Sequence record: AP019559
From: Escherichia phage SP15
Reading direction: 5' to 3' (one strand)
Length of the DNA: 64,000 nucleotides
The translations under genes were made by a program, and so were the position numbers. The notes below the pieces were generated by a model that searched no databases, was not told where the DNA came from, and saw only the letters and a list, made by a program, of their open reading frames with translations. Positions 1 through 64,000 of the stretch are shown piece after piece; positions within the stretch are counted from its first letter, which is position 1; each line of letters starts with the position of its first letter.

Positions 1-159
1 TTTCCAAGCTAGACGTTTAGTGGTTACGGCAGGGAACCCCTCACGTAGATCGAACTTAGCATAGGAATCAAAAATTGAAACTGTGCCTGTTCCTGTACGA
101 TCATTACGTGGTTCGCCTAGTAGAATTACATCTGTTAGAATTTTTAAATATTGTTGCAT
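1..159 (-). CDS. thyA: Thymidylate synthase, N-terminal 53 codons (gene continues beyond window start)
   Basis: Reverse-complement translation MQQYLKILTDVILLGEPRNDRTGTGTVSIFDSYAKFDLREGFPAVTTKRLAW matches the ThyA N-terminal signature (NDRTGTGT, FPxxTTKR); start ATG overlaps frd stop (TAATG). Confidence 0.85.
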   Translation of the reverse strand, partial: MQQYLKILTDVILLGEPRNDRTGTGTVSIFDSYAKFDLREGFPAVTTKRLAWK

Positions 160-692
160 TAATAAGTAACCAATTCCTGTACAAATCGCAGGCTGTTATC
201 ACTGTTTGCGCCAGTTGCGTAAACTAAACGAGTAGATTCATAGTTGTAATCTAGAATCGTATTATCCAGATGTACATCTGCCTCTAGTTTTTGATTACTA
301 AAGATTGTGGATACAAAAGCACTTTCGATATGTCCATGAATGTACATTTCGTACAGTAATGTTGCGCCACCTAAAACCACTGTCTGTTGATCTTTTAAGA
401 ATGTAGGTAATGTATCCCCAATCTTAGAAATTGGAGTGTAAATATCATGTGTAATATCGTCTGGCAGTGGACGATCAGCACGAATAAATAGGTCAGAAGC
501 TCCAATCATACGTTCTCTAACGGCGTATGGAAGAGCTAAATAAGTACCCGCACCAATGATGATGTTATCTGGATTCAACACGTCCAGTTGAGAATAGAAA
601 GCATCTAGTTCTTCTTTGAAGGAACCCCATGGAAGTTTACCACGGAGGCCGAACTCTCCATTCGGCCCAACTGCGTACATTGCTGTAATCAT
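159..692 (-). CDS. frd: Dihydrofolate reductase
   Basis: 177 aa; N-terminal GxxGxLPW motif and C-terminal VLGGATLLY pattern typical of DHFR; adjacent to thyA and nrdB. Confidence 0.8.
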   Translation of the reverse strand: MITAMYAVGPNGEFGLRGKLPWGSFKEELDAFYSQLDVLNPDNIIIGAGTYLALPYAVRERMIGASDLFIRADRPLPDDITHDIYTPISKIGDTLPTFLKDQQTVVLGGATLLYEMYIHGHIESAFVSTIFSNQKLEADVHLDNTILDYNYESTRLVYATGANSDNSLRFVQELVTY

Positions 693-1834
693 AAGAAATC
701 TCCAAATTCATTACCCAGATCTTTCAGAGTATCAGTAGAGGTCTCAGTTACCTGACCTACACGGTAAGCTGCACCAATCTGGATTTCTTGTGGAGCAGGC
801 TGTAAAGAAGTGGTATCCAACCAGTTCATGATCCACGGAATAGGGTTTTTGGTGATTACTGGTAAATGACTAGGCCATTCTACACCAATGTGCATAAATG
901 CATTACGCCCCACAAAGTACAGATATTCTTCTAGAAGTTCTGCATTCAAGCCAATCAGACTACGACCTTTGAAAATGAAATGACCCCATTCAATTTCAGT
1001 TTTCAGAGTTTTCAGGAGCTGTGCTGGTGCTTTAGCCACTGCTTCATCTACCAGATCTTTGTCAAACTGCTGGAACATAATCTGGATGATTGTTTTAGAC
1101 ATCTGAGTATGTAGGGCTTCATCTTTAGCAATCAATTGCAGATTTTTAGCAATACCTTGCAGAATATCGTTCTCTGCTAACGCAAAGGTACATGCAAAGG
1201 ATGCGTAAAACTGCATTGCTTCCAGACCATAGATAGCAAAGTAAGCGTCTAATAGTTTAGCCTGAGTTTCACGTTTAACTTCAGGGAACTCCGTTTCTGG
1301 GTATGTATTGTCGCCACGATGATCGCGTACTGCGATGAAATACTGACCTAACTGGTATAGTTCATCGAATAGTTCAACAGAATCAGCGATGCGTGCGAAT
1401 GCTTCTTGGTTTTTGGTTACAGAATCAATAAATTCTGCTGGATCAGTCAGAACATTACGAATAATATTGCTATAAGCACGACTATGCAGGTCTTCAAAAT
1501 AGCTCCACTGTTTGAGCATACCTTCCAATTCTGGACGACTTACAAGCGGCATAATAGCTGCTTCAGGGGCACGACTGATAAAGGAATCAGTTTGAGTCTG
1601 CCATGCTAAGTTCAGGAGTGTAATTTCCTGAATTTCACGCGGGAGATTAGGCCATTGTTTCTTATCTGCTTCCAGACTGATTTCAGTTTCAGTCCAAAAT
1701 TGAGAACGTTGCAGAAGTGCCAGACGTTCTAGTTCTGGATGTGCTACACGTACATAATCTGCGATACCGAGAGAATCTCCCAGGAAAAGGTCAGCGTTAG
1801 TATGATCCCAATTCAGGTTTAGTAAAGTAGTCAT
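689..1834 (-). CDS. nrdB: Ribonucleotide reductase class Ia small subunit
   Basis: 381 aa; FYASFACTFALAE and EALH diiron/tyrosyl-radical region. Confidence 0.9.
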   Translation of the reverse strand: MTTLLNLNWDHTNADLFLGDSLGIADYVRVAHPELERLALLQRSQFWTETEISLEADKKQWPNLPREIQEITLLNLAWQTQTDSFISRAPEAAIMPLVSRPELEGMLKQWSYFEDLHSRAYSNIIRNVLTDPAEFIDSVTKNQEAFARIADSVELFDELYQLGQYFIAVRDHRGDNTYPETEFPEVKRETQAKLLDAYFAIYGLEAMQFYASFACTFALAENDILQGIAKNLQLIAKDEALHTQMSKTIIQIMFQQFDKDLVDEAVAKAPAQLLKTLKTEIEWGHFIFKGRSLIGLNAELLEEYLYFVGRNAFMHIGVEWPSHLPVITKNPIPWIMNWLDTTSLQPAPQEIQIGAAYRVGQVTETSTDTLKDLGNEFGDFL

Positions 1835-1940
1835 TGATTTTCCTCTTTCTCACTATTTCAGGAATATTATAGCAAATCTGATAGCGATTAGCAAGTAAAA
1901 TTTCAAAGAAAAAGGAGACCCGAAGATCTCCTTGTTTTTA

Positions 1941-4376
1941 TTAAATAGTACAACCACCTGATGCACAACCGGCTGCTTCTTCTCCAGCACCACCACCATT
2001 TGCGGTGTTGAAGTTAGCATAATACCAAGTTTTCCACCCGTATTTAACAGCAGTCATGAAATCACGAACTACTACTGGGCCAGGAATAATTTCATTCTCA
2101 AACTTGGTGTAGTCGTAGTACATATTCGTACTGATAGACTGACTGAAGAATTTCTGCATAGTTGCTACCCATTTGATCCACTCGATACGATCTACATCAT
2201 AAGCCAGTTTATAGCTCATTAAAGTTTCCCAATCGGTTGCACCTGGAGCAATTGCAATTACTTTATTCACTGCACTACCCTTGATAGACACAATCTTACG
2301 AGGTGGTTCAATAGAGTTAGTAACCCCTAACAGAACGGAAGAACTTTCTCCCGGCATCTGCGCAGTCAGAACAGAGTTACGCATACCATATTTCAGAATA
2401 TCTGCACGTAGAGACTCCCAATCCATTTCTAGACCTACGGATACCAGTTCATCAACAGTTTTCTTGTATGTGTCGATTACCAGAATTCCTTTAGATGGTT
2501 TAGTACGATCAAACCACTCACATGCACCCTGTTCTTTAGCTAGGCGTACAGAGGCTTTATGCAGGAAGTAAGACAGTTTTTCAGCCTCACGGTGAATCCA
2601 GTTACGGGCTTCAATACCTTCATAAGCCAGACCTTCTGCTGCCATTGCACCTGCTGCGTTCATCAGGCCAATACCAACATTACGACGTTTCTTAGCCGTA
2701 TATTCCATAGTTGGGAACGGATAATCCTGAATTTCAATAATTGTATCAACGAATTTCAGGAGGATGTAGCAAGTTTTTTCCCACTCAGCCAGAGATTCCA
2801 TGCGTCCAAGTACAACACCACCTAAGTTACATAGAGATACTTCACCAATATCCTCCGGCTTCATTTGATCAAGTTGTTCTTTTGTTTTATACAGTTCCGT
2901 GATATGGTGGAACGGGCGTGTAGGCTGAGTAATCTCAACACAAAGGTTTGTCATACGGATCGGATCAAGGAAATTACCGTGACGATTAGATTCCCCGATG
3001 TGATGCGCATACATACGTCCTGTTTCCATTCGGATACGTAGCCAAGTATCTAGGATTTCTTTTGCAGAGACTTTAGGAGCTGCTGGAACTGTTTTTCCTT
3101 CGTGGTCGATCTTTGTAAGAGATGCCACACGTTTCTCCGCTGCCACGTAGATTTCTTCAAATTTAGCCTCGTCATCACTATAAAACGCTTCATGAACTTC
3201 TGGAGCATAGAAGTATGACATTAGCGTAATATCTTCGTTTTTAAGATAACGTTTTAACAAAAGATTGTTGAAGCTCAGAGAATAATCCATCTTATCGATT
3301 TTATTCTCATCTGTAGCACGTTGTTGCTTAACCTGCATCAATTGAATGATTTCAGGGTCGAAGTATGGATAAGATACTGTAGCAGAACCACCACGAGTTT
3401 GCTGAGTATTGGCCTTTACTGAGCGGTCAATGTGTCGATAATATGGCAGTTTTCCGGAATGCGGGAATGCCCCATTTCGCACCGGATCAGCAATTGATCG
3501 GCTTTCAAGATGATACCCGATTCCCGCTCTGGCTGCGACCATTTTGAAGACGATGTGCTCGGCGGTGTCGATTGAATCCAACGTGTCAGTGGAATCCACG
3601 AGACAGCAACTAGCAAATCCACGGTCACTAGAGCGCAGACCAACCAGTGGCGGCGTAGGAACGTTGATTTTGTGGAGTGACATTGCGTTGTAGAGGTCGA
3701 TTGCATCTAGAATTGTCCAGTTAGGTTGAGAAAGCATCGCCATTGCCATACCCATGTAGGCAAACTGCGGGGTTTCATAAATTTCACCAGTGGCTATATT
3801 ACGACGGGAATACTTATCAAAGAACTGCTTCAGCCCACCACTAGTAAAAAGACGGTCACGATCATGGTCGATAACCTGATTCAGAGCCTCAAATTGCTCA
3901 TCGGTAATCCATGCACTCATGTCTTCCCATGCACCTACGCTAACCATGTGGTCATGGAAGAAGCGTAGAGAAGGCGGTTCGAAAGAGTCATAAAGGCGTT
4001 TACGCATTTGCGCAAGACGTAATTCCTTTGCTGGCACATCGTATGCTGGGTTATCTTTGATAAGACTTTCAGCAGCTTTAATTAATGCGTCCATCAGAGT
4101 GTCGGAATCTACAACCCCTTTAGGTAGAGTTTTTTGAGCAGCCATAGTAATGGCGGACCAACTTACATCAACTGTTTTGCAACCATACTCTGCCCAACCA
4201 TTGAGTTTTTCAGGAGCAAAGTCTTCTACAGTACCGTCACGTTTAATTACTTTTTCAATGCGATGGCTCATTTGGCTTTCCTTTTTATAGTTATCAGGAT
4301 TTAAGGAATATTTTACTTTATTATCGGTCATTAGGCAAATAAAATTTTCTGATAGAAAAGGCCCGAGTATTTTCAT
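1941..4376 (-). CDS. nrdA: Ribonucleotide reductase class Ia large subunit
   Basis: 811 aa; N-terminal ATP-cone, active-site NLCVEITQPT, C-terminal Cys pair (CASGGC); exact start uncertain. Confidence 0.9.
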   Translation of the reverse strand: MKILGPFLSENFICLMTDNKVKYSLNPDNYKKESQMSHRIEKVIKRDGTVEDFAPEKLNGWAEYGCKTVDVSWSAITMAAQKTLPKGVVDSDTLMDALIKAAESLIKDNPAYDVPAKELRLAQMRKRLYDSFEPPSLRFFHDHMVSVGAWEDMSAWITDEQFEALNQVIDHDRDRLFTSGGLKQFFDKYSRRNIATGEIYETPQFAYMGMAMAMLSQPNWTILDAIDLYNAMSLHKINVPTPPLVGLRSSDRGFASCCLVDSTDTLDSIDTAEHIVFKMVAARAGIGYHLESRSIADPVRNGAFPHSGKLPYYRHIDRSVKANTQQTRGGSATVSYPYFDPEIIQLMQVKQQRATDENKIDKMDYSLSFNNLLLKRYLKNEDITLMSYFYAPEVHEAFYSDDEAKFEEIYVAAEKRVASLTKIDHEGKTVPAAPKVSAKEILDTWLRIRMETGRMYAHHIGESNRHGNFLDPIRMTNLCVEITQPTRPFHHITELYKTKEQLDQMKPEDIGEVSLCNLGGVVLGRMESLAEWEKTCYILLKFVDTIIEIQDYPFPTMEYTAKKRRNVGIGLMNAAGAMAAEGLAYEGIEARNWIHREAEKLSYFLHKASVRLAKEQGACEWFDRTKPSKGILVIDTYKKTVDELVSVGLEMDWESLRADILKYGMRNSVLTAQMPGESSSVLLGVTNSIEPPRKIVSIKGSAVNKVIAIAPGATDWETLMSYKLAYDVDRIEWIKWVATMQKFFSQSISTNMYYDYTKFENEIIPGPVVVRDFMTAVKYGWKTWYYANFNTANGGGAGEEAAGCASGGCTI

Positions 4377-4413
4377 ACCCAGGCCCTGTATATTACCAGT
4401 CTAGCTTTTTAGC

Positions 4414-4635
4414 TTATTCAATTACTTTAGCTCTAGCTACTTCTTTTAATAGAATATCTATGGAGGTGCTCAGCTCGTTATAATTGAATGGTTTATTTGG
4501 ATTTGAGGTTACAATTTTCCACGCTAGGGTTGTCTTAGGACTTTCTTCCCCTTCCTTACGTGTAATCATATTAGCAGCACTCAGTGAAGTACGATGTATT
4601 TTAGTTTTACGGCTCAGATGAACGACGTTTCCCAT
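4414..4635 (-). CDS. Hypothetical small protein immediately downstream of phoH
   Basis: ATG overlaps phoH stop (TAATATG); basic 73-aa product; no recognisable motif. Confidence 0.3.
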   Translation of the reverse strand: MGNVVHLSRKTKIHRTSLSAANMITRKEGEESPKTTLAWKIVTSNPNKPFNYNELSTSIDILLKEVARAKVIE

Positions 4636-4636
4636 A

Positions 4637-5389
4637 TTACACCTTCCCCATGTCTTTAAAGATGTCATAGAATGCTTTAGACTCAACAGAACGAACGTTA
4701 TCCATCAATTCGATCATTGAGAATGGGGCATTTTCGTATTTCTCATAGACTTCCATAAGGAGTGCTAGACCTGAGTCACCTTTAATGTCTTTCTGAGCTA
4801 TATCTCCGCAGATAATTAAACGGCAGTCTTGTCCTACACGAGTTAGGAGACAAATCATTGCCTCAACGGAAATATTCTGAGCTTCATCGACAATTACATA
4901 GGAGTTGTTGAAAGTTCTGCCACGAGCATGTTCGATAGCCAAAAATTTAATTTTCTGACGTTCGACATATCCCTTATAGGCATGTTCGCCGATGGCCCAT
5001 TTCATACCATCAGCTATTGGCTCCAACCAAGGCTCTAGCTTTTCTGCTAGATCACCAGGAAGCATACCAAGAGACTTACCTAGAGGTTCATTAGGACGTA
5101 CGAGGATCACTTGCTCAATATCTGAGTGAATGTCTACGAGTTCCTGAGCTGCAAGAACGGACGGAATAAAGGTTTTACCAGTACCTGGCTCACCGATACC
5201 CACAGTCACTGTGTTGTTCTTGATCATATTGATATATGATTTTTGCTCGCGGTTTTTACCTACTAGGGATTTAGCAACTGGGTTAGCGTAATCATTAGAA
5301 AAATCAGCCTGAATTACGTTATTCTCATACTTGTTGCCACGCTTTCTTGAACCATTGCGGTTCTCTCTTTTTTGACGTGCTTTTCCCAT
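4637..5389 (-). CDS. phoH: PhoH-like ATPase
   Basis: Walker A GEPGTGKTF, Walker B IVDEAQN; start placed at ATG preceded by AGGAG. Confidence 0.85.
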   Translation of the reverse strand: MGKARQKRENRNGSRKRGNKYENNVIQADFSNDYANPVAKSLVGKNREQKSYINMIKNNTVTVGIGEPGTGKTFIPSVLAAQELVDIHSDIEQVILVRPNEPLGKSLGMLPGDLAEKLEPWLEPIADGMKWAIGEHAYKGYVERQKIKFLAIEHARGRTFNNSYVIVDEAQNISVEAMICLLTRVGQDCRLIICGDIAQKDIKGDSGLALLMEVYEKYENAPFSMIELMDNVRSVESKAFYDIFKDMGKV

Positions 5390-5683
5390 AAATAACACTC
5401 CTATAGTGTACTTCGCTAACAGAGGATCAACAAAAAGATCTTGTTTATCAACTTACAAATATATTATACCAATATATACAGTAAAAAGCAACTACAATTT
5501 TAAATAAGCCTATGATATTGCATTTAAATAAAAAATTTGCTTGCTTTTAACGTGAGATGTGTGATACTAGATAATCATTTTATATCGCGTGCACGAGTGC
5601 GTGATTATACAATTTTTAATAGAGATTGGCAAATAAAATTTTTTGACTCAGATCATGTTACAGAACTTTATAGTAAAATATTG

Positions 5684-5712
5684 TTGACATCCGCCCTCGA
5701 ATGAGTTATAAT
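5684..5712 (+). promoter_or_regulatory. Sigma70-type promoter upstream of nrdD (TTGACA, 17-nt spacer, TATAAT)
   Basis: Perfect -35/-10 consensus with 17-nt spacer about 30 nt before the nrdD RBS. Confidence 0.6.
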
Positions 5713-5741
5713 AGTAGTCTTAGTTAGAGAAGGAGAGTATA

Positions 5742-7616
5742 ATGAATCGCAATGAAGAACTGAAGTATAAAGAAATGCAGGCGTTAATTAGAAACTGCAA
5801 AGAGATTATCGAAGGGTCAGCAGATGAAGAGCTGCTGTTTAATAATGCCAATAAACCCTCAGAACGTTTCCCTACACAAAGGGATATGCTTGCAGGTGAG
5901 TTGAGTAAGTATCTAATTCTAGAAGAAATGCCAATTCAGATTCGAAATGCTCATATGATTGGGGATATTCATTTCCATGATGCTGATTATGCTGCATTAG
6001 GCATGACTAACTGTTGCCTGGTAGCTCTGGAAGATATGTTGAAGAATGGTATGAAGGTTGGTAATGCTGAAATTAGCACTCCAAACTCTATCACTACTGC
6101 GGCGGCTATCACTGCTCAGATTATCACTCAAGTTAGCTCCCATCAGTATGGCGGTACTTCTGTAGATCGCCTTGATGAAGTATTAGCCCCTTATGTTCGT
6201 AAATCCTATGACAAAAATCATGCGTTTGCAAAACGTTGGACTAAGGATGAAGCCAAAGCATCCGTAATGGCTACGGAGATGACTGAAAAAGAAGTCTATG
6301 ATGCTTGTCAGGGTCTAGAGTATGAAATCAATACGATGTTCAACTCTAATGGTCAGAGTCCGTTTATTACCTTTGGCTTTGGTCTGGGAACTTCTTGGGA
6401 GGCACGTCTAGTACAGAAAGCAATACTGAAAGTACGTATGGATGGTTTAGGTATCAATAAACGTACAGCTATCTTCCCGAAACTGGTATTTGTGCTTCGT
6501 GATGGCGTAAATATGAAACCAGGAGATGTTAATTATGACATCAAGAAGTTAGCTATGAAATGTACTGCTGAACGTATGTATCCAGATTATATCAGCTATG
6601 ACAAAGTTGTAGAAGTTACTGGAGACTACAAAGTTTCTATGGGCTGCCGTTCATTCCTAGCTGCTACAGAAGATGGTGAAACTGCCGGTCGTAATAACTT
6701 AGGTGTTGTTTCTGTAAACTTGCCTAGAATTGCTATCGAAGCTGAAGGAAATATTGACCTATTCTTTGATTTGCTTGAGCTACGTGTGGATACAGCGTTA
6801 AAAGCATTGGAGTGGAGAGTTGATCGCTTAAAATACATTCAAGCTAAAGCTGCGCCCATCCTCTATATGTCAGGAGCCTTTGGACTGCGCTTGGAGCCTG
6901 ATGAATATGTATTCGATCATTTCTATAACCGTGCTTCTGTATCTCTAGGGTATATTGGTTGCCATGAAATGCTACAGTTCATGTTTGGCAAAGATGTAGA
7001 CACAATGTCCGAGACCTGCATCAAGTTTGTTCAGCGTGTATTGCAGTACATGCGGGATAGAGTAGATCAGAAGAAGGAAGAAACTAAGTTAGGTTATAGC
7101 CTGTATGCTACACCATCAGAGTCCCTGTGTGACCGTTTTTGTCGTCTAGACCGTGAATATTTCCCGGAGCATGAAGATATTCTGTCCAAAGGATACTACA
7201 CTAACTCTCACCACCTTGATGTGGAACGTAAAGTTGCTCCTAACGTCAAATTTGATTATGAGTCTAACTTTACTCCTATTGCTTCTGGTGGGTGCATCTC
7301 CTATGTAGAATTACCGGATATGAAACGATTCCCAGATGCACTGGAATGGGTTATTAATTATGCTGCTAGTAAGGTTCATTACTTCGGTATTAATACTCCA
7401 GTGGATTCTTGTGGTAAATGTGGATTCTTAGGTGAAACAATAGCATCCGAAGATGGATTTAAGTGCCCTATCTGTGGTAATCATGACCCCGAAACTCTTG
7501 AAGTAACTCGCCGAGTTTGTGGGTATCTTGGAAATCCAGGTGCTCGTCCATTTAACCCCGGCAAACAGCACGAGGTGATGGGTAGAGTTAAGCATCAGGA
7601 TATTCGAGCTAAGTAA
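5742..7616 (+). CDS. nrdD: Anaerobic ribonucleoside-triphosphate reductase (class III)
   Basis: 624 aa; C-terminal zinc ribbon CGKCGF...CPICG and glycyl-radical motif RVCGYLG. Confidence 0.85.
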   Translation: MNRNEELKYKEMQALIRNCKEIIEGSADEELLFNNANKPSERFPTQRDMLAGELSKYLILEEMPIQIRNAHMIGDIHFHDADYAALGMTNCCLVALEDMLKNGMKVGNAEISTPNSITTAAAITAQIITQVSSHQYGGTSVDRLDEVLAPYVRKSYDKNHAFAKRWTKDEAKASVMATEMTEKEVYDACQGLEYEINTMFNSNGQSPFITFGFGLGTSWEARLVQKAILKVRMDGLGINKRTAIFPKLVFVLRDGVNMKPGDVNYDIKKLAMKCTAERMYPDYISYDKVVEVTGDYKVSMGCRSFLAATEDGETAGRNNLGVVSVNLPRIAIEAEGNIDLFFDLLELRVDTALKALEWRVDRLKYIQAKAAPILYMSGAFGLRLEPDEYVFDHFYNRASVSLGYIGCHEMLQFMFGKDVDTMSETCIKFVQRVLQYMRDRVDQKKEETKLGYSLYATPSESLCDRFCRLDREYFPEHEDILSKGYYTNSHHLDVERKVAPNVKFDYESNFTPIASGGCISYVELPDMKRFPDALEWVINYAASKVHYFGINTPVDSCGKCGFLGETIASEDGFKCPICGNHDPETLEVTRRVCGYLGNPGARPFNPGKQHEVMGRVKHQDIRAK

Positions 7617-7621
7617 GATAA

Positions 7622-7660
7622 TCAGCCGGGTTGCTAGTCGACCTGGCTTTTATTTTATTT
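7622..7660 (+). terminator. Probable rho-independent terminator after nrdD
   Basis: Imperfect hairpin AGCCGG...CTGGCT followed by TTTTATTTTATTT. Confidence 0.4.
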
Positions 7661-7687
7661 GCTTTCAGCCAAAAATTTATATATAAT
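7659..7687 (+). promoter_or_regulatory. T5-type early promoter (TTGCTT, 17 nt, TATAAT) with conserved ATAAATTTGAGAGGAG leader
   Basis: Member of a reiterated promoter cassette; see findings. Confidence 0.6.
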
Positions 7688-7715
7688 AGATTTATAAATT
7701 TGAGAGGAGAAAGAT

Positions 7716-8096
7716 ATGGAATTAAAGCCCTATATAGTTGAGTCTACGTGTGGTAGTTTCCATCTGGGCGTGGATGATATTGCTGAAGCTGTCTTTGCTG
7801 CCACAGGTGATTACTCGCATATAGAGGGTGTTGCATACCCTACCATTATTGGCGATTGGGTGGGAACAAATCTAGATGTATCGCCTTATAACCCATATTG
7901 CTTGTTTGATGAAGACAGAGATGAAGTAAAATGTAATCTTGAATTTGTGTATAATAGAGTGTTAAAAGTATACCAACGTAGCCCCAATGGATACGAAGAT
8001 ATTACTTGGAGTATTAAACAGTATCTTAAAGATGTATACTCTAGTTTTTCTGACGAAGACCTAGAAACAGTTGCAGTGGAGTTTAATAATGACTAA
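7716..8096 (+). CDS. Hypothetical acidic protein
   Basis: 126-aa ORF with RBS GAGGAG downstream of promoter; no motif recognised. Confidence 0.5.
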   Translation: MELKPYIVESTCGSFHLGVDDIAEAVFAATGDYSHIEGVAYPTIIGDWVGTNLDVSPYNPYCLFDEDRDEVKCNLEFVYNRVLKVYQRSPNGYEDITWSIKQYLKDVYSSFSDEDLETVAVEFNND

Positions 8097-8295
8097 GAAT
8101 GTAAAACATCTTAAATATCGCTTAATTTATAACGGACGTATGGAAACAGAAGATCTGGCCCAGTTAGCTATTAATTCTAATGAGGTTACAGTGCGTGCGC
8201 TGGCAATTGAAAAGTTGCGTGCCTCTTATGAAAATCGTGTTATGGAACTAGAGGAGAAACTTTATGGCATTCTCGAAGCCGATGCTACCAGATAA
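8089..8295 (+). CDS. Hypothetical protein
   Basis: Small ORF whose ATG overlaps the upstream stop; coding-like composition. Confidence 0.4.
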   Translation: MTKNVKHLKYRLIYNGRMETEDLAQLAINSNEVTVRALAIEKLRASYENRVMELEEKLYGILEADATR

Positions 8296-8485
8296 GGGTT
8301 TAAACGCCGCTTTGGAAAACGCATTAATGCAGCACTGGGAAACTGGCTATAAGGATGGTGTTGAATCCTGCGCTACTATGCTAGAAGTTATTGCTAATAC
8401 CTTAATGGAGAAAGGCAATAAAGAATTAGCTGAGCTATTAGACAGTATTGGGCAAAACTTCAGAGAACAGGTGAAAAATGCGTAG
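8264..8485 (+). CDS. Hypothetical protein
   Basis: 73-aa ORF; stop overlaps start of Sir2-like gene (ATGCGTAG). Confidence 0.4.
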   Translation: MAFSKPMLPDKGLNAALENALMQHWETGYKDGVESCATMLEVIANTLMEKGNKELAELLDSIGQNFREQVKNA

Positions 8486-9296
8486 ATTAATTATTATTAG
8501 CGGTGCAGGTTTGAGTGTTGAAAGTGGTGTACGAGCTTTTCGTACTGATACTGCTAGTGGTAAAGCATTGTGGGATGATTATGATCTAGAAGAAGTATGT
8601 AATATTCATGCCTTTCGTGGTAATTTTTATCATAAAACCCATATGTTTTACAACAAGCGTCGTGAAGAGCTAAAAACTGTTGAACCTAATCTTGCTCATT
8701 TGCGTATTGGTGAGTGGTATAAACAATATCCAGGTCAAGTAGTAAACTTGACTACCAACGTTGATGACCTTATTGAGCGTGCTGGCGTTCCACATAGTGA
8801 CATTCTGCACATTCATGGGTACTTAAAAGAGGTTGTTGTGGCTGATAGTCACAATAGTAGTAATAAACGAGTTATTGATGTAGGATACAATTCTATTGAT
8901 CCAGATGACTATAAATGGGTTAAACCTAATGTAATCTTCTTTGGGGAGCATGCTCCAGCATATGCAGAAATGTACAATATTTTTGATGGTATTACCAATC
9001 AAGATATGATCATTGTGGTTGGTTGCTCTAACCAAGTAATTAACTTCTACTGGGAATTATTTCCTATTCTTAACCGTACTGCTGCCAAGCTAATGGTAGT
9101 TAACTACTATGATAGTGCCCTAGCGGCAGAACCAGGCTATCAAGGTATGACTCGTAGTGAGATGTACCAGCTGGAAGAACGCGGTATCCCTTACTGGAGT
9201 AAAGGGGCTGTAGATGCCTTCAGTGATCCTGATTTTATTGCTCGTGTAGAAGCTCATCTAGAGGGTAGACCTTATGTGTCAGGAAGTAAGAAATAA
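8478..9296 (+). CDS. Sir2-family (sirtuin/CobB-like) NAD-dependent enzyme lacking the zinc-ribbon cysteines
   Basis: Sirtuin motifs GAGLSVESGVRAFR, NLAH, TTNVDDLIERAG, ILHIHG; no CxxC...CxxC module between the catalytic His and the C-terminal Rossmann half. Confidence 0.75.
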   Translation: MRRLIIISGAGLSVESGVRAFRTDTASGKALWDDYDLEEVCNIHAFRGNFYHKTHMFYNKRREELKTVEPNLAHLRIGEWYKQYPGQVVNLTTNVDDLIERAGVPHSDILHIHGYLKEVVVADSHNSSNKRVIDVGYNSIDPDDYKWVKPNVIFFGEHAPAYAEMYNIFDGITNQDMIIVVGCSNQVINFYWELFPILNRTAAKLMVVNYYDSALAAEPGYQGMTRSEMYQLEERGIPYWSKGAVDAFSDPDFIARVEAHLEGRPYVSGSKK

Positions 9297-9459
9297 TGAA
9301 TGGGATATTTTCATAACTGAGTCTGGTACTTGGTGCTATAGATTTGCCTATAGGTTTCCTAGTGTAAGAAAACGGCTGGGGTACACATATAAAATTATCT
9401 ACACTACAGATAATATATGGTTGTCCTCTGGAGATGAGGGGAAACAGATATGTCCATAG
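9274..9459 (+). CDS. Hypothetical small protein (WCYR-motif paralog A)
   Basis: 61-aa ORF sharing DIF...G(T/S)WCYR motif with next ORF. Confidence 0.4.
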   Translation: MCQEVRNNEWDIFITESGTWCYRFAYRFPSVRKRLGYTYKIIYTTDNIWLSSGDEGKQICP

Positions 9460-9632
9460 TTAAATCTGTGTATACACATCCCGATGATATATTTGTATGG
9501 GCGGATGGTAGTTGGTGCTATCGATGTGAGCTATGGGAAATGGACTATAAATCTGATGACTATGGTGTCATATATGTTGATACGGTTGAGTATGATACGT
9601 TCTTAGAAAGGGACAAAAATGGAAATAAGTAA
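9450..9632 (+). CDS. Hypothetical small protein (WCYR-motif paralog B)
   Basis: 60-aa ORF, tandem paralog of previous. Confidence 0.4.
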   Translation: MSIVKSVYTHPDDIFVWADGSWCYRCELWEMDYKSDDYGVIYVDTVEYDTFLERDKNGNK

Positions 9633-10125
9633 TACTCCAATTATTTTTCTAGACATTGATGGGGTGCTTAATTCGAGCATCTCCCACCATCATGCACCTG
9701 ATGATGAAAAGATTTTCTTTGGAAGTGACTGGGTTTTTAAGCCACTTCTCAAGGCTTTTCAGGACTTTATTCGTCCTTCTCCAATAATGATTGTTGGGGT
9801 ATCTTCATGGTTCTCTGTCAGGAATGAGATGGAGAACGTTCAGATTATGACCGGATTAGATCTTATCGATCGTTTTCTTGGTACAACGGATTTTACTGGT
9901 GGTGGGCTATCTAGGGGTAATTCTGTTCTTCGCTTCGTTGAAAAGCATAAGCTCAAACATTGGTGTGTGCTGGATGACGCTGGTGCTATGATGTATCAGT
10001 ATCCAACTGTTATAGTCAATGGTAGAATTGGAATAAATCTTCAAGATTTAAGAGCTGTTAGCTATATGTTAGAATTTAGTCCAGATCTTGAAATGTGTAA
10101 AGCCCTACAACAATTTAAGGTGTAA
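9619..10125 (+). CDS. HAD-superfamily hydrolase/phosphatase-like protein
   Basis: Motif I FLDIDGVLN (DxDxV) and downstream VLDDAG. Confidence 0.55.
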   Translation: MEISNTPIIFLDIDGVLNSSISHHHAPDDEKIFFGSDWVFKPLLKAFQDFIRPSPIMIVGVSSWFSVRNEMENVQIMTGLDLIDRFLGTTDFTGGGLSRGNSVLRFVEKHKLKHWCVLDDAGAMMYQYPTVIVNGRIGINLQDLRAVSYMLEFSPDLEMCKALQQFKV

Positions 10126-10127
10126 AT

Positions 10128-10556
10128 ATGTTCAATAATGTGTTCTCTAAAGAAGCTAACCCAATATTAGTTAATTTTTGGCGTACTCTTCCAGCCAACC
10201 TGTACAATGAGGCTATTAATGCTCTGAAAATATGGTGTGAGAATAATGAAATCTCCTTTGCTTTTAAAGGCGAGGTTGAAGAGGCTCCCTGTATTGGTTT
10301 AATTGTGCAGGTGGAGGATGGTCTTGAAGAGATTGTCGGCTGGAAAGAGTTGGATGAAATGGGCTTGGTTTTTGCGTTAAACTATAAGCTGTTTATGCCC
10401 AATAAACACCGTATTGTTGTTAACTATAAAACCAATGAATCTCCTGGTTTTCAAGTTAATGAACGGTATGGTTGGTCTTACTCACCGGAAGAGGTAAATG
10501 ATGGTATCCAGAAACTTCGTCGTTTTGGTTATCAAATTCCGGGTTTAACTGCCTAA
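10128..10556 (+). CDS. Hypothetical protein (tandem paralog 1)
   Basis: 142 aa; shares PCIG, MGL(V/I)xALN, xIPGL with the next ORF. Confidence 0.5.
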   Translation: MFNNVFSKEANPILVNFWRTLPANLYNEAINALKIWCENNEISFAFKGEVEEAPCIGLIVQVEDGLEEIVGWKELDEMGLVFALNYKLFMPNKHRIVVNYKTNESPGFQVNERYGWSYSPEEVNDGIQKLRRFGYQIPGLTA

Positions 10557-10565
10557 GGAGGCACA

Positions 10566-10958
10566 ATGGAACAAGTATATTGGCGTCAGATCGACCCTAG
10601 TTTGGTGAAGCGTGCAGAGAAGCTGCTACAACGTTGGTTGGGGGTAAGACAAGCCTCCTTCACTTTTCCGGAGCAGCAAATAGACGATCCCTGTATTGGT
10701 GTTTTCCTATCAGGCTACGCTAGGGAATGGGAATTGGATTGGAATGAATTGTCTGCTATGGGTTTAATTGTTGCACTAAATTTCTCTTTGTTCCATCCAC
10801 GTGGTTTGGCCATATGTCGTGTGCCTGAGGACGGTTGTTCGCCCCATCTTTTACAGGTGGAAGATGATATTTGGGAGTACACTCCAGATATTCTCAAAGA
10901 AGCCAAAGAACAATTAAACCGTGTTGGAATTTATATTCCAGGCCTGAATGATGAATGA
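10566..10958 (+). CDS. Hypothetical protein (tandem paralog 2)
   Basis: 130 aa; paralog of 10128-10556; strong RBS TAAGGAGG. Confidence 0.5.
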   Translation: MEQVYWRQIDPSLVKRAEKLLQRWLGVRQASFTFPEQQIDDPCIGVFLSGYAREWELDWNELSAMGLIVALNFSLFHPRGLAICRVPEDGCSPHLLQVEDDIWEYTPDILKEAKEQLNRVGIYIPGLNDE

Positions 10959-11097
10959 TTTTTATTGGTTGACCTCTATAATCCGGGCTATTAGTGCTCG
11001 GATTATTGCCTAATCTTTCCAGCTAATTGACAGCATGAATAAATTGTCATTGACAAATTGAATAGATTATGTAATAATATGTGTATTGGAGGTAAAG

Positions 11098-11550
11098 ATG
11101 TCGCTCACACAACAAGAACTTTTAGATAATTTCCGATATGAAGATGGAAAATTATTTAGAACCACAGGAAGAAATGCAGGCAAGGAATGTTGTGTTTCAA
11201 CGGGAAATGGGTATTATCGTATTTCTCTAGGTAGTAAAACTATGCTCCGACACAGAGCCATCTTCTTAATGCATCATGGTTATCTCCCTGATTTAGTAGA
11301 TCATGAGAATACTATAAAAGGTGATGATCGTATTGAAAATCTTAGAGAGCAGACAGTATCCGGTAATCTAAGAAATATCAAATATAAGAAAGGAATGCAT
11401 GTTTACCCTTCTGGTAGTAAGAACTGGCAAGTAGTATTTACTATTAACCGTAAACGTATAGTTAAAGGAACATATGACAACTATGAGGTTGCATGTTCTA
11501 TGGCCAAGATGTTTAGAGGTCAATTATACGGTAGGGAATCAATCCAGTAA
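11098..11550 (+). CDS. HNH homing endonuclease (HNH_3 type)
   Basis: Motif LVDHENTIKGDDRIENLRE; start at ATG preceded by GGAGG; free-standing in an intergenic position. Confidence 0.7.
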   Translation: MSLTQQELLDNFRYEDGKLFRTTGRNAGKECCVSTGNGYYRISLGSKTMLRHRAIFLMHHGYLPDLVDHENTIKGDDRIENLREQTVSGNLRNIKYKKGMHVYPSGSKNWQVVFTINRKRIVKGTYDNYEVACSMAKMFRGQLYGRESIQ

Positions 11551-11618
11551 AATTTCATTTGCAAGGGAGTATTATTTTATAGTATAATATTCCCATAAAT
11601 GAGAGATATTAGTAAAAA

Positions 11619-11648
11619 TTGATTTTGCTAATTTTTCTTGTTTACAAT
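11619..11648 (+). promoter_or_regulatory. Candidate sigma70 promoter (TTGATT, 18 nt, TACAAT)
   Basis: Lies upstream of the long GC-rich leader preceding the helicase gene. Confidence 0.35.
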
Positions 11649-12085
11649 CCGCGATACGGAACAGTTAGGCTGCCCCATTAAGGGTTGTTTTAACTGTTAC
11701 GTGTTAGTTTTTAAGCAAATAATTAATAGAATACTTAGCGATCTGCGTCCCGTAGGAACCCTGGTAAGGCCTCGAAGCAACCTAGATAGAGGTGGTTGTG
11801 AAGTGAGACGGGAGGAGTGAAAAACTCCGAGACGTGATTCTGTAAGTTATATTGCATCTAGTATGAGCTAGTATATGAAGCATTAGGTGAGCAAATCTGG
11901 CTTAGCGGCCATCCTCAAGGATTTGTGCGGTATAGCAAAGCAGCAGCGCAGCGTGAAAGTGGAAGTTGCCACCCCACTTCAGTATTTGCGATTAATTTGT
12001 TGAGAAATTGACAGTAACAGTTGTTCTATTCTTTCTGAATAGTCCTAAAGAAAACTTATTTCATTTCCAACACAGGAGTATTGTT

Positions 12086-14875
12086 GTGTTTTCAATCCTA
12101 CAAGGTCATGCAGGATTTCATCGCGATTTAGCCACAGGCAATTGGCGAGAAGTTAAGGCAGAAGATTATCTTTTTGCTAAAAGATTTTCCTCAAAGCATC
12201 CCGAAGGTAAACCAGCTTCAATGCCCTTCAAGTTTGATGTAATTGATGAAGTTGATCCTCAAACCCTAGTAGAAATGCTTCCTCTTATGAGACGTTTAAC
12301 GTCTGACCCTCATATCGTTGCGGTACGAGGTCGATGTCTTGCACCTAAAAATAATGTGCGACGTAAGAAGGGCAACTTTAATGTATCTAATCCAAGTCAT
12401 ATAATCGCAATGGATGTGGATGGTATTGTAGATACAGGAGGTTGTAACAAGTTTGATCTTGTTGGCATGGCGCGTCATATTATTAGGATGTTGAATAGTA
12501 TTAGTGAGGATATGTTTCCTCTTGATGCAGGGTTTATTGCTCATGCATCATCTTCGGCTGGCCTAAAACCAGGTATCCGAATGCACTTAATACTAGAATC
12601 TAATGTTAAAGTTACACAGGGTCAGATCAAGTTCTTATTTACATCTATCAACGAAAGTAGTAGACAAAAGTATGGCTTTGATATTGCCGACTTAGCTTAT
12701 TACTCTTCCGTACAGCTCCACTATTTTGCAGATCCTTTATTTACTGATGGTATAGTTGATCCGTTTAAAGCGGAGGGTGCTTCACGTCTGGTATTTGTTA
12801 AAGGCTCAAAAGTAAATTTACCTAATAATCTAGTTGACTATGAAACAACTAGAGGAGAGTTTAAAGAGGAATTCTACTCTTTACTCGATCAAATTAAAGG
12901 TAAAAAAGCCGCCTCCGATAAAGTAGAGGAAACTATCAGCGAACTAGAAGAAGCTGAGGATGGAGTGTATCTACGTATTATTCCTAAACTCTATCACAGG
13001 GCTTTAGAGGATGGTGTTGATTTTGCATGGCTAGAAAAAGAAATCCGCCCAGCCTTATCAGAGTATATTGCAACTAAAGATAATAGTCGTAATATTCAAG
13101 ATTATTTTAACAACGGTAGAAAACAGGCTCTGAAAGCGTTTGTTAATAATTCTAAACGTGATATACCGGATGTTTTAAAAGGTATTCCACTTAAAAAGCT
13201 AGAAACTAACTCTCTAGAGACTGATAACTTCTTGAAATTAAATACTGTACCACCAGAAGGTTATATGACTTTTGTAAAAGCAAGTCTAGGTACAGGTAAA
13301 ACTACGGCGGTTGTGCGTTGGTTAGATTCAGGAGTTATTAAGGGTAATTTCTTAGCAATTACCAATACTCGAGCACTGGTATCTTCAAATGCTAAGAAAT
13401 TTAGTGCAGGACAATATGATAAGTCTGTAGATATGCTTAATTTTAAGCGTGGCGCTATTGACCGTATGTCCACAACTATACATTCTTTGCATAAGTTCAA
13501 GAGTTTTATTGGTCAAATCGATGCAATCTTTATCGATGAATGTGACGCTGTAATGAATGACCTATTATTCGCCCCGGTTGTTAAACAACGTCGTGAATGT
13601 ATTCAGGTTCTTCGGGATATTCTTGCAACTGCAAAAATCATTATATTATCTGATGGTGATATTAGTGCTGAAACAATTGAAGCATATGGTTCTTTGATTG
13701 AGTTTGATAAACCGGTTGCATTTTATAATCATCACCGTAAGATGCTGTCAAAAGCTCATGCTTATGAGTTCCCTGATGAATCTAGTATTTGGGTTGCACT
13801 TCAGACCTCTCTAGAGATGGGTGAGAAATCTATTCTGGTATCTGATTGTGGGCCGGATGAGCTGAATGAGAAAGGTATGGCACTGCGTCGTAATACGGGT
13901 GCGTTAGTTAAGGAAATCCATTCAAACTCTACCTCAGATGTGGATATTAGACGTATTCTGGATTACACAACTAATGAACTAATTGATCAACAAATTGATT
14001 GTTTATTATGTAGTCCATCCGTAACGAGTGGTGTTGACTTTAACTATTTTGATAACGTATTTGTTATTACTAGAACTAGTAATCAAGCGCCAAACATGCG
14101 TTTCCAAGCAATCAGGCGCGACCGTGGTGCTCAGAATATCTATTATTTTATTGATAAATCCACTAGTGGATTCTCCGCAGGTTCTGAACAATATAATATT
14201 GATGAGGGTTGGCTGGAGTTAGCACAGCAATTATACGCACGTCGCAGGGAGCTGGAATCTAGGAACTATACTAGTACTTTACGTTATTACTTACTTGATC
14301 AGGGTGCAACTATTGATATTTTCAGTGAAAGCTGGGGAACTATTGAAGGTGCTGGTAAAGAGTATACAGAAGAGCGAATCAAAGCTATTCTGCACTCAAC
14401 TCCTGATTATTGTGCTCCACGTCATGCGGATGCGTATGAAGCTAAACTACTTCTTGTTCGCTATTATCATCTGGAGTCTATTAAAGATGTAACCGTTGAG
14501 CATGTTGAACAATATATCAAAGATAAGCCGAATGATCGAGCTGCATTCTTCCATAAGATGCATGAGATGTTCTGGGAAGATATTAAGAAGTGTTCAAATG
14601 TCACTATCAAACCTTTCATAGAAGCTCTGAAAGGTAAGAAGAAAGATTTCTTCCTTAAAACAGGTCAGAGTGCTAACCCAAAATATGCTAGAATGTATCT
14701 TGGTATGATGGGTATTGGTAAAGATATGAACACGGAGAATATCGTAGACTGGTACAGAACCTATTGTAAAATCGAGTGTATGCCAATTCCTTTCAAATTC
14801 ATGACAGAGGAAGAACGTCAGATGCACGAGGAAGCAATGTCAGAGCTAGGTGCTAGAAATGACAGTGAAGAATAA
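12086..14875 (+). CDS. Large P-loop NTPase / SF2-type helicase, putative replication initiation (origin-binding) helicase
   Basis: Walker A SLGTGKTT, Walker B FIDECDAV; start placed at GTG preceded by AGGAG (ORF track extends to 12008). Confidence 0.65.
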   Translation: MFSILQGHAGFHRDLATGNWREVKAEDYLFAKRFSSKHPEGKPASMPFKFDVIDEVDPQTLVEMLPLMRRLTSDPHIVAVRGRCLAPKNNVRRKKGNFNVSNPSHIIAMDVDGIVDTGGCNKFDLVGMARHIIRMLNSISEDMFPLDAGFIAHASSSAGLKPGIRMHLILESNVKVTQGQIKFLFTSINESSRQKYGFDIADLAYYSSVQLHYFADPLFTDGIVDPFKAEGASRLVFVKGSKVNLPNNLVDYETTRGEFKEEFYSLLDQIKGKKAASDKVEETISELEEAEDGVYLRIIPKLYHRALEDGVDFAWLEKEIRPALSEYIATKDNSRNIQDYFNNGRKQALKAFVNNSKRDIPDVLKGIPLKKLETNSLETDNFLKLNTVPPEGYMTFVKASLGTGKTTAVVRWLDSGVIKGNFLAITNTRALVSSNAKKFSAGQYDKSVDMLNFKRGAIDRMSTTIHSLHKFKSFIGQIDAIFIDECDAVMNDLLFAPVVKQRRECIQVLRDILATAKIIILSDGDISAETIEAYGSLIEFDKPVAFYNHHRKMLSKAHAYEFPDESSIWVALQTSLEMGEKSILVSDCGPDELNEKGMALRRNTGALVKEIHSNSTSDVDIRRILDYTTNELIDQQIDCLLCSPSVTSGVDFNYFDNVFVITRTSNQAPNMRFQAIRRDRGAQNIYYFIDKSTSGFSAGSEQYNIDEGWLELAQQLYARRRELESRNYTSTLRYYLLDQGATIDIFSESWGTIEGAGKEYTEERIKAILHSTPDYCAPRHADAYEAKLLLVRYYHLESIKDVTVEHVEQYIKDKPNDRAAFFHKMHEMFWEDIKKCSNVTIKPFIEALKGKKKDFFLKTGQSANPKYARMYLGMMGIGKDMNTENIVDWYRTYCKIECMPIPFKFMTEEERQMHEEAMSELGARNDSEE

Positions 14876-15092
14876 AAAATGGGAAACAAGGAAGTTTCCA
14901 GTAAAAGAACGCAAAGTTCCTGTTTATGATACTTCGGAGAAGCTATGTAGGGTGGTACCGCATAGATTAGCTGGTATCCCTAACATATCCGAGTGGTTAC
15001 TTAAACAACGGAGGACTAACGTATCTCTTCGCGTAGGGTTTGAGTTAGATAAAGTATATGCTGAACTTTCTTCTTTGCTCAAAGAATCATAA
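14859..15092 (+). CDS. Hypothetical small basic protein
   Basis: ORF overlapping helicase stop; weak RBS. Confidence 0.25.
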   Translation: MTVKNKKWETRKFPVKERKVPVYDTSEKLCRVVPHRLAGIPNISEWLLKQRRTNVSLRVGFELDKVYAELSSLLKES

Positions 15093-15101
15093 AAAATTTA
15101 T

Positions 15102-15130
15102 TTGCTTTCAGGAAAAATTTTCTGTATAAT
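15102..15130 (+). promoter_or_regulatory. Strong early promoter, near-identical to the T5 PN25 promoter as I recall it
   Basis: TCATAAAAAATTTATTTGCTTTCAGGAAAAATTTTCTGTATAATAGATTCATAAATTTGAGAGAGGAG; -35 TTGCTT, 17 nt, -10 TATAAT. Confidence 0.8.
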
Positions 15131-15161
15131 AGATTCATAAATTTGAGAGAGGAGTTTAAAT

Positions 15162-15866
15162 ATGGCTGGTTCTCGCAGAAAGAAACATATCCATGAAATC
15201 CCGGATGAAGTCTTTAAAAAAGTTATAGAGCACCTGGAGAACGGTGGTACTAAGAAAGCAGCATGTGAAATGCTCGGCGTATCATCCAATCCAACTATGG
15301 AAAGGATGATAGAAGAGTGGCAAGACCGGCAGATCCAAGTTGCCGAGATGAAGAAAAAGAAACGCGGTACACTCATTGAAGGCATTGAGTTGGCCAACGT
15401 TATTGAACAGTATCTATCTGGTGATTCCTTTGAGGAGATTGCCGATCGTAATTATCGTTCTGTAGCAATGGTTAAATCTGTTCTGGAACGCTATGGTGCT
15501 CTGCTTCGTTTGAACGATATTGTAGATCCATTGAACCCACCAATTATTCCTGATGATGCTGTAGCAGAAGAATTTGAGGTAGGTGAGCTTGTTTGGGTTC
15601 CTGGATACCAGTGTATCGGTGAAATCAAAAAAGCAATGGATAACCCTGTCGGTTGTTACCGTGTATGGCTTCTATCAGAAGGCAAACAACAGAACGTTCA
15701 TTATATGAATTACGAGCTGGCTTCTGTTAAACATCTGGAAAAGTTAGGGGTTGATGTAAAGTCTCTGGGGTACAAATGGTCCCGGGAAGAAGTTATCACA
15801 CTGATTAACGAAGCTGTTAAGGCTGCCCTGAAACTTGATAAAGAAAAAGGTAAACGTCGTGAGTAG
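15162..15866 (+). CDS. Putative DNA-binding protein with two HTH-like segments
   Basis: 234 aa; N-terminal GGTKKAACEMLGVS and SFEEIADRNYRSVAMVKSVLERYG; immediately downstream of PN25-like promoter. Confidence 0.55.
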   Translation: MAGSRRKKHIHEIPDEVFKKVIEHLENGGTKKAACEMLGVSSNPTMERMIEEWQDRQIQVAEMKKKKRGTLIEGIELANVIEQYLSGDSFEEIADRNYRSVAMVKSVLERYGALLRLNDIVDPLNPPIIPDDAVAEEFEVGELVWVPGYQCIGEIKKAMDNPVGCYRVWLLSEGKQQNVHYMNYELASVKHLEKLGVDVKSLGYKWSREEVITLINEAVKAALKLDKEKGKRRE

Positions 15867-16110
15867 ACTAACTGATTTACTTAAAGATGGGGAAGTAAAA
15901 ACGCTATATCGTAGAAGCTGGGATAACGATAATAACGGCTTAGTGTTACTAACTTTAGATGCTGACTCGGATGTAGCTACTCAGCATACCTGGGTAGCCG
16001 GTAACTATCCATATAGCGAGGTTGTTTCATTAACAGTATGCGAAGCTATTGCGGACGATTGGGAGGTTGCCAGCATTGATGATATGCTCGCTGTTGGCCT
16101 GGTGGAGTAA
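15835..16110 (+). CDS. Hypothetical protein
   Basis: 91-aa ORF overlapping the previous gene end; start ambiguous (TTG 15835 or GTG 15859). Confidence 0.35.
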   Translation: MIKKKVNVVSRLTDLLKDGEVKTLYRRSWDNDNNGLVLLTLDADSDVATQHTWVAGNYPYSEVVSLTVCEAIADDWEVASIDDMLAVGLVE

Positions 16111-16127
16111 CTACTTAAAAATTTCAG

Positions 16128-16156
16128 TTGCTTAATCCTATAATTCTTGATATAAT
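16128..16156 (+). promoter_or_regulatory. T5-type early promoter (TTGCTT, 17 nt, TATAAT)
   Basis: Consensus hexamers with 17-nt spacer upstream of 16214 ORF. Confidence 0.55.
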
Positions 16157-16213
16157 ATTCTCATAGTTTGAAAGAACTATTCTGTTTAATTCTTAATTAA
16201 GGAAATATAAAAT

Positions 16214-16624
16214 ATGACTACTCCAACTCAGTGGACTGATGAACTGTTTGAAAAAATGTCTTCCGAATATGTTGCTCGTATGGAGCAATTCCCAGAGGAT
16301 GAACGTCCGGGTGTTAGCATGGAAATTGTTAGCGAAATTGCCCAGGAAAATGGTGTAACTCCGAACGGTTTTCGTATGAAGCTGACTAAAGCAGGTTTGT
16401 ATATCAAGAAAGCTGCTGGTTCTACTTCGAAATCTAGCGCATCTACTGGAGAAAAAGCTTCCGGTGGTTCTCGTACCTCCAAAGCTCAAGCCCATGCCGA
16501 CCTTCGTTCAGCTTTCTCTGATGCTGGCTTAGCACCAGATTTTCTGGATGATGCAATTATCGACAAACTGACCGGTAAAGCGGCTGCTCATCTGGCAGAA
16601 GCAATCCGAGCTATCACTAAGTAA
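16214..16624 (+). CDS. Hypothetical protein with Ser/Thr/Gly-rich linker
   Basis: 136 aa, RBS AAGGAAAT; host-optimal codon usage. Confidence 0.5.
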   Translation: MTTPTQWTDELFEKMSSEYVARMEQFPEDERPGVSMEIVSEIAQENGVTPNGFRMKLTKAGLYIKKAAGSTSKSSASTGEKASGGSRTSKAQAHADLRSAFSDAGLAPDFLDDAIIDKLTGKAAAHLAEAIRAITK

Positions 16625-16661
16625 TATTTAGATAAATCCACCAACAAAAGGAACTATAGCT

Positions 16662-16958
16662 ATGACTAAAGCTGAAATTATTGCACAGTGCGAAAAATTT
16701 GGTGAGTTTTATCTTCATTACGAGAAACTTCGTCAGAAAGGAACCACGTACCTTCAGGGTACAATGGAATTTGATCCAGCCCAAGATAAATATCTGGCTG
16801 AGCGTATTAAACGTGAACGTATTCGTAAAGCGAAAGATGATGAAATCCTTGTCTTCTCTCGTACTAATGATAGCTTCCGTTTTATTCCTGTCGAGAAAGT
16901 TCGTCGTGTGACTAGCCTCCAATCAGAGTTAGATCGTGCTTCTCCAGTAGGCCGATAA
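16662..16958 (+). CDS. Hypothetical protein
   Basis: 98 aa with RBS; followed by terminator. Confidence 0.5.
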   Translation: MTKAEIIAQCEKFGEFYLHYEKLRQKGTTYLQGTMEFDPAQDKYLAERIKRERIRKAKDDEILVFSRTNDSFRFIPVEKVRRVTSLQSELDRASPVGR

Positions 16959-16968
16959 GAAAACAATT

Positions 16969-16990
16969 AGCCCCTATATGGGGCTTTTTG
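16969..16990 (+). terminator. Rho-independent terminator
   Basis: Hairpin AGCCCC-TATAT-GGGGCT followed by TTTTT. Confidence 0.7.
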
Positions 16991-17008
16991 TGTATTTGGG
17001 ATATGTAA

Positions 17009-17317
17009 ATGAGCGAACAGGTAAATCAAAACTATGAAGGACACGTTGATGACCAGTCCATCATACTTTGGGAGAAGGAGGGGGAACAAGTAAGATTAAC
17101 AGTATCTGAATTTCGTGGGAATCTATACATGGGTATTCGTTACTGGCTTCTTGATATTAATGATGAATGGTTTCCAACGAAATCTGGCTTCTCTTTTCCT
17201 TACACCCTAGAAACAACATCACAGCTTTTCTATGCGTTTACACAGATTCTTAGCGAATCTGAGGTTTTACATGAAGTACAGAAACGAGCTGAAGAACTCA
17301 AAGCCAAGAATGCCTAG
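17009..17317 (+). CDS. Hypothetical protein
   Basis: 102-aa ORF followed by terminator. Confidence 0.5.
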   Translation: MSEQVNQNYEGHVDDQSIILWEKEGEQVRLTVSEFRGNLYMGIRYWLLDINDEWFPTKSGFSFPYTLETTSQLFYAFTQILSESEVLHEVQKRAEELKAKNA

Positions 17318-17333
17318 TTCTTGGCTTTTTCTT
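17303..17333 (+). terminator. Rho-independent terminator
   Basis: Hairpin AGCCAAGAA...TTCTTGGCT followed by TTTTTCTTT. Confidence 0.65.
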
Positions 17334-17344
17334 TATAAATGTAT

Positions 17345-17373
17345 TTGCTTTCAACTCAGTTTTGTTATATAAT
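17345..17373 (+). promoter_or_regulatory. T5-type early promoter (TTGCTT, 17 nt, TATAAT)
   Basis: Consensus hexamers; downstream ATAAATTAATGAGAGGA leader. Confidence 0.55.
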
Positions 17374-17403
17374 ATTTATATAAATTAATGAGAGGATTGC
17401 AAA

Positions 17404-17676
17404 GTGAAAAAGATAAATATAAGTACACTTAAACCTTTTCCATATATCGGACAGCCTCTCATCCTCATGTGGGAGGAAAAGATTAATGGGGAAAAGTATA
17501 CTAAAACTAGAATTGGGTATAAACTGATTTCACTTTATTACGAAAAAGAAGTATTAATAGCTGAAATATACTCTCCATTATCGGATAGGCTAGTAAAAAC
17601 TACATATTTGCATCTTTGCAAAAATTATACGTGGCACGGATCTACCAGACAACCCACGTACTATGAGGCAGAATAA
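17404..17676 (+). CDS. Hypothetical protein
   Basis: 90-aa ORF (GTG start) directly upstream of ligase gene. Confidence 0.4.
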   Translation: MKKINISTLKPFPYIGQPLILMWEEKINGEKYTKTRIGYKLISLYYEKEVLIAEIYSPLSDRLVKTTYLHLCKNYTWHGSTRQPTYYEAE

Positions 17677-18648
17677 ATGACTAATGTAAAAGAATTTATT
17701 AAACGCTGTCAAGAAGCATATTATCGGGGTATGTCTTTAATCTCTGATGAGGAGTATGATTGCCTGGTAAAACGCTTCCCGTTAGAAGAAGAGATCGGGC
17801 CTAAGGGTGATATTCCACATCTGTACCGTATGTATTCTTTACAGAAAGTTTATTATAATCGTGGGGATAAACCACCATTTAATCCTTTAGGTCAGGTAGA
17901 AACTGATAAGTTAGATGGTTGTGCAATTTCTCTGCTATATATTAACGGCGAATTTGTTCAAGCACTAACTCGTGGTAATGGTATTCTAGGGAATGATGTC
18001 ACAAGCAACGTAAGACTGCTGAATATCCCTAAAAAGATTTCCCAAAAAGTACCAACTCAAATCACTGGTGAAGTTCTAATTACAAAAGAAGTAGAAAATA
18101 AACGTAACTTTGCCTCTGGTGCTATTAACCTCAAAGATAGTGATGATTTCGTACAACGTATCGGGGAAGGTGGTTTAATCTTCGTTGCATACGGTATCCA
18201 GTGTTCTGCCGAATCTGTAGGTATTACAGAAGCATACTTAAAAGATATGCTTTGGCTAGAGAATGAGAACTTCTTAACAGTTGTTAATGTGCGTTCCTTC
18301 TTTAAATGGATTCCGACGGACGGTAAAGTTGTTCGTATTAATGACAACAACAAATTCTTCCGAGAAGGCTGGACTAATAAATTCCCTCGCGGGGCGTTCG
18401 CTATTAAAGAGGATGAAGAAGGCGAGATTACAACTCTTACTAAAGTTGAATGGCAGGTAGGGGCTTCTGGTAAAGTAACTCCAGTTGGTTATTTCGAACC
18501 GGTAATTATTGATGATGCTACAATTGTTAAAGCGACTCTTAATAACGTTGATTATATTAACTCTCTCGATCTAGAGATCGGTTGCCAGATTCGAGTGATT
18601 CGTGCTGGTGGTGTAATCCCGTGCATAGTAGAGCGAGTATACGATTAA
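17677..18648 (+). CDS. ligA: NAD-dependent DNA ligase, N-terminal part (adenylation and OB domains)
   Basis: KLDGCAISLLYINGEFVQALTRGNGILGNDVT matches LigA KxDG and TRGDG motifs; ends before the zinc-finger/HhH/BRCT part. Confidence 0.75.
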   Translation: MTNVKEFIKRCQEAYYRGMSLISDEEYDCLVKRFPLEEEIGPKGDIPHLYRMYSLQKVYYNRGDKPPFNPLGQVETDKLDGCAISLLYINGEFVQALTRGNGILGNDVTSNVRLLNIPKKISQKVPTQITGEVLITKEVENKRNFASGAINLKDSDDFVQRIGEGGLIFVAYGIQCSAESVGITEAYLKDMLWLENENFLTVVNVRSFFKWIPTDGKVVRINDNNKFFREGWTNKFPRGAFAIKEDEEGEITTLTKVEWQVGASGKVTPVGYFEPVIIDDATIVKATLNNVDYINSLDLEIGCQIRVIRAGGVIPCIVERVYD

Positions 18649-18698
18649 CTAACAACCCTTTGCTACCCATCTACCATATCGGAATTATAAAGTGGTTA

Positions 18699-18727
18699 TT
18701 GACATTTTCGCCGCTTAGGTATATACT
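18699..18727 (+). promoter_or_regulatory. Sigma70 promoter (TTGACA, 17 nt, TATACT) within the ligase spacer
   Basis: Consensus hexamers between the two ligase ORFs. Confidence 0.5.
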
Positions 18728-18791
18728 ATTATCATTCAGTTGAGGGATAGAAAGTTATGGCGAGGGTAAGCAAAGTTAGTTAAAATTGTAG

Positions 18792-18820
18792 TTGCTAAAT
18801 GCTTAAATACTTGCTATAAT
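18792..18820 (+). promoter_or_regulatory. T5-type early promoter (TTGCTA, 17 nt, TATAAT)
   Basis: Directly upstream of second ligase ORF; ATAAATTGATAAGGAAG leader. Confidence 0.55.
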
Positions 18821-18850
18821 ATTTATATAAATTGATAAGGAAGAAATTTG

Positions 18851-19630
18851 ATGAAAATCGAAATTCCAACACAATGTCCCTCTTGTGGTTCTAAGCTCGA
18901 TCTTGTCAACGGACAATTATTCTGTCGTAATAAGTCCAACTGTCCAGCACAATCAAGTAAGTTAATTGAGAACTTCTGTACAAAAATGAAGTTAAAGGGT
19001 TTTGGCCCAAAAACTATTGAGAAGCTGGAGCTGACGAAGATTTCAGAACTATTTTACCTAACCGAAGAAGATTTGGTTAGAGCCGTGGGTAGCAAGGTTG
19101 CCGCTAAGTTAATTAGCGAATTAAATACTAAAGTTCGCGGAGACATTGACTTTGGTTCAGTTCTCGGTTCTTTAGGAATCCCTCTAATTGGAGAGGTTGC
19201 AGCAAAGAAATTATCCCAAAATTGCACTAGCTTCCACGATGTGAAGGCTGACGGCAAGGCTGGAGAAAACTATAAAGCCTGGCTAAATTCCACACAAGGC
19301 AAGGATGTTATCGAATTACCGTGGAAATTCACAACTGGTATTAAAGGTGCTAAAGCCGAGGTCATCATTACTGATGGTCTAGTAGCCCAACCAAATGGAA
19401 TAACGGTATGTATTACCGGATCTTTGCAAGATTTTGCAAATAGAACGGATGCAACAAACTATCTAGAAGGTCTAGGGTATACTGTTAAAAAATCAGTTAC
19501 CAAAGACGTTAAATACCTAATCTGTGAGGATGAATCTAAGCGTTCTTCCTCATCTTATAAGAAAGCCGAAACGAATGGGATAGAAATCCTGTCGATTAAA
19601 GAACTATTGGAGAAAAATAATAATGTCTAA
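18851..19630 (+). CDS. ligA: NAD-dependent DNA ligase, C-terminal part (zinc finger, HhH, BRCT-like)
   Basis: N-terminal Cys cluster CPSCGS...CRNKSNCP, then GFGPKTIEKLEL helix-hairpin-helix. Confidence 0.7.
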   Translation: MKIEIPTQCPSCGSKLDLVNGQLFCRNKSNCPAQSSKLIENFCTKMKLKGFGPKTIEKLELTKISELFYLTEEDLVRAVGSKVAAKLISELNTKVRGDIDFGSVLGSLGIPLIGEVAAKKLSQNCTSFHDVKADGKAGENYKAWLNSTQGKDVIELPWKFTTGIKGAKAEVIITDGLVAQPNGITVCITGSLQDFANRTDATNYLEGLGYTVKKSVTKDVKYLICEDESKRSSSSYKKAETNGIEILSIKELLEKNNNV

Positions 19631-20390
19631 ACTGAACTGGAACGTAGAGGGTGTAACCGAGTCTCTGAAAGCAAAAGCCACTGCTCTGGGTGTTGATGTA
19701 ATCTCTCAAGAACAAGTAGCTGCTATCGCTGCTGAACTGGCTGCTGAAACTGGCAAAGACGTTACCGCTCGCTCTGTTGGCTCTAAGCTGCGTAAAGAAG
19801 GTTTCGAAGTACAGAAAGCTAACGAAGTACAGAAATCCCCGTGGACTCCTGAGCAGGAAGCTGAACTGGTTGATTTCCTGAACGCTCATGCTGGTCAGTA
19901 TACTTATGCTGAAATCGCTGCTGCTGTAGCTGGTGGTCAGTTCGGTGCTAAACAGGTACAGGGTAAGATCCTGAGTCTGGAAATGACCGCTTCTGTTAAA
20001 CCAACTGAAAAAGCTGCTGCTGTTCGTTCCTTCACCCCTGATGAAGAAACTGATTTTGTTAACCAGGTTGTTGCTGGTGCTACTATTGAAGCTATCGCTG
20101 CTCACTTCGGTCGCAATATTAAGCAGATCCGTGGTAAAGCTCTGAGTCTGCTTCGTGAAGGTCGTATCGCCGCTATGCCGGTACAGGAAACTTCAAGTGC
20201 TAAAACTCGTGAAGATCTGTTAGAAGGTCTGGATCTGGCTAACATGACCGTTGCTGAGATTGCTGAGAAAACTGGTAAGTCTGAGCGTGGTGTTAAATCT
20301 ATGCTGTCTCGTCGTGGTCTGGTTGCTAAGGACTATGATGGTGCCGCTAAGCGTGCTAAACTGGATGCAAAAGCTGCGGCTGCTGAATAA
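19623..20390 (+). CDS. Four-repeat HTH (sigma70 region 4-like / HeH-like) DNA-binding protein, Ala-rich, host-optimal codon usage; possibly the abundant early DNA-binding protein (T5 D5-like)
   Basis: Four ~45-aa repeats each ending in an xIAxxxGxxxxxVxxxxSKLR-like helix-turn-helix; CTG/GCT/CGT/GGT codon bias unlike neighbours. Confidence 0.6.
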   Translation: MSKLNWNVEGVTESLKAKATALGVDVISQEQVAAIAAELAAETGKDVTARSVGSKLRKEGFEVQKANEVQKSPWTPEQEAELVDFLNAHAGQYTYAEIAAAVAGGQFGAKQVQGKILSLEMTASVKPTEKAAAVRSFTPDEETDFVNQVVAGATIEAIAAHFGRNIKQIRGKALSLLREGRIAAMPVQETSSAKTREDLLEGLDLANMTVAEIAEKTGKSERGVKSMLSRRGLVAKDYDGAAKRAKLDAKAAAAE

Positions 20391-20407
20391 TCTGGTAAAT
20401 TAAACCT

Positions 20408-20440
20408 AAGGGGAGGGGGCTATGCTCCTTCCCCTTTTTG
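20408..20440 (+). terminator. Rho-independent terminator
   Basis: GC-rich hairpin AAGGGGAGGGGG...CCTTCCCCTT followed by TTTTT. Confidence 0.6.
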
Positions 20441-20472
20441 CATTTAGAAGGCACGAAAGCGTGCAAAGGAGA

Positions 20473-21945
20473 ATGACCTTGTTTAACGTGCAAGCTGTAG
20501 TGTTGAAGATGCTTCTAGCTTCCGAACAGAAGCAAATAGCATTGGAAACATTCTCAAAACTGCATAAAGATCATTTTAATGACGCTTTCTCCTCAATTTA
20601 CCAAGCCGTCCAGAATTATTATAAAAAATATAACACAATGCCGTCCATTGACGCACTGATGCTTGAGGCTAATAGGAACGCCCGCCTTTCTCAAGCTCTA
20701 GTCGTTTTAGCTAACACTCAAATTCCAGAAGTTAGCATGGAACAGGCACTTGAAGTCCTAGAAGCCGAGTATACACAGGATTTATTCCTGAAGCTTCTAG
20801 AAACAGACGTGCTTCAAGATTTAACAATGCTGGATCAGGGAGAAATTCTTAACCGAGTTGCCTCCCTTCACTTAAAATTAGAAGAGAAAGTAACGAATAC
20901 TGGAAAAGTATTCAACGCAGATAACATGCGTATTTTCCAGAGAGAAGAAGATACCAAACTGAACTTAATCGCTCTTGGTATCTGTAATGAGTTCGACGCT
21001 CAAATTGGTTTAGCTCGCACAGAAACGTTACTGCTTGGTGGTTGGCGTGGTACTGGTAAATCCATTATCTGTTCAAACATACAGGTTCAGCAATATTTGA
21101 ATGGGGATATTGCTCCATACTTCTCAATTGAGATGAAAGAACATGAAGTATTTAGACGTAATCTAGCCATGTTAGCTGGTGTATCCGCACTAGCAATGCG
21201 TAATAATACTCTAGAAGGCGCAGCTCTGTTGAGATTAGCCAGAACTAGAGCTAGGATGTTTAATGGTGGTGAAGAGCTTTTCGATAACTTCGTTAAACAG
21301 TACACAATGGCTAAGATGAGTGATTTCTACGATATGGAAAGTAAGCTAATAGAAGGGTATGAACTACATACTCCTATGATTATTGTTTATGATCCTGAGC
21401 TGTCTATTACAACAGTTGACGTAGAATTAAATAAATTAGTTGCTAGATATGGGGATAAAGTTACAGTAGCTTTACTGGACTATATTAACCAAACCCGACT
21501 TCCAGATTCTAAAACCATTGATATGTATGACTGGAAAGAACAGATGGTTGTTAGCTCGTCTTTCAAATCTATCTGCCAGAAACATAACGTGGCTGGCGTA
21601 GCTCCTTACCAGATCGATCAAGATGGTAGAACACGTATGTCAAAAGGGATTCTTGATTCCGCAGACATGGCTGCTAATCTTAATGCTGCAAAAGCTGATA
21701 ATGGTCAAGGTGCTATTATGTTTGACTTCGTTAAGACTCGTTCTTCTGATAGCGTGAAGTTTATGCCTAAAATGAACTGGGAAACCCTGCGGATGGATAA
21801 TACTACCAACCTAGCAATGGAAGATATATCTCAAATGGAAGCTGAGTTCGTTATCCCTATTGAGAAGGATAAGCCGGCTCAATCTAAACGTGCTAAGAAA
21901 GACAAAGCTGAAAATTCAACAGGTGAACAGGCCAGCGATATATGA
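20473..21945 (+). CDS. DnaB-like replicative DNA helicase
   Basis: Walker A GGWRGTGKSIICSN; start uncertain (ORF open from 20422). Confidence 0.7.
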   Translation: MTLFNVQAVVLKMLLASEQKQIALETFSKLHKDHFNDAFSSIYQAVQNYYKKYNTMPSIDALMLEANRNARLSQALVVLANTQIPEVSMEQALEVLEAEYTQDLFLKLLETDVLQDLTMLDQGEILNRVASLHLKLEEKVTNTGKVFNADNMRIFQREEDTKLNLIALGICNEFDAQIGLARTETLLLGGWRGTGKSIICSNIQVQQYLNGDIAPYFSIEMKEHEVFRRNLAMLAGVSALAMRNNTLEGAALLRLARTRARMFNGGEELFDNFVKQYTMAKMSDFYDMESKLIEGYELHTPMIIVYDPELSITTVDVELNKLVARYGDKVTVALLDYINQTRLPDSKTIDMYDWKEQMVVSSSFKSICQKHNVAGVAPYQIDQDGRTRMSKGILDSADMAANLNAAKADNGQGAIMFDFVKTRSSDSVKFMPKMNWETLRMDNTTNLAMEDISQMEAEFVIPIEKDKPAQSKRAKKDKAENSTGEQASDI

Positions 21946-22475
21946 TAACACAGGAAAGGCTAAAAGAGTTATTTGATTACTCCCCAGAAACTGGGGAGTT
22001 TACTAGAAAAGTATCTAGAGGTAATCAGAAAGCTGGTAGTATAATAACCAGAAAAGACTCTAACGGTTATATAATTATTGGTATAGATGGCAAGGGTTAC
22101 AAAGCCCATCGGATGGCTTTTCTATTTATGGAAAATACATTGCCGGAAAAAGTAGACCATGTAAACAGAATACCTTTTGATAATAGGTGGTGTAATCTAA
22201 GAGACGCCACAGCTCAGGAAAATAGTAGAAATAAAACCGCATGTAGTAAGTCTGGATATTTGGGAGTTGCTTGGGATATCGAAAAACAAAGATGGAGAGT
22301 TCAAGTAAGAGACTCTAATAGCACTCTTAAAAATGGTGGCAGATTTAAGTATGAAGAGCTAGAGCTAGCTGTAAATTCAGCAAATATATTAAGGACTAAG
22401 TTACATGGAGAACGTGCTGTTATAGAAATTTTTGATACATCCAATTATCCTTCACTGGAGGAGTTAAATTCATGA
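21942..22475 (+). CDS. HNH homing endonuclease with AP2-like DNA-binding domain
   Basis: VDHVNRIPFDNRWCNLRDAT and SGYLGVAWD; ATGA overlaps with both flanking genes; paralog of 63412-63948. Confidence 0.75.
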   Translation: MITQERLKELFDYSPETGEFTRKVSRGNQKAGSIITRKDSNGYIIIGIDGKGYKAHRMAFLFMENTLPEKVDHVNRIPFDNRWCNLRDATAQENSRNKTACSKSGYLGVAWDIEKQRWRVQVRDSNSTLKNGGRFKYEELELAVNSANILRTKLHGERAVIEIFDTSNYPSLEELNS

Positions 22476-23362
22476 GTCGAATAACAGAATTACTTGATCT
22501 TAAGGGAATTGAGTATAAAGATACTGGTGGAGATATTTTAATCTGTTGTCTCAATCCAGATCATGACGATAAACACCCAAGTTTGCGTATTGACCCTGAA
22601 ACAGGTATTATGCACTGCTTGAGTTGTGGCTTCGGTAAAGGTATACCGAGCATTTACCATTATTTTAATGAGACTCAGTACCGACAGTCCCCAAGGCTAT
22701 CACAAGTACGTAAAAAGATTTCAGAGATTAGGAATGGATCAACGAATCTTGCAATTCCTGAATCTGCTTACCTTTTTGAAGGTGATTTCCGAGGTATAAG
22801 TTCTAAGACCTTGAAGAAATATTTTGCTTTCCAACACCAAGCAGACTGGGAAGGCAGAATCGTATTCCCAATCACAGATGCTGTTGGACGCAATATCCTA
22901 TTTTTGGGTCGTTCTATAAACAGTTCTGCCCCTCCTAAATACTTAGTAAAACCAAAACAAGTTTCACCGCCAATTTTTCCTGTACGATATAATACTCCAG
23001 TTCTTATTCTAGTTGAAGGCATCTTTGATATGCTGAACCTAGAGGATAATGGTATAGACTACGCTTCTTGCTGCTTTGGTACACATCAGTTTACTTCGGA
23101 TAACATTGCAGATAAGTTCAGTCCTTATATTATTGCCGGTGTAAAAGTTGTTGTTATCTTACTAGATAATGATGCTTCTGGTAATAAAGCTGCACAAGCA
23201 TTGGCCAAGCTAATTCGTACAAAAACGCGTTTAACACCTGTAGTTGCTAACTTTCTTCTGCCTGAAGGTAAAGACCCGGGTGACTTAAATAAAGAAGAGA
23301 TTGATATGTTAGCAAAACGTATTGAAATTTTAGTTGCTGAATCGCTTAAAGATTTGGTATAA
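22472..23362 (+). CDS. DNA primase (zinc-binding domain plus TOPRIM)
   Basis: CCLNPDHDDKHPSLRIDPETGIMHCLSCG zinc motif; TOPRIM LVEGIFDML and LLDNDASG. Confidence 0.8.
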   Translation: MSRITELLDLKGIEYKDTGGDILICCLNPDHDDKHPSLRIDPETGIMHCLSCGFGKGIPSIYHYFNETQYRQSPRLSQVRKKISEIRNGSTNLAIPESAYLFEGDFRGISSKTLKKYFAFQHQADWEGRIVFPITDAVGRNILFLGRSINSSAPPKYLVKPKQVSPPIFPVRYNTPVLILVEGIFDMLNLEDNGIDYASCCFGTHQFTSDNIADKFSPYIIAGVKVVVILLDNDASGNKAAQALAKLIRTKTRLTPVVANFLLPEGKDPGDLNKEEIDMLAKRIEILVAESLKDLV

Positions 23363-23388
23363 TAGTCCTAAATAACTGAGGAGCTACT

Positions 23389-23718
23389 ATGGAATATGTA
23401 TATATTTACGAGGATGTTCCAGTATACGATAGTATAACACACGAAGAGGTTAAACTAGAGCTGTTTACAGTACTAGAGTCCCTTAATAAACGGAAGGATT
23501 TTCATTTATTTGGTGATCCTAAATTACCTGCATCTTATATTTTCTTTAAAGTAAAAGATACAGGTCAAGAGGTGTATCTAACTTATGATTGGGCTGTTGT
23601 AGAAAATACTGAGCAATCTATGAAAGTGTTAGGTGCTTTTCTGCGTATAGTTGAAGAATTTCAGGCACTAGAAAAGCAGCGCAATGAAATGCGTAAATTA
23701 CTACATACCTATAAATAG
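23389..23718 (+). CDS. Hypothetical protein
   Basis: 109-aa ORF with RBS GAGGAG. Confidence 0.5.
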   Translation: MEYVYIYEDVPVYDSITHEEVKLELFTVLESLNKRKDFHLFGDPKLPASYIFFKVKDTGQEVYLTYDWAVVENTEQSMKVLGAFLRIVEEFQALEKQRNEMRKLLHTYK

Positions 23719-23721
23719 TAT

Positions 23722-23750
23722 TTGCTATTATCCCAATATTTTGATATAAT
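23722..23750 (+). promoter_or_regulatory. T5-type early promoter (TTGCTA, 17 nt, TATAAT)
   Basis: Consensus hexamers upstream of DNA polymerase gene. Confidence 0.55.
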
Positions 23751-23811
23751 ATATTGGTAAGTTAGAGAAGAAACACTGAAGTTATACTTACTTACCAAGA
23801 GGAGATTAAAT

Positions 23812-26379
23812 TTGAAAATCGCAGTAGTTGATAAAGCCCTAAATAACACTCGTTATGATAAACATTTCCAGCTATACGGCGAGGAAGTTGATGTATTCCA
23901 TATGTGTAACGAGAAGTTGTCCGGTCGTTTGCTCAAAAAGCATATTACTATCGGGACTCCGGAAAACCCATTTGACCCGAATGATTATGATTTTGTTATA
24001 CTGGTAGGTGCCGAACCTTTCCTGTACTTTGCAGGTAAAAAAGGTATTGGTGATTATACCGGTAAACGTGTAGAGTATAATGGGTATGCTAACTGGATTG
24101 CGAGTATCAGCCCAGCCCAGTTACACTTTAAACCTGAAATGAAACCAGTTTTTGATGCAACAGTAGAGAATATCCACGATATTATCAATGGTCGTGAGAA
24201 GATTGCAAAAGCTGGTGATTACCGTCCTATTACTGACCCTGATGAGGCAGAAGAATATATCAAGATGGTGTATAATATGGTTATCGGACCTGTCGCATTC
24301 GACTCCGAAACCTCAGCACTATACTGTCGAGATGGTTATCTGCTTGGTGTTTCTATTTCTCACCAAGAGTATCAGGGTGTATATATCGATTCTGATTGTC
24401 TCACAGAGGTTGCAGTATATTACCTCCAGAAAATTCTGGATAGTGAAAACCACACTATTGTTTTTCACAACTTGAAGTTTGATATGCACTTTTATAAGTA
24501 CCATCTGGGACTTACTTTTGATAAAGCACATAAAGAACGCAGGCTCCATGATACCATGTTGCAGCACTATGTTCTAGATGAACGTCGGGGTACTCATGGC
24601 TTGAAATCTCTAGCAATGAAGTATACCGATATGGGTGACTATGACTTCGAACTAGATAAGTTCAAAGATGATTACTGCAAAGCACATAAAATCAAGAAAG
24701 AAGATTTCACCTATGATTTAATTCCGTTTGATATTATGTGGCCTTACGCTGCGAAAGATACAGATGCCACCATACGTTTGCACAACTTCTTCTTACCAAA
24801 AATTGAGAAGAATGAAAAACTTTGCAGTCTGTATTACGATGTTTTGATGCCTGGTTGCGTATTCTTGCAACGTGTTGAAGATCGTGGTGTACCTATTTCT
24901 ATTGATCGTTTAAAAGAAGCTCAATATCAGTTAACCCATAATCTGAATAAGGCCCGTGAGAAACTGTACACTTATCCAGAAGTTAAACAGCTAGAACAAG
25001 ATCAGAATGAAGCATTTAACCCAAACTCTGTTAAGCAGCTACGTGTTCTTCTGTTTGATTACGTTGGCTTAACTCCAACAGGTAAACTGACGGATACTGG
25101 AGCAGATTCTACGGATGCAGAAGCTCTAAATGAACTGGCTACGCAGCATCCAATTGCTAAAACTCTGCTAGAGATTCGTAAGCTGACTAAGCTGATCTCT
25201 ACTTATGTTGAGAAGATTCTACTGAGTATTGATGCAGATGGTTGCATTCGTACTGGTTTCCATGAACATATGACTACTTCTGGTCGTCTGAGTTCTTCTG
25301 GTAAACTGAACCTGCAACAGTTACCTCGTGATGAATCTATTATCAAGGGTTGTGTAGTAGCTCCTCCGGGGTATCGTGTAATCGCATGGGACTTAACAAC
25401 TGCGGAAGTTTATTATGCTGCTGTTCTATCTGGGGATAGAAATATGCAACAAGTATTTATCAACATGAGAAATGAACCTGATAAATACCCTGACTTCCAC
25501 TCTAACATCGCACACATGGTATTTAAGCTCCAATGCGAACCTCGTGATGTTAAAAAGTTATTCCCAGCTCTGCGTCAAGCAGCTAAAGCAATTACCTTTG
25601 GTATTTTGTATGGTTCTGGCCCAGCTAAAGTAGCTCATTCTGTTAACGAAGCTCTTCTGGAGCAGGCTGCTAAGACAGGCGAACCGTTTGTAGAGTGTAC
25701 TGTTGCAGATGCTAAAGAGTACATTGAAACTTACTTCGGTCAGTTCCCGCAGCTTAAGCGTTGGATTGATAAGTGCCACGATCAGATCAAGAATCATGGA
25801 TTTATCTACAGTCACTTTGGTCGTAAACGTCGTCTGCATAATATCCACTCCGAAGACCGTGGTGTTCAGGGTGAAGAAATCCGTTCTGGATTTAACGCAA
25901 TCATTCAGTCTGCTTCTTCTGATAGTCTCCTTTTAGGTGCTGTAGATGCAGATAATGAGATCATTTCTCTTGGCCTAGAACAAGAGATGAAGATTGTTAT
26001 GCTGGTTCATGACTCCGTAGTTGCTATTGTTCGTGAAGACTTGATTGATCAATACAATGAAATCCTGATTCGTAATATTCAGAAAGACCGTGGTATCAGT
26101 ATTCCTGGCTGTCCGATTGGTATTGATTCAGATTCTGAAGCTGGAGGTTCTCGTGACTATTCTTGCGGTAAGATGAAGAAACAGCACCCATCAATCGCTT
26201 GTATTGATGATGATGAATATACTCGTTATGTTAAAGAAATGCTACTTGATGCAGATTTCGAGTATAAGAAATTAGCTGCAATGGATAAAGAGCATCCAGA
26301 TCATAGCAAGTACAAGGATGATAAGTTTATTGCTGTATGTAAAGATCTGGATAACGTGAAAAGGATTCTCGGTGCTTAA
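23812..26379 (+). CDS. DNA polymerase, family A with 3'-5' exonuclease domain
   Basis: 855 aa; Exo I FDSETSALY, motif B RQAAKAITFGILYGSG, motif C LVHDS; TTG start after AAGAGGAG. Confidence 0.9.
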   Translation: MKIAVVDKALNNTRYDKHFQLYGEEVDVFHMCNEKLSGRLLKKHITIGTPENPFDPNDYDFVILVGAEPFLYFAGKKGIGDYTGKRVEYNGYANWIASISPAQLHFKPEMKPVFDATVENIHDIINGREKIAKAGDYRPITDPDEAEEYIKMVYNMVIGPVAFDSETSALYCRDGYLLGVSISHQEYQGVYIDSDCLTEVAVYYLQKILDSENHTIVFHNLKFDMHFYKYHLGLTFDKAHKERRLHDTMLQHYVLDERRGTHGLKSLAMKYTDMGDYDFELDKFKDDYCKAHKIKKEDFTYDLIPFDIMWPYAAKDTDATIRLHNFFLPKIEKNEKLCSLYYDVLMPGCVFLQRVEDRGVPISIDRLKEAQYQLTHNLNKAREKLYTYPEVKQLEQDQNEAFNPNSVKQLRVLLFDYVGLTPTGKLTDTGADSTDAEALNELATQHPIAKTLLEIRKLTKLISTYVEKILLSIDADGCIRTGFHEHMTTSGRLSSSGKLNLQQLPRDESIIKGCVVAPPGYRVIAWDLTTAEVYYAAVLSGDRNMQQVFINMRNEPDKYPDFHSNIAHMVFKLQCEPRDVKKLFPALRQAAKAITFGILYGSGPAKVAHSVNEALLEQAAKTGEPFVECTVADAKEYIETYFGQFPQLKRWIDKCHDQIKNHGFIYSHFGRKRRLHNIHSEDRGVQGEEIRSGFNAIIQSASSDSLLLGAVDADNEIISLGLEQEMKIVMLVHDSVVAIVREDLIDQYNEILIRNIQKDRGISIPGCPIGIDSDSEAGGSRDYSCGKMKKQHPSIACIDDDEYTRYVKEMLLDADFEYKKLAAMDKEHPDHSKYKDDKFIAVCKDLDNVKRILGA

Positions 26380-26869
26380 TTTCAAATTGCCCGTCTATGC
26401 GTTACGGGCGTTTGTATCAATTGAGCAAGAAGGTGATTATTCCGTAATTACAACAAGATATAATAAATATGTGCTAGATAACAGGAAGTTGCCTGGCACG
26501 TTTTCTCAACGTAGGCTTATTCTATTTGAGAAACGGAAAGAATTACCATACAAGCTCTATCCTATTAGAGGTAGAATATCAATGTTGTCTCAATTAGTTG
26601 GGTCAAAGCGTAACCAATTTATAGATTCTGATGGAAATCTTATTAATTGGAAGAAAACTACGTTCTACGATGTTGTCACCTCTAAAGTTTTGCATTCAGC
26701 TAGAATTTATAATGGAAAATACCAATGCTATGTGGCTAAAGTCCCTTATCCATTTGTATTATCCTATGTTCCAGCTTATATAAGCTATATTCTGGTAAAT
26801 AATAGCCCTGTTATTTATCAAGTCCATCAAGAGGAGCCTGAAATTCCTAGACTTAGAATAAAATTATGA
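26372..26869 (+). CDS. Hypothetical protein
   Basis: 165-aa ORF overlapping both neighbours. Confidence 0.45.
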   Translation: MLNFKLPVYALRAFVSIEQEGDYSVITTRYNKYVLDNRKLPGTFSQRRLILFEKRKELPYKLYPIRGRISMLSQLVGSKRNQFIDSDGNLINWKKTTFYDVVTSKVLHSARIYNGKYQCYVAKVPYPFVLSYVPAYISYILVNNSPVIYQVHQEEPEIPRLRIKL

Positions 26870-28218
26870 AGGTTGTTATATCTAATAAAGCCTATTTCAA
26901 GCCCGATGATGAACTTTGGGATTATTGTAGTAAGCAAACCACTTATCACATAGAGACAATGACTAGTAAATACCCTATTATGTATAAGAATAGTGGTGTT
27001 GTTGCCAAAGAGATTAAGTGGATTCCTATTACGCGTCTGGACTTACTAGATGCTAAAGGAGTAAAATACGAATTAGTCGATAAACGCACATTAGCTCCGG
27101 TAGATATACCAAAACCTAAGTTCAAACTGCGTGAAGAAGATCAGCTTCCAATATATGAAGAATGCGATGATACCTGTATTATTAATGGTAAGCCTGGATT
27201 TGGTAAGACTATTCTAGCCCTTGCACTTGCGTATAAATTTGGCCAGAAAACTTTGGTAATCTGTACGAATACATCCATTCGTGAAATGTGGGCGGCAGAA
27301 GTTCGTAAATGGTTTGGGTTTGAACCAGGCATCATAGGTTCTGGGAAATACAATATTGATCCACCAATTGTAGTCAGTAATATTCAAACAGTGAATAAAC
27401 ATGCGAATAATCTTTCTAAAGTATTTGGTACTGTTATAGTTGATGAAGTTCACCATTGTGTGGCTACAACTTTCACTAACTTCCTAGAAATATCATGTGC
27501 TCGCTATAAAATTGGACTATCCGGCACACTAAAACGAAAAGATGGTTTACAAGTTATGTTCAAAGATTTCTTTGGATATAAGATATTTAGCCCGCCGGTT
27601 AATAATACTGTTGCACCTACAATCCATAGGTACTCCGTGCCTGTTGAGCTATCAGGAAACCAAAACGTGCCGTGGGCATTACGTGCTAACGATGTGTATA
27701 ATCATCCTGAATATCGAGAGACTATTATAAACCTAGCACATTTATATGTGAATATGGGACATAAAGTACTCATTGTAAGTGATAGAACAGAGTTAATCCA
27801 AACAGTACTAGAAGCACTATCTCAGCGAGGAGTCACAACCTATGAGATTATTGGCGCAACCCACTTAGATAACCGATTAAAAATTCAGGAAGATATAGCA
27901 AAAGGTGGCCCTTGTGTACTTGCAGCAGCTCAAAGTATCTTCTCTGAAGGTATTTCCCTTAATGAGCTATCTTGTTTAATAATGGGAAGCCTCATTAATA
28001 ATGAATCTCTCATTGAACAGCTTGCAGGCCGTGTTCAACGTATTGTCGATGGTAAACTCGACCCTATTGTTGTAGATCTAATTATGAAAGGTGGCACTGG
28101 ACTAAGGCAGGCTTCTGGACGGATGGCAGTATATCGTAACAATGGGTGGAAAACTATTACTATGACTCCTGAGAAAGCAGTTCAATTAGCTAAAATTGCA
28201 TTTGGCAACAGCTCATAA
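26866..28218 (+). CDS. SF2 DEAD/DEAH-box ATP-dependent helicase (T5 D10-like)
   Basis: Walker A GKPGFGKT, Walker B VDEVHHC, helicase C-terminal motifs. Confidence 0.8.
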   Translation: MKVVISNKAYFKPDDELWDYCSKQTTYHIETMTSKYPIMYKNSGVVAKEIKWIPITRLDLLDAKGVKYELVDKRTLAPVDIPKPKFKLREEDQLPIYEECDDTCIINGKPGFGKTILALALAYKFGQKTLVICTNTSIREMWAAEVRKWFGFEPGIIGSGKYNIDPPIVVSNIQTVNKHANNLSKVFGTVIVDEVHHCVATTFTNFLEISCARYKIGLSGTLKRKDGLQVMFKDFFGYKIFSPPVNNTVAPTIHRYSVPVELSGNQNVPWALRANDVYNHPEYRETIINLAHLYVNMGHKVLIVSDRTELIQTVLEALSQRGVTTYEIIGATHLDNRLKIQEDIAKGGPCVLAAAQSIFSEGISLNELSCLIMGSLINNESLIEQLAGRVQRIVDGKLDPIVVDLIMKGGTGLRQASGRMAVYRNNGWKTITMTPEKAVQLAKIAFGNSS

Positions 28219-28230
28219 ATGATGTATAAT
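28202..28230 (+). promoter_or_regulatory. Early promoter (TTGGCA, 17 nt, TATAAT), first of a tandem pair
   Basis: Followed by ACATAAATTTGAGAGAGAAAG leader. Confidence 0.5.
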
Positions 28231-28301
28231 ATATACATAAATTTGAGAGAGAAAGTTTCGGATTGATAAGAAAGTCCGAAGCAGAAAAATAAAAATTTTA
28301 G

Positions 28302-28331
28302 TTGCTAAATTCTCTCGAAATCTAGTATAAT
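28302..28331 (+). promoter_or_regulatory. Early promoter (TTGCTA, 18 nt, TATAAT), second of a tandem pair
   Basis: Followed by ACATAAATTCGAGGAGAAAAC leader. Confidence 0.5.
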
Positions 28332-28438
28332 ATATACATAAATTCGAGGAGAAAACAAAAATTAAATTCTTCGATTATGAAAAGCTATACTTACTAGCTA
28401 GAGGAAATTCCGACCTAATTATTAAGTTATTCAAAAGA

Positions 28439-28723
28439 ATGCTTATAGAGCCTGATGCTCACCAATTATTGGTCGGTTCCTCATTCATTTTGAATGAGTC
28501 AACAATAGTTGATAATCCAAATAAATTGTCTAATAGACAACTGGCAGAATATCTAGGAATTTTAAGTCTACGAAATTATGCCGAATACAAGTTTACAAAC
28601 GATCCTAGTTTGAACATACAATATGTTCCAGTATGGATACCACGTTTAGTAATCGACACTAACCCACTAATCGCAATTAACAAATCGAAATTAATCTTTA
28701 AAGAGGAAATAAAATATGGCTAA
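28439..28723 (+). CDS. Hypothetical protein (doubtful)
   Basis: 94-aa ORF without clear RBS. Confidence 0.25.
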   Translation: MLIEPDAHQLLVGSSFILNESTIVDNPNKLSNRQLAEYLGILSLRNYAEYKFTNDPSLNIQYVPVWIPRLVIDTNPLIAINKSKLIFKEEIKYG

Positions 28724-29489
28724 GTCTTGGGGCGAAACTACTGGCGGTTCTAACGATAAAATCGAATTCCTGAAGTTCAACAACGGTATCACTCGTGTTC
28801 GTATCGTTTCTGGTGTTCTTCCACGTTATGTCTATTGGCTGACTAATAAAGAGGGTAACGTAGCTCCTTTCGAATGTCTCCGTTTTAACCGTGACAAAGA
28901 GAGCTTTGTTCGTGGTAAAGCTGATCCAGTTCATGAGATGGGCTTCTTCGAGAAAGAGCTGGATAAAGATGGTAATCGTGTTCCGCTGAAACCGAAGAAA
29001 AACTATATCGCTTTTGTTATCGACCGTTCTGATAACAAACTGAAAGTAATGGAAGTCAAGGCTACTATTCTGAAAGGCATCCAGTCTATCATGAAGCAGT
29101 TGAATCTGGCAACTCCGTTTGATATTGATATTTCTATCGAGAAAAAAGGTAAAGGTTTCGATACTGAGTATGATGTGCAGCAGATTGCTGCTATGCAGTT
29201 CCAGATTAAGCTGCAAGACCCTAACAGTGCGGAATCTAAGCAATATGCTGCGGATGTAGATCTGATCGGTGAAGCTATGTGTGATGAAGATGGCGACATC
29301 ATTAAGTTCGAAAAAGTTCCTTCTCTGGAACAAACCTATCCGGTTCCTACCTATGAAGAGCAGAAAGAAGCAATTCAAGCCTTCATGGAAGGTCGTGAGA
29401 ATAAAGATGATGATGCCAAATCTGGTAATAGCAATGCAGGCTCCCAGAAAGGTATTGACACAGAAGCTGCAAGCGATCTGGACGACTAA
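28716..29489 (+). CDS. Highly expressed early protein with acidic C-terminal tail, possible ssDNA-binding protein
   Basis: Strong RBS AAAGAGGAAAT, host-optimal codons, C-terminus EAASDLDD; function inferred only. Confidence 0.4.
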   Translation: MAKSWGETTGGSNDKIEFLKFNNGITRVRIVSGVLPRYVYWLTNKEGNVAPFECLRFNRDKESFVRGKADPVHEMGFFEKELDKDGNRVPLKPKKNYIAFVIDRSDNKLKVMEVKATILKGIQSIMKQLNLATPFDIDISIEKKGKGFDTEYDVQQIAAMQFQIKLQDPNSAESKQYAADVDLIGEAMCDEDGDIIKFEKVPSLEQTYPVPTYEEQKEAIQAFMEGRENKDDDAKSGNSNAGSQKGIDTEAASDLDD

Positions 29490-29496
29490 TAAATAG

Positions 29497-29520
29497 AGGG
29501 GCTTCGGCCCCTTTCTTTTT
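29497..29520 (+). terminator. Rho-independent terminator
   Basis: Hairpin AGGGGC-TTCG-GCCCCT followed by TTCTTTTT. Confidence 0.75.
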
Positions 29521-29525
29521 AACAA

Positions 29526-30503
29526 ATGAGAATATTATTTAGTGCTGATCATCATATCAAACTAGGACAAGATAAAGTTCCAAAGGAATGGCAGAAGCGT
29601 CGCTTCCTGATGCTAGGAGAACGGTTAAATGATATATTCCATAATCATAACTGTGATCTTCATATTGCTGGTGGTGATATACTTGATGTTGCCGACCCGT
29701 CGTCAGAAGAAATAGAACTGCTTGAACAGTTCATGTCAAGACTTGACCATCCAGGCAAAATCTTTACTGGAAATCATGAAATGTTAACGAAAACCATTTC
29801 ATGCCTATATCATTATGCAGGAGTTATTAATAAAGTAACGAGTGGGAAGTGGGAGGTAGTTACCAAACCATATCGTTCCCCTGAATTTGATATTGTTCCG
29901 TATGATGAAATCCATAAGTCTAAGTGGAAACCATCTGAATCAAAACTATGTTTCACGCATGTTCGTGGTGAAATCCCTCCACATGTAAAACCAGAAATTG
30001 ATCTAACTAAGTACAACTGTTATGATACTGTAATTGCTGGCGATTTACACTCTTATACTAATAGCCAGACTATCGGATCTACCAGACTCCTCTACCCAGG
30101 GTCTCCATTAACTACATCGTTCCATAGAGAACGCACAAAAGGTACAAATGGTTGCTTTATCGTTGATACCGACACATTAAAAGTAGAATGGATTGAACTA
30201 GGTGATTTACCACAACTGATTCGTAAAACAATCGGAGCGGGTGAAGAGATGGAACCTAGTGATTATGATCGTGTAGTCTATGAAGTTACTGGTGACGTTG
30301 TTCAATTAAAGTCTATCAAAGACTCTGATTTATTAGATAAGAAGATTAACCATCGAGTTACTAAAGACGCTAAGTTAAATCTTGTTGATCTTGATATGTT
30401 AGGTGAACTTGAACTTTACTTCCGTGAAGTTGAGAAGCTATCTCAAGGTGACATTGATAGAATCTTGGCTAGAGCTGCGAAATATGTCAAAGATTACAAT
30501 TAA
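29526..30503 (+). CDS. SbcD/Mre11-like recombination nuclease subunit
   Basis: Calcineurin-like phosphoesterase motifs DHH, GDILD, GNHE, GDLH. Confidence 0.8.
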   Translation: MRILFSADHHIKLGQDKVPKEWQKRRFLMLGERLNDIFHNHNCDLHIAGGDILDVADPSSEEIELLEQFMSRLDHPGKIFTGNHEMLTKTISCLYHYAGVINKVTSGKWEVVTKPYRSPEFDIVPYDEIHKSKWKPSESKLCFTHVRGEIPPHVKPEIDLTKYNCYDTVIAGDLHSYTNSQTIGSTRLLYPGSPLTTSFHRERTKGTNGCFIVDTDTLKVEWIELGDLPQLIRKTIGAGEEMEPSDYDRVVYEVTGDVVQLKSIKDSDLLDKKINHRVTKDAKLNLVDLDMLGELELYFREVEKLSQGDIDRILARAAKYVKDYN

Positions 30504-32322
30504 GACACTAAAATTTAGTAACGTTATGTCTTACGGTAAGGACATCGTAATTCATTTCGACAAGAATCCAGTTACTCAACTAATTGGTGGCAATGGGCTA
30601 GGGAAATCCACCATCGCTACGGTTATCGAGGAATTGTTTTATAACAAGAACTCACGGGGTATTAAGAAAGATGCTCTGTTCTCTTGGTCTTCTCCGAAAA
30701 AAGAGTATGATATGCACGCTTATTTCTCGAAAGATGAAGATGAGTATGAATTGCATAAAGTAGTTAAGTCAACTGCTAAAGTAACTCTTATTAAGAATGG
30801 GGAAGATATTAGTGGACACACGGCAACCCAAACATACAAGATGATTGAGGAGATTATGGGCGGTGACTTCCAAACATTCACCAAACTAATTTATCAATCA
30901 GTGGGTTCCAATCTAGACTTTCTAAAAGCAACAGATGCAACACGTAAGGCTTTTCTTGTCAACTTGTTCAATCAAGAACAGTATAAAGAAATGTCAGAAA
31001 CTATTAAGGCTGATCGTAAAGAAATAGCAAATACCTTAAATAATTTGCAGGGCCAAATGGCTGTAATTACGAAAATCCTTAATGGAAAGAATAATCTGGG
31101 AACTTTGCAGGAACCTGTAGAAGTACCAGAGTTTGATGAAGAGCCATTAGCACAAGAACTTACTGAATCGAAAATTAAGGCGGCATTAGCCAAGTCTCAA
31201 GAGGCTAATATTACTAAATTGCGTAATTTGGACAAAGCTGTACAAGTTGCCGAACAATCTTTCGAGCCTTTCAAAAATTTACCCGCGCCCACTGACCAAA
31301 ATGAAGAGATCTCGAGTGTTACGCGTGACCTAACGATTGTGACCTCACGTGCGAGCGAAGTTAAGAAACGTTATCAGAAGTTCAAGCAAGAGGCTTCAAA
31401 TACTGAATGTCCTACCTGTGGTACTCATCTGGATACAACTGCTGCGCAAAAAGCAATGGATATGGCTAGAACAGAATATGATCCTCTGTTCAAAGAGAAG
31501 CAATCTCTTGAAGCTAAGCTAGAACAGTTGAAGAAAGAACAACTTGAGTACGTTGCATATACTAGAGCAAGGGATGCTTTGGATAAGGCAGTAGCATCTA
31601 GAGACGAATTCAAAAATTCAATGAGTGATACTTCTTTTGAAGAACTCAATGTGCAAAACCTACAGGTGCAAATCCGACAACTAGAACAGGAAATCGCTGA
31701 TGGCCGTTCTAAGGTTGCAATTGCCAAAGAGCATAATGCAAATGTTGAATTAGCCAATGCAAAATATAAAGCGAAACTAGAACAGATTGAGAAAGCTGAG
31801 GCAGAAATGTCTGAGATTACTTCCAAACTGGATGGAGTATCAGAAGCTGTTGCTGATCTCGATATTCTGATTGCTGCATTGAAGAATCTAGTAGGATATA
31901 AACTAGAGCATAGTGTGAAAGTATTTGAAGAGCTTATCAATAAATACCTTTCTATTATGACTGGCGGTAAATTCGCACTTGGATTTGAACTTGATGAAAC
32001 AAAATTACAAGTAGTAATCTTCAATGATGGAAATCGTACCAGTATGGAGAACTGCTCTACTGGTCAACAGAGTCGAATTAACCTAGCAACCCTGTTAGCT
32101 ATTCGGATGCTGTTAACATCTATTAGTAAAGTTAATATTAATCTTCTATTCCTTGATGAAGTAATTAGCTTTATTGATACAAAAGGACTTGATACTCTTG
32201 TTGAATTATTAAATGAGGAAGAAAGTCTAAATTCTATCATTGTTTCTCATGGGCATACGCATCCATTAGCCCATAAGATTACTGTCAAAAAAGATGCAGA
32301 AGGATTTTCCTACTTAGAATAA
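30484..32322 (+). CDS. SbcC/Rad50-like recombination ATPase subunit
   Basis: N-terminal Walker A GGNGLGKST, long coiled coil, C-terminal LFLDE signature; start overlaps sbcD-like end. Confidence 0.8.
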   Translation: MSKITIKTLKFSNVMSYGKDIVIHFDKNPVTQLIGGNGLGKSTIATVIEELFYNKNSRGIKKDALFSWSSPKKEYDMHAYFSKDEDEYELHKVVKSTAKVTLIKNGEDISGHTATQTYKMIEEIMGGDFQTFTKLIYQSVGSNLDFLKATDATRKAFLVNLFNQEQYKEMSETIKADRKEIANTLNNLQGQMAVITKILNGKNNLGTLQEPVEVPEFDEEPLAQELTESKIKAALAKSQEANITKLRNLDKAVQVAEQSFEPFKNLPAPTDQNEEISSVTRDLTIVTSRASEVKKRYQKFKQEASNTECPTCGTHLDTTAAQKAMDMARTEYDPLFKEKQSLEAKLEQLKKEQLEYVAYTRARDALDKAVASRDEFKNSMSDTSFEELNVQNLQVQIRQLEQEIADGRSKVAIAKEHNANVELANAKYKAKLEQIEKAEAEMSEITSKLDGVSEAVADLDILIAALKNLVGYKLEHSVKVFEELINKYLSIMTGGKFALGFELDETKLQVVIFNDGNRTSMENCSTGQQSRINLATLLAIRMLLTSISKVNINLLFLDEVISFIDTKGLDTLVELLNEEESLNSIIVSHGHTHPLAHKITVKKDAEGFSYLE

Positions 32323-32325
32323 AAC

Positions 32326-32808
32326 ATGGCTGTAGATAGTAGAGAGAAAGGTAAACGTGGTGAATATCAGGTAAGAGATATTCTACGTGAGCGTACAGGT
32401 CTTGAGTGGGAACGTGTTCCTGGCTCTGGTGCTTTTGGCCAGAGCCACGGATTGAAGGGTGACATCTACCTTCCACCACAAAGCGGACACATTAGTAAAT
32501 ACTGCTTCGAAGTTAAGTGGTATAAAGATGATAATATATCAAGTAATTTATTTAATGTTGGTGAATCCACTCTAGAGAAGTGGTGGCAGCAGTGCTCACG
32601 TGAAGGCGAGCAGATGAACTCCAAACCTGCATTAATATTCAAAAAAGACAGAGGACAGTGGTTAATAGCTTTGGATAGCTCAGACCCGATGGTTGACAAC
32701 TTAATGAGTCGTACCCATATGGTGTTAAATAAGAAAGACATGGAAATCGTAATTGGTTTATTTGAACCGTGGCTACATCATGCATCTGTTGAGGACTTAA
32801 TTAAATAA
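32326..32808 (+). CDS. PD-(D/E)xK nuclease, Hjc-like Holliday junction resolvase
   Basis: Pattern KGxxGEYxVRxxL...G...R..GSG...GDIYL...FEVKW resembles archaeal Hjc catalytic E/D/E-x-K. Confidence 0.5.
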   Translation: MAVDSREKGKRGEYQVRDILRERTGLEWERVPGSGAFGQSHGLKGDIYLPPQSGHISKYCFEVKWYKDDNISSNLFNVGESTLEKWWQQCSREGEQMNSKPALIFKKDRGQWLIALDSSDPMVDNLMSRTHMVLNKKDMEIVIGLFEPWLHHASVEDLIK

Positions 32809-33683
32809 TGAGTAAATCCTGGGGAAAATTTATTGAAGAAGAGGAAGCTGAAATGGCTTCCCGTCGTAACCTAATGATTGTTGATGGAACTAACTTAGGC
32901 TTTCGCTTCAAGCATAACAATAGTAAAAAACCCTTTGCCTCAAGTTATGTTTCTACAATTCAATCTCTAGCAAAATCTTATTCTGCTAGAACTACAATAG
33001 TTTTAGGGGATAAAGGAAAGTCTGCATTCCGCTTAGAGCATCTTCCCGAGTATAAAGGGAATCGAGATGAGAAATACTCTCAGCGCACGGAAGAGGAGAA
33101 GGCGTTAGATGAGCAGTTCTTCGAGTATTTGAAAGATGCTTTCGAACTATGTGAAACTACATTCCCAACCTTCACTATTCGTGGCGTAGAAGCAGATGAT
33201 ATGGCAGCTTATATTGTTAAGCTGATTGGGCATCTATATGATCATGTTTGGCTAATTTCTACCGATGGTGACTGGGATACTTTATTAACTGATAAAGTTT
33301 CTCGCTTCTCTTTCACAACACGTCGTGAATATCATCTTCGTGATATGTACGAGCATCATAATGTTGACGATGTAGAGCAGTTTATCTCTCTGAAAGCAAT
33401 TATGGGTGATTTAGGAGATAATATCCGTGGTGTTGAGGGCATTGGGGCAAAACGCGGGTATAACATTATTCGTGAATTTGGTAACGTTCTGGATATTATT
33501 GATCAGCTTCCACTGCCTGGAAAACAGAAATATATACAGAATTTAAATGCTTCGGAAGAGTTGCTTTACCGAAACCTAATTCTGGTTGATTTACCTACCT
33601 ACTGTGTGGATGCTATTGCTGCTGTAGGTCAAGATGTATTAGATAAGTTTACAAAAGATATTTTGGAGATTGCAAAACAATGA
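32808..33683 (+). CDS. Flap endonuclease / 5'-3' exonuclease
   Basis: 291 aa; STDGDWDTLL and helix-3-turn-helix region GDxxDNIRGVEGIG. Confidence 0.8.
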   Translation: MSKSWGKFIEEEEAEMASRRNLMIVDGTNLGFRFKHNNSKKPFASSYVSTIQSLAKSYSARTTIVLGDKGKSAFRLEHLPEYKGNRDEKYSQRTEEEKALDEQFFEYLKDAFELCETTFPTFTIRGVEADDMAAYIVKLIGHLYDHVWLISTDGDWDTLLTDKVSRFSFTTRREYHLRDMYEHHNVDDVEQFISLKAIMGDLGDNIRGVEGIGAKRGYNIIREFGNVLDIIDQLPLPGKQKYIQNLNASEELLYRNLILVDLPTYCVDAIAAVGQDVLDKFTKDILEIAKQ

Positions 33684-34126
33684 TTAAAATTAAACTAACT
33701 CATCCAGATTGTATGCCTAAGATTGGTTCCGAAGATGCCGCAGGTATGGATCTGCGAGCATTCTTTGGTACTAACCCTGCCGCAGATTTACGCGCTATTG
33801 CACCAGGCAAATCCTTAATGATTGACACCGGTGTCGCGGTAGAAATTCCGCGAGGTTGGTTCGGTTTGGTAGTTCCTCGCAGTTCTTTAGGTAAACGCCA
33901 TTTGATGATTGCAAATACCGCAGGAGTGATTGACTCAGACTATCGTGGAACTATTAAGATGAACTTGTTCAATTACGGTTCTGAAATTCAAACTCTGGAG
34001 AATTTTGAAAGACTTTGTCAGTTAGTAGTAGTACCGCACTATTCAACTCATAATTTTGAAATCGTTGACGAACTAGGGGAGACTGATCGTGGGGAAGGCG
34101 GATTTGGAAGCTCAGGAAGTAAATAA
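33680..34126 (+). CDS. dut: dUTP pyrophosphatase
   Basis: Five dUTPase motifs: AAGMDL, PRSSLG, IANTAGVIDSDYRG, V, RGEGGFGSSG. Confidence 0.9.
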   Translation: MIKIKLTHPDCMPKIGSEDAAGMDLRAFFGTNPAADLRAIAPGKSLMIDTGVAVEIPRGWFGLVVPRSSLGKRHLMIANTAGVIDSDYRGTIKMNLFNYGSEIQTLENFERLCQLVVVPHYSTHNFEIVDELGETDRGEGGFGSSGSK

Positions 34127-34148
34127 TCTACGTATCAAATAAATAATA

Positions 34149-34180
34149 AACCCCAGTGGATTTTGTCCACTGGGGTTTTC
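34149..34180. terminator. Bidirectional rho-independent terminator between convergent early and late gene blocks
   Basis: Hairpin CCCCAGTGGA-TTTTG-TCCACTGGGG flanked by A-run and T-run. Confidence 0.75.
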
Positions 34181-34185
34181 TTACA

Positions 34186-35934
34186 TTACTGCACTAGGTT
34201 TGCTCTTAATTGCTTGAGTTCTTCCTCTAAGTCTTCAACCCTTTTAATAAGATCCTGCACAACATGCATAGTATCAAGAAGCATTGGAGTTGTATCTAAT
34301 TCCTTTTGCTCCTGTTCTACTCCGTCATCATTATAGAATCTTCTAGTCTTTACATAGAGTGGCTCTATAGTCTCTACTTGCTGTGCAATAACCCCACGTC
34401 GGATACGAGATTTTTCATCGTTATTATATATAAAGGACTGGAATTCTAATCCTTTTAATACCTCGATGGACTTAGTTGCATCTATAGCTTTAATATCATG
34501 CTTTAAACGAGAATCAGATATAGCATTTAACTGCAGAGTATACGTTGCTGCGCCATTGGGCCACCAAGAATAGAAATAAATACTATTATTGTTCGGTTGA
34601 ATTTTTAAACGTACACCATATCTGTTATCCGCGTCTCCCGATACGTGCCAGCAAGAATCAGCAAAGGAACCTAAGTCATTATGAATTAATCCAAAATGTG
34701 CAGATGTTTTATACCCCGCATTAGAATACTGGGAACCACTCAAAATACTGTTAAAAGCGTAATTTGTTCCAATAGCCTGTTCTTCTGTACTAAATGTACC
34801 TTTAACAAGACCTGTTTCACTCCAAGCCATCATAGTCCCATAGCGGGCGCTATATCTATCAGAGTTTAATGTACCTGTGTCATCAAAGGCAAGGTCTTTT
34901 GTCACCCCTTTTGTCTTGTTGTATACAGACAGAATCGCATAATAAAGGCCATCCATGTACGCATCGCAACGAAGGCCAGCATCAGCTTCAACAACGGTGC
35001 CGATTTTGTATTGCGCCTTTACCTGCCCAGAGTATGCTCTTACTCCAGAACCTGGGCGAACAGCATCACCATTGATCACACTCCAAGAGGTATTCGCAGC
35101 AACAAATCCACCAGATGCACGAATCACCCAGACGCCGACAAAGTTTCGTGTAAGGATTTCGTCATTTGATGCCCCGTAGATCGGGCTTGAGCGTGACGCA
35201 TCAATCTCAAGGGTGTTGTAGCGCCCAGATATTGAAATTGCACCCGTCATTGGGATTGCATCACCTGCCGCAGCAGGGTATAGATCATTACTTGTTCTAA
35301 ATGCACCTTGATTGATATCGCTGAATACCTGAGCATATGACGAGCCAGAATAACTAGCAATACGCCCATAGATATTAGGCGCAGCGGATTCAAAAACACG
35401 CCCGTTAGCGTCGGACATACCACCATCTCCACGGCCATAAAGAGCACGTATTGATCCCTCCTGCACCCCATTCTTATCTGGAACACGAAAAGTTGTTGCT
35501 CCGTCACCATTAGAGTATTTGCCACGCTGGAATTTATCAGCTAACCATACCGAATCCTCTATAACACCAACCATTTGAGCGTACGCCCAAAGCTCCGGCC
35601 AGTCGGCTCTATTAAGAAGTTGTCCATCAGAAACCACTTCGTACGGTTGGATATACGCACGACTATCTCGAAGGTGGAAATCACCAACCCCGTAATTCAT
35701 AACGCCGTTCATAGTAGGACCGACTGTGCCAGTATTAATCTTATTCTCCACCCAACGTTTAGTTGCAGCGTCATAGTCTCTCACAGGATCCCCCGCAAGA
35801 GGGGTAGACCCAATAGGACGTACATTTAGCCATGCTGCTGCACGGTCCGCAAGATCGGATAAGTTATTACTTTTATCCATCTTTTCATCTTTAAGTTTTG
35901 TAATGTCCCGAGGGATATTAGTATAAGTAGTCAT
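34186..35934 (-). CDS. Distal L-shaped tail fibre protein (LtfB-like) with C-terminal intramolecular chaperone (peptidase S74-like)
   Basis: N-terminal tail-fibre attachment motif; C-terminal SDSRLKHDI...GLEFQSFIYNND autoproteolytic chaperone signature and coiled-coil tail. Confidence 0.75.
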   Translation of the reverse strand: MTTYTNIPRDITKLKDEKMDKSNNLSDLADRAAAWLNVRPIGSTPLAGDPVRDYDAATKRWVENKINTGTVGPTMNGVMNYGVGDFHLRDSRAYIQPYEVVSDGQLLNRADWPELWAYAQMVGVIEDSVWLADKFQRGKYSNGDGATTFRVPDKNGVQEGSIRALYGRGDGGMSDANGRVFESAAPNIYGRIASYSGSSYAQVFSDINQGAFRTSNDLYPAAAGDAIPMTGAISISGRYNTLEIDASRSSPIYGASNDEILTRNFVGVWVIRASGGFVAANTSWSVINGDAVRPGSGVRAYSGQVKAQYKIGTVVEADAGLRCDAYMDGLYYAILSVYNKTKGVTKDLAFDDTGTLNSDRYSARYGTMMAWSETGLVKGTFSTEEQAIGTNYAFNSILSGSQYSNAGYKTSAHFGLIHNDLGSFADSCWHVSGDADNRYGVRLKIQPNNNSIYFYSWWPNGAATYTLQLNAISDSRLKHDIKAIDATKSIEVLKGLEFQSFIYNNDEKSRIRRGVIAQQVETIEPLYVKTRRFYNDDGVEQEQKELDTTPMLLDTMHVVQDLIKRVEDLEEELKQLRANLVQ

Positions 35935-35944
35935 TAATCACCTC

Positions 35945-36211
35945 TTATGCCCAGTTACGTACACGGGGATTCTTAATAATAAATTGTTCAAGATTTGATA
36001 AGTCCACATCGTCCCCTATTATTCTTATGTTTATATAATACCCCTCTTTGCCAATGACAACTGGAGTCTTACTTTTAGGGTCATCTACTAGGAGGACAAA
36101 ACCAATTTCATCTACAAACACTTTACCATAGTTTGTCTTAAGCCACTCACTATCAATGACAACATCCCGATAATGTTTTTCGTCTTTAAATTGCAAATTA
36201 ATATCTTTCAT
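35945..36211 (-). CDS. Hypothetical small protein between tail-fibre genes
   Basis: 88-aa ORF tightly packed between the two fibre ORFs. Confidence 0.4.
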   Translation of the reverse strand: MKDINLQFKDEKHYRDVVIDSEWLKTNYGKVFVDEIGFVLLVDDPKSKTPVVIGKEGYYINIRIIGDDVDLSNLEQFIIKNPRVRNWA

Positions 36212-36212
36212 T

Positions 36213-38384
36213 TTAAACTTTCTCCCTCATTTGATTATCCGTTAATACTCGATTCCATATTCTAAGGTTACGAATATGACCGTACAATTTTGACGGATCA
36301 GTTGGTCTTCCACCTATTTCCACTAGCGAGTCCGAGTCCGTTCCTTTCCATGTAAAACCGTGTGAGGTCCCACCTTTATTCCCATTAACAAACGATGTGA
36401 CATCCCCATTACCACTAAAAATAAAACCAAATATATGTGGAGAAAATTTATTTTCAAACGAATAACCTCTAGACAACGTAGCTGATTCATCCTCATTTAG
36501 TACATACGTGTAAGGTGTCACGGAGATTATGTCAAATTCCGCAATAAATGCTTTTCCTCCTACATTGTATTGATTATTATCAATTATCATTGGGTATATA
36601 TTATTTAATTGAAAGCTATCCCAGTTAACGCTCACTTCAGCAAGGAATGAAATATTCGTCCCCGAGAAATTATTTCTTGCAGGTATAGTAACATAATCCA
36701 GAGTCCTTGTTGCAGGCGTGCTTCCCGTAATAATGAAGGAGGATGCACAAAAGCCCTTTTCAAATTGCGGAGTACAAAATGATATTGTATCCCCAACTTG
36801 CACAGGTTGATCATTATTTCGACAATAATTTACAGATCCAATAGAACTACCTCCACGTTCTACAAATTTACACATAGCTTCAACTTTCAACCATCCGTTG
36901 TCTTCTCTATATATTCTATGTGTTATAGTCCCTCTCCCTTCTACTACAGAAGAAACTTCGCCGGTTTCGCAATTTATGAAAGATCTAGCGCCGAGAATAA
37001 GACCTCCATCCTCACCTACTAAATAAAATTGTGGGGTGATATAGATATCCAAGTTTGCCTTTACTCGTATAGATAAAGAAACGTATTCATTTTGCTGACA
37101 GTTGATTGCATTTACTGTTTCACAATAAAATAATGAAGGATACTCACCTTGTGAATTTTCGTTTGCTGTTGCGGTTGCATATGCAAAACCATACTTATCA
37201 ATATTATAAGTAACATCACTACGGTATTTATCTGTATTTAATGAAGCGGGGTCATTACTGAAAGTAATGTGATTTGTCCGCTGGCCTTCAATTAAGAGTC
37301 CTTGCTTTTCAAATCTAGGTTCATCGATATTAGCAATACAAAATTCACCATGCTTATTTATATATGTTGCGTTTGATGCACGCGAGAAACTAACAACCTT
37401 ATCAGAAGGCATTGTAATAACATCTTCACCAACTGTTATTTTCTTATAGCCTGGTGAATAACCTGCAAGCATATCAAGCGAGTCATTAAATGGAATCCAT
37501 ACGTCAGGGAATGGTTGAAGATCCGGAGCCCTGTTAGCTGCAACTTCCGCACGGTCTGCTTCTGTTTTTGCACGGTCTGCTTCTGCTTTAGAGCTGTTTG
37601 CACTACCAGCAGCATTGCTAGCTTGTTGCCCGGCCTCAATAGCACTATTACCAGCTTGTGTAGCAGAAGCAGCAGCTTGGTTTTTTAAAGCTGTTGTATC
37701 AGATACCGCGCTATCCTTAATACCTTGTGTATCCGTTTTTAATTGCTCAACATCTGCTTTTAAAGTTGTTATCTCGGATACCGAGCTATTTTTAATGGCC
37801 TGGGTATCAGATTTTAACTGTTCTACATCTGCTTTTAAAGCTGTTGTCTCTGTTACAGCACTATTTTTAATGGACTGGGTATCAGATTTTAACTGTTCGA
37901 CATCTGATTTAAGTCCTTGAATAGCAGCTACAGATTGGCTGGCAGAAGTTGCAGATCCCGCAGCATTAGTTTCACTAGCCTTAGCTTTTGTTTCCGAGGT
38001 TTTTGCATTGGTTTCAGAGATTTTTGCCGCAGATGCCGATGCAGCAGCTTGCCCAGAAAATATTTCCGCCTCATTCCTAAAACCGCTAGAATCAGCCGCT
38101 GATTGAGCTGCATTAGTCTCACTTGCCTTTGCGTTACCCTCGCTAAGTTTTGCATATTTCCGCCTCATTCCTAAAACCGCTAGAATCAGCCGCTGATTGA
38201 GCTGCATTAGTCTCACTTGCCTTTGCGTTACCCTCGCTAAGTTTTGCATCAGCCGCTGATTGAGCTGCATTAGTCTCACTTGCCTTTGCGTTACCCTCGC
38301 TAAGTTTTGCAGCAGTAGCTGATGCGTCAGCGTTAGTTTCACTAGTCTTTGCATTAGTTTCACTAGCCTTTGCGTTAGTTTCAC
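36213..38384 (-). CDS. ltf: Proximal L-shaped tail fibre protein, C-terminal fragment; real coding begins near 38154, upstream part of this ORF is out of frame
   Basis: Ala/Ser/Thr-rich coiled repeats (LKSDVEQLKSDTQ) then globular C-terminal domain. Confidence 0.6.
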   Translation of the reverse strand: MKLTQRLVKLMQRLVKLTLTHQLLLQNLARVTQRQVRLMQLNQRLMQNLARVTQRQVRLMQLNQRLILAVLGMRRKYAKLSEGNAKASETNAAQSAADSSGFRNEAEIFSGQAAASASAAKISETNAKTSETKAKASETNAAGSATSASQSVAAIQGLKSDVEQLKSDTQSIKNSAVTETTALKADVEQLKSDTQAIKNSSVSEITTLKADVEQLKTDTQGIKDSAVSDTTALKNQAAASATQAGNSAIEAGQQASNAAGSANSSKAEADRAKTEADRAEVAANRAPDLQPFPDVWIPFNDSLDMLAGYSPGYKKITVGEDVITMPSDKVVSFSRASNATYINKHGEFCIANIDEPRFEKQGLLIEGQRTNHITFSNDPASLNTDKYRSDVTYNIDKYGFAYATATANENSQGEYPSLFYCETVNAINCQQNEYVSLSIRVKANLDIYITPQFYLVGEDGGLILGARSFINCETGEVSSVVEGRGTITHRIYREDNGWLKVEAMCKFVERGGSSIGSVNYCRNNDQPVQVGDTISFCTPQFEKGFCASSFIITGSTPATRTLDYVTIPARNNFSGTNISFLAEVSVNWDSFQLNNIYPMIIDNNQYNVGGKAFIAEFDIISVTPYTYVLNEDESATLSRGYSFENKFSPHIFGFIFSGNGDVTSFVNGNKGGTSHGFTWKGTDSDSLVEIGGRPTDPSKLYGHIRNLRIWNRVLTDNQMREKV
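38061..38248. repeat. Perfect 94-bp tandem duplication (2 x 94 nt) inside the tail-fibre gene
   Basis: 38061-38154 and 38155-38248 are identical; 94 is not a multiple of 3. Confidence 0.85.
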
Positions 38385-38754
38385 TAGTTTTTGCGTTAGT
38401 CTCAGATATTTTTGCAGCCGCCGCTGATTCTGCAGATCTATCCGCGGATGCAGCAGATTGAGTAGCAGATGTAGCGGATTGAGTAGCAGAAGTTTCAGAA
38501 GCTCCAGCAGAAATAGCAGCTTCCTGTTCAGAGTTCTTAGCGTTAAGTTCCGAAGTCTTAGCAGCTATCTCAGAATCTTTTGCAGCTGCAGCAGACTTAG
38601 CTGCTGCCTCAATAGAAGATACTAACTCACTTGCAGTAATAGAACTAATAGAGTTACCAAGAGTTACTGTATATCTAGGAAATTTACTCGCAGTAGCCTT
38701 AGTATCATCAATATTTAATATCTGTTGTACAATAATTTTAGTAGTTACTGCCAT
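38143..38754 (-). CDS. ltf: Proximal L-shaped tail fibre protein, N-terminal fragment terminated by frameshift
   Basis: N-terminus [17 protein letters not shown] typical of T5 pb1-like fibre; ends in EICKT stop inside a 94-bp tandem duplication. Confidence 0.6.
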   Translation of the reverse strand: MAVTTKIIVQQILNIDDTKATASKFPRYTVTLGNSISSITASELVSSIEAAAKSAAAAKDSEIAAKTSELNAKNSEQEAAISAGASETSATQSATSATQSAASADRSAESAAAAKISETNAKTSETNAKASETNAKTSETNADASATAAKLSEGNAKASETNAAQSAADAKLSEGNAKASETNAAQSAADSSGFRNEAEICKT

Positions 38755-39176
38755 TATTTAGTTACCCCATCACTGATAAATACTTTACCCTCCATTATAC
38801 GAAAGGAGCTAATTGCAGATCCTATAACATCTCTAGTCATAATTATATCATAGTATCCTGCGAATCGCTGACGAGGATTATACTTATCTCTATCTTTAGA
38901 TGCTTTAGCTCCTATATTTTCCACGGATTCTACGGGTAAACTTATAGCTACAGCTCCTTGAGCAGCATCAATAATATTAGTAGTAAAGGATGCTAATATC
39001 TCCGCATTCTCATCTAGGCTACTTTTTATAGTGCCCCTTAAAGAATACCCAGTTAAGTTAACGGGGGTATTTGTAGGTGGATAAGCACTATCATCAACGT
39101 CTAAGAACTGCATCATTAGACCATATGGTACATTTTCGTCTATTACTAAATCTATAACTCTATTTTCAGTACTCAT
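38754..39176 (-). CDS. Tail collar protein (T5 p132-like)
   Basis: 140 aa, position between fibre gene and pb4-like gene as in T5. Confidence 0.5.
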
Positions 39177-39179
39177 TAT

Positions 39180-41252
39180 TTACCTTATATGAATGTACCC
39201 GTTTTGCAGGTCTATCTTCATTCTATAATAGGCTTCCGGATTATCAGATAATGCAGCGTTTCTATCATAAATAACGTTAACACCGATCTGAGATAAGAAG
39301 GCATTATTTGCTACAATCTTACTGGCGGTTACCGTACCGTTAACTATCATATCGCCATGCAGTACCATTGCAGGGTTAATCCAACCGGAACCATTCCATT
39401 GACGAGTAAATGCAGATTGCGGAGCATTACTATTAAACTCAGTCAATACATCATATCTAACTGGTGGACTACCAAAGTTATTCTGGAAGAAGGCATTAGC
39501 TTGTCCATCATCCCAGCCTCCAAGACCTGGAATACCTAAGGAGTACATGCCAGGCCCCCTTTGACCATCTGCACCAATAGTACCTTCAGTACCGCTCCAC
39601 TGAACTACATCAGACCAGCTAGTACCTTCAAGAAGTTTGTTAGTAACTGGATCAAGTGTACCCGTAGTCGCATAAATATTTTGAGTCATATCTGTGCGGT
39701 TAGGTGGGGTTTTAGACCAACCAGGAGGTGGGTAATCTTGTTCTAGTGGTTTAGCAGGTAGAGATGTTGCTAACTTATAAACAAATACTGTTTGCTTACC
39801 TTGCATACCAGTACCTAGATCTACATCGCCATTAGGAGTTCCAATAACTACTCCACTAGAAATACGTAGCACATCACCATCATAACGAATCCACTGTGTG
39901 GCATTACCAATGTCTAATTTAGCTTTGGCAGAGGTATTATCCATACCCATCCAAATACCAGAGTTATTATCTCCCCAAGATTTACCTTGAGTGTAAATTG
40001 CTGGGTTATCCTTACCAGATAAGTTAGTCATGATAAAGTTCGCAGCATTAATATCTCTAGTAATTACTTTACCATCAACGTTAACAACACGGTTTATAGG
40101 GTCGAAAGAAATAGGTGCTTTTCCTTCTTCATCTAGCAGACCAATGTTAATAGCACCAGTAGCTGCGTCGATTAAGAATGTCTGTCTCCAGATTTCTCCA
40201 TCTTTCATGCTGCCCTTAATAAAGGCATAATTAACATCAATACCCGTCTCATTGACAAAGCTGTTGTCTAGAGGAGTATCTTCATTCAATATAAATGTTA
40301 CAGGAGCTGATTCTGTTATATCTTGCTTATTTGGTCCCCAGGCAATTGATGATACCTTAAAAGTATGCTCAACTTTCCATGGGAATGATATAATTGTTGC
40401 AGCTCTAGCAGCCCCAACGTTTATCTTTTGAGCTTTAGCCCAACCAGTCTTAGCGTATTCTTCAGAGTTTATATAAGTAACCAGAAATTCACGGACATTA
40501 GCACCAGCACCACGTTCCCAGTCCCATTCTATTCTAACATCATATCGTTCCTTACCGTCTGCGATTCGTGCAGCTTTAAAGGCAATGTTAGTAGGTGCAG
40601 TAGGTGGTACGAAATTATAAGCTACAGTGAAAACGCTAGGATATTCATAATAACCAGATGAGTCAACTGTAACACCATCTGGCATCGTAACTTGACCAGA
40701 TATTCTGATCTTATAGTCACCAACAGGAACACCACCAAATTTGATAGTAGGTCCCAGTGCGCCTATATAATATTTAACCCATTCACTATCTTCTGATGCA
40801 GTACTTTTTAATTCAATAGTGCAGTAATTAGCTTCACCAGCAGTCTCTACAACAACTATTGGAGCACCAACACCAACGTCAACGGGTTCTGATTCAGATC
40901 TTGCTGCAGTAATTATTGGCTTTTCCTTTGTTCTAAAGTTAGTTTCATTAGAGAGGTTGATACCAATCTTAGCTTCCAGTAACTCTGAGTCAATAATTGA
41001 GTCATAGAAAGCCCCCTGAATCTCATAGGAGGTAGAGGGGGTTAGATTATTAATCATTACGAAGAAAGTATCTATACCGGTGTAATCACGTCTATCTATA
41101 CTTTCTCCTATTTTTAACCAAAAAGATCTACCAATAACATCATAATCAGTATAAATGGAGTGCTGGACATAAGCCAAAGTATATCCAGTCATTATACTAT
41201 TTAAGACCATTTTGGCTGGTGCATTATTTGAAATCATTAAATGGATGCCCAC
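39180..41252 (-). CDS. Baseplate/tail tip protein pb4-like
   Basis: 690 aa, fibronectin-III-like repeats, synteny with pb3-like gene. Confidence 0.65.
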   Translation of the reverse strand: MGIHLMISNNAPAKMVLNSIMTGYTLAYVQHSIYTDYDVIGRSFWLKIGESIDRRDYTGIDTFFVMINNLTPSTSYEIQGAFYDSIIDSELLEAKIGINLSNETNFRTKEKPIITAARSESEPVDVGVGAPIVVVETAGEANYCTIELKSTASEDSEWVKYYIGALGPTIKFGGVPVGDYKIRISGQVTMPDGVTVDSSGYYEYPSVFTVAYNFVPPTAPTNIAFKAARIADGKERYDVRIEWDWERGAGANVREFLVTYINSEEYAKTGWAKAQKINVGAARAATIISFPWKVEHTFKVSSIAWGPNKQDITESAPVTFILNEDTPLDNSFVNETGIDVNYAFIKGSMKDGEIWRQTFLIDAATGAINIGLLDEEGKAPISFDPINRVVNVDGKVITRDINAANFIMTNLSGKDNPAIYTQGKSWGDNNSGIWMGMDNTSAKAKLDIGNATQWIRYDGDVLRISSGVVIGTPNGDVDLGTGMQGKQTVFVYKLATSLPAKPLEQDYPPPGWSKTPPNRTDMTQNIYATTGTLDPVTNKLLEGTSWSDVVQWSGTEGTIGADGQRGPGMYSLGIPGLGGWDDGQANAFFQNNFGSPPVRYDVLTEFNSNAPQSAFTRQWNGSGWINPAMVLHGDMIVNGTVTASKIVANNAFLSQIGVNVIYDRNAALSDNPEAYYRMKIDLQNGYIHIR

Positions 41253-44086
41253 TCCACAGACTGTTCTCCATCATCCCCTTCTGCCCTAATACGAAAATAC
41301 AATTTTCTATTTATACCTAGAGCACCGCTGTTCTGGAGAGCAAAGTCTGCCTTATTATATGTTAATAAATAGTCATAAGTATACTGATTTTCAATACGTA
41401 CACTTCTTAACATCCTATTTTGCGAATCGTGTATTTCAAGGGTATAAAATATACTCTCTATTATATCTTCTTCAGGTATTCTATCCCAGGCTAGTTTCAC
41501 ATCTGGGCCAACAAACTCAGTTACATCTCCAGAAGCAGTATTAGTTACCCTAAAATTAGATACTACACTAAGGTTTTTAGCAGAGTTAAGTTCTATAGAC
41601 AGAGTCACCGGGGAACTTCTTCTACCATTAATATCTACTGCCCTTATCTCAAATATAGCCAGACCTGCTGGTTCCCCAATTATTTCTTGGATCATACGTT
41701 CGTTAGGATTGGTCTCTAACTGTTGTATTATGTAAGGTTCAGCATGACCGGAATGCACGATAGAGTAATAAACTACATTATTGGTTAGACTCGGAAGCCA
41801 GGATAACTCACCATTTTTACCTATAGAACCAACTAAGCCACCGGGTGTAGGAGTATACTTAAAATCTCTAGGAGGAAGAACATTGTTACTAATATCTGGT
41901 ATATCATTACCGCTATTATCAACCTGCTCAGAGTTGATGAATACATCTTCTCCATACTCCTGTAGAGTAACATTTATCTTACCCTCTCTAGAGTTTTCAA
42001 CCTCATCAACTAGGAAATACTTTTTGTCCCATCCATAACGATCATATGTGAATGCAATAGCATCATTAGGCTCAATACCAATGAATTGATATGGCAATGA
42101 AAAAGAAAGTGTTCTTGAGTATCTGGATTTCTTAAGTTCTCTATCCGCAAAACTTCTTGCAGTATAGTAATTAGTAATATTAGCAAAAGATAGTTGTAAT
42201 TTTTTATCCAGGTTCTTGTCCTGTTCCTTATACTTGGAGTTATAGAATGTAATGGAATTAGTTTTCCAGCTAAGGGCTGGGTCTACGATAGATGCTTGAA
42301 CTGAGTTGAATTTATTTCTACCAGTAGTATCTGATAGCTCCAAATCACCATAAGTATCTAGAAAATTAATCTCTAATGGAGTATTAGAGTATTTTTCTAC
42401 AGTAACCCTGTACTGGCCAGATAAGTTGTTAATAGCCCCACCGTAGGACTCTAATAAACCTTGCACATTTTTAAATACTGATTCAGATGTATCCAGAATA
42501 GTATTCATTTGTACTATTTGTCTATTTTCTGCTAGTGGATCAGTCCACCCAACGTATCTCCAATATGGCTGCCAAGATACCTGATAGGATTCATCTATAA
42601 TATCTAAAATAGCTGCTTCCTGTATTAATTGCTGAAGAGGGAACTGATCAATGGTAATATTAGCACCGTATCTATCAGAGGTTAAGTAATCAAGTGTTTG
42701 CCAAATACCATTTAAACTAGTACTATTAGCAGTTACTCTACCATCAGAATGATAGACTTTTACTTTTTTACCTTGAATTTCAGCACTAACTTCAGGAATC
42801 TCAGTCCTATTTTCATTAATAGTGAAGCGCACCACTGCGTATGCAGTATCTAGTAGTTTATATCTAGCATCCCAGTACTCCGGTCCATTGCCATTCATAT
42901 TCTGAAGGTAGAACCCACGTTCTTTAGCTATATCTACTAGTACTTCAGAAGCCGTTTGATCAGATTTTCCATGATACGTCCAGATTCTTATATCACCATT
43001 ACCATCATTATACTTATACTCCTGCCCATGCATAGAAGGACTACTAGAAGGTGTTCCTGACGCTATTCTTTGCATGGTATCTCCGGCTACTTTTTTAACA
43101 CCGAAACAGGTTCTAGCAGAGCTATCATTAGAGTCCATACAAATCATGGGGTTATCCCCAAATGAAAAGTCAAGAAAACCGTCTATCTCTCCTTCAGCAA
43201 AAGCATATACTACGTAAACTATATTAGGATTGTGTAATTCCGTATCCGCAAAAATAGGTATTCCCGGTATTTTTTGAACTCCATAAACCACCGGTATATA
43301 TTTAGCAGCAAGGTTAAAATCTATATCTACTTCTTTAGTAACAGTCTCATAGTACTTTTTAAGACTATAGCTTCTAGATAGACCAAATAGTTTTTTCTTA
43401 GACTTTAGCTTGTATCTTTCTTCCTGTACCTGATATTTTGCTAGGATAGAGATACTTTTATTAGAGTGGAAGAATCCATAGTCTTCTTGGTACTCAGGTC
43501 TTTTAGCCCCATTAGATGGTACTAACTGTCCAGCTACAACTTCAAGCCCCCTATGGGAAGCGTCATCAGTATATCTGCCATTAACTCTATCAAAGTCATA
43601 GAATTGGTTAGAACAATTCCAGGTAATTATAGAGGTTCCTACTCCAGAGGTACTAATGTTATCTTTAATGCCCCCTCCAGTAATCCTCCCCCTAAAATAT
43701 AGTAAAGGACCATTTGTATCTGGGTCTACTGGTAGAATAGAACCATCTTCAGTAATAATTGCTTGATGAATTGATACGGTTCTATCTAAGAAGGATACAC
43801 CATTTTGTACTAGTTTTAGTACTTCATCCTGTGCTGTACCAGTAATAGTAAAAGATAGACTACCAATAGATAAATCTCTATTTTGTTTGTGTGAGCTAAT
43901 AGACTTAACTTTACCCGCCTGGTATAAGATGCCATTATATAGTACATCCCTAAAATAATCAGTTAAATAAATAAAAGCAGTACTAGTACCAGTAGAGCCA
44001 GGTAACTCTAGAGAAATTAGACTAGCAGTTTTTATTCTGCTATTATTTTTTAAGTAGTTTCTAGCACTATCTAGTATTTTTTTCAT
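41237..44086 (-). CDS. Baseplate hub protein pb3-like
   Basis: 949 aa, same length and position as the T5 pb3 gene. Confidence 0.7.
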   Translation of the reverse strand: MKKILDSARNYLKNNSRIKTASLISLELPGSTGTSTAFIYLTDYFRDVLYNGILYQAGKVKSISSHKQNRDLSIGSLSFTITGTAQDEVLKLVQNGVSFLDRTVSIHQAIITEDGSILPVDPDTNGPLLYFRGRITGGGIKDNISTSGVGTSIITWNCSNQFYDFDRVNGRYTDDASHRGLEVVAGQLVPSNGAKRPEYQEDYGFFHSNKSISILAKYQVQEERYKLKSKKKLFGLSRSYSLKKYYETVTKEVDIDFNLAAKYIPVVYGVQKIPGIPIFADTELHNPNIVYVVYAFAEGEIDGFLDFSFGDNPMICMDSNDSSARTCFGVKKVAGDTMQRIASGTPSSSPSMHGQEYKYNDGNGDIRIWTYHGKSDQTASEVLVDIAKERGFYLQNMNGNGPEYWDARYKLLDTAYAVVRFTINENRTEIPEVSAEIQGKKVKVYHSDGRVTANSTSLNGIWQTLDYLTSDRYGANITIDQFPLQQLIQEAAILDIIDESYQVSWQPYWRYVGWTDPLAENRQIVQMNTILDTSESVFKNVQGLLESYGGAINNLSGQYRVTVEKYSNTPLEINFLDTYGDLELSDTTGRNKFNSVQASIVDPALSWKTNSITFYNSKYKEQDKNLDKKLQLSFANITNYYTARSFADRELKKSRYSRTLSFSLPYQFIGIEPNDAIAFTYDRYGWDKKYFLVDEVENSREGKINVTLQEYGEDVFINSEQVDNSGNDIPDISNNVLPPRDFKYTPTPGGLVGSIGKNGELSWLPSLTNNVVYYSIVHSGHAEPYIIQQLETNPNERMIQEIIGEPAGLAIFEIRAVDINGRRSSPVTLSIELNSAKNLSVVSNFRVTNTASGDVTEFVGPDVKLAWDRIPEEDIIESIFYTLEIHDSQNRMLRSVRIENQYTYDYLLTYNKADFALQNSGALGINRKLYFRIRAEGDDGEQSVEWASI

Positions 44087-44697
44087 AAACTTTCCCGTAA
44101 ATTTAATGAGATGCCGGAGTATGTTCCGTTATTATTTAATGTAGATCCGAAAGCATCACCATTCATGAGTTTTGTTCTAAATAATATCCCATTAAATACT
44201 GGTTTTTCAGCTCCAGTAGTAGTTACAAATAAATCAGGATATACGTTAATAGACCATGAATTACCAGATCTATTAAATGATGTTATTTTATAAACTTTTG
44301 GGTGATTGGATAACTTAAATAAATCACCTGGTTTAGGAATACCGGTAAGAACACCTTTTGTATCCATAGTAATATTGGAACCTTTCTGTCCAGCAGGTAT
44401 ACTTACTAAGTTAGTATTGCCACTAACCCTAAAAGCCTCATACTGAGGTAATATAACATCAATGTAGCCTCCTGTCCTCTTATACTCTAGAATAAAGGAA
44501 TCTAGAACACTGAATTCATCAGGAAACAATTCTGGGTAAGAAATGTTTATACCCCAGTACTGAGCGGATACCTTAACTTCGTTAACTTTACCATTAGGTA
44601 ACTCATCACGAATTACTGGGTCATTATCAATCAGGTTAACACTTTCGAATCCTAAGCCTGAAAGTTCTGGATTCGTGTATGGGTCTGGTAATCTCAT
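44083..44697 (-). CDS. Distal tail protein pb9-like
   Basis: 204 aa immediately downstream of tape measure gene. Confidence 0.65.
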   Translation of the reverse strand: MRLPDPYTNPELSGLGFESVNLIDNDPVIRDELPNGKVNEVKVSAQYWGINISYPELFPDEFSVLDSFILEYKRTGGYIDVILPQYEAFRVSGNTNLVSIPAGQKGSNITMDTKGVLTGIPKPGDLFKLSNHPKVYKITSFNRSGNSWSINVYPDLFVTTTGAEKPVFNGILFRTKLMNGDAFGSTLNNNGTYSGISLNLRESL

Positions 44698-44779
44698 AGT
44701 TAATTTCTCCTCTTTAATAACAATATTATAATAGTATTAGAAAATTTTATCAAGAAATTTTTATTTTTCCATAAAGAAA

Positions 44780-44800
44780 AGGAGGACTCAAAGTCCTCCT
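44780..44800 (-). terminator. Rho-independent terminator after tape measure gene
   Basis: Hairpin GGAGGACT-CAA-AGTCCTCC, T-run on minus strand. Confidence 0.6.
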
Positions 44801-44806
44801 CCAGTT

Positions 44807-47800
44807 TTAAGAATTTCCTAATGTTTTCAGACTAGCACCGTTCTCATTCAGAGCTAGTTCTACTGCGTCTCTTAGAGCACTACTATTACTAGAGGCAAAC
44901 TCTCTAAAACTTGCAGCATCCATAGCACTAATATTCAGGATGATAGGTCTTCCTGAAGTTGAGTTAGACGAGGTTTTTAGCTCATCATTAGGTGTAGCTT
45001 TCATAGGAATCATAGGTGTAATTACTTCTGTACCATGTTCTCCCATCTGGTAGCTAACCCCGGGGTACATATTACCACCTTCGGCACGCGGCACAAATGA
45101 ATTAGCGTTACCAATACCTTGATCGCCACGAATATAAGATAGTTCACCTGCATTAGCAGACATGGACACATCAATGTTCTTCTGTCGCTCCCCTAAGGTT
45201 AAGTAACTAGTTGTATCTGCCCCAGAATCCGCAATACTTGACATACTAGATGCAGAGGATGCCTGAGCAAGAGCTAATGCACCTGCCAAACCTGCCGCTA
45301 CCATTAGAGGAATAGAGAACGGGTAAGGTACAGCTGTTGCTGCCTGCATAACTGCTACTGCAGTTTGGATGATAATCTGCTTCTTAGCTGCATCTTGTTG
45401 AATCTTCAGCTTTTCAGCTTCTAGCTTCTTCAATTTAGCTTTAGATGCTTCTGATTTACCATCACGTTTCTGCTCCGCTGCGATAGCTGCATCAATAGCA
45501 CTAACCTGTTGACTAGTACTATACTGAATCATAGAAGATACAGTTTGCATGCCAGAAGCAATCAAGGAGGTAGTATCTAGTGATCCCTGAGAGAACTGGA
45601 TCATAGCGTTAGTTAAGTTACCCATACTTTGAGCCACAGCGGTTGCTTCAGAATTTAATTCAGATAGCTTAGAGATTGCCTGATCATAAGAAGCCATTCT
45701 ATTTTGCATATCTGCAAAATCTTTGTCTTCCCCAGATAGTCCAGTTGTAGGAGTGTACACAGCACCCACAGAAGATCCTACCTGTTGCTGCATTTGGCCT
45801 TCTCTTTGCTTTCTAAGTTGCTCTAGAGCAGCAGCAGTTTTATAGATCTCATTACGATACTTGATCTCTTCTTCGGTATTGCCCTTAGATAGTTCTAGCT
45901 GTTCTTGCAAAACAGATAATCTTTCCGTAAGAATCTGAGCTTGGCCAGTAACATTTCTTTGTGTTTGGCTGACTTCTAGTGCATCCATGAGAGCTGATAC
46001 ATGTGAGGCAGTTGCCTGCTTCTCCGTTTCCCATAGTTCCCTGCTTATTTGTGCTTGAGCACGTCTAGACTGTTCCGCCTCTTTCTGTTTGTCCGCTTGT
46101 TTTGTATACCATTCGTACTTCTCTTTCTCTACAGTTAGTTCTAGTTTTAGCTGAGCTAATCTATATTGAGTAGTAGTCATAGTACGGTCATTCAGAAGAG
46201 CTATCTCACGATCTACACCAAGAATTTTATCTGTGTAATCCTTGACCTTCTTCTGAGCTTCCATACCCTGATTGGTAAGTTTAAGTTTCTCCAGCTGAAT
46301 TTTTTCAATTTCTTTCTCAACAGCTTTATTCCCCTGGTTTGTTTGAAGAACACGGCGTAAAGCAGCTTCTTGCTCTTCTAACTGTTGCAACTCTAAACGT
46401 CTACCAGCTTCCTGAGCCTTTTCCTTATCCTTAGTTTGATTGTATACATCAGCTATCTTCTGTTGAACTGCTAACTGATTTTTAGTTTCATTACCAGTTA
46501 GTTTAACATACTCAGATAGAGCCTGAGATGCAGTTTTCATTTCAGACAGGGTGTTATAACCCAGATTAAGGTTTTTAACATATTCATCAGCACTCTTACC
46601 AGTACCTAGAGATAGAGATTCTATGTTTTTTATAGCATCTGCTAAAGTAGCACTAGTTTTAGCAGCAGTATCTGTATTCTGAGCAACGTTCTGTATGTCA
46701 TTAGCTAAGTCACTAGCCGTTTTCTTAGTCTGATTGTACGCTTTCTGCTGCTCAGTTAGTCCTTTTAATACAGTAGAGTTAAAATCGTATACAGCATCAG
46801 GATCAGTAGTATCTCTCTGTAGATTAATTTGCTTCTGAAACTCTGGACTAGCCTTTGCAGCAGCGGCCCCAGCAGCTTGATACGCTGATTTCCAAGCATT
46901 GAGATTCTCTGTAGAATCCTCTACTTCCTTACCAAGTCTAGTTACTTGTAAACCCATAGCTGCAGTTTCTGCTACAAATTGCTTATTGGCCTCCGAAGCA
47001 CCTGCTGCTGCAAGACCAACAGGAATACCTTCACCAACTTGACGTATAGCTAATTTTGTATAGAAATCTGCTTGTTCCATTCGTTTATCGAACTCAGATT
47101 TTAGCTTATTACGCTTATCAAGAGATTCCTTATACATATCTAGAGCTTTATTATACCCTTCTTCAGAAGCGGCTAAACTTAAAGCAACAGCACCAACGTT
47201 GGTAGGATCTATCTGTCTATTAGTTTTTTCTTGAGCTCTAGCTGCTTCAGCAGATACAGAAGCCTGAGAAGTATAAAATACTGTGTTGATAGCATCAATT
47301 ACGGGCCCTAAGTATTTAGCAGCAGCCTGCTGAATCTTTCTCAGTGCGGCATCAGCATTAGCGGCAAATTGCTCCCACGGAGTAGCACGTAAAACTTCAT
47401 CTAAGTAGCCAAAACGTTTAGTAGACTCTGCTATAACAGCATTAGCATACGCCTGCTGTTTCTGGAAAGTAGTAAGGCTGTTAATATTATATGTTATACC
47501 TGTGTTTGCAGCATTTAACTGCTTAACGTAATCAGCATAAGCATCATTAAGACGAATAGTAACACCAAGTTCATCCAGAAGTTCGATTTCTTGTTTAGAT
47601 ACACCCTTAATTACACGGTTAAGTGCATCAGTCATATCAACGCCAAGAACAGCAGCAGCACGACGAGCTACTAAACCAAATTTATTAAGTTGTTCGGCGT
47701 CAAATCCATAAGCGGACGCTGAGGATGCTTGCCTCATAGCTTCTTCAAAAGAGATTGCATAGCCAGCTGCCTCTTGTAGTGATCTAGCAAGGGACTGAAC

Positions 47801-48487
47801 AGGAGTACCTGTCTGAGTACCTACTATAACACCAAATTTTTCTAGACGATTTAGCTGATCACCTAGTTTAAGTTGCTCGAATGCAGATTGCAAAACGAAG
47901 ATGTTGGAAGCAAGAGCTGCGTACATAATAGGTAAACTACCACCGATCTTAGCCATTGCTGCAAAATCACGAGTTGCACCGCGTGCCGAACCAGAAGTAT
48001 TACCGATAGCTCTGGAAGCTCTTCCAGCAGCACCAGTAGTATCATTAAAGCCCTTAGCTGTACCACCTAAAGCTCTATTAGTATCGTATAACCTATCTTG
48101 AACTTTCTCTGTTGCAGCTGCAACATCATTGCCCATTGTTTTAACAGATCTAGAAACTCCATCGAATCCAACTTCTAGTTTATCTGCTACTTCAATCATT
48201 GTAATAGCTAGGTCATCCAGCTTAGTCCCTATATCATTAATAGATTTAGTAATACTAAGCATGCCCCTACTAGCCTGCATTTTAGTAAGACTTTTCGCTG
48301 CTCTATCTGCTGCCCTCTCAATGGAGTATAGAGTTTTGGGCATTTTACCTAACTGTTCATTCGTTAGCTCAGAAGCCGCAGCAGCATTCTCTAATGCATC
48401 AGATACGTTTTCAATAGACTTTGCAGTACGAGTTGCCCCCTTCTGTTTAACGTCTATCAGTAATTCTCGTATTAGCTTATCAGTCAT
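44807..48487 (-). CDS. Tail tape measure protein (pb2-like)
   Basis: 1226 aa, extensive coiled coil and Ala/Gln-rich, hydrophobic segment near C-terminus. Confidence 0.85.
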   Translation of the reverse strand: MTDKLIRELLIDVKQKGATRTAKSIENVSDALENAAAASELTNEQLGKMPKTLYSIERAADRAAKSLTKMQASRGMLSITKSINDIGTKLDDLAITMIEVADKLEVGFDGVSRSVKTMGNDVAAATEKVQDRLYDTNRALGGTAKGFNDTTGAAGRASRAIGNTSGSARGATRDFAAMAKIGGSLPIMYAALASNIFVLQSAFEQLKLGDQLNRLEKFGVIVGTQTGTPVQSLARSLQEAAGYAISFEEAMRQASSASAYGFDAEQLNKFGLVARRAAAVLGVDMTDALNRVIKGVSKQEIELLDELGVTIRLNDAYADYVKQLNAANTGITYNINSLTTFQKQQAYANAVIAESTKRFGYLDEVLRATPWEQFAANADAALRKIQQAAAKYLGPVIDAINTVFYTSQASVSAEAARAQEKTNRQIDPTNVGAVALSLAASEEGYNKALDMYKESLDKRNKLKSEFDKRMEQADFYTKLAIRQVGEGIPVGLAAAGASEANKQFVAETAAMGLQVTRLGKEVEDSTENLNAWKSAYQAAGAAAAKASPEFQKQINLQRDTTDPDAVYDFNSTVLKGLTEQQKAYNQTKKTASDLANDIQNVAQNTDTAAKTSATLADAIKNIESLSLGTGKSADEYVKNLNLGYNTLSEMKTASQALSEYVKLTGNETKNQLAVQQKIADVYNQTKDKEKAQEAGRRLELQQLEEQEAALRRVLQTNQGNKAVEKEIEKIQLEKLKLTNQGMEAQKKVKDYTDKILGVDREIALLNDRTMTTTQYRLAQLKLELTVEKEKYEWYTKQADKQKEAEQSRRAQAQISRELWETEKQATASHVSALMDALEVSQTQRNVTGQAQILTERLSVLQEQLELSKGNTEEEIKYRNEIYKTAAALEQLRKQREGQMQQQVGSSVGAVYTPTTGLSGEDKDFADMQNRMASYDQAISKLSELNSEATAVAQSMGNLTNAMIQFSQGSLDTTSLIASGMQTVSSMIQYSTSQQVSAIDAAIAAEQKRDGKSEASKAKLKKLEAEKLKIQQDAAKKQIIIQTAVAVMQAATAVPYPFSIPLMVAAGLAGALALAQASSASSMSSIADSGADTTSYLTLGERQKNIDVSMSANAGELSYIRGDQGIGNANSFVPRAEGGNMYPGVSYQMGEHGTEVITPMIPMKATPNDELKTSSNSTSGRPIILNISAMDAASFREFASSNSSALRDAVELALNENGASLKTLGNS

Positions 48488-48511
48488 ATTTTATTTTTCC
48501 CAATAAAAAAA

Positions 48512-48536
48512 GGCTCTGGGCAAATCACCCAGAGCC
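48512..48536 (-). terminator. Rho-independent terminator just upstream of tape measure start
   Basis: Hairpin GGCTCTGGG-CAAATCA-CCCAGAGCC, T-run on minus strand. Confidence 0.6.
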
Positions 48537-48571
48537 AAGCCTCATCGTGGAACGCCCATTGGAGGAAACTT

Positions 48572-48940
48572 TTATCGCGCCCGAGATCTAGCATGTGGCT
48601 TAACGTTAGGTATTCTACCGTTTTGCGGCTTATGCTTCTCAGCACGTTTACGTGCAGCGTCTACAGCTTTAGCATCAAATATATTGATAATGTGTAGAAC
48701 AAATTCTTTCTCTATAGGATCGGTAATCCCATAAATATCAAATAAAACACCTAGAGCAGCTTTATCTTTGCCTATAAAGATAGGAAAGTCACCCGGTATG
48801 AAACAGTCAACTAGACTATTATAAATATTCATACTAATAGCTACAATAGGTGGAAAATCTTCAAGTTCAACAGGCATAGCCTTAGGATCAGGTTCTATAC
48901 CCATTGACTCGCAAAGTATTAGATATTGTTGTTTAGTCAT
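48572..48940 (-). CDS. Putative tail assembly chaperone, downstream ORF (no obvious RBS)
   Basis: 122-aa ORF upstream of tape measure; its frame is open back into the end of the preceding ORF. Confidence 0.45.
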   Translation of the reverse strand: MTKQQYLILCESMGIEPDPKAMPVELEDFPPIVAISMNIYNSLVDCFIPGDFPIFIGKDKAALGVLFDIYGITDPIEKEFVLHIINIFDAKAVDAARKRAEKHKPQNGRIPNVKPHARSRAR

Positions 48941-49001
48941 TTTAGACGCTGAGCTTTTAATACATTTATCAGCAAAGTCGGCAACAGCATCTAGTAGTTC
49001 T

Positions 49002-49406
49002 TTACGCTTTTGAGCTACGAAAAGTGTCTAAGTGGAACACTGTCTGGTTGATCCAAGAATCAAACGCAGCAGAGTTCTGCATGAGCATTACAGCATTATC
49101 GCGGCTAAAAGGAACTTCAGTAGCAGGATCAGCATCTGTTTCAATCAGCATCAGTTTTTCAACGTCACCTACAGTCAAACCGGTCCAACCTTTAATAGCT
49201 GCGTCAACGAAGGCTTCAATGAACTTATCATCATCCTGTACCTGAATCAAAGTACCATTAACCCATTCATCGCGTTTAGCAGAAGAAATAACACGTTTAG
49301 AGGTAGCACGAGACATATAGTTAAGTTCTAATTTAAAGTTCGGCATACCTGGGTAGGAAAGAGTAATAGTACGAGTATCAAGAGTAATATCTTTTAAATT
49401 AATCAT
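49002..49406 (-). CDS. Putative tail assembly chaperone
   Basis: Acidic 134-aa ORF with GGAG RBS, upstream of tape measure gene. Confidence 0.5.
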   Translation of the reverse strand: MINLKDITLDTRTITLSYPGMPNFKLELNYMSRATSKRVISSAKRDEWVNGTLIQVQDDDKFIEAFVDAAIKGWTGLTVGDVEKLMLIETDADPATEVPFSRDNAVMLMQNSAAFDSWINQTVFHLDTFRSSKA

Positions 49407-50301
49407 TTTTAATTTCTCCAAAGAAATCTATTCTCACTGGGTCTGAAGAAGCAGTAGGTATAATATCCCACTCAACTCTATACACATCTGAGAAATCTAG
49501 GCGTTTTGTAATACGTGCTGAAGGAAAATCTATAGAAATATTATTATTTCTTATATTTAAAGGTACATCTGTCTCCGGTTCGATATTGTAAACCATATCT
49601 CCTGCAAAACGTTTTAAGTAATATAGAGAAATGGTTGCCGAAGCATTCATTTCATTTACATAAGCTCTTTTATTATTATAAATTTTATTTATATCAAAAA
49701 CACTCTTATCCTCTCTCCAGGAGCACTGCTGTTGGAAAGATAAAGAGGCAGAAATAAGACCGGGTAAGATGCTGCCATTAGTAGAAGCTATTACTGGGCT
49801 GTAAGACATTACTTCACCCTGTATAATAGAAGCTGCTTCTCTATAGGTAGATACTTCTGAGAATTTCCCAGACTCAATACCAACATTAAGAATTGGTATG
49901 TTCTTATCTAAAGAAAAATCTACCGTAGATACATAACAGTTTTCAAAATATACACAGTTATTATCTTTATTTACTATATAGATATTGAACATAATAGGTT
50001 CAATATTACTACTATATAGTGGGAGTAAGAAAGTATTACCTTTTCTATCAAAACCTAACCATTCAAAGAAGTTAGCCTCTGTAAGAGTATTACTGAAATT
50101 TATTGCTAGAGAGATAGAAGAGGGGGTTTGAGCATTTATAATAGAGTCTGCATAGTTAGTTCTACGATGAACAGTCCTACGAAGAGTCTTGAATTCCTCG
50201 TAGGAAGTCTGTATATCATAGTTTGATAGGGCATCAAAATGAAATGCCCTACCATCATACTCAACTATAACTTTTGACTCTCGCATTAGAGAGTAGTACA
50301 T
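49399..50301 (-). CDS. Minor tail protein (T5 p140-like)
   Basis: 300 aa directly downstream of tail tube gene. Confidence 0.5.
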   Translation of the reverse strand: MYYSLMRESKVIVEYDGRAFHFDALSNYDIQTSYEEFKTLRRTVHRRTNYADSIINAQTPSSISLAINFSNTLTEANFFEWLGFDRKGNTFLLPLYSSNIEPIMFNIYIVNKDNNCVYFENCYVSTVDFSLDKNIPILNVGIESGKFSEVSTYREAASIIQGEVMSYSPVIASTNGSILPGLISASLSFQQQCSWREDKSVFDINKIYNNKRAYVNEMNASATISLYYLKRFAGDMVYNIEPETDVPLNIRNNNISIDFPSARITKRLDFSDVYRVEWDIIPTASSDPVRIDFFGEIKND

Positions 50302-50305
50302 TTAT

Positions 50306-51712
50306 TTAACCACCAGCACTAACTGTGATAGTTTTAGTACCTTCTACACCAGAACCATCTTTAGCTACAGCCTTCACAGTAACTGCACCAGTTTTAGAGG
50401 CATCAGCTGTTAATAACCCAGATTCTGCATCAATTGTAGCTGCGTTACCACTAGAAATAGACCAAGTTACAGCCTTATTAGTAGCTTCTGAAGGTGTTAC
50501 CTCAACAGACATCTGTAAAGTATTACTATTTGTTACAGAAACAGCCTCACCTGCCGACTTAACTGTAATGGATTTAACGGGAACTGGAGGAGTTTTAGCA
50601 CCATCCCCCGTAGCAATCAGATTAGCCACAGTAGTTTTTGTATACTTGTTAGAAAATCCAAGATAACCTTCGTCACCAGTATCCAAATCAGTAGGAATAG
50701 CTTTAAACTCTACTGAAGTACCAAGTACATCATCAGTCTCAATAGTAGGGATATTAACATGCGCCTGTTTAGCAACTAACACAGCTGCCGGACGTTCCTC
50801 GTCATATTCTCCACCCAAAATAAGTGCGATTTCAAAACGGTTAACTACCTTAAGGGTTTTAATCAGATCTTTGTACAGTTCCATAGAACCAAGAGACTTA
50901 TCATTAAGGTAAGCTGTCAAAGAACCCGTTAACTCAAACGCACCCGTAAATGAGCCGATTGGAATATTTACACGTGACATAATATTCGGGGTTAGGTACG
51001 TGATGTTGTTATTAATGGTAAAAGTACCACCAGTAATAGGAATATCATATGCCTTATCAGAATCCATATCCTTAATTTTTAGGATAGTTAACTTGTTCTT
51101 AATGTAAGAACTCTGAATAGTCATATAAGTTTCATCATCAATACCTAATGCATCAGGGTCAAATGGTTGGCTATCTAACGGAATGAGCTGATTACCGTTA
51201 CCAGACCAAGTTACACGACCAATATCTTCAATATCAACGTTAACTTCTGCCTGGTTGATCTGGCAAGAGTCAATGTAACTCCACGCATTGTCAGTTAGAA
51301 TGTAAATATGCAGCATAGCCAGTTCGTGATATGCGTTATCTTTGAAGTTAACCATGAAGTTAGTAGCATTATTATGTGCTCCAGTATCTCCATCAAGGTT
51401 AATAGCTTTACCACTAGAAAGTGCATGCCATAACATATAGTCAGGAACAATTTGTTTGCTAGTAGTTTTATCCATGTATGGCAGGATATAGGTGGAGAAG
51501 CTCCACTCAGCTGCATTCAAGGAATCGTTAAAACGTTTAGAACCACGAGTAGGACGCGGACCAGCTTCGTTAACAGTAATATCTGTTGAGTTACTGTCCT
51601 GACCCCAAGAAATATCATCCTGAACTAGAATCTCTTGCGTGTTGGTCTTATCGTGACCAGTCTTAACCGTAGACACGAAGATTCGAGTATTACGTAATAG
51701 TTGTAAAGACAT
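50306..51712 (-). CDS. Major tail tube protein (pb6-like) with C-terminal Ig-like domain
   Basis: 468 aa; C-terminal Big_2-like segment VTVKSAGEAVSVTNSNTLQMSVEVTPSEATNKAVTWS. Confidence 0.8.
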   Translation of the reverse strand: MSLQLLRNTRIFVSTVKTGHDKTNTQEILVQDDISWGQDSNSTDITVNEAGPRPTRGSKRFNDSLNAAEWSFSTYILPYMDKTTSKQIVPDYMLWHALSSGKAINLDGDTGAHNNATNFMVNFKDNAYHELAMLHIYILTDNAWSYIDSCQINQAEVNVDIEDIGRVTWSGNGNQLIPLDSQPFDPDALGIDDETYMTIQSSYIKNKLTILKIKDMDSDKAYDIPITGGTFTINNNITYLTPNIMSRVNIPIGSFTGAFELTGSLTAYLNDKSLGSMELYKDLIKTLKVVNRFEIALILGGEYDEERPAAVLVAKQAHVNIPTIETDDVLGTSVEFKAIPTDLDTGDEGYLGFSNKYTKTTVANLIATGDGAKTPPVPVKSITVKSAGEAVSVTNSNTLQMSVEVTPSEATNKAVTWSISSGNAATIDAESGLLTADASKTGAVTVKAVAKDGSGVEGTKTITVSAGG

Positions 51713-51738
51713 TTAATTATTTTCTCCTAATCTGTAAC

Positions 51739-52224
51739 TTATCTGCGAAGTGACCTACGTGGAGGCTGATACCTCACTGTTACATTTATTTCTGCTAAAC
51801 CATATGGGGCCAGTAGACCCTCATCTGTACTAACTGATGTAATGCTCATATCAGTCGCCTCACATGGGAAGGTCGATCCATTAGGTTTACTAACAGTATA
51901 TTCTAAATTTCCACCTGTGTCAATAACGGTTTTTATATCCGCTACGAGTTTTTCAAGTTGCTCTTGAATGTCTGTTTTCTCTTTATCATACACCAGGATA
52001 GGAAGTTCTAAAAACATCCACTGTTGACCTGAGGGAAGATACTGCCCAGTTTCAGTTCCGATATGAACTGCAACATAAGGAAACTCTCGTATCTCCTCAA
52101 ACTTATAAGTTTGACGTGAGACGTTTCCATACAAGTTATTAAAATATTCATCTGGTTGAGAGCCATCCATTTGTTTGGCTATTCGATCAACCAGAGCTTG
52201 TGCTATACTTGTTCTGTGATCCAT
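51739..52224 (-). CDS. Tail terminator protein (p142-like)
   Basis: 161 aa, synteny. Confidence 0.5.
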   Translation of the reverse strand: MDHRTSIAQALVDRIAKQMDGSQPDEYFNNLYGNVSRQTYKFEEIREFPYVAVHIGTETGQYLPSGQQWMFLELPILVYDKEKTDIQEQLEKLVADIKTVIDTGGNLEYTVSKPNGSTFPCEATDMSITSVSTDEGLLAPYGLAEINVTVRYQPPRRSLRR

Positions 52225-52227
52225 TTA

Positions 52228-52995
52228 TTAGGTTCCTTGATTAACCTTAATTTTGTATCTGGAGTGAATTAAGTCTCTTGCAGCTTTAGCTATCGCCTCT
52301 CCAATTAATCTTTGAGGGTTTCTAGCACCTGGGTAGGGTCGTAATGACAATCTTCGATATGTGGATACTGCAGGATTAAATACTGAATATGGACGTACCA
52401 TATAATTATATGTAACATTTAATTCAGGAGCACCTTTGCTAGTTCCAACATCTCTAAGCATAACATCTTTAACTTTTAGAGAATTTGCAAAACGACCTGT
52501 TCTAAATTTAAGTGGAGCTCCTGCTTTTTTCATATCCTTTATTAAGTATTCTTTAGCAACCAACTCCAGAATAACCTTCATATTGCTATTTGATACAAAA
52601 CGTCCTGAAGCACCTGTTACTGCACCAGAATATCCATCTTCTACGTCTCTAGGATCCCCAAAGTTTACTTGAACTCTACCAGTAGAACGTTTTTTACCTA
52701 CAGAGGATTTTTTACCAGTGGTTGCTTGTATTAAATTCTCTAAAGCACCTAAGTCTCCTGTTAGATCTAAGCTAGAAGAAACTGCTTTTAGAATAGAAGC
52801 GGTCCTAACATTAAGGAGATCTTGGGATACAGGTTTTGAGAACTTAAAAGATACCTGAGCAACAGTACCGTCCCTAGTAGGATCTTTTAATCCTGTTTCA
52901 ACAGAGTATACAACAGTATTCTTATTGTTCTCGGAACGTCCGACAGTATCTAGTTGCTCCTTAATAATTTGTGTAGCTAAATCAGAAAGAGACAT
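52228..52995 (-). CDS. Tail completion protein (p143-like)
   Basis: 255 aa, synteny. Confidence 0.5.
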   Translation of the reverse strand: MSLSDLATQIIKEQLDTVGRSENNKNTVVYSVETGLKDPTRDGTVAQVSFKFSKPVSQDLLNVRTASILKAVSSSLDLTGDLGALENLIQATTGKKSSVGKKRSTGRVQVNFGDPRDVEDGYSGAVTGASGRFVSNSNMKVILELVAKEYLIKDMKKAGAPLKFRTGRFANSLKVKDVMLRDVGTSKGAPELNVTYNYMVRPYSVFNPAVSTYRRLSLRPYPGARNPQRLIGEAIAKAARDLIHSRYKIKVNQGT

Positions 52996-53507
52996 TATAC
53001 TCTCCTGTAAACTTCAATAATAGTACGAATATGCTCTGGAATACCAGACTTAGTATTATTAAAAGTAACTGTTTCTCCACCAATTGTTTTAGCTTGACGG
53101 TAATCCTGTTTATGCCAATGATCTACTAGCATACATGCTGCAAGTTTGAGATCCTCAGGTATTGGATTAAATCCACCTTGTGTGTACTCTACATCCATAT
53201 AACCTTCCGGAGGATTAAATTTAAGAAGTATAACCCCATCAGAGTACAACTTATACTGTTCGGGATCTATCTCCTTATCATTAATAGTCATTTTGGTTAC
53301 TGAAGTAGCCGAGGGAGAACTTAAGAAGTATTTTTTACGAGTAGGTTTTGTATTGATTAACTGGTCTACCGCATCAGCATCATCCATACCTAAAAGGCTA
53401 GTAATCAGCGCATTGGCAGCAGTAATCATCATCTCTACTCCAGATTCTAGTTCAGGTCGTTTTAACCCGCCGTATAATCTATAGTCTTCAGCTGTGATTA
53501 TTTGCAT
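52995..53507 (-). CDS. Head completion / head-tail connector protein (p144-like)
   Basis: 170 aa, synteny downstream of major capsid gene. Confidence 0.5.
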   Translation of the reverse strand: MQIITAEDYRLYGGLKRPELESGVEMMITAANALITSLLGMDDADAVDQLINTKPTRKKYFLSSPSATSVTKMTINDKEIDPEQYKLYSDGVILLKFNPPEGYMDVEYTQGGFNPIPEDLKLAACMLVDHWHKQDYRQAKTIGGETVTFNNTKSGIPEHIRTIIEVYRRV

Positions 53508-53526
53508 TTATTTTTCCCAATAAAAA

Positions 53527-53546
53527 AGGAGAGCCGAAGCTCTCCT
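53527..53546 (-). terminator. Rho-independent terminator after major capsid gene
   Basis: Hairpin AGGAGAGC-CGAA-GCTCTCCT, T-run on minus strand. Confidence 0.7.
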
Positions 53547-53566
53547 TATCGGCTGAAAAGCCTGTA

Positions 53567-54943
53567 TTAAGCGGTAGCGTAAGCACCGGATACAACACCA
53601 TTACTAAAGTAACGTTGCAGGTTAACACGCTGAGTAACGTAGTATGCATCACGCTGTTTACCAGCTTGGCGCTCACGTTCAACAGTAACAGCACGCTGGC
53701 GTGGCATCACGAAGTTATCTTTATAAACAATAACTGCGAACTCTTTCTCAGCTGCTTTAGCTGGGAAGTACTCAGAAACTACAACCGGCAGACCGTAAAT
53801 ACGACCAACCTGACCTTGCAGTTTAACAGCATCGTTGCCAACCTGTGCAACATCCTGCCATTCTTCATCTTCCAGCAGATCGTAGTAAGCATCCATAGAT
53901 ACGATCAGTACCAGTTTGCTCAATTTCAGACCATGACGGCCAAGTTTACGACGCAGTTTAGAAATAGTTTTAGCAGTTACCAAAACAGTACCATCAGCTT
54001 TAGCTTCAGTAGTAACTTTAGCACCATCTTCACTAGCAAGAGTCAACAGACCTTTCGGCTGACCAGTACCATTACCAGTCATAAACGCTTCTTCGATAGA
54101 AACGGCATGTGCTTCGATCAGACGCTTACGCAGCAGAGGCAGCAGGGAGAAGATTGCATCTTCTTCAGTTTCATCAGTGATGAAGGACTTAGCAGCCAGC
54201 TTGTAAGTTTTGAAACTAATCTCAGTCAGAGTACCTTTAACTTCGTCACCAACAGTTTCGTCAGTACCGAATTTGGAAGCATCTACCCAAGTAGCTTTTC
54301 CAGCTTCTGGTTCAACCAGCATAGTAAGAATTTTGCTGGACATTGGCAGTTCATCGAACAGTGCGCCAACTACTAATTCTTTCTGCAGGTCACGGATAAT
54401 ACGAGTGGAGAAGATAGTTTCATATGCTTCGCTAGACATAGAAACGGAAGAAGAACCATTAACAGCCTTAACGTGGGCTTTACCATGTTCAGTTTCAAAT
54501 ACATCCTTCTCCATCATATAAGACAGAAGAACCAGTTTTTCAACTTCATCTTCAAAAGCTTCCTGAGTACCATACAGTGCTTTAGCTACACTATCACCAA
54601 CGAAGGAACGGCCTTCACGAGCTGCTAGCAGAGATTTAATTTCATCCTGAAGACCAACAATAGTTTCCTGTTGTTTTTCTACAGTTTGTGCAAATAGTTC
54701 TGCGCTCTTCTTAGATTTCTCATCCAGGGACTTAACCAGATCCAGAGCCTCTTCCAGACGCTTACGGTCTTCACCAACAGCTTTAGAAACCAGGTCATTC
54801 ATACGAGCCAGTTCTTTTTCTTCCTGCTCTTTACGCATACGTTCAGCTTCCTGAGCTTTCTGAGCAGCGGTCAGACCTTCCAGAGATTTAGCCAGATCAC
54901 CCAGACCAAGTTCTTCTTTCAGCTTATTAATATCAATAGTCAT
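53567..54943 (-). CDS. Major capsid protein precursor (pb8-like, HK97 fold with N-terminal scaffold domain)
   Basis: 458 aa; N-terminal coiled-coil delta domain; host-optimal codon usage. Confidence 0.85.
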   Translation of the reverse strand: MTIDINKLKEELGLGDLAKSLEGLTAAQKAQEAERMRKEQEEKELARMNDLVSKAVGEDRKRLEEALDLVKSLDEKSKKSAELFAQTVEKQQETIVGLQDEIKSLLAAREGRSFVGDSVAKALYGTQEAFEDEVEKLVLLSYMMEKDVFETEHGKAHVKAVNGSSSVSMSSEAYETIFSTRIIRDLQKELVVGALFDELPMSSKILTMLVEPEAGKATWVDASKFGTDETVGDEVKGTLTEISFKTYKLAAKSFITDETEEDAIFSLLPLLRKRLIEAHAVSIEEAFMTGNGTGQPKGLLTLASEDGAKVTTEAKADGTVLVTAKTISKLRRKLGRHGLKLSKLVLIVSMDAYYDLLEDEEWQDVAQVGNDAVKLQGQVGRIYGLPVVVSEYFPAKAAEKEFAVIVYKDNFVMPRQRAVTVERERQAGKQRDAYYVTQRVNLQRYFSNGVVSGAYATA

Positions 54944-54960
54944 TTTTAAATAATTCTCCG

Positions 54961-55593
54961 TTATTCTTTAACGTAGCCTAAAGCTATCGCAAGTTTTTCT
55001 AGTTCAGAAAGATTACGTTCTTGAGCTGGGACAGCTTTAGAACTTATTGCAGTAAAAGATTTACGCCATTCAGTATAATCATAACCATTCATGCTCTTAG
55101 CGAGATTGAACGTTGAGTCCTGATTACAAGGTACAGAAACTACCGAAACTTCGTATAGTTCTAAATCTTTAATAATAAATATATCAGTAGCTTCATCCCA
55201 CTCTGCATCTAGGCAGCGGAATCCGATACTAAAAGTTTTCAGTACACCGTTTTTAATTAGTGAAAAGATAGCCGGGTCAGAACTTTCATAGATCTCGCAT
55301 TCTATTTCGAGACCCATTTCAGTAGGGTTAAGATCAATACACTTACCGATTGGACGACGATGATCGTGTCCGAAAAGAATAATCGGGTTTTTCATATAGT
55401 TAGCAAGTGCATTAGATGTTTTCCACGCAGAAGCAGGAATTACATCACCAGCGCGATCTTTACTAATTGTATTAGCGAATCCACGGATTTTTACAACACC
55501 TTCTTTGGATTCGCTATCAATAGATTTAATATAAGCATCTAAATGAACGGGTGCTGATTTTAACTTGTTATAGTCAATAGCAGCTTGTGTCAT
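54961..55593 (-). CDS. Prohead protease (pb11-like)
   Basis: 210 aa between decoration and capsid genes. Confidence 0.65.
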   Translation of the reverse strand: MTQAAIDYNKLKSAPVHLDAYIKSIDSESKEGVVKIRGFANTISKDRAGDVIPASAWKTSNALANYMKNPIILFGHDHRRPIGKCIDLNPTEMGLEIECEIYESSDPAIFSLIKNGVLKTFSIGFRCLDAEWDEATDIFIIKDLELYEVSVVSVPCNQDSTFNLAKSMNGYDYTEWRKSFTAISSKAVPAQERNLSELEKLAIALGYVKE

Positions 55594-55596
55594 TTA

Positions 55597-56088
55597 TTAG
55601 CCTCCAACACCAGGGTTAACTGTCACAGTACACGCAGTAGAATCCTTACTTACTCGCTTACTATCTGTTACAGTTACTTTATAAGAGCCGGCATCCTCAG
55701 CTGCTGCTGCAGGCTTAGTATATGTAGCTCCTGAAGCTTCCGGAATAGGGGAACCATCTTTAGTCCATGCATAAGTGTATGGACCAGTACCACCAGTTGC
55801 AGTAACAGAAAGAGTTAACGTTGCTCCAGTATCAACTGACATGCTAGCAGTTAAATCTTTAGAAAGAGTTAACGGTGGGGCCGGTGGAGCAGGAGGAACT
55901 GCTTTAACATAAGCCTCTACAAATTTCTTCCATACTTTACGGTTAGTATGCGCAGATGAAAGCCCTAGTTCTCTACGCAGAAAAGCATAGCTAGGAACAT
56001 ATTTATGCGCAGCAACCGTAGCAAAGAAGATATGAGATTCTGGCAGTTTTTCACCAAAAATGGTCTTTAGACCATTATAATCAATCAT
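55597..56088 (-). CDS. Capsid decoration protein (pb10-like) with C-terminal Ig-like domain
   Basis: 163 aa; Pro-rich linker PPAPPAPP then TLTLSVTATGGTGPYTYAW Ig-like segment. Confidence 0.7.
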   Translation of the reverse strand: MIDYNGLKTIFGEKLPESHIFFATVAAHKYVPSYAFLRRELGLSSAHTNRKVWKKFVEAYVKAVPPAPPAPPLTLSKDLTASMSVDTGATLTLSVTATGGTGPYTYAWTKDGSPIPEASGATYTKPAAAAEDAGSYKVTVTDSKRVSKDSTACTVTVNPGVGG

Positions 56089-57302
56089 TCTTTATCTCCC
56101 TCGGTGGAACCTTGAGGTCTACCACCTTCTTGACCAGATACACCTGTTGCAGAACCAGCAACGTTAGCAGGAATACGAATCCTATCCATCTGCTCATCAT
56201 CTAAAGGTTCAAGGTTCAGCTCTAAACGAGCTTCGTTACCAGTCATAATACCATTATTAACCAATGAGGTTAAATGTTTAGCCTCAGCTTCTTTATCTGG
56301 TGTTAATGCAGCTACCTCCTTAGTATTAGGGGTAATCTTATAACCAAAAAAGAAAGTAAGAGAACTAGTCAGTTTGTTCAGCATAGGAATGATAGTCATA
56401 TAATAGAACAATTCGATGTTTGGTCGAATATTCGCATTATTACCACCATCAAGTAGTACTTGCGGAACTCCAAAGGCTAGACAAATAGATTTATTAAATC
56501 CTTCGATGTCTTCCTTAAAGTCTAGATCTTTAAAAGAGGATATTTGGGAGTACGGTTTAGCTTTCATACCACCATCTAGAATCAGGACAGAAGACTGACC
56601 CGTACTAGGATTATAATCGAGTTGTAATTCTTCTTGTTTACGCTCACGCAATTTCTTGTTCAGGATTTCATCCGTTTCAAGAATAAGACCAATCACGGTT
56701 CCGTTATCGAGGAATTTCTCTTTAAAATTAAGCATCTTGGAACGCTTCTCAAGAGAATCAATAACAGTAGCAACACGAGATTGTCCAGAAATTTGAGAAT
56801 TTGTGCCACACACGTAACTGTTATCCTTTATAAAGATAATCTCATCTACGCGATAGTCTATCTGATTATTAAATATAAATTTTTTGATAAACTTATTGGC
56901 ATCTGCCTCGACCTGCATAAGAGCAGCCGGGACATGGTAAAGCGATGTGCCATCCCAATAGATGTACGCACAACCTTCAAAAAGTAGGTCAGTGACTACA
57001 AGTCTACGGAATGTGCTTATATCCATGAATGGATTAGGTCGTACATTTAAGAGAGTGTCTAGAGTCTTTGTCTTAACGCCATTAGCGTACGTAACAATAT
57101 TATATTTATCTCCGACAGTATAAGAACACTCCGCCGCACTATCTATAACCATATTGGCAGTTCGATTGAGAATCTCAATCTTGCTATAGGCTTGTCCAGT
57201 GGTAAAAGGCTTACGGTTAGTGCGATGACTAACTGGTTCCATGTCTCTTATAATACGTTGACCCGGATTTAACTTTTCAGTAATCCAGCTTTTTAAACCC
57301 AT
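56085..57302 (-). CDS. Portal protein (pb7-like)
   Basis: 405 aa, position between terminase and head genes. Confidence 0.75.
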   Translation of the reverse strand: MGLKSWITEKLNPGQRIIRDMEPVSHRTNRKPFTTGQAYSKIEILNRTANMVIDSAAECSYTVGDKYNIVTYANGVKTKTLDTLLNVRPNPFMDISTFRRLVVTDLLFEGCAYIYWDGTSLYHVPAALMQVEADANKFIKKFIFNNQIDYRVDEIIFIKDNSYVCGTNSQISGQSRVATVIDSLEKRSKMLNFKEKFLDNGTVIGLILETDEILNKKLRERKQEELQLDYNPSTGQSSVLILDGGMKAKPYSQISSFKDLDFKEDIEGFNKSICLAFGVPQVLLDGGNNANIRPNIELFYYMTIIPMLNKLTSSLTFFFGYKITPNTKEVAALTPDKEAEAKHLTSLVNNGIMTGNEARLELNLEPLDDEQMDRIRIPANVAGSATGVSGQEGGRPQGSTEGDKE

Positions 57303-57739
57303 TATAAGAACCTTGCGAATCCTGATTTTGTTTCAGTCTTGACTTGTGTCTTTTCTTGAGGATTCTGTAATTTGTCTTTCTGCTTTTGAACCCATGCTTT
57401 CTGTTTATTAGCAGAAAATAATGGAGGTTCTTTCGTGTAAACCTTATGTAATAGTTGGTGATGGTGCTGGCACAATGTTACCACGTCCCTAACTAACTCA
57501 TGCTCATATTTCTTGTAGAATGCTTCCCTATTTGAAAGGACGATATTCTCATCAGTGAAATCCAGCTGGAGTTCTTTAGCAAATTTTTTTATTAGCTGAG
57601 ATATAGTATGATAATGGTGAAGTTCTAGGTCTTCACTACTACCACATATAGCACAGCAACCATCCTTACTATACCTAGATTTTATGCCATCCCTCATTAT
57701 GGAAATGGCATCACGTTTGTACTTAGTATTAGTGGCCAT
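57302..57739 (-). CDS. Small HNH endonuclease
   Basis: CAICGSSEDLELHHYH...CQHHHQLLH HNH/zinc motif; start uncertain. Confidence 0.6.
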   Translation of the reverse strand: MATNTKYKRDAISIMRDGIKSRYSKDGCCAICGSSEDLELHHYHTISQLIKKFAKELQLDFTDENIVLSNREAFYKKYEHELVRDVVTLCQHHHQLLHKVYTKEPPLFSANKQKAWVQKQKDKLQNPQEKTQVKTETKSGFARFL

Positions 57740-58403
57740 AATCCTCCAATCCAAAGCTACTTAGAAAGATTACTATATTCTCGGGAGCAACATTAAAAAA
57801 TTCCGTGCTTCCTGTAAAATTAGAAAACCCACAGTTTTTATTATAATATTCTCTGTGAACTTCCTTTTCTAAATCTAAAGCAGTCTCTCTATCTGGCAGA
57901 TGATACATGGTGAACAAGTATAGATCAGAAAATCCAGATTCTCTTTTAACTTCATTCAGCCGTTTCTCAGGGTATAAGCTTATGCCTACTTTAGTACCCC
58001 TAGAGGAGGACATGATATAGAGGAACCCGCCATTCTCCCATTTAAGAGAACAATAAGGGCATCTCTTACCTTGAGTCAATCCATCTAAGGTAATGAAACA
58101 GTCATGCCCATTATTGCAGCGTAGATGTAGTTTTGTTTTAGCATTAGTATAGCTGCTTAACAGAGTATACCCTATATTAGATATTCTGTTACTAACTTCA
58201 TCTAACGATATTGTATTATTGGAGCAGTGTGGACAACCTCTCCTCATATGGAGTATAGAATGTGGTGTTGCTTCCCAAACGTGTGCTCTCTGGCATTTAA
58301 ATACTGTTTTTGTACGTTGGTTTACATATTCACCGATAATTTGGATTCCACGATCAGCTAATCTAATATTTATATCTTTTATTGTTAGCTTTTGTCGACC
58401 CAT
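57729..58403 (-). CDS. T5orf172/GIY-YIG-like nuclease domain protein with two N-terminal zinc-ribbon modules
   Basis: Paired CxxxH...CPHC and C...CPYC modules then GFLYIM...KVGIS...R...E segment; start at ATG after GGAG. Confidence 0.5.
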   Translation of the reverse strand: MGRQKLTIKDINIRLADRGIQIIGEYVNQRTKTVFKCQRAHVWEATPHSILHMRRGCPHCSNNTISLDEVSNRISNIGYTLLSSYTNAKTKLHLRCNNGHDCFITLDGLTQGKRCPYCSLKWENGGFLYIMSSSRGTKVGISLYPEKRLNEVKRESGFSDLYLFTMYHLPDRETALDLEKEVHREYYNKNCGFSNFTGSTEFFNVAPENIVIFLSSFGLEDYGH

Positions 58404-58573
58404 AGAATCTCCTACACCCATGTAGAGCATTAATTTTTCTTGTTTACGTTCTATTATGGGAGAAGTTCTCCCGATCAATGAATATAGTATACATAATCGT
58501 ATCGAATTTGTAAAGGGGATTTTAAAATACAGGAATGGGATACCAACTGAGTAGTATCCCATCCTATACTTAT

Positions 58574-59890
58574 TTATTTACCACGGGAAATAGAGTAAAT
58601 TCCATAGCGGAGCGCATCACAAAGGTGAGAGTTAGCATCATGACGTGGTTTTTCACGCGATAATTTCTCTTCGCCTTCTTGGAAGTCCCACTTATAGTTC
58701 TGCAATGCATGAATTAAGGAGGAACATGAGGCATCTACAATAATCTTGCCCTGCTGGAATAGCGCTTGCAAGCATGCTAGACCATCTAGGACAGATTTTT
58801 TAGCTGGAGCCGATGCAATTTCATGCTCATAAGCTAAGTCTTGACGGAACTGAGCTGCCGCGGAGTCAACAAAAATACGATCAACTTTATAACGATCTAT
58901 ACAGTGCTGAATATAAGCAGCATGCTGAGCTGTAGTTTTCTCCGCCTGCTGGTACTCTTCTAACACATAGTAAGTATCCGTATCGTAATGATATTTAATA
59001 GTAAGAACTGCTGTAGGATCACGATAACCAACGTCAATACCAAGCAACGTTTCGAATGCTTCATCATCTTTAAAGAAGTGACGCATACCTTTGAGATCTT
59101 TAACATGATCTATAGCATTGAAAGTATCAAATATCTGCCCTTCGAATACAGAGAAGTCAGCCTCGTATTCTTGGCGGAAATAGTTTTTACTAACTGTACG
59201 ACGTGCTTCCTCAATATCATTCAAATCAGCACGTGGGTTATCACGATATGTACCATGAATAGACACCCAGTTAGGTAATGTATCATCAAATCCATAGGCG
59301 TAAAACTCTTTAAACCAGTTACCCCCACGAGGGGTGGAAATAAATAGAGCCTTAGAATTAGGTTTATCTAGAGTAGGACGCAGCTGAACCCTGAAGGCAT
59401 CACCACCCACATCGGAAATTGCCGCCTCGTCAAAGATGATAAAATCATATGAACGTCCAACTGCGGAGTCAGCCTGAGCCGCGGAAGCTAGTTTAAATAG
59501 GGAACCGTTTGCCAGCTCAATCTCTTTATCTTTAGCATTCTCACGTTCTGTTTGCAACCCATACTTCTTAATAAGACCACGAATCTGAGACCATCCGATA
59601 TTAGCCAGTGAGTAGTTAGGGGCGACTACTAGTACCTTCACATTGGGTTCCAGCAATTTTAGGAACCCAAGTGTATACGCTATAAAAGATTTACCTACAC
59701 GGCGTGATACACACGCCGTTACAAAACGATGTCTAGGGTCTTCTAGGGCATTGATAATTGCTATTTGAGGGCCATTAGGTGTAATACCCTCTTGTGCTAG
59801 TATTCCGGAAACAGGTAAACGAAAGAAACGCTTATCTATTCCGAAATCAATAACATCTACTGTATTAACGTAGGGTCTTGATACTTCCAT
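58574..59890 (-). CDS. Terminase large subunit
   Basis: 438 aa; ATPase Walker A-like RVGKSF, Walker B IIFDEAA, C-terminal nuclease domain. Confidence 0.85.
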   Translation of the reverse strand: MEVSRPYVNTVDVIDFGIDKRFFRLPVSGILAQEGITPNGPQIAIINALEDPRHRFVTACVSRRVGKSFIAYTLGFLKLLEPNVKVLVVAPNYSLANIGWSQIRGLIKKYGLQTERENAKDKEIELANGSLFKLASAAQADSAVGRSYDFIIFDEAAISDVGGDAFRVQLRPTLDKPNSKALFISTPRGGNWFKEFYAYGFDDTLPNWVSIHGTYRDNPRADLNDIEEARRTVSKNYFRQEYEADFSVFEGQIFDTFNAIDHVKDLKGMRHFFKDDEAFETLLGIDVGYRDPTAVLTIKYHYDTDTYYVLEEYQQAEKTTAQHAAYIQHCIDRYKVDRIFVDSAAAQFRQDLAYEHEIASAPAKKSVLDGLACLQALFQQGKIIVDASCSSLIHALQNYKWDFQEGEEKLSREKPRHDANSHLCDALRYGIYSISRGK

Positions 59891-60372
59891 TACTTCTTAC
59901 CTCCAGTAGCTAGGGAAGTAATTAAGTCCATGTAGTTTTGATCCCCAGCTCCAGCAATAATGTTATTCTGGATATTAGTCTGATTAGCAGGAGCTCGAAC
60001 GGCAGCTTTAGCTTTTTCTAACTCCACCATCATTTTCATTTCTTCCATCTTCATTTTGTGAGCTTTCCATAGAATATCCATAATATCTTGGTCAGAACCC
60101 ATGCCAGTTTCTTCTAGCTCTTCTAGCTTACGCTTAATAACTTCATCTAGAACACCGAACAAACGATCTCTATTACGGAATCCACTCTCCATAAAAATAT
60201 CGTTTAAGTAGTTCTTAACTTCACTACGATTCATAATATCTCGGAAAGCAATTTCGGACATTCCAAGACTACGTGCGGCAGAAGGCACATCGCTGCCACA
60301 CTGTAAATAAGCTTCAATCACATCCATCCCTTCAGGGGACATAAGATCTGGTACTAATACATCATTTGCCAT
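59890..60372 (-). CDS. Terminase small subunit
   Basis: 160 aa immediately upstream of large subunit, strong RBS AGGAGG. Confidence 0.6.
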
Positions 60373-60382
60373 ATTTCCTCCT

Positions 60383-62305
60383 TTAGGTAAGGCGTTGAAT
60401 TATAAGTTTAATATTTGGTAAGCATGCTTTCATGCCAATTATATTGCTCATAGAGGATTCTAACCAAATAGAGATATTATTATTTCCATCATTTCTCATA
60501 TAGTATGTTAGAGTATAGTAACCCGTTTGACCTACGGATCCTGGCAACCCAGATACCCAGTATGGAGTTGGAGTATACCCAGCAGCCTGTAATTTACAAG
60601 CATTTACTACAGTACCTTTAATAGTAAAAAATGGTACATATTCTCCTGCAGGTAGGGACAATATTTGGTGAAGTTTTTTATCAATAGTATTGCCACCCAT
60701 TCTAAACCTACTATCGCCATATTCAGCGCCTTTAGATAGCATTTCCGTAGGATTAAAGCAGCCAATACCTCCTGCAGACAACCATGTGTCATCTAGGAAC
60801 TCCATAGTACATACAATTGCACCATTTCTACTACTATTAAGATCTAGTCCCACGGTACCAACATGCACGGAACCATTACCCTGAAATACTATGTTACCAG
60901 ATAGTACAGTACTTCCGCTACCACCTAGAAGTCTTAAAGGTAGAAGATTTTCACTCCAAACGTCCCCATAATTACTCCCTATTTTTGGAGGATTACTAGA
61001 AACATACCAAGATGCTGAAGGTAAAAAGTTATAAATACTAACTACATTAGTATTTAAACCACCAACGTTACCACCCTTAATACTTGGTGCGTTATTGCTT
61101 TCTGTGGTTGGTAGTCCAAATGTTGCTATGCCAGAGATCCCAGTAGAGGGGCCACCCATACTCAAGTTACACCCAACATCACGAAAATCAGCTCTGCTCC
61201 CTACATTAAAGTTTTTCTCAACAAAGTTAATAAACTTCCACGACGTATTATTAACGTTAACCCCTTTAATAATAAATTCTCTTGGACTAAGTTTAATATC
61301 ATTGCCAGTAAATAGCCCACTATCGATACTGTATCCTGAGCCATTGTATACTAGATTGGTAACATACCAAGTAATTTTAGATGGATAAATACCGAGGTGC
61401 TCACTATATATACCTATGGGCCCATTAGCAGCATCATTCGGATCACCCATACTTTCCCAATACGCATAGTTAGTGGGATCAGCACGTGCGAAACCTACAG
61501 AGTACTTAGGAGCCGAGGGATTGCTAGGATTAGACATAAAGTTAAGAGCCCCTGAACTCGACGCCCCATGTACAGCTCCAGCAGTGGTGTAGTTGGGCCC
61601 TTCCATACCATAAAGAACTCTATTACAAGACCTACCACGAACATATATGGCGTTAAATCCAAAGTTTCTAGCTCCGGGATGCCTAACGTAGTCGCTAGGG
61701 ATAGTTAGAGTTCCTGAATCCGGCACTACATATCCTGAACCATCCCAGGCAGACTTATAAAGAGCGGCACCTCCTAAATACATTGCACTAGATGCAAACC
61801 CTCTACGCCCACTAAAGGCGCCAAACATATGCTGACATCCAGTACCGTCTCTTAATTTCTGGGGGATAGTTCCACTAGTACCACTATTAAAATAGCCCAC
61901 ATCAAGAGATAGATCAGCACTAGCTGTTATTTGTGTTTTTAAACCACCTTGAGACATGACCTGCGGATTTATAATTCCATACGCTTTAGCCCCTACCCCC
62001 ATAGACATGCCAGATAACATATGTCTAGAGCCATCAGAAAACTCAATTTCTGTTAGCACAACTCTATTGGGGTCATTATTATGTAACTGGGTAATTCTGC
62101 TAGGCATATCAGACCAGTAGTAATCTCCAGCACCTTGATCTAGCCTCAACCCTGTGGAGTGAGTTTCTGTTATGATAACATGGGGCATATCTGAATGGAA
62201 TATGGTCTGAGAGTCAGGATTAATATGTTGATTAGTATCTCCGCCACTACCCCTTCGCAGTGAGAGTATAGATTTGTTATTTAGCTTACCAGCGAAAAAA
62301 CTCAT
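60383..62305 (-). CDS. oad: Receptor-binding tail protein pb5-like
   Basis: 640 aa, divergently adjacent to llp-like lipoprotein gene as in T5. Confidence 0.65.
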
Positions 62306-62324
62306 AAGTTCTCCAAAAATTTAG

Positions 62325-62353
62325 TTGCTTATACTGCCATAATTCTGTATAAT
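62325..62353 (+). promoter_or_regulatory. T5-type early promoter (TTGCTT, 17 nt, TATAAT) driving llp
   Basis: Consensus hexamers 30 nt upstream of llp RBS AGAGGAG. Confidence 0.6.
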
Positions 62354-62384
62354 AGTATTATAAATTAAATAGAGGAGAATGTAA

Positions 62385-62618
62385 ATGAAAAAATTATTTT
62401 TAGCTCTGGCAGTGGTACTTCTTTCGGCTTGCTCTACTTTTGGGCCTAAAGATATTAAATGTGAGGCCTACTATGTACAAGATCATGTGAAATATAAGGC
62501 TAATGTTTTTGATAGAAAAGGGGATATGTTCCTGGTGGCACCAATCATGGCCTATGGATCTTTCTGGGCTCCAGTAAGCTACTTTACCGAGGGGAATACA
62601 TGTGAAGGAGTTTTCTAA
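62385..62618 (+). CDS. llp: Lytic conversion lipoprotein precursor (Llp-like)
   Basis: 77 aa; signal peptide with lipobox LLSAC; divergent from pb5-like gene. Confidence 0.75.
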   Translation: MKKLFLALAVVLLSACSTFGPKDIKCEAYYVQDHVKYKANVFDRKGDMFLVAPIMAYGSFWAPVSYFTEGNTCEGVF

Positions 62619-62778
62619 GTAAAAACCACCCCAGTAATCATCACCTAAGATGAACCTAGTGCAGAATTAGTTCAGGATGCCACACAAGACACTATGGAAG
62701 GTGTAATGAGAATAGTTACACTAACCACTGCAACTATTAGAATACTTCAAATACCACACTTATAGGAGCATGAAAGAT

Positions 62779-62907
62779 ATGTCAAACAAAAGAAAGAGTA
62801 GACGCGGAGAAGTGTATGAGAGTTGGATAAATAGTTTTGGGTTCGGAACTATCCTATTCTTTATTTTCGTAGGTTTTTGGTTAGCAGCTATGGCGGGGTG
62901 GATTTAA
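62779..62907 (+). CDS. Tiny membrane protein (42 aa, one TM helix)
   Basis: RBS AGGAG; basic N-terminus then hydrophobic helix; below ORF-track length cutoff. Confidence 0.4.
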   Translation: MSNKRKSRRGEVYESWINSFGFGTILFFIFVGFWLAAMAGWI

Positions 62908-63014
62908 TGGAATGGGTAATTATTGCGTTGCTAGGGATTGTGATTATTGGGCAATGTATTTTAGATAATCACTTAGCTAGAATTGAAACTTTACTAACGG
63001 AGAAACGTAAATGA
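62907..63014 (+). CDS. Tiny membrane protein (35 aa, one TM helix)
   Basis: Start overlaps previous stop (TAATG); N-terminal hydrophobic helix. Confidence 0.35.
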   Translation: MEWVIIALLGIVIIGQCILDNHLARIETLLTEKRK

Positions 63015-63205
63015 TGGAAGTAGTAGCTACACTAATAGTAATACTAGTCTGGGCAACTTTCATTGTTTCTTATAACGCGTATGTTCGCCTAAAAACTCTA
63101 GAAGCTCAAGTAAAACAACAACAATTTGCTCTAGAAAAATTAGTAGAACTCCAACGTTGTGATAGTACCCGTATTCTGCAAATTGAGGGGGAATTAGATG
63201 TTTAG
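63011..63205 (+). CDS. Small membrane protein (64 aa), N-terminal TM helix plus coiled-coil tail
   Basis: Start overlaps previous stop (ATGA). Confidence 0.45.
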   Translation: MMEVVATLIVILVWATFIVSYNAYVRLKTLEAQVKQQQFALEKLVELQRCDSTRILQIEGELDV

Positions 63206-63422
63206 TATTATAATTGCTTTTATTATCGGGGTACTTGCGGGAATTTTCGGAATGACTGCGGCTATTAACAAGCATCGTAAGTATACTGCGGAAGTATCGC
63301 GGGAGATTGCGGAAAGGGAGCGGAAGTTTGACGAGAAACGTGCGGAGTTCGAACGAGAGTGGTCGGATGGTTCTCGGGCGTCGCGGAAGAGATTTCGGGC
63401 TAAGGTGAGTGATGAAGAATAA
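63198..63422 (+). CDS. Small membrane protein (74 aa), N-terminal TM helix plus charged tail
   Basis: Overlaps previous ORF end; hydrophobic N-terminus, Arg/Glu-rich C-terminus. Confidence 0.45.
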   Translation: MFSIIIAFIIGVLAGIFGMTAAINKHRKYTAEVSREIAERERKFDEKRAEFEREWSDGSRASRKRFRAKVSDEE

Positions 63423-63948
63423 CTTAAGTATACAGGACATACAAGAAGCATTTGCTTATGATCCCGAAACCGGGGTTATTACCTGGAAAAGTGGTAGTCG
63501 TAAAGGTAAAGAAGCTGGTACTTTAAATAGAGGATATAGGCAGCTTAAGTACAAAGGGTTTAGAGCTTATGCACATCAAATAGCTTTTGTTATTATGGAA
63601 AATAGATGGCCCGAGGAATGCGTTGACCATATTGACAGGAATAAACTAAATAATAGATGGTCAAATCTGCGAGAAGCTACAATTACGGAAAATAATCATA
63701 ACGGTAGAACTTCAAAAACATCCTCGGGCTATCTAAATGTTACGTGGCATAAAGGACTCCAGAAATGGATGGTAAGATTACACGACAAACATGGACTTAT
63801 AAAGGGTACTACTGAGTATTTTTCCTACGATAGATTGGAAGATGCAGTAAATTATGCGAATTTACTAAGAAAGAAATTTCATGGCAGCTTTGCAGTACAA
63901 GAGGCATTCAAAGGGAACATACCAGATGTTGTTCAGTTAAACAGTTAA
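63412..63948 (+). CDS. HNH homing endonuclease with AP2-like domain
   Basis: VDHIDRNKLNNRWSNLREAT and SGYLNVTWH; paralog of 21942-22475. Confidence 0.75.
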   Translation: MKNNLSIQDIQEAFAYDPETGVITWKSGSRKGKEAGTLNRGYRQLKYKGFRAYAHQIAFVIMENRWPEECVDHIDRNKLNNRWSNLREATITENNHNGRTSKTSSGYLNVTWHKGLQKWMVRLHDKHGLIKGTTEYFSYDRLEDAVNYANLLRKKFHGSFAVQEAFKGNIPDVVQLNS

Positions 63949-64000
63949 TTAGCACTAAAATGACTTTTGCCAAATTCTTTGGATTACGTACGCGTGGGTG

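Follow-up and report, generated by a model that had tools for sequence, protein, structure and literature searches.

The sequence analysed here, which we call the window, is a stretch of 64,000 nucleotides from Escherichia phage SP15 (record AP019559), and at positions 8478..9296 of its + strand it encodes a Sir2-family (sirtuin) protein of 272 amino acids. The gene, an ortholog of T5.102 and a member of phrog_2162, begins with an ATG codon that overlaps the 3′ end of the upstream open reading frame and is preceded by a Shine-Dalgarno sequence, AGGTGA (8469..8474, +), which ends 3 nt 5′ of the start. Three small upstream genes (7716..8096, 8071..8295 and 8264..8485, all +) belong to the same gene string. 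Downstream, again on the + strand, two overlapping small paralogs of phrog_5116 (9274..9459 and 9450..9632) lie between the sirtuin gene and the gene for a HAD_SAK_2 phosphatase of 168 amino acids (9619..10125; Pfam PF18143, E=5e-20), the ortholog of T5.105, and two tandem DUF7415 paralogs (10128..10556 and 10566..10958, +) end the co-directional string. The sirtuin and HAD_SAK_2 genes, with only these two small genes between them, are close-packed. A perfect sigma-70 consensus promoter (TTGACA-17-TATAAT, 5684..5712, +) is found upstream of nrdD, and a terminator-like hairpin (7624-7648) stands between nrdD and the sirtuin gene string. The window contains no tRNA genes, the tRNA cluster of the phage lying outside it. 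The original prediction had located the gene in the early region, within a cluster of small genes and a HAD hydrolase, and this description holds: the small neighbours are real genes, the hydrolase is the HAD_SAK_2 phosphatase, and the position corresponds to the early nucleotide-metabolism/replication region of a T5-like phage.

Judged by its sequence, this is the already annotated Sir2 gene of T5-like phages and not a new gene. The protein is ~96% identical to T5.102, and the SP15 block 8477-10977, which runs from the sirtuin gene to the second DUF7415 gene, matches T5 positions 56446-58946 with 95.8% DNA identity. Gene order is the same in T5, with the HAD_SAK_2 phosphatase downstream of the sirtuin; SP15 has in addition the small upstream frame 8264..8485 and, downstream, an HNH endonuclease insertion (10978-11582), and there is no difference of substance between the two loci. 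According to the T5 annotation, T5.100-T5.107 form one promoter-to-terminator unit that includes both the sirtuin and the HAD genes. In 2016, it was reported that the zinc ligands are absent from the Sir2/CobB proteins of the Vibrio phages KVP40, phiSt2 and phiGrn1 (PMC5107563). Iyer et al. (2022) subsequently described a distinct phage sirtuin clade with a type 3 neighbourhood typified by Escherichia phage SP15, noted that a HAD phosphatase of the "Swiss-army-knife" kind accompanies the T5-type sirtuin, and predicted a function in RNA repair (PMC9503650). Our literature search found no experimental paper and no published enzyme assay on a phage sirtuin homolog. What we add here are the changes in the NAD pocket that are tied to zinc loss, a confident AF2 fold, neighbour counts at the level of lineages and a null result with PADLOC.

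The assignment to the Sir2 family, as originally predicted, is borne out by both profile searches and structure prediction. The protein matches Pfam SIR2 (PF02146) with E=1.1e-25 and 91.1 bits (cut-off 24) over residues 9-187, which cover positions 1-178 of the 180 in the profile, and its residues 1-268 align to positions 10-276 of 277 in the phrog_2162 'Sir2' profile (E=2.1e-121); such a match is far beyond chance. A search of PDB sequences gave E. coli CobB (E=1.6e-17), Sir2Af1/Af2 and SIRT5 as the top matches. The AF2 model (pLDDT 94, pTM 0.91) has the sirtuin fold, consisting of a Rossmann domain and a small domain, and Foldseek placed it with CobB, Sir2Af1, SIRT5 and Sir2Tm at E=1e-13 to 1e-17 and a probability of 1.00, the closest solved folds being CobB (TM 0.72/0.85), Sir2Af1 and SIRT5. 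Among the NCBIfam models, those for deacylases (NF001753, NF040867 and related ones) were the best matches, yet all seven fell below their own thresholds; the best score was 103 bits where 243 were required. The protein consists of a single domain. Among its longer relatives (311-528 amino acids), a scan for informative fusions brought up no more than WG or RHS repeats or an additional SIR2 stretch, and in some proteins nothing; since all but one of them (P0175) are of the Gln type, these proteins reveal little about the zinc-free clade.

In the alignment, the catalytic histidine and most of the NAD pocket are intact and strongly conserved. All four motifs named in the original prediction are present. 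The NAD-binding segment GAGLSVESGVRAFR (residues 9-22; 8502..8543, +) carries the GAGxS motif and the Phe21-Arg22 cofactor loop, with G9, A10, G11, S13, S16, G17, F21 and R22 each conserved in at least 90% of the sequences; NLAH occupies residues 71-74, NVDDLIERAG residues 94-103, and HIHG, with the catalytic His113, residues 111-114 (8808..8819, +). Across 127 sequences, reaching down to ~30% identity, G9, N94, H113, G114, Y162 and G182 are invariant, and a further 28 positions are at least 90% conserved. The aspartate of the nicotinamide pocket, D96, is retained in at least 98%, and in the FFGE loop (residues 154-157; 8937..8948, +) F155 and E157 reach 99-100% and 99%, respectively. The class III sirtuin signature is represented by Y58-x-x-R61 (8649..8660, +), which aligns to Y92 and R95 of CobB and is conserved in the zinc-free clade at 99% for the tyrosine and 94-96% for the arginine. 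F155, V187 and V152, which line the acyl-lysine tunnel in CobB, are likewise retained.

The earlier claim that all core motifs are in place therefore stands for the catalytic histidine and most of the NAD pocket, but it overlooked two substitutions, TQN to TTN and GTS-G to GCS-N. In TTNVDD (residues 92-97; 8751..8768, +), the variant of the canonical TQNID, Thr93 stands where a glutamine is near-universal in sirtuins, with Asn94 and Asp96 unchanged, and in GCSN (residues 182-185; 9021..9032, +), the variant of GTSG, Cys183 and Asn185 take the places of threonine and glycine. The glutamine of TQN and the threonine of GTS are NAD contacts in canonical sirtuins (classes I-IV and U). Thr93 is found in 100% of 152 clade members, whereas 100% of 75 zinc-type relatives have glutamine there; at the GTSG positions, the zinc-type relatives have threonine in 100% and never asparagine, whereas the zinc-free clade shows Cys (71%), Ala (12%) or Ser (11%) together with Asn in 78%.

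The predicted absence of the zinc ribbon is equally clear. SP15 sirtuin contains only two cysteines, C41 and C183, and none between the HG (114) and the FFGE (154). At the four cysteine columns, where 73 zinc-type relatives show 97-100% conservation, SP15 sirtuin has alignment gaps, located after residues 121 and 147. A small beta module without cysteines and without either CxxC knuckle takes the place of the ribbon (residues 115-153; 8820..8936, +); it retains the [DN][IV]GY and KPNV motifs common to zinc-type relatives, and its strands (114-122, 131-134 and 147-152) are modelled with a pLDDT of 94-98. Thr93 and the missing zinc cysteines co-occur in 152 proteins; zinc loss coincides with the two clade-wide changes of the NAD pocket. 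A neighbour-joining tree, rough and without bootstrap support and calculated with the zinc region and positions 93 and 185 left out, places the SP15 protein within a clade whose 30 sequences all lack the glutamine and the zinc ligands. Around 1000 phage records carry a relative of this protein.

A comparison with named sirtuins places these features in context. CobB and SIRT5 share with the SP15 protein the Rossmann fold and small domain, the catalytic His, the Asn and Asp, GAGxS, FGE and the Y-x-x-R pair. SP15 sirtuin differs from them in the absent zinc cysteines with deletion of both knuckles, in the Gln to Thr and GTS-G to GCS-N changes and in a cofactor-binding loop that is longer by ~4 residues; it is also phage-borne, has RNA-repair neighbours and lies below every NCBIfam equivalog cut-off. 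The sirtuins of KVP40, phiSt2 and phiGrn1 belong to the same zinc-free phage clade, with ~36% identity. KVP40 likewise lacks the glutamine (TANVSD), but it has GSTL where SP15 has GCSN, and its locus has no HAD_SAK_2 gene nearby, the neighbours being MazG, DUF7275 and a metallophosphoesterase. Sir2La was considered as a characterised zinc-free sirtuin for comparison, but was set aside since the preprint on it makes no mention of zinc ligands.

We propose the HAD_SAK_2 phosphatase as a candidate partner of the sirtuin. Its HAD catalytic motifs DxDGV, SSW, GGxxRG and DD are invariant in the alignment, and its AF2 model has a pLDDT of 94.4. A search of PDB sequences with this protein returned nothing even at E<=10, and Foldseek found weak matches of the model to the cap-less HAD phosphatases KdsC, MDP-1 and AQ2171. 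Its resemblance to the phosphatase domains of T4 and mammalian PNKP is very weak (Foldseek E ~0.2, TM 0.37-0.42).

The neighbourhoods of related sirtuins fall into three recurrent architectures, all of which come from zinc-free, Gln-less lineages. BLAST alone missed remote relationships among the neighbours, and local HMM iteration was used for clustering. In T5-like phages, the sirtuin is accompanied by HAD_SAK_2, described as the 'HAD domain in Swiss Army Knife RNA repair proteins'. In rV5-like phages, RNA_lig_T4_1 is followed by cREC_REC (cyclic-phosphate processing) and then by the sirtuin; genes for an AAA_33 kinase and a calcineurin-like phosphoesterase are close by. In jumbo phages, a 2H/Acb1-like phosphoesterase precedes the sirtuin, which is followed by a Nudt16-like Nudix, a family that can process ADP-ribose conjugates, fused to cREC. 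Genes for the processing of RNA ends or cyclic phosphates occur within six genes of the sirtuin in 10 of 21 zinc-free lineages, versus none of 7 zinc-type lineages (Fisher one-sided p=0.027); counted by locus, the figures are 54/76 and 0/8. About half of the zinc-free lineages have no recognisable RNA partner, and two T5-like lineages have the sirtuin with no HAD gene nearby.

These RNA-end and cyclic-phosphate neighbours across three phage groups point to the RNA-repair role that was first predicted, from gene context, in PMC9503650, and they suggest such a role for SP15 sirtuin as well, in preference to the deacetylation of host proteins. The reading that we prefer, tentatively and at somewhat less than an even chance, is that SP15 sirtuin is an active, zinc-independent and NAD-dependent enzyme of a phage-restricted clade that, jointly with the HAD phosphatase, processes damaged RNA through a step like that of Tpt1. 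The enzyme would bind NAD+, release nicotinamide and pass ADP-ribose to an oxygen nucleophile, whereupon His113 would activate the ribose 2''-OH for an attack on the adduct, as in canonical two-step sirtuin chemistry. The remaining terminal phosphate would be healed by the HAD phosphatase, and the module would in this way repair tRNA or other RNA that anticodon nucleases or toxins of the host have cleaved in the early phase of infection. T5 has ~25 tRNA genes, which makes it plausible that tRNA integrity is important to the phage. For Tpt1, PMC11417386 describes a transfer of ADP-ribose from NAD+ to an oxygen nucleophile with release of nicotinamide, and then an attack of the ADP-ribose 2''-OH on the adduct that yields a cyclic product; we see these two steps as chemically parallel to the two sirtuin steps. 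The likeness is a proposed functional analogy only, since the fold of Tpt1/KptA is unrelated to that of sirtuins and the sequences show no similarity. In cells, Tpt1/KptA is found in association with healing enzymes, namely an RNA ligase, a kinase and a cyclic phosphodiesterase.

Several observations count against an action on RNA. The nearest characterised relatives, by both sequence and fold, are protein lysine deacylases, and the Y-x-x-R pair and tunnel residues are retained, where drift might be expected with an RNA substrate. All clade members have an acidic pI (4.7-5.8), unlike typical RNA-binding enzymes; Tpt1/KptA is basic. Furthermore, no RNA ligase was found near the T5-type sirtuin/HAD module, and the HAD-less T5-like lineages, the partnerless zinc-free lineages and the weak PNKP resemblance of the HAD model also weigh on this side. 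The broader claim, that RNA is the target of the zinc-free, Gln-less phage sirtuins as a whole and that these would be the first sirtuins with a nucleic-acid substrate, we regard as a little more doubtful than the reading for SP15 itself. One version of it is a Tpt1-like 2′-phosphotransferase that completes RNA repair, as first proposed for phage sirtuins in 2022 (PMC9503650). A more speculative version of our own would have NAD-capped RNA as the substrate; the hints are the altered NAD pocket and, in jumbo phages, the adjacent gene for a Nudt16-like Nudix.

The main rival is an NAD-dependent protein lysine deacylase (deacetylase or desuccinylase) of the CobB/SIRT5 type, which would be made early and would deacylate proteins of the host or phage, for instance to reactivate acetyl-CoA synthetase or further metabolic enzymes. 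It is the standard database annotation, and it was also the model offered for the KVP40, phiSt2 and phiGrn1 sirtuins, where Acs activation by deacetylation was envisaged (PMC5107563). The rankings of CobB, Sir2Af1/Af2 and SIRT5 by sequence, of CobB, Sir2Af1 and SIRT5 by fold and of deacylase models within NCBIfam all favour it, as does the conservation of His113, the FGE loop, V187 and Y58/R61, which aligns to the acyl-carboxylate pair of CobB and is at least 94% conserved. However, every NCBIfam deacylase score lies far below its cut-off, the two NAD contacts present in 100% of zinc-type relatives are replaced throughout the clade, the host already has CobB, and a deacylase gives no obvious reason for the recurrent linkage to RNA-end and cyclic-phosphate genes in three architectures. 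We consider a deacylase possible, though on the unlikely side.

Two further readings appear less probable still. The first is a mono-ADP-ribosyltransferase whose target is a protein or nucleic acid of the host or phage and whose reaction stops before any acyl group or phosphate is removed. It would be in keeping with the Nudix gene adjoining the sirtuin in jumbo phages and with a remodelled NAD pocket that could favour transfer over deacylation, and some sirtuins, such as SirTM, are ADP-ribosyltransferases (PMC8120803). SirTM proteins, however, have glutamine in place of the catalytic histidine and an adjacent macrodomain gene (PMC8120803), whereas His113 is invariant here and no macrodomain gene was found among the sirtuin neighbours; nor is there an ART-like toxin-antitoxin arrangement, and we hold this reading to be improbable. 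More improbable yet is an NAD+ glycohydrolase or modulator of NAD pools or signals, directed against NAD-dependent host defence or serving host metabolic shutdown. NAD is a battleground between phages and hosts, with NAD-restoring pathways encoded by phages (PMC13464706), and jumbo-phage relatives have a NAMPT gene at a distance of 3-4 genes from the sirtuin; T5-like phages also encode YbiA/NADAR. NadR and PnuC, the NAD-rebuilding genes of the NARP3 type, were not annotated within ~40 kb of the sirtuin in T5 and slur09, and no NARP3 link is therefore established. The defence SIR2 NADases (ThsA, DSR1/2, SIR2-HerA and SIR2-pAgo) and SirTM belong, like the SP15 protein, to the Sir2 superfamily and consume NAD, as the SP15 protein is predicted to do, and many defence-associated SIR2 proteins also lack a zinc ribbon. 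SP15 sirtuin, in contrast, is a stand-alone protein of canonical type, with no HerA, SLOG, pAgo or TIR neighbour and none of the sensors or partners typical of NADase effectors; it retains the deacylase-type architecture, with catalytic His and substrate tunnel, and NAD depletion would presumably harm a phage that itself needs NAD. The PADLOC models, which include these NADases, gave no match at E<=0.01, and an identity as a defence-type SIR2 was dropped on these grounds; the HAD protein and one DUF7415 protein, scanned in the same way, gave none either. The original suggestion that the enzyme might modify host proteins or shift NAD pools relevant to defence thus found no specific support.

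Should the protein turn out to be a plain deacylase, it would be one more auxiliary metabolic gene. If its substrate is RNA, as we tentatively favour, nucleic acids would come within the reach of sirtuin chemistry, and the protein would form part of a compact RNA-repair module with which phages could oppose host defences that cleave tRNA; this would bear on the escape of phages from anticodon nucleases and on which phages to choose for therapy. In either case, a predicted NAD-consuming enzyme is carried by ~1000 sequenced phages, among them the classic model T5, and SP15 sirtuin is a clean and typical representative with which to decide between a deacylase and an enzyme with an RNA substrate.

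The sirtuin gene of SP15 (8478..9296, + strand) starts with an ATG that overlaps the 3′ end of the preceding gene, follows a ribosome-binding site AGGTGA at 8469-8474 (+) and encodes a protein of 272 amino acids. Its assignment to the Sir2 family in the original prediction is borne out by the Pfam SIR2 profile (91 bits, cut-off 24, E=1e-25) and by an end-to-end match to the phage family phrog_2162 'Sir2' (E=2e-121), and the four motifs quoted there were found at residues 9-22, 71-74, 94-103 and 111-114. With NCBIfam CobB-type models, the protein stays far under every cut-off (103 bits against 243), and no PADLOC defence model matches it. Structure prediction, which had also been proposed, gave an AlphaFold2 model (pLDDT 94, pTM 0.91) that comes nearest, among solved structures, to E. 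coli CobB (TM 0.72/0.85), Sir2Af1 and SIRT5, all class III lysine deacylases. In the alignment, the class III Y-x-x-R pair of CobB (Y92, R95) is kept as Y58 and R61.

Across 127 sequences, down to approximately 30% identity, G9, N94, H113, G114, Y162 and G182 never vary. A further 28 positions are conserved to 90% or more, namely A10, G11, S13, S16, G17, F21, R22, W32, C41, F57, Y58, R62, P70, N71, H74, T92, D96, L98, E100, G103, K149, P150, F155, E157, P160, D176, V187 and N209. This pattern argues for an active rather than a decayed enzyme. The catalytic His thus withstood the proposed check for its loss, as did N94 and D96, but the notion that all core motifs are canonical did not hold. The Gln of the TQN motif is replaced by Thr93, with Thr in 100% of 152 relatives lacking the CxxC zinc knuckles (zinc-free) and Gln in 100% of 75 relatives with the four-Cys ribbon (zinc-type). 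The Thr of the GTS motif is replaced by Cys183; the clade has Cys, Ala or Ser here, whereas zinc-type relatives have Thr in 100%. Asn185 follows, with Asn never found at the matching position of zinc-type relatives, and the cofactor loop is longer by approximately four residues. Judged from the alignment, the NAD pocket is therefore not fully canonical.

In sirtuins, the interval from the HG motif to the FGE motif holds the zinc ribbon. The only cysteines of the SP15 protein are C41 and C183, neither of them in this interval, which confirms the absence of zinc ligands noted earlier. Aligned with 269 relatives, the protein has gaps, after residues 121 and 147, at the four Cys columns that are 97-100% conserved among 73 zinc-type sequences, such that both CxxC knuckles have been deleted, not just mutated. 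What was the zinc module is modelled as three strands (114-122, 131-134 and 147-152; pLDDT 94-98). A rough neighbor-joining tree, computed without the zinc region and positions 93 and 185, placed the protein within a 30-member clade in which neither the Gln nor zinc ligands occur, and zinc loss and pocket remodelling hence mark one lineage. There are a few intermediates that combine Thr with zinc ligands.

To survey gene context, ORFs were called on 80 viral contigs carrying sirtuin relatives, the neighbours were clustered and the clusters extended by local HMMs; single linkage at 70% identity gave 28 sirtuin lineages. In ten of the 28, genes for RNA-end or cyclic-phosphate processing are no more than six genes away from the sirtuin, in three unrelated architectures. 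In T5-like phages the partner is HAD_SAK_2. The rV5-like arrangement has RNA_lig_T4_1, cREC_REC and the sirtuin in this order, along with an AAA_33 kinase and a calcineurin-like phosphoesterase, and jumbo phages have a 2H/Acb1-like phosphoesterase, the sirtuin and a Nudt16-like Nudix-cREC fusion, with NAMPT a few genes off. Each of the ten partner-bearing lineages is zinc-free and without the Gln, whereas a partner of this kind within six genes is absent from all seven zinc-type viral lineages (Fisher one-sided p=0.027; by locus, 54/76 zinc-free versus 0/8 zinc-type); among their neighbours are glycosyl-, sulfo- and PP-loop transferases. This evidence is limited in that no recognisable partner was found in about half of the zinc-free lineages and two T5-like lineages have no HAD gene nearby.

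In five lineages, the sirtuin is preceded, at a distance of a few genes, by a gene for a NAMPT-type nicotinamide phosphoribosyltransferase (the jumbo-phage contig L075, at 2336-3847, and lineages 15, 16, 19 and 25). NAMPT recycles nicotinamide, the sirtuin by-product, and the occurrence of the two together suggests that much NAD is turned over or that there is a tie to phage NAD-salvage counter-defence. Separately, in Justusliebigvirus and phAPEC8-like phages the gene directly preceding the sirtuin is annotated 'putative aminoacyl-tRNA synthetase' (viral contig L004, 4459-4986; Escherichia phage EmilieFrey; bas61_0187). It recurs in two lineages (3 and 23), and the bas61_0187 product had no Pfam match.

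In SP15, the expected cluster of small unknown genes and a HAD hydrolase is indeed present as a co-directional, close-packed string (7716-10958) of three small unknown genes, the sirtuin, two phrog_5116 paralogs of 60-61 aa in tandem (9274..9632), the HAD gene (9619..10125) and two tandem DUF7415 paralogs of 130-142 aa with two DUF7415 matches each (10128..10958). The T5 equivalents, T5.100-T5.107, are annotated as a single promoter-to-terminator unit. Ahead of nrdD there is a perfect sigma-70 consensus promoter (TTGACA-17-TATAAT, 5684-5712), and just 3′ of nrdD a terminator-like hairpin with a 10-bp stem (7624-7648), in agreement with the T5-annotated promoter and terminator. In none of the five T5-like lineages does the sirtuin occur without DUF7415 genes, not even in the two with no HAD gene nearby.

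The 168-aa HAD protein matches Pfam HAD_SAK_2 (E=5e-20), titled 'HAD domain in Swiss Army Knife RNA repair proteins', and its DxDGV, SSW, GGxxRG and DD motifs are invariant. Its model (pLDDT 94.4) resembles cap-less HAD phosphatases and has a weak likeness to the phosphatase domains of T4 and mammalian PNKP, which is compatible with, though not proof of, a macromolecular substrate. RefSeq calls this gene 'Sir2 (NAD-dependent deacetylase)' (T5.105 in NC_005859; SLUR09_00097 in NC_028840). This is a propagated mis-annotation caused by phrog_18062, a 92-aa profile of the C-terminal half of the HAD protein that carries the Sir2 label, and many T5-like genomes consequently appear to have two sirtuins.

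SP15 is a T5-like phage (Tequintavirus). The 2.6 kb around the sirtuin gene share 93-96% identity with numerous phages of Salmonella and Escherichia, and 8477-10977, from the sirtuin through the second DUF7415 gene, is 95.8% identical to T5. Most of the 73-aa ORF directly upstream (8264..8485, phrog_5827), which overlaps the sirtuin start codon, has no blastn-level counterpart in T5 (8288-8476), between flanks of 91-96% identity. Further downstream, 10978-11582 is an insertion where T5 has 95 bp; it holds an HNH ORF (11086..11550; Pfam HNH_3, phrog_99), probably a homing endonuclease, with a near-consensus promoter at 11050-11078. T5-like phages also carry a YbiA/NADAR-family gene approximately 10 kb past nrdA (slur09, NC_028840.1, 87141-87590, outside the window) and a tRNA cluster, for which the T5 annotation lists 25 tRNA features; both are relevant to conflicts over ADP-ribose and tRNA.

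As the ortholog of T5.102, annotated 'Sir2 (NAD-dependent deacetylase)', the gene is already known, both as an annotation and as an in silico hypothesis. Relatives were found by tblastn in 999 phage records (T5-like, rV5-like, phAPEC8-like, Klebsiella, Vibrio KVP40-like and jumbo phages). Sir2/CobB of the Vibrio phages phiSt2 and phiGrn1 was modelled in 2016 (PMC5107563), and in 2022 most viral sirtuins were described as a distinct clade with three neighbourhood types and a predicted role in RNA repair, with KptA-like removal of an RNA 2′-phosphate being proposed (PMC9503650). Our literature search brought up no experimental work on a phage sirtuin.

Since the protein has a sirtuin fold and its His/Asn/Asp centre is intact, it very likely splits NAD+ and passes the ADP-ribosyl group to an oxygen nucleophile, whereupon a His-activated 2″-OH would attack. 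Homology would make the protein a CobB-like deacylase, a somewhat doubtful reading that nevertheless stays close to the RNA-repair reading given below because the Y-x-x-R pair and tunnel residues are kept, the clade proteins are acidic (pI 4.7-5.8) and no RNA ligase was found near the sirtuin in T5. A pure ADP-ribosyltransferase is improbable, since the catalytic His is retained and no macrodomain partner is found among the neighbours, and an NADase or anti-defence factor is more improbable still, given the same His and the lack of matches to defence-type profiles. The functions originally guessed, namely deacylation or ADP-ribosylation of host proteins or altered NAD+ pools, differ from those favoured by gene context.

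Gene context points, tentatively, to RNA. Fungi and plants have a pathway in which ligase, kinase and cyclic phosphodiesterase act before a 2′-phosphotransferase is needed. The rV5-type loci resemble it in that the sirtuin is accompanied by a ligase, a kinase and a putative cyclic phosphodiesterase. The 2′-phosphotransferase Tpt1/KptA uses NAD in two steps (PMC11417386), which we see as parallel to those of sirtuins. Because of these two likenesses, we favour the possibility that the substrate is RNA and that the phage sirtuin may serve in the repair of damaged RNA.

Follow-up and report, generated by a model that had tools for sequence, protein, structure and literature searches.

Two small adjacent genes in the early region of Escherichia phage SP15, here called ORF A and ORF B, are shown by profile comparisons to be homologous over almost their whole length and not just over the short WCYR motif that they share. 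The window analysed is a stretch of 64,000 nucleotides (sequence record AP019559). It belongs to a T5-like phage (Tequintavirus), since positions 8400–10200 are about 95–96% identical to T5, with 427 phage records matched. The protein of ORF A is 100% identical to T5.103 (YP_006931.1), and that of ORF B is 100% identical to T5.104 (YP_006932.1). An earlier note on this DNA had described an adjacent pair of ORFs of 60–61 aa just downstream of a sirtuin gene. Its coordinates and both peptides that it quoted (DIFITESGTWCYRF and DIFVWADGSWCYRC) were found to be correct, and the SIR2 gene in fact overlaps A. The features of the locus are as follows:

7716–10958, plus strand: early operon T5.100–T5.107, in which A and B are internal and translationally coupled
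8478–9296, plus strand: Sir2-like gene (T5.102), the upstream neighbour (Pfam SIR2, E = 1.1e-25), with its 3' end 23 nt into A
9274–9459, plus strand: ORF A (= T5.103), 61 aa, ATG start, the divergent charge-neutral (+1) paralogue
9304–9346, plus strand: A-copy DNA for the shared motif (DIFITESGTWCYRF), first copy of direct repeat D1
9450–9632, plus strand: ORF B (= T5.104), 60 aa, ATG start, the canonical, highly acidic (−7) family member
9486–9528, plus strand: B-copy DNA for the shared motif (DIFVWADGSWCYRC), second copy of direct repeat D1
9619–10125, plus strand: HAD_SAK_2 phosphatase gene (T5.105), the downstream neighbour (Pfam HAD_SAK_2, E = 5.1e-20), with its start 14 nt into B

The start and stop codons of Sir2/A, A/B and B/HAD overlap by 23, 10 and 14 nt, respectively. 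A Shine–Dalgarno-like sequence, agaggg, lies 8–9 nt 5' of the ORF A start, and another, gagggg, lies 7–8 nt 5' of the ORF B start. The operon is bounded upstream by a terminator-like site at 7624–7648, after nrdD, and in the T5 annotation T5.100 is preceded by a promoter and T5.107 followed by a terminator. The operon scan gave no promoter or terminator between A and B, the internal candidate sites being no more numerous than expected from shuffled sequence. An Rfam scan of 9000–9900 returned no credible RNA, and none overlapping ORF A or B.

The surrounding region has several further peculiarities. The same operon contains a second tandem pair of paralogues, T5.106/T5.107 (10128–10556 and 10566–10958), both DUF7415 and 32% identical (E = 7e-20). 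Just past the operon terminator, about 530 bp of inserted DNA with no counterpart in T5 carry an HNH_3 endonuclease ORF (11086–11550), which has its own strong promoter-like site at 11050–11078 (TTGACA-17-AATAAT with TG) and is likely to be a mobile homing endonuclease. Two overlapping small ORFs (8071–8295 and 8264–8485) lie 5' of the Sir2 gene. The megablast match to T5 starts only at 8477; compared with T5.101 (L001 2214–2447), the segment 8071–8485 has been exchanged or has diverged strongly. The T5.105 orthologue (9619–10125) carries a RefSeq/PHROG-derived label, "Sir2 (NAD-dependent deacetylase)", via phrog_18062, whereas Pfam assigns it to HAD_SAK_2 (5e-20); the label looks like a propagated mis-annotation.

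The earlier note had named pairwise alignment and profile search as checks of the relationship, and similarity confined to the short motif as the outcome that would speak against it. BLASTP of A against B, taken by itself, comes near to that outcome: it aligns only 13 residues, 8 of which are identical (E = 2e-5 as a single comparison). Pairwise BLAST sees the motif alone and therefore under-reports the homology, for which profiles are needed; PHROG 5116 and hhalign extend the similarity beyond the motif to about 43 of 60 residues. Both proteins cover positions 1–56 of the 56-position PHROG 5116 profile (A, 6.7e-24; B, 1.9e-29), and B also matches PHROG 28040 (E = 2e-13). A hidden Markov model of canonical members, from whose training set every A-type sequence was left out, scored B at 90 bits. 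A scored 12.1 bits, a low value taken alone, but one above all 2000 shuffles of A, whose maximum was 10.0 bits. The hhalign comparison of the A-type profile with the canonical profile of 55 sequences gave a probability of 95.5% and E = 1.5e-8 over 43 columns (A 7–52 / B 9–51). Sequences that bridge A and B over their full length are also known, namely KKP_3711 gp130 (WCYRFQYRLKGYKEALGSDFNTIYATTAEW) and the Epseptimavirus single copy S126 orf53 (WCYRFEFATDDFSWKSDDFCVIYEDTAEW). At the DNA level, the only trace is the direct repeat D1, of 43 nt, 72% identity and 182-nt spacing.

The AlphaFold2 models of the two proteins have the same beta-beta-alpha-beta-alpha topology (pLDDT 76.5 for B and 74.7 for A). 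The top five BFVD matches of the A model are canonical members, with the caveat that the alignment used for A included those members; the BFVD structure search as a whole returned uncharacterised family members only. A chance short motif shared by unrelated ORFs would account for the 13 residues of the pairwise alignment and for the modest 12.1 bits. Given the full profile coverage, the bridging sequences and the common topology, however, its probability is vanishingly small, and PHROG 5116, the canonical model and hhalign led to its rejection.

The family to which the two proteins belong has the consensus DDIxVWPDGtWCYRxELxEMxxKSDDYxV, its defining motifs being VWPDGxWCYR and K/M-SDDY, and B is canonical. 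The near-invariant positions (B numbering) are W17, W22, C23 and S35-D36-D37, all of which are present in B. A retains just W20-C21-Y22-R23; it lacks the first tryptophan and the SDD, having TESG in place of WPDG and GYTY in place of SDDY. By these residues, A classifies as a divergent, non-canonical member of the PHROG 5116 family. Its charge is equally deviant. Among 162 members of up to 75 aa, the median net charge is −9, 97% are at −5 or below, and none is at zero or above. B, at −7, is in line with the family; A, at +1, is outside its range. The domain is small and single, of about 45–60 aa, with the beta-beta-alpha-beta-alpha fold predicted by the models. The family comprises 1400 clusters (50% identity) at E ≤ 1e-3 and 385 at E ≤ 1e-10. 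In an index of 5.8 billion proteins, a single-sequence query gave 5 matches, a number set by word-index limits, and an alignment query gave 101; no Pfam domain or functional name was found among these 101.

The earlier note had treated the function as blank, and so do the databases. Searches with A and B against Pfam (E < 0.1), NCBIfam, PADLOC and PDB sequences gave no match, and the T5 and PHROG entries read "hypothetical protein" or "unknown function". A literature search on T5.103, T5.104 and their protein accessions found nothing relevant, and neither gene is treated in a 2026 preprint on the pre-early genes of T5. In two members, the domain occurs twice within a single chain (P0102, 180 aa; P0108, 99 aa), implying that tandem duplication recurs in the family. 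N-terminal fusions to a MazE/AbrB-like (P0116) or an HTH_31 (P0129) domain are rare. The A-type is limited to three 90% clusters, and the A+B arrangement to about 25–32 phage records, compared with 505 records with any member. The pair itself is already catalogued (as T5.103/T5.104 in GenBank/RefSeq and in a single PHROG), and tandem small accessory genes are ordinary.

Within the Demerecviridae, members were found in Tequintavirus, Epseptimavirus and Sugarlandvirus. Elsewhere among the phages, a member adjoins the DNA polymerase gene in Kolesnikvirus (Erwinia phage phiEa21-4), another lies between the EndoVII and RNAP genes in Cuernavacavirus (RHEph02), and others occur in Pseudomonas phage phCDa and Salmonella phage 7-11. 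A metagenomic phage block has the order PolA-EndoVII-PD-(D/E)XK-[member]-exonuclease. Across these unrelated virulent phages, early or DNA-metabolism modules are the usual setting. The family is also carried by 24 alphaproteobacterial plasmids, 16 of which are predicted to be conjugative, with DUF736, SSB, Phd/YefM, T4CP and relaxase genes as neighbours. In a Mesorhizobium element, the member lies between ArdC and genes for a large helicase and a Toprim primase, and one further member is directly 3' of a ParB_N gene. Judging from the types of neighbouring genes, the members on plasmids and integrative and conjugative elements (ICEs) would lie among leading-region-type genes. When the neighbours at 37 non-T5 viral loci were clustered, no neighbour family recurred across lineages as a conserved partner. 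A scan of species-representative genomes with one peptide pattern found only 3 loci; within the limits of that single pattern, the family seems to be rare in chromosomes.

Both genes carry the marks of real, expressed-type protein genes kept by purifying selection. Pooled Nei–Gojobori estimates from the non-overlapping codons of nine T5-like phages with the Sir2-A-B-HAD block gave dN/dS values of 0.092 for the Sir2 gene, 0.083 for A, 0.039 for B and 0.051 for the HAD gene. The frame of A is intact in all nine. Despite its low dN/dS, A has a dS of 0.545 (9298–9447, codons 9–58), roughly double the value of about 0.28 for Sir2, B and HAD, a possible sign of older allelic lineages or of mosaic exchange in this gene.

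A decaying A, an incipient pseudogene beside a B that alone is functional, would fit the loss of the most conserved family residues (WPDG and SDDY) and of the acidity. It would also fit the lack of A in most T5-like phages and its clean deletion in S130. A non-functional duplicate would nevertheless not be expected to combine many synonymous with few replacement changes (dN/dS of 0.083 at a dS of 0.55), nor to keep its frame in 9/9 phages, its Shine–Dalgarno-like site and its translational coupling. Moreover, the A-like gene of KKP_3711, with 40% identity, is the sole family member in the examined stretch of that phage. Decay of A is thus very improbable, and it was rejected on the low dN/dS and the intact frames.

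The spot occupied by A and B is an indel hotspot. In S130, A is cleanly deleted at a GGGAA microhomology, and Sir2 gains a new tail (...GKQICP). In mar004NP2 and SPLA5b, an out-of-frame remnant joining A(1–22) to B(41–60) and containing a stop codon is left between intact Sir2 and HAD genes. The two parts meet at TGGTG plus a TA repeat, where the extent of (TA)n slippage varies (L004 1500–1620; L005 1440–1560). An in-frame, 44-aa form of the same chimera also exists (P0005), and in P0004 the gene 5' of Sir2 is fused to the second half of B, with Sir2 and A deleted. Unequal crossover at the WCYR motif was considered as the source of the deletions but is not supported, because the junctions lie at non-paralogous microhomologies (GGGAA; TGGTG plus the TA repeat). 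The existence of such natural deletion variants implies that A and B are dispensable in nature.

At the same locus in APCEc03 and Epseptimaviruses, the family member and the HAD gene are separated by one more ORF of about 61 aa, unrelated and hydrophobic (MxKKIFKGIWKGLVWFVNLIG...; L003 2218–2403, L008 1646–1828, L006 1667–1852). Neither the window nor T5 has it.

A neighbour-joining tree places the T5 B with the B-like genes of Epseptimavirus (75% bootstrap), apart from A, and puts the A-type and the gene of the Enterobacter phage KKP_3711 in a clade of their own (100% bootstrap). A and B do not come out as sisters in this tree; the split between them is old and the duplication not recent. A sister relationship between A and the Epseptimavirus S126-type allele gains little support: the two have WCYRF and a longer loop in common, but the bootstrap is below 50%. 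The local gene duplication proposed in the earlier note thus stands in so far as A and B are true tandem paralogues, and it needs amending as to age and route. The pair may have arisen by an ancient tandem duplication followed by differential loss, and recombinational stacking of two divergent alleles is equally compatible with the data.

As to function, it is tentatively proposed, by analogy, that the canonical protein, B, may act early and by itself, binding or inhibiting a host protein that is basic or binds nucleic acids; this is a possible reading, short of a probable one. Soon after entry of the element's DNA, B alone would bind and neutralise such a protein, which could be a defence protein or a target of host takeover. 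A would have been retargeted through its charge reversal, either to another partner or to B itself. The number of copies at the locus would be altered by duplication or allele stacking on the one hand and by microhomology-mediated deletion on the other, as in an accessory arms-race gene. The grounds for the proposal are solely the size of the protein, its charge, its timing and its distribution over mobile elements. Other small phage proteins are commonly acidic too, however; the models, with a pLDDT of about 75, are only moderately reliable and resemble no known inhibitor fold, and a site in the early region is no proof of an anti-host role. The many members among replication genes fit an accessory role in replication or recombination equally, and the MazE/AbrB-like and HTH_31 fusions may indicate a regulatory one. 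The more ambitious reading is rather doubtful: T5.104-type proteins would be a new, widespread family of stand-alone anti-defence or host-takeover inhibitors of virulent phages and of early-entering conjugative regions, with T5.103 as a charge-reversed form retargeted to another host factor or as a modulator of T5.104.

In a competing explanation, the family would serve the phage's or plasmid's own machinery and not be directed at the host, as a small accessory protein in DNA replication, in recombination or in the regulation of early genes. In several phage lineages, members lie close to the genes for PolA, EndoVII, PD-(D/E)XK nuclease, exonuclease and RNAP, and on plasmids and ICEs they lie close to those for SSB, primase and ParB. 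Both placements agree with such a role, as do the rare fusions to DNA-binding domains. No one replication gene consistently co-occurs with the family, however, the natural deletions show the genes to be dispensable, and direct DNA binding is unlikely for a very acidic protein. On balance, a role in the element's own replication or regulation appears unlikely.

A closer link to the neighbouring genes may also be envisaged. The neighbourhood of Sir2 and a Swiss-army-knife (SAK) HAD gene in the T5-like phage SP15 has been proposed as an RNA-repair system acting on RNA ends (Iyer et al., 2022; PMC9503650); no mention of the two small genes was found in the passages of that paper that were searched. 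A and B could be accessory or regulatory subunits of this module, for example adaptors or inhibitors controlling the sirtuin. They lie exactly between the Sir2 and HAD genes and overlap both. A member is directly 3' of Sir2 in T5-like phages and in Klebsiella Sugarlandvirus phages, and Sir2 is near the A-like gene in KKP_3711 as well. This assignment is nonetheless quite improbable, as the association dissolves in both directions. Outside the Demerecviridae (in Kolesnikvirus, Cuernavacavirus, metagenomic phages and plasmids), members occur without a Sir2 or HAD neighbour. Conversely, Sir2 and HAD are kept in mar004NP2 and SPLA5b, from which both small genes are gone. No HAD gene is found at the matching position in Sugarlandvirus and KKP_3711, and conserved co-occurrence with Sir2 and HAD was not found across lineages, the linkage being confined to the Demerecviridae.

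The remaining value of the observation lies at the level of the family: a very acidic domain of about 50 residues with two sharp motifs, in about 1400 clusters, distributed over conjugative plasmids and phages that are not related to one another. As a model phage, T5 is easy to work with, and the natural single and double deletions, together with the charge-reversed paralogue, offer a cheap test case for the targets of small early proteins.

Among known systems, the Sir2-HAD neighbourhood proposed for RNA repair (PMC9503650) physically includes A and B. Unlike that module, the family is widespread without Sir2 and HAD, which in turn persist without the small genes. With T5.103 and T5.104 (PHROG 5116, 28040), the correspondence is complete: the proteins are identical, the order Sir2, A, B, HAD is the same, and there is no difference at the protein level. 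The T7 proteins Ocr and gp5.9, p56 of phage phi29, Ugi of PBS2 and the plasmid protein ArdA are small acidic inhibitors that act as nucleic-acid mimics or as blockers of host DNA-binding proteins. Searches by sequence and by fold linked neither A nor B to any member of solved structure in this group, and the likeness is one of analogy only: like these inhibitors, the canonical family members are small, strongly negative, encoded in early or putative leading regions of both phages and conjugative elements, and variably present.

Follow-up and report, generated by a model that had tools for sequence, protein, structure and literature searches.

What does a small phosphatase encoded beside a sirtuin act on in T5-like phages? 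The question arises in a stretch of 64,000 nucleotides from Escherichia phage SP15 (sequence record AP019559), which is called the window here. The gene concerned is:

9619..10125, + strand: HAD_SAK_2-family phosphatase gene, 168 aa, ATG start (from the ORF list), ortholog of T5.105

Annotation and prediction already cover the gene, the family it belongs to and its association with a sirtuin. The link between the two proteins, which the original prediction had raised as a possibility from the sequence alone, has likewise been published, again as a prediction (Iyer et al, 2022; PMC9503650). [quoted passage not shown] The sirtuin was proposed to act like KptA on RNA 2'-phosphates, and the HAD either to help resolve the RNA phosphate or to process the ADPR>P by-product. 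Our literature search found no experimental papers on T5.105 or PF18143. The present analysis adds a sister clade in NARP1-type operons, linkage in reversed gene order, lineages that have lost one partner, and a subfamily signature; the first three are not mentioned in the computational work of Iyer et al (2022; PMC9503650).

The window belongs to a T5-like phage. A search with the 3-kb stretch around the HAD gene hits 442 phage records; DNA identity is 95.4% for T5 and ~94% for the best matches that cover the full length. The encoded protein is 98.8% identical in amino acids to T5.105 ("conserved hypothetical protein", AAS77151.1) and equal to it in length. As uncorrected pN/pS is ~0.1 (against relatives that are 82–85% identical in DNA), we consider the gene real and under purifying selection. 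Its only Pfam match is PF18143 (HAD_SAK_2; E=5.1e-20, 72.7 bits versus a gathering threshold of 27.5), which spans residues 8–143 on profile positions 1–138 of 139 and which Pfam describes as the "HAD domain in Swiss Army Knife RNA repair proteins". In UniProt and in part of the GenBank entries, the protein is labeled "RNA repair protein", a name for which the PNKP-type 3'-phosphatases are the conceptual model. No NCBIfam family scored above its cut-off for the protein, and no PADLOC defense-system model matched it.

An AlphaFold model built with 14 homologs as input (pLDDT 94.5, pTM 0.91) shows a minimal Rossmann-like alpha/beta core with HAD strand order (a HAD fold, not a Macro fold) and a short flap hairpin after strand 1; a cap insertion is absent from the model. 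Searches of solved structures by sequence (single-protein and profile) gave nothing significant, the best match (E=0.13) covering motif I only. Foldseek against the PDB returned weak matches, all with E>1e-3; most are capless HADs, KdsC-type enzymes among them. The matches also include the PNKP phosphatase domains from T4 and mammals (2ia5, 1yj5), at TM 0.38–0.41 and E>0.1. The likeness to Magnesium-dependent phosphatase 1 (MDP-1; PDB 1u7o and 2wm8) is at the level of fold only (15–16% identity), and that enzyme is eukaryotic with a different biology. The catalytic elements are as follows:

9646..9672, + strand: HAD motif I, FLDIDGVLN, residues 10–18 (D12-I-D14-G-V16), from the sequence, with the Asp at +2 that is typical for phosphatases
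9802..9813, + strand: HAD motif II, S62-S63-W64-F65, all four residues invariant among 14 relatives
9895..9918, + strand: subfamily-specific T-G-G-G loop followed by motif III (R99-G100), with G95, G96, R99 and G100 invariant among 14 relatives
9967..9984, + strand: HAD motif IV, VLDDAG, residues 117–122 (D119, D120), invariant, at the end of strand E115–119 in the model

D12, D14, S62/S63, R99 and D119/D120 are invariant in an alignment of the 14 relatives (36–87% identity), and the same catalytic residues are retained in ~80 more distant family members. R99 begins the helix that precedes the motif IV strand in the model. D12 is presumably the nucleophile and D14 the general acid/base, roles that we assume from the HAD superfamily. 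The call of a HAD-type phosphohydrolase, made originally from FLDIDGVLN and VLDDAG, was thus correct, and both motifs lie where they were read. Because a full-length PF18143 match, invariant motifs I–IV and a confident capless model coincide, the protein is apparently an active, capless, Mg2+-dependent phosphomonoesterase working through an aspartyl-phosphate, a chemistry that we infer from knowledge of the HAD superfamily.

The gene sits in an operon of nine ORFs, running from 7716 to 10958, which overlap or lie ≤9 nt apart. The order is three small ORFs, Sir2, two small paralogous ORFs, the HAD and two DUF7415 paralogs:

7624..7648, + strand: terminator-like hairpin after nrdD, which bounds the operon upstream (found by consensus scan; a stem of 10 bp, then a T run)
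7716..8096, 8071..8295 and 8264..8485, + strand: three small ORFs that precede Sir2 as the first genes of the operon, with overlaps of 8–32 nt; the first is phrog_11748
8478..9296, + strand: Sir2-like protein, 272 aa, T5.102 ortholog (PF02146, E=1.1e-25; phrog_2162)
9274..9459, + strand: small ORF, 61 aa, T5.103-like (phrog_5116, E=6.7e-24), seen in only 2/17 related loci
9450..9632, + strand: small ORF, 60 aa, T5.104-like (phrog_5116, E=1.9e-29), present in most T5-like loci
10128..10556, + strand: DUF7415 protein, 142 aa, T5.106-like (PF24187, E=3.3e-32), starting 2 nt past the HAD stop
10566..10958, + strand: DUF7415 protein, 130 aa, T5.107-like (PF24187, E=1.6e-31), the last gene of the operon

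Sir2 was originally described as directly upstream of the HAD. The two genes do share an operon, but two small overlapping ORFs intervene, paralogs that each carry a DIFxxxGxWCYR motif, and the second of them overlaps the HAD start by 14 nt. The NAD-binding and catalytic-His motifs of the sirtuin (GAGxSxxSG, TTNVD and HG) are intact; since it has just two cysteines, it lacks the Cys4 zinc module. The two DUF7415 proteins are 32% identical to each other, and in Aeromonas phage Aeh1 a homolog of the T5.107-like protein lies immediately 3' of rnlA. The T5 record has a terminator annotated at the place equivalent to the hairpin after nrdD; in the same record T5.100 is preceded by a promoter and T5.107 followed by a terminator, and T5.105 is positioned within this T5.100–T5.107 operon as in the window. 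Our own promoter and terminator scans gave counts near shuffle expectation, with only the hairpin after nrdD agreeing with the T5 annotation, and a search of 7000..12500 with Rfam gave zero RNA families. Downstream of the operon, the window has an ORF for an HNH endonuclease that is additional to those of T5. The HAD gene is placed between nrdD and the replication genes. We propose that it is expressed early, from the same operon as the zinc-less sirtuin.

Is the pairing with Sir2 more than a matter of inherited position? By tblastn, the HAD was found in 497 phage records and Sir2 in 1009. We examined 17 T5-like loci spanning Tequintavirus, a Salmonella-phage group (probably Epseptimavirus) and Myunavirus My1, whose HAD is 43% identical to that of the window. 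Sir2 lies within about 1 kb upstream of the HAD in all 17. The number of small ORFs between the two genes varies from 0 to 2 among T5-like relatives, and in one locus (L022) Sir2 and the HAD overlap directly. One further T5-like locus has a 5'-truncated HAD, and Sir2 is absent from it. Four metagenomic T5-like lineages and Pantoea phage AAS21 have the reversed order, HAD-x-Sir2. That the pairing survives rearrangement of gene order argues that the linkage is more than inherited synteny.

Each partner also occurs alone. A Klebsiella T5-like phage retains Sir2, one small ORF and both DUF7415 genes, with the HAD absent, and phages rV5 and 4MG carry a related Sir2 in a cluster with RNA ligase 1, a kinase and a phosphoesterase, without the HAD. 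Conversely, T4-like phages have the HAD and no Sir2 in its neighborhood, and the complete genome of Serratia phage ChuuTotoro encodes the HAD while no T5/rV5-type Sir2 was found in it. An HMM search detected Sir2 within 10 kb of a HAD homolog at 0/39 non-T5 viral loci; in one bacterial MAG, Sir2 is 1.6 kb from a distant HAD homolog. Sir2 alleles of only 51–52% identity adjoin HADs that are 89–90% identical. The Sir2–HAD link is therefore real but not obligatory, which is how the co-conservation check suggested at the outset turned out: linkage throughout the 17 loci and across reversals, with solitary occurrences on both sides.

The closest relatives of the HAD outside T5-like phages (36–43% identity) come from the Vequintavirinae phage ChuuTotoro and from unclassified contigs with a similar layout. 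This clade and the Sir2-linked clade are mutual closest relatives, at ~40% identity. In ChuuTotoro, the HAD heads an operon with a Prs-like and a NAPRTase-like (Nampt-like) gene, overlapping the former by 4 nt; in three metagenomic contigs (L062, L063, L119), one or two small ORFs separate it from the Prs-like and NAPRTase-like genes. In phages Kashira and ABPH49, the HAD match overlaps an annotated Prs gene, and two further phage contigs have a Nampt-like gene 1.8–4 kb from the HAD homolog. No Pfam family was found for the small ORFs that lie between the HAD and Sir2 or Adps in relatives. In the Felixounavirus and ICP1 groups, the two-gene Prs-like/Nampt-like operon has been shown to be NARP1 (Adps and Namat). 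The Prs-like protein of the ChuuTotoro clade is ~40% identical to the Felixounavirus and ICP1 proteins, and on this identity and the form of the operon rests our assignment of the pair as probable Adps/Namat. As the whole ChuuTotoro genome is without Sir2, the conserved partner in this clade is the NAD+ reconstitution pair. The link to NAD or NAD-derived metabolites that was originally raised as a possibility thus gains support from a second, independent context; the link to Sir2 is not obligatory. In phage 4MG, a 177-aa gene flanked by Adps and Namat was considered as a divergent HAD and rejected (hhalign probability 0.3%).

Experiments have demonstrated that NARP1 accessory genes yield ADPR from its derivatives. 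One accessory, RyDEP, opens cyclic signals of the ADPR type; another, the Macro-domain protein Adpp, dephosphorylates ADPR-1''P produced by aRES defense (Osterman et al, 2026; preprint 10.64898/2026.01.28.702374). Because the screen for NARP1 neighbors in that study was limited to Macro Pfams, a HAD would have escaped it.

The two NAD-linked clades also share features near the active site. In an HMM-guided alignment of about 85 PF18143 members, the positions F-x-D-x-D-x-V-x-N, S-S/T-W, R-G and D-D are family-wide, and all are present in the HAD protein. Position 65, by comparison, varies: both the Sir2-linked and the NARP1-linked clade have F here, where distant members mostly have R/K. R99 is found throughout the family, whereas the GGG loop is almost confined to the T5-like, NARP1-linked, T4-like and L068-type clades. 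The signature common to the Sir2-linked and NARP1-linked clades comprises F65, a T/C-G-G-G loop, G122, M125-Y126 and N-G-R-x-G. It is not exclusive to them: the T4-like group retains the GGG loop (and F65 too in Aeh1), and a prophage-like group bears nearly the whole signature. Most members linked to RNA ligases lack F65/TGGG. Judged from the alignment, this pattern would be compatible with an altered substrate in this subfamily, compared with the ligase-linked members that form the majority.

From these linkages we infer a substrate and a pathway. Our preferred reading, at a probability of roughly 0.38, is that the HAD is a phosphatase acting on phosphorylated ADP-ribose; it is slightly favored over a close rival, a phosphatase of RNA ends. 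The small capless enzyme would use Mg2+ and an aspartyl-phosphate intermediate, with D12 as nucleophile and D14 as acid/base, to remove a phosphate from the ribose of NAD+-derived ADP-ribose, either ADPR-1''-phosphate or opened ADPR-1'',2''-cyclic phosphate, leaving plain ADP-ribose. Though unrelated to them in fold, it would thereby do the work of two Macro-domain enzymes, yeast Poa1p and the Adpp of phage NARP1-AP. The source of phosphorylated ADPR in T5-like phages could be Sir2, if this acts like KptA on RNA 2'-phosphates, or NAD+-degrading defenses of the host; in the sister clade, the same enzyme would supply ADPR to Adps/Namat.

Four observations lead us to prefer the ADPR-phosphate reading. 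First, NAD+ genes accompany the closest relatives, and do so in several arrangements that are independent of one another. Second, one of the NAD-linked genomes, that of ChuuTotoro, is without Sir2. Third, a signature particular to the clade lies near the active site. Fourth, T5 (1–48 kb) and the window are without the ligase and kinase that a repair pathway requires. The precedent of Adpp and RyDEP as NARP1 accessories yielding ADPR counts for it as well. Several points count against it. The NARP1-linked clade is a single lineage, so its adjacency amounts to one evolutionary event, and the identity of its Adps and Namat comes from ~40% identity and operon form. T5-like phages are themselves without these two genes (no Adps or Namat homolog was found in T5 at 1–48 kb or in the window), which makes a gain from producing ADPR in them hard to see. 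T4-like members of the TGGG subfamily have no adjacent NAD genes, and in the signature-bearing prophage-like lineage, an RNA ligase lies at a distance of 3 kb and NAD genes are absent. The recurrent neighbors in the wider family are RNA ligase and calcineurin-like phosphoesterase. Finally, capless HADs often act on macromolecular ends.

The close rival follows the first option of the published model of Iyer, Burroughs and Aravind. On tRNA or other RNA cut by host anticodon nucleases, the HAD would take off a 2'- or 3'-phosphate or assist in resolving a 2',3'-cyclic phosphate; Sir2, acting like KptA/Tpt1, would use NAD+ to remove a 2'-phosphate, and a ligase would afterwards reseal the break. 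We regard this as possible, though short of likely. The Pfam family was defined from "Swiss Army Knife RNA repair proteins", and the database label quoted above also refers to RNA repair; the published prediction also places precisely the SP15 neighborhood in RNA repair (Iyer et al, 2022; PMC9503650). Ligases do occur near family members: rnlA is 0.7 kb downstream of the HAD homolog in Aeh1, a Rnl2-type ligase adjoins the homolog in L036, and a triad of Rnl1, Metallophos and AAA_33 kinase lies 2–5 kb away in L031, L043/L044, L062 and L119. The cluster around the related Sir2 of rV5 and 4MG and the capless fold, shared with the PNKP phosphatase domains, point the same way.

The family at large has 8518 representatives at E≤1e-3, which are mostly stand-alone proteins of 150–190 aa. 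All of the best 120 of 1130 relatives are single-domain; in ten longer family proteins, the sole added domain above the Pfam cut-off is Metallophos (in one protein, a fusion with the HAD), and 7/10 contain two or three HAD_SAK_2 copies. Fusions of the HAD with Sir2, Macro, Nudix or ligase domains were not found among those 120 best relatives and the ten longer proteins. Bacterial homologs are all distant (≤35% identity over most of the protein) and their contexts mostly unrelated, with RNA_ligase and Metallophos (calcineurin-like phosphoesterase) among the commonest neighbor families and the only functionally suggestive repeats. Neighbors of distant phage homologs are heterogeneous and include T4-like replication and nucleotide-metabolism genes.

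Weighing against RNA-end healing, homologs of Rnl1, Rnl2 and the AAA_33 kinase were not found in T5 (1–48 kb) or in the window, so a self-contained RNA repair pathway is missing in T5; such partners occur near more distant members of the family. A 3'-phosphatase working without kinase and ligase would leave ends that, by the chemistry of RtcB, the host RtcB cannot join. The nearest relatives of the HAD adjoin Sir2 or NAD+ reconstitution genes rather than ligases, and the F65/TGGG signature is missing from most ligase-linked members. The resemblance to PNKP phosphatase domains, at the TM values and E-values given above, is weak. T4 Pnkp and mammalian PNKP 3'-phosphatase domains are capless DxDxT-type HADs that act on nucleic-acid ends, but the phosphatase of T4 Pnkp is fused to a P-loop polynucleotide kinase, while the HAD protein of the window is single-domain and has no sequence match to either enzyme. 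It is likewise a stand-alone protein of 168 aa, not part of a multidomain protein such as the "Swiss Army Knife" name of PF18143 implies.

A second rival takes the adjacency to Sir2 as inherited synteny. The HAD would be a (d)NMP, NMN or NADP phosphatase belonging to a nucleotide-metabolism block (nrdA/B, nrdD, phoH, thy, frd). Its location between nrdD and the replication genes agrees with this, as do the T4-like homologs adjoining td, nrdA.1, dUTPase and dexA, and the NrdD, ThyA, ThyX, DHFR and RNR genes among the neighbors at distant phage loci. The occurrence of Sir2 and the HAD each without the other, and the swapping of Sir2 alleles beside a conserved HAD, also suit it. However, the linkage outlasts reversal of gene order in several divergent lineages, and the NARP1-type operons provide a second, independent NAD-related context. 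The HAD protein is capless, unlike known HAD nucleotidases, which possess a cap domain. The original prediction held that the protein could equally be an unrelated nucleotidase; that parity is weakened by the dedicated deoxynucleoside-5'-monophosphatase that T5 already has (dmp, T5.001, with its own DxDGT motif), and we retain the idea as unlikely. We also considered dmp as a paralog of the HAD and rejected this, as only a motif I-like stretch is in common. Least probable is a protein phosphatase resembling the capless SCP1/FCP1 CTD phosphatases, which would remodel host proteins early together with a deacylase or ADP-ribosyltransferase activity of Sir2: the fold agrees, but there is no specific sequence relation to CTD phosphatases, the NAD+ reconstitution and RNA ligase contexts do not suit it, T5 has a separate Ser/Thr phosphatase (T5.035), and Sir2 is without the zinc module typical of protein deacylases.

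Returning to the ADPR-phosphate reading, the nearest known counterparts would be Adpp and Poa1p. By analogy, the likeness to Adpp would lie in a phosphatase gene in or beside an operon of the Adps–Namat type, as in the HAD sister clade. The differences are that those enzymes have a Macro domain rather than a HAD fold, that the window phage itself is without Adps or Namat, and that activity of the HAD on ADPR-1''P is a prediction. A broader form of the reading holds that T5.105-type HADs and their NARP1-operon sisters are all phosphatases of ADPR-1''-phosphate (or a related ADPR-phosphate). They would be a non-homologous replacement for Adpp, undoing non-canonical NAD+ breakdown (for example by RES-type defenses) or recycling the by-product of the phage's own sirtuin, and the Sir2–HAD pair of T5 would be a hitherto unrecognized NAD+/ADPR counter-defense module and not one for RNA repair. 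In this full form the proposal is speculative, and we think it possible rather than likely.

Neither outcome would reveal a new kind of gene. The Sir2–HAD pair is nevertheless present in hundreds of T5-like genomes with the functions of both proteins predicted. T5 has classic status among model phages, and NAD+ is now seen as central to the contest of phages with bacterial immune systems. Should the HAD act in RNA-end healing, the long-standing prediction of sirtuin-based RNA repair would gain its first biochemical support. If it dephosphorylates ADPR-phosphates, it would provide a second enzyme fold for the accessory phosphatase of NARP1, and would hint at why T5-like phages bear an NAD+-consuming sirtuin.

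The naming of the HAD gene as a further 'Sir2', in addition to the sirtuin gene itself, in many T5-like GenBank and RefSeq records is an annotation artefact. It arises because the phrog_18062 label, 'Sir2 (NAD-dependent deacetylase)', falls on the HAD protein: the 92-position profile of this family fits residues 77-168 of the protein encoded at 9619..10125, with E=1.7e-57. As a possible specific relative of this T5.105-type HAD, we also considered the known deoxynucleoside-5'-monophosphatase of phage T5 (dmp, T5.001; 124-858 of the T5 comparison locus, L073) and rejected it. This enzyme carries a HAD-like motif I, WDLDGT, and no Pfam match was found for it at E<=1e-3.

The neighbours of the HAD gene in the window include the following:

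9274..9459, small ORF of 61 aa, phrog_5116
9450..9632, small ORF of 60 aa, phrog_5116, in tandem with and overlapping the preceding ORF
10128..10556, DUF7415 gene, 3' of the HAD
10566..10958, DUF7415 gene, tandem paralog of the preceding gene (32% mutual identity)
11086..11550, HNH endonuclease ORF (PF13392, phrog_99), separating the operon from the origin-binding-protein gene

The two phrog_5116 ORFs have a DIFxxxGxWCYR motif in common, and across T5-like phages the number of copies separating Sir2 from the HAD ranges from 0 to 2. Both DUF7415 paralogs are retained in a Klebsiella T5-like phage that has no HAD, and in Aeromonas phage Aeh1 a DUF7415 homolog lies directly 3' of rnlA (L005 7302-7526), four genes away from the HAD homolog of that phage. 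The HNH endonuclease ORF is absent from the equivalent position in T5 and present in Salmonella phage 8sent1748. Upstream of the operon, the NrdD ORF (5742..7616) encodes 624 aa, compared with 574 aa (1725 nt) in the T5 record, a difference that probably reflects start-codon choice or an N-terminal extension.

Three comparison loci (L068, L118 and L120) have a DUF5710 gene followed by a HAD_SAK_2 gene with nearly all of the T5-type signature (F65, TGGG loop, G122, M125-Y126, N-G-R-x-G), located at the border of an apparent mobile element; the insertion site of this mobile-element-like stretch adjoins a bacterial tagatose/fructose PTS operon, and in L118 an RNA ligase is encoded 3 kb upstream. 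A metagenomic phage contig (L027 9995-11007) carries two tandem HAD_SAK_2 genes 1.8 kb 3' of a Nampt-like gene. In Escherichia phage 4MG (L071 1-8055), a Sir2 - AAA_33 kinase - RNA ligase 1 - phosphoesterase cluster stands back to back with an operon encoding a Prs-like protein, a 177-aa protein and a Nampt-like protein. No Pfam match was found for the 177-aa protein, and it is not a HAD.

The Sir2-like protein of the window (8478..9296) retains the GAGxSxxSG, TTNVD and HG motifs. Its only cysteines are C41 and C183, and it therefore lacks the Cys4 zinc module that is present in classical sirtuins. In one set of Salmonella T5-like phages, probably Epseptimavirus (L019-L021), Sir2 shares just 51-52% identity with the window protein, whereas the adjoining HAD is 89-90% identical to its window counterpart (8478..10125 compared). 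This disparity suggests that the sirtuin allele has undergone mosaic exchange.

What the first reader, a model, noticed from the sequence alone, without database searches (positions are those of the whole stretch)
10128..10958. Tandem paralogous genes with strong RBS in the early region
The 142-aa and 130-aa products share several blocks (PCIG(L/V), E(L/W)xW(K/N)EL(D/S)(E/A)MGL(V/I)(F/V)ALN(Y/F)xLF(M/H)P, (Y/I)(Q/Y)IPGL), so this is a duplicated gene pair of unknown function. Duplicated early genes in phages are frequent sites of host-interaction or anti-defence functions.
Basis: seen in the sequence. Interest (0 to 1): 0.4.

Follow-up and report, generated by a model that had tools for sequence, protein, structure and literature searches.

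The report
Duplicated T5 early genes, function unknown
Two neighbouring early genes of a T5-like phage are real, ancient duplicates (the T5.106/T5.107 pair), each built from two copies of a small phage-only protein module called DUF7415; what they do is still unknown, and nothing found here shows an anti-defence role.

Summary
Genes 10128-10556 (142 aa) and 10566-10958 (130 aa) are paralogues (32% identity, E 7e-20). They share the same confidently predicted fold and both have strong ribosome-binding sites. They close a T5-type early operon and are orthologues of T5.106 and T5.107.

New here:
- Each protein holds two copies of the ~50-aa Pfam module DUF7415, so the locus has four copies.
- The downstream gene keeps the family's near-invariant N/H/P/G/G/S motif. 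The upstream gene has lost the His and a Gly. A Klebsiella T5-like phage shows the same asymmetry.
- More distant T5-like phages carry one canonical gene.

Both genes are under strong purifying selection (dN/dS about 0.08-0.10), sit in fixed synteny, and occur in roughly 96% of enteric T5-like records.

One published T5 knock-down screen calls T5.107 marginally "Fit".

Best guess, at low confidence: a non-catalytic binding factor, probably a hetero-complex, serving the phage's own early DNA/nucleotide programme. An anti-defence role is neither shown nor excluded. The family is ordinary and already catalogued.

The parts
7624..7648 (+). Intrinsic-terminator-like hairpin that closes the upstream (nrdD) unit, just before the operon's promoter
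   Evidence: 10-bp stem, 6 GC pairs, T-run. The homologous position is annotated as a terminator in phage AKFV33.
7659..7688 (+). T5-type early promoter (TTGCTT, 17 nt, TATAATA) driving the operon that ends with the pair
   Evidence: Read from the sequence. It matches the T5 promoter consensus cited in the AKFV33 annotation at the homologous site. It was not listed by the sigma-70 scan because TTGCTT matches only 3 of 6 in TTGACA.
8478..9296 (+). Sir2-like gene (T5.102 orthologue), same operon
   Evidence: PF02146, E 1e-25; NCBIfam deacylase subfamilies, below their cut-offs.
9619..10125 (+). HAD phosphatase of the 'Swiss-army-knife' RNA-repair type (T5.105 orthologue). Its stop codon lies 2 nt before the start of the first paralogue.
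   Evidence: PF18143 HAD_SAK_2, E 5e-20. The Sir2+HAD neighbourhood is discussed in PMC9503650.
10117..10122 (+). RBS (AAGGTG) of paralogue 1, inside the 3' end of the HAD gene
   Evidence: Sequence.
10128..10556 (+). Paralogue 1 (142 aa, T5.106 orthologue). It has a two-domain DUF7415 fold, and its second domain has lost the canonical His and Gly.
   Evidence: dN/dS 0.08.
10170..10313 (+). Paralogue 1, DUF7415 copy 1 (aa 15-62; divergent N-terminal type)
   Evidence: Pfam match on the isolated half, E 7.5e-18.
10332..10463 (+). Paralogue 1, DUF7415 copy 2 (aa 69-112). Its motif is degenerate: LF-M-P-NKH instead of LHPxGLA.
   Evidence: Pfam match on the isolated half, E 4.4e-13; motif comparison. 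Its helix WKELDEMGLVFAL is the most constrained stretch of the gene (pN/pS 0.01-0.04).
10557..10561 (+). RBS (GGAGG) of paralogue 2, in the 9-nt spacer TAA-GGAGGCACA-ATG
   Evidence: Sequence. The spacer is 9 nt in 27 of 28 related loci.
10566..10958 (+). Paralogue 2 (130 aa, T5.107 orthologue). It has a two-domain DUF7415 fold, and its second domain keeps the canonical motif.
   Evidence: dN/dS 0.10. T5.107 is called 'Fit' in the CRISPRi-ART screen.
10572..10715 (+). Paralogue 2, DUF7415 copy 1 (aa 3-50; divergent N-terminal type)
   Evidence: Pfam match on the isolated half, E 5e-16. hhalign of the N-terminal-half profile against the single-domain profile gives P 6.6e-4, in register.
10734..10859 (+). 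Paralogue 2, DUF7415 copy 2 (aa 57-98; canonical, with N72, H77, P78, G80, G90, S92)
   Evidence: Pfam match on the isolated half, E 3e-14. The near-invariant columns come from 150 family representatives and 28 single-domain proteins.
10978..11006 (+). 11-bp hairpin 20 nt after the stop codon of paralogue 2; probable end of the operon (weak T-tract)
   Evidence: MFE -17.4 kcal/mol, z -2.66. The next gene has its own promoter-like site at 11050-11078.

Best explanation
SHOWN. These are two real, co-transcribed, closely spaced early genes, the orthologues of T5.106 and T5.107. Each product is a compact, acidic (pI 4.6-4.8) protein made of two DUF7415 modules with an alpha+beta fold. The modules run beta-alpha-beta-beta, then beta-alpha-alpha-beta-beta-alpha, and are packed as a pseudo-dimer. 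The ancestral T5-like gene already had this two-module form and existed as a single copy. It duplicated in the lineage leading to the Escherichia/Salmonella/Klebsiella T5-like phages. After that the copies diverged asymmetrically. The downstream copy keeps the family's near-invariant Asn/His-Pro/Gly/Gly/Ser motif in its second module. The upstream copy lost the His and a Gly but kept the adjacent helix under very strong constraint.

INFERRED. The free single-module relatives (about 75 aa) probably act as homodimers, and the two-module proteins are 'single-chain dimers'. The two paralogues most likely act together as a hetero-complex in which only one of four modules keeps the canonical binding site. 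The proteins have no catalytic signature and are too acidic to bind nucleic acid directly. I therefore take them to be non-enzymatic protein- or ligand-binding factors. They would act early in infection in support of the phage's own DNA-replication, nucleotide or RNA-end metabolism programme, for example by binding and modulating a host or phage enzyme of that programme. I do not take them to be a strain-specific anti-defence device. The target is unknown.
For: Paralogy and fold.

Genes are real and functional: dN/dS is 0.08 and 0.10, matching Sir2 (0.09) and HAD (0.06). No 12-codon window exceeds 0.65. HAD-P1-9 nt-P2 is conserved in 28 of 28 related loci.

History of the duplication: one canonical copy is found after Sir2 in distant T5-likes L085 and L087 and in Pectobacterium phage My1. 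Two copies with the same asymmetry are found in Klebsiella phage P5010. In the NJ tree and motif table the His is lost only in upstream copies that coexist with a second copy.

Core-like behaviour: 521 phage records carry a full-length match, against about 540 enteric T5-like records defined by the origin-binding protein. T5.107 is 'Fit' in CRISPRi-ART on laboratory E. coli (score -2.90, KS p 0.0215), while T5.106 is 'Not Fit'.

Context and fusions pointing to DNA and nucleotide metabolism:
- Single-domain members lie next to the P2 replication initiator gpA in 30 of 65 viral loci and 6 of 8 bacterial loci.
- One lies between nrdD and nrdG, and one is separated by one gene from NudE.
- Fusions occur to the PF04447 dATP/dGTP pyrophosphohydrolase, thymidylate kinase and DUF3850/ASCH.
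- The T5-like pair lies between a Sir2+HAD module, predicted by others to be an NAD-dependent RNA-end repair system, and the origin-binding protein gene.

Non-catalytic and not nucleic-acid-binding: the two-domain members have a median pI of 4.55 and a median net charge of -12. There is no hit to any enzyme family.
Against: There is no direct functional evidence at all.
- The CRISPRi-ART call is marginal. With roughly 150 genes tested at p<0.05, several false positives are expected, and known essential genes such as the primase and T5.108 scored 'Not Fit'.
- Gene-neighbourhood evidence is weak, because early operons of virulent phages mix replication and nucleotide genes with unrelated small ORFs.
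- The fusion partners are heterogeneous and also include Cox, DUF5405, an HTH and a Lar-like domain.
- The link to Sir2 does not hold outside Demerecviridae.
- The near-invariant Asn/His/Ser could be a catalytic or ligand-binding site rather than a protein interface.
Confidence: 0.35

Rival explanations
1. Anti-defence or host-takeover inhibitor. The proteins would bind and block a host immunity protein or another host factor. The duplication would broaden or back up the inhibition.
For: - The proteins are small, acidic, early-expressed and restricted to phages and prophages.
- In P2-like prophages the single-domain gene follows gpA, at the edge of the variable region before the portal gene, where P2 itself carries tin and old.
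- One relative is fused to a Lar-type restriction-alleviation domain (28.8 bits against a cut-off of 28.6).
Against: - The genes occur in about 96% of enteric T5-like records (521 of about 540), sit in fixed synteny in all 28 loci checked, and are under purifying selection with no fast-evolving window.
- The CRISPRi-ART authors note that anti-defence genes irrelevant to the screening strain do not score as fit, yet T5.107 scored marginally fit.
- No literature links the family to any defence system.
Confidence: 0.27
2. Small-molecule binder. DUF7415 dimers or pseudo-dimers would bind a nucleotide-derived ligand such as a dNTP, NAD/ADP-ribose or an immune second messenger. They would act as a sensor, a regulator or a 'sponge'. 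The near-invariant Asn/His/Ser would line the pocket.
For: - Polar residues are near-invariant (N, H, S) in a domain of only ~50 aa.
- Fusions and neighbours are nucleotide-handling enzymes: PF04447, thymidylate kinase, NudE, nrdD/nrdG and Sir2/HAD.
- The size and the presumed oligomeric build resemble known phage sponges (my own knowledge, not tested).
Against: - There is no structural match to known sponge families in the PDB or BFVD.
- The family is not mentioned in the structural survey of signal-sequestering phage proteins.
- Three of the four modules at this locus lack the motif.
- The pocket geometry could not be inspected, because no coordinates are available.
Confidence: 0.12
3. Accessory subunit of the predicted Sir2+HAD NAD-dependent RNA-end repair module that lies directly upstream. 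The pair would target or regulate those enzymes.
For: - The genes share an operon with the HAD gene, whose stop codon lies 2 nt before the start of the first paralogue.
- DUF7415 follows Sir2 in every DUF7415-bearing Demerecviridae lineage examined: the window, T5, P5010, L085, L087 and My1.
- Both are absent at this locus in the Vibrio and Aeromonas relatives.
- The repair prediction comes from PMC9503650.
Against: - rV5-like and other phages have this Sir2 without DUF7415.
- T4-like and P2-like phages have DUF7415 without Sir2.
- The HAD gene is missing in P5010 and L087 although the DUF7415 genes remain.
- The Sir2/HAD function is itself only a prediction.
- Co-presence within one family may simply reflect inheritance of a gene block.
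Confidence: 0.12
4. Enzyme. The near-invariant Ser/His/Asn would form a minimal active site. GenBank records variously name members 'exonuclease' or 'tail tube protein'.
For: S, H and N are near-invariant. Some records give the names 'exonuclease' and 'tail tube protein'.
Confidence: 0.04

Closest known systems
Phage T5 genes T5.106 and T5.107 (YP_006934 / YP_006935)
   Same: They are orthologues. They occupy the same position between T5.105 (HAD) and T5.108 (origin-binding protein). They have the same lengths (429 and 393 nt) and the same 9-nt spacer. Protein identity to the T5 locus (L106) is 97.9% and 94.6%.
   Different: Nothing essential differs. In this window an HNH endonuclease gene (11086-11550) is inserted downstream, before the origin-binding protein gene. 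T5 has a shorter gap there.
Pfam DUF7415 (PF24187) / PHROG 2502
   Same: Both proteins score far above the Pfam cut-off and cover the whole PHROG profile.
   Different: Most family members found (about 130 of 150 representatives) carry a single canonical module of ~50 aa in a protein of roughly 70-170 aa. The T5-like proteins carry two modules. The first is a divergent type, and in the upstream paralogue the second has lost part of the motif.
Single-domain DUF7415 proteins of P2-like prophages and T4-like Klebsiella/Enterobacter phages
   Same: They have the same module as residues 57-98 of the 130-aa protein (35-50% identity). They are also encoded in early, replication or nucleotide operons.
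   Different: They have one module only. They lie next to gpA, between nrdD and nrdG, or near NudE, not next to Sir2. Some are fused to DUF5405 (P2 Orf83-like), DUF3850 (P2 Orf91-like), PF04447, Lar-like or HTH domains.
AcrIC4 (anti-CRISPR, PDB 8dfo chain M)
   Same: It is the best structural neighbour of the model, with 51 of its 57 residues aligned at 2.3 A. It is also a small phage-encoded protein.

Membership tests
Pfam DUF7415 (PF24187) | Score above the curated gathering threshold (27 bits) | tested here: met
   110.9 bits (142-aa protein) and 108.7 bits (130-aa protein), with two matched stretches each. Each half tested alone gives E from 7.5e-18 to 4.4e-13.
Pfam DUF7415 (PF24187) | Canonical motif: the columns near-invariant across 150 representatives (G, L, N, H, P, G, G, S within ...GLxxRINxEILHPxGLA...TGxS...) | tested here: met
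   This holds for the second module of the 130-aa protein only: N72, H77, P78, G80, G90, S92. See the next row for the other paralogue.
Pfam DUF7415 (PF24187) | Canonical motif in the second module of the 142-aa protein | tested here: not met
   His is replaced by Met (LFMP) and Gly by Lys/His (NKH); Asn, Pro and Ser are retained. The same loss is seen in all upstream-copy orthologues and in Klebsiella phage P5010.
PHROG 2502 | Full-length match to the family profile | tested here: met
   E 1.3e-61 and 1.5e-61, covering profile positions 2-134 and 4-134 of 134. The family is annotated 'unknown function'.
Known anti-defence proteins (anti-CRISPR, anti-restriction, signal sponges) | Homology or significant fold match to a characterised inhibitor, or experimental inhibition of a defence system | tested here: inconclusive
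'Exonuclease' / 'tail tube protein' (names attached to some GenBank orthologues) | Similarity to a nuclease or tail-tube fold or family | tested here: not met
   No such hit was found in Pfam, PHROGs, NCBIfam, the PDB or BFVD. The names sit beside 'hypothetical protein' for near-identical sequences.
Sir2+HAD NAD-dependent RNA-end repair neighbourhood (Iyer et al. 2022, predicted) | Conserved linkage of the gene to the distinct Sir2 clade wherever that clade occurs | tested here: not met
   The linkage holds within Demerecviridae. However, Sir2-bearing rV5-like phages lack DUF7415, and DUF7415-bearing T4-like and P2-like phages lack this Sir2 (organism counts).

The most novel reading that the evidence does not exclude
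DUF7415 would be a widespread, so far unrecognised family of early phage effector modules. They would work as dimers to bind and neutralise a host enzyme or immune component connected with nucleotide pools, in the way T7 gp1.2 blocks host dGTPase (my own knowledge, untested here). In T5-like phages the module has been duplicated twice to give a hetero-complex with one active and three degenerate modules. That would be a viral 'pseudo-subunit' design. If T5.107 really is a fitness gene, the target would matter even in laboratory E. coli.
Probability: 0.2. Interest if true: 0.6.

Novelty: already known. Interest (0 to 1): 0.3.

Why it matters
The pair itself is a catalogued, uncharacterised gene family, so finding it is not surprising. 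Its modest value lies in three points.

1. DUF7415 is common. It occurs in about 900 of 50,697 phage records, across T5-like, T4-like, P2-like and jumbo phages, and has 165 cluster representatives in metagenomes. Any function assigned to it would therefore annotate many genomes.
2. The 2x2 module architecture with one canonical and three degenerate copies gives a clear experimental handle. Mutating N72, H77 or S92 in T5.107 can be compared with mutating the equivalent positions in T5.106.
3. T5.107 is one of only five T5 genes of wholly unknown function named among the 'Fit' genes of a genome-wide knock-down screen, although the call is marginal.

Tried and rejected
1. Programmed read-through or a fused product. 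The two ORFs are in the same frame, separated by TAA plus 9 nt. Translation of the span contains the stop. One related locus has a 10-nt spacer, and the Klebsiella pair overlaps (ATGA) out of frame. The shared frame is therefore a by-product of a conserved RBS spacer.
2. Structure prediction of a P1-P2 fused chain to test a hetero-complex. 
4. PDB sequence and profile searches gave nothing. PADLOC gave nothing and NCBIfam gave nothing.
5. General Sir2-DUF7415 coupling was rejected from the organism distributions.
6. Positive or diversifying selection was not found. The highest 12-codon window has pN/pS 0.65, and most are below 0.35.
7. The N-terminal half of the 173-185-aa prophage fusion proteins looked MazG-like by eye (EKWG...EEVGE). 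Pfam did not confirm this. Only the PF04447 fusions P0140 and P0144 are confirmed.
8. Literature searches for DUF7415, T5.106, T5.107 and the locus tags found no paper text. The only mentions are in the supplements of PMC11879866.
9. The scan of bacterial genomes found only 8 loci. Seven carry P2-type prophage genes (gpA and/or portal and terminase), so there is no evidence for a cellular (non-prophage) homologue.
10. P0097 and P0132, long Ig-repeat proteins in the representative search, are false positives with no DUF7415 domain.

Full report
WHAT THE WINDOW IS. The region around the finding is 97.6% identical at the DNA level to Salmonella phage 8sent1748. It is 92-95% identical to many Escherichia and Salmonella T5-like phages of the genus Tequintavirus, family Demerecviridae. 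In the annotated relative AKFV33, the two genes correspond to orf109 and orf110, described as similar to T5.106 and T5.107. The genome of T5 itself (locus L106, 121,750 bp) encodes proteins 97.9% and 94.6% identical to the two products.

CHECKING THE OBSERVATION. ORFs 10128..10556 (142 aa, called P1 here) and 10566..10958 (130 aa, P2) exist as described.
- BLASTP between them gives 32% identity over 124 residues, E 7e-20, so the similarity is far beyond chance.
- Both match Pfam DUF7415 (110.9 and 108.7 bits; cut-off 27) and PHROG 2502 over its full length.
- AlphaFold2 models built with a 35-36-sequence alignment are confident: P2 has pLDDT 95.4 and pTM 0.89; P1 has pLDDT 88.9 and pTM 0.83, with only its first 11 residues disordered.
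- The P1 model superposes on the BFVD model of a P2 orthologue at TM 0.85/0.92 and rmsd 1.7 A.
- Both genes have strong Shine-Dalgarno sequences: AAGGTG 5 nt upstream of P1 and GGAGG 4 nt upstream of P2.

ANATOMY BEYOND THE OBSERVATION. Pfam reports two matched stretches in each protein. When the halves are scanned separately, all four match DUF7415: P1 aa 15-62 (E 7.5e-18) and aa 69-112 (E 4.4e-13); P2 aa 3-50 (E 5e-16) and aa 57-98 (E 3e-14). The locus therefore holds four copies of a ~50-residue module.
- The predicted secondary structure repeats: beta-alpha-beta-beta, then beta-alpha-alpha-beta-beta, followed by a C-terminal helix.
- An independent profile-profile comparison of the N-terminal halves with single-domain relatives aligns them in register, with P 6.6e-4.
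- The N-terminal module is thus a divergent copy of the C-terminal one.

The genes are the last two of an operon. It starts at a T5-type early promoter (TTGCTT-N17-TATAATA, 7659-7688), directly after a terminator at 7624-7648. It contains a Sir2-like gene and a HAD phosphatase of the 'Swiss-army-knife' type. It ends at an 11-bp hairpin at 10978-11006. The HAD stop codon lies 2 nt before the P1 start. P1 and P2 are separated by 9 nt.

THE FAMILY. An exhaustive HMMER search of 1.84 billion cluster representatives found 165 proteins at E <= 1e-3.
- About 18 are two-module proteins like P1 and P2.
- The rest match only profile positions ~55-110, the second module. Most are small proteins; 42 of them are 100 aa or shorter.
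- The single-module proteins are strongly conserved, with consensus IDWNxLSxLGLIxRINxEILHPLGLAIxRxPETGxSxGxLVxDDGxWEY. N, H, G, G and S are invariant in 28 sequences. G, L, N, H, P, G, G and S are at least 90% conserved across 150 representatives.
- In the phage collection, about 900 of 50,697 records carry the module. These include T5-like phages; T4-like phages of Klebsiella, Enterobacter, Cronobacter and Aeromonas; P2-like phages (phiCTX, a Yersinia phage); and some jumbo phages.
- In species-representative bacterial genomes the scan found only 8 loci, and 7 carry P2-type prophage genes. The family is therefore phage-restricted.
- The family is acidic. Two-module members have a median pI of 4.55 and a median net charge of -12. 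Of the single-module proteins, 81% have pI below 6.

EVOLUTIONARY HISTORY OF THE PAIR. All 28 related loci from IMG/VR keep the order HAD, P1, spacer with RBS, P2.
- A Klebsiella T5-like phage (P5010) also has two adjacent genes (133 and 131 aa), but no HAD gene.
- More distant T5-like phages have a single two-module gene in the same place, downstream of Sir2. These are two metagenomic contigs (L085, L087) and Pectobacterium phage My1.
- A Vibrio and an Aeromonas member of the Demerecviridae have neither Sir2 nor DUF7415 at this locus.
- The downstream copy (P2, and the second P5010 gene) keeps the canonical residues N72, H77, P78, G80, G90 and S92.
- The upstream copy has Met in place of His and has lost a Gly in every two-copy genome.
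- Single-copy genes that cluster with the upstream clade in a neighbour-joining tree still have the His. The tree has no bootstrap support and the proteins are short, so its topology is only indicative. The motif pattern itself is read directly from the sequences.
- Both paralogues are under purifying selection. Summed dN/dS is 0.078 for P1 and 0.095 for P2, against 0.094 for Sir2 and 0.062 for HAD. No 12-codon window approaches 1.
- The most constrained stretch of P1 is the helix WKELDEMGLVFAL of its degenerate module, with pN/pS 0.01-0.04.
- About 521 phage records carry a full-length P2 match. About 540 enteric T5-like records can be recognised through the origin-binding protein at 60% identity or more. 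Presence is therefore near-universal in that group, though the two sets were not matched record by record.

CLUES TO FUNCTION. Context of single-module genes:
- In 30 of 65 viral loci they lie next to the P2-type replication initiator gpA (PF05840). They are often flanked by a C5 DNA methylase and followed by the portal and terminase genes.
- P2 itself has Orf91 (a DUF3850 protein) in that slot.
- In Klebsiella T4-like phages one such gene lies between nrdD and nrdG. In KP15 one lies a single gene away from a NudE Nudix hydrolase.

Fusions are rare and mixed: 145 of 150 representatives match DUF7415, and few of them carry any second Pfam domain. The partners seen are PF04447 dATP/dGTP pyrophosphohydrolase (2), DUF3850/ASCH (2), thymidylate kinase (1), Cox (1), DUF905 (1), DUF5405 (P2 Orf83-like), an HTH domain, and a Lar-type restriction-alleviation domain at its threshold.

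Iyer et al. 2022 (PMC9503650, section 3.7.3) predict that the Sir2 plus 'Swiss-army-knife' HAD neighbourhood of SP15-type (T5-like) phages is an NAD-dependent RNA-end repair system. They do not mention the downstream genes. Outside the Demerecviridae the Sir2 link fails. rV5-like phages have this Sir2 without DUF7415, and T4-like and P2-like phages have DUF7415 without it.

The only experimental data I found are in the supplements of the CRISPRi-ART paper (PMC11879866).
- Both genes are listed there as 'unknown function, phrog_2502'.
- T5.107 is one of 17 'Fit' genes (score -2.90, KS p 0.0215, 5 guides). T5.106 is 'Not Fit' (-3.28, p 0.167).
- The T5.107 call is marginal. Strong hits score between +2 and +4, the background lies around -3 to -4.5, about 150 genes were tested, and genes expected to be essential (primase, T5.108) scored 'Not Fit'.

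INTERPRETATION. Shown:
- a real, selected, co-expressed pair;
- a four-fold module repeat;
- a lineage-specific duplication followed by asymmetric loss of the canonical motif;
- a phage-only, acidic family with no relative of known fold or function.

Inferred:
- single-module proteins act as dimers, and the two-module proteins are covalent pseudo-dimers;
- P1 and P2 act together, with one canonical site out of four modules;
- the proteins bind a partner rather than catalyse a reaction or bind nucleic acid;
- near-universal conservation, purifying selection, the contexts and the weak fitness signal lean towards a role in the phage's own early DNA, nucleotide or RNA-end programme rather than a host-strain-specific counter-defence.

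I put this at about 0.35. The anti-defence or host-takeover reading is at about 0.27. Ligand binding and Sir2/HAD accessory roles are each at about 0.12, and an enzymatic role is at about 0.04. None can be separated further without multimer modelling, pull-downs and deletion mutants.

COMPARISON WITH WHAT IS KNOWN, AND NOVELTY. The genes are members of Pfam DUF7415 and PHROG 2502 and orthologues of T5.106/T5.107, so the family is already catalogued, though uncharacterised. Names such as 'exonuclease' and 'tail tube protein' attached to some GenBank orthologues have no support from any search run here. As far as I could find, two things are not written down elsewhere: the two-module build of each protein, and the asymmetric decay after duplication. 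These are incremental. The finding is real but ordinary, and I score interest at 0.3.

Noticed in passing
window 9274-9459 and 9450-9632 (+): A second tandem paralogue pair sits just upstream. The two small ORFs (61 and 60 aa) overlap by 10 nt and both match phrog_5116 (E 7e-24 and 2e-29). They correspond to T5.103/T5.104 and share a W..G(S/T)WCYR motif. Their function is unknown.
   Followed up: partly
window 9619-10125 (+): The 168-aa product is a HAD phosphatase of the 'Swiss-army-knife' RNA-repair type (PF18143, E 5e-20). Several GenBank records and PHROG 18062 label it 'Sir2 (NAD-dependent deacetylase)', apparently carried over from the real Sir2 gene at 8478-9296. Iyer et al. 2022 predict that the Sir2+HAD pair is an NAD-dependent RNA-end repair module.
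   Followed up: partly
window 11050-11550 (+): An HNH endonuclease gene (154 aa, PF13392) with its own near-consensus promoter (TTGACA-17-AATAAT, 11050-11078) lies between the pair and the origin-binding protein gene. T5 has only a 618-nt gap there, so this looks like a homing-endonuclease insertion that is present in some T5-like phages and absent in others.
   Followed up: no
window 12008-14875 (+): The mechanically listed 955-aa ORF starts at a TTG. Its orthologues (T5.108 at 2787 nt, AKFV33 orf112) are about 928 aa, so the true start is probably near 12089. T5.108 scored 'Not Fit' in CRISPRi-ART, although a replication-origin-binding protein would be expected to be essential. This illustrates the low sensitivity of that screen.
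   Followed up: no
loci L057, L079, L041, L029 (IMG/VR P2-like prophages); P0190; L084 (phage P2): In P2-like prophages the single DUF7415 module sits immediately after the replication gene A. It is fused in different lineages to DUF5405 (P2 Orf83-like), DUF3850 (P2 Orf91-like), a Lar-type restriction-alleviation zinc ribbon, an HTH domain, or an unassigned N-terminal domain with an EKWG...EEVGE motif. The small accessory ORFs around gpA therefore seem to be shuffled and fused freely.
   Followed up: partly
P0049 (74 aa, seen on a 106,880-bp contig); BFVD A0A5C0CHJ0 (74 aa, Salmonella phage SE11): Truncated or chimeric versions of the paralogues exist in some T5-like genomes. P0049 joins the first ~55 residues of the upstream paralogue directly to its C-terminal tail. 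Loss of the middle of a copy is therefore tolerated in at least some phages.
   Followed up: no
L085:5390-5650 and L118:3630-3902: In the single-copy T5-like phages, a small unrelated ORF of 86-90 aa with no Pfam or DUF7415 match lies next to the DUF7415 gene. It lies after the gene in L085 and before it in My1. It was not examined further.
   Followed up: no
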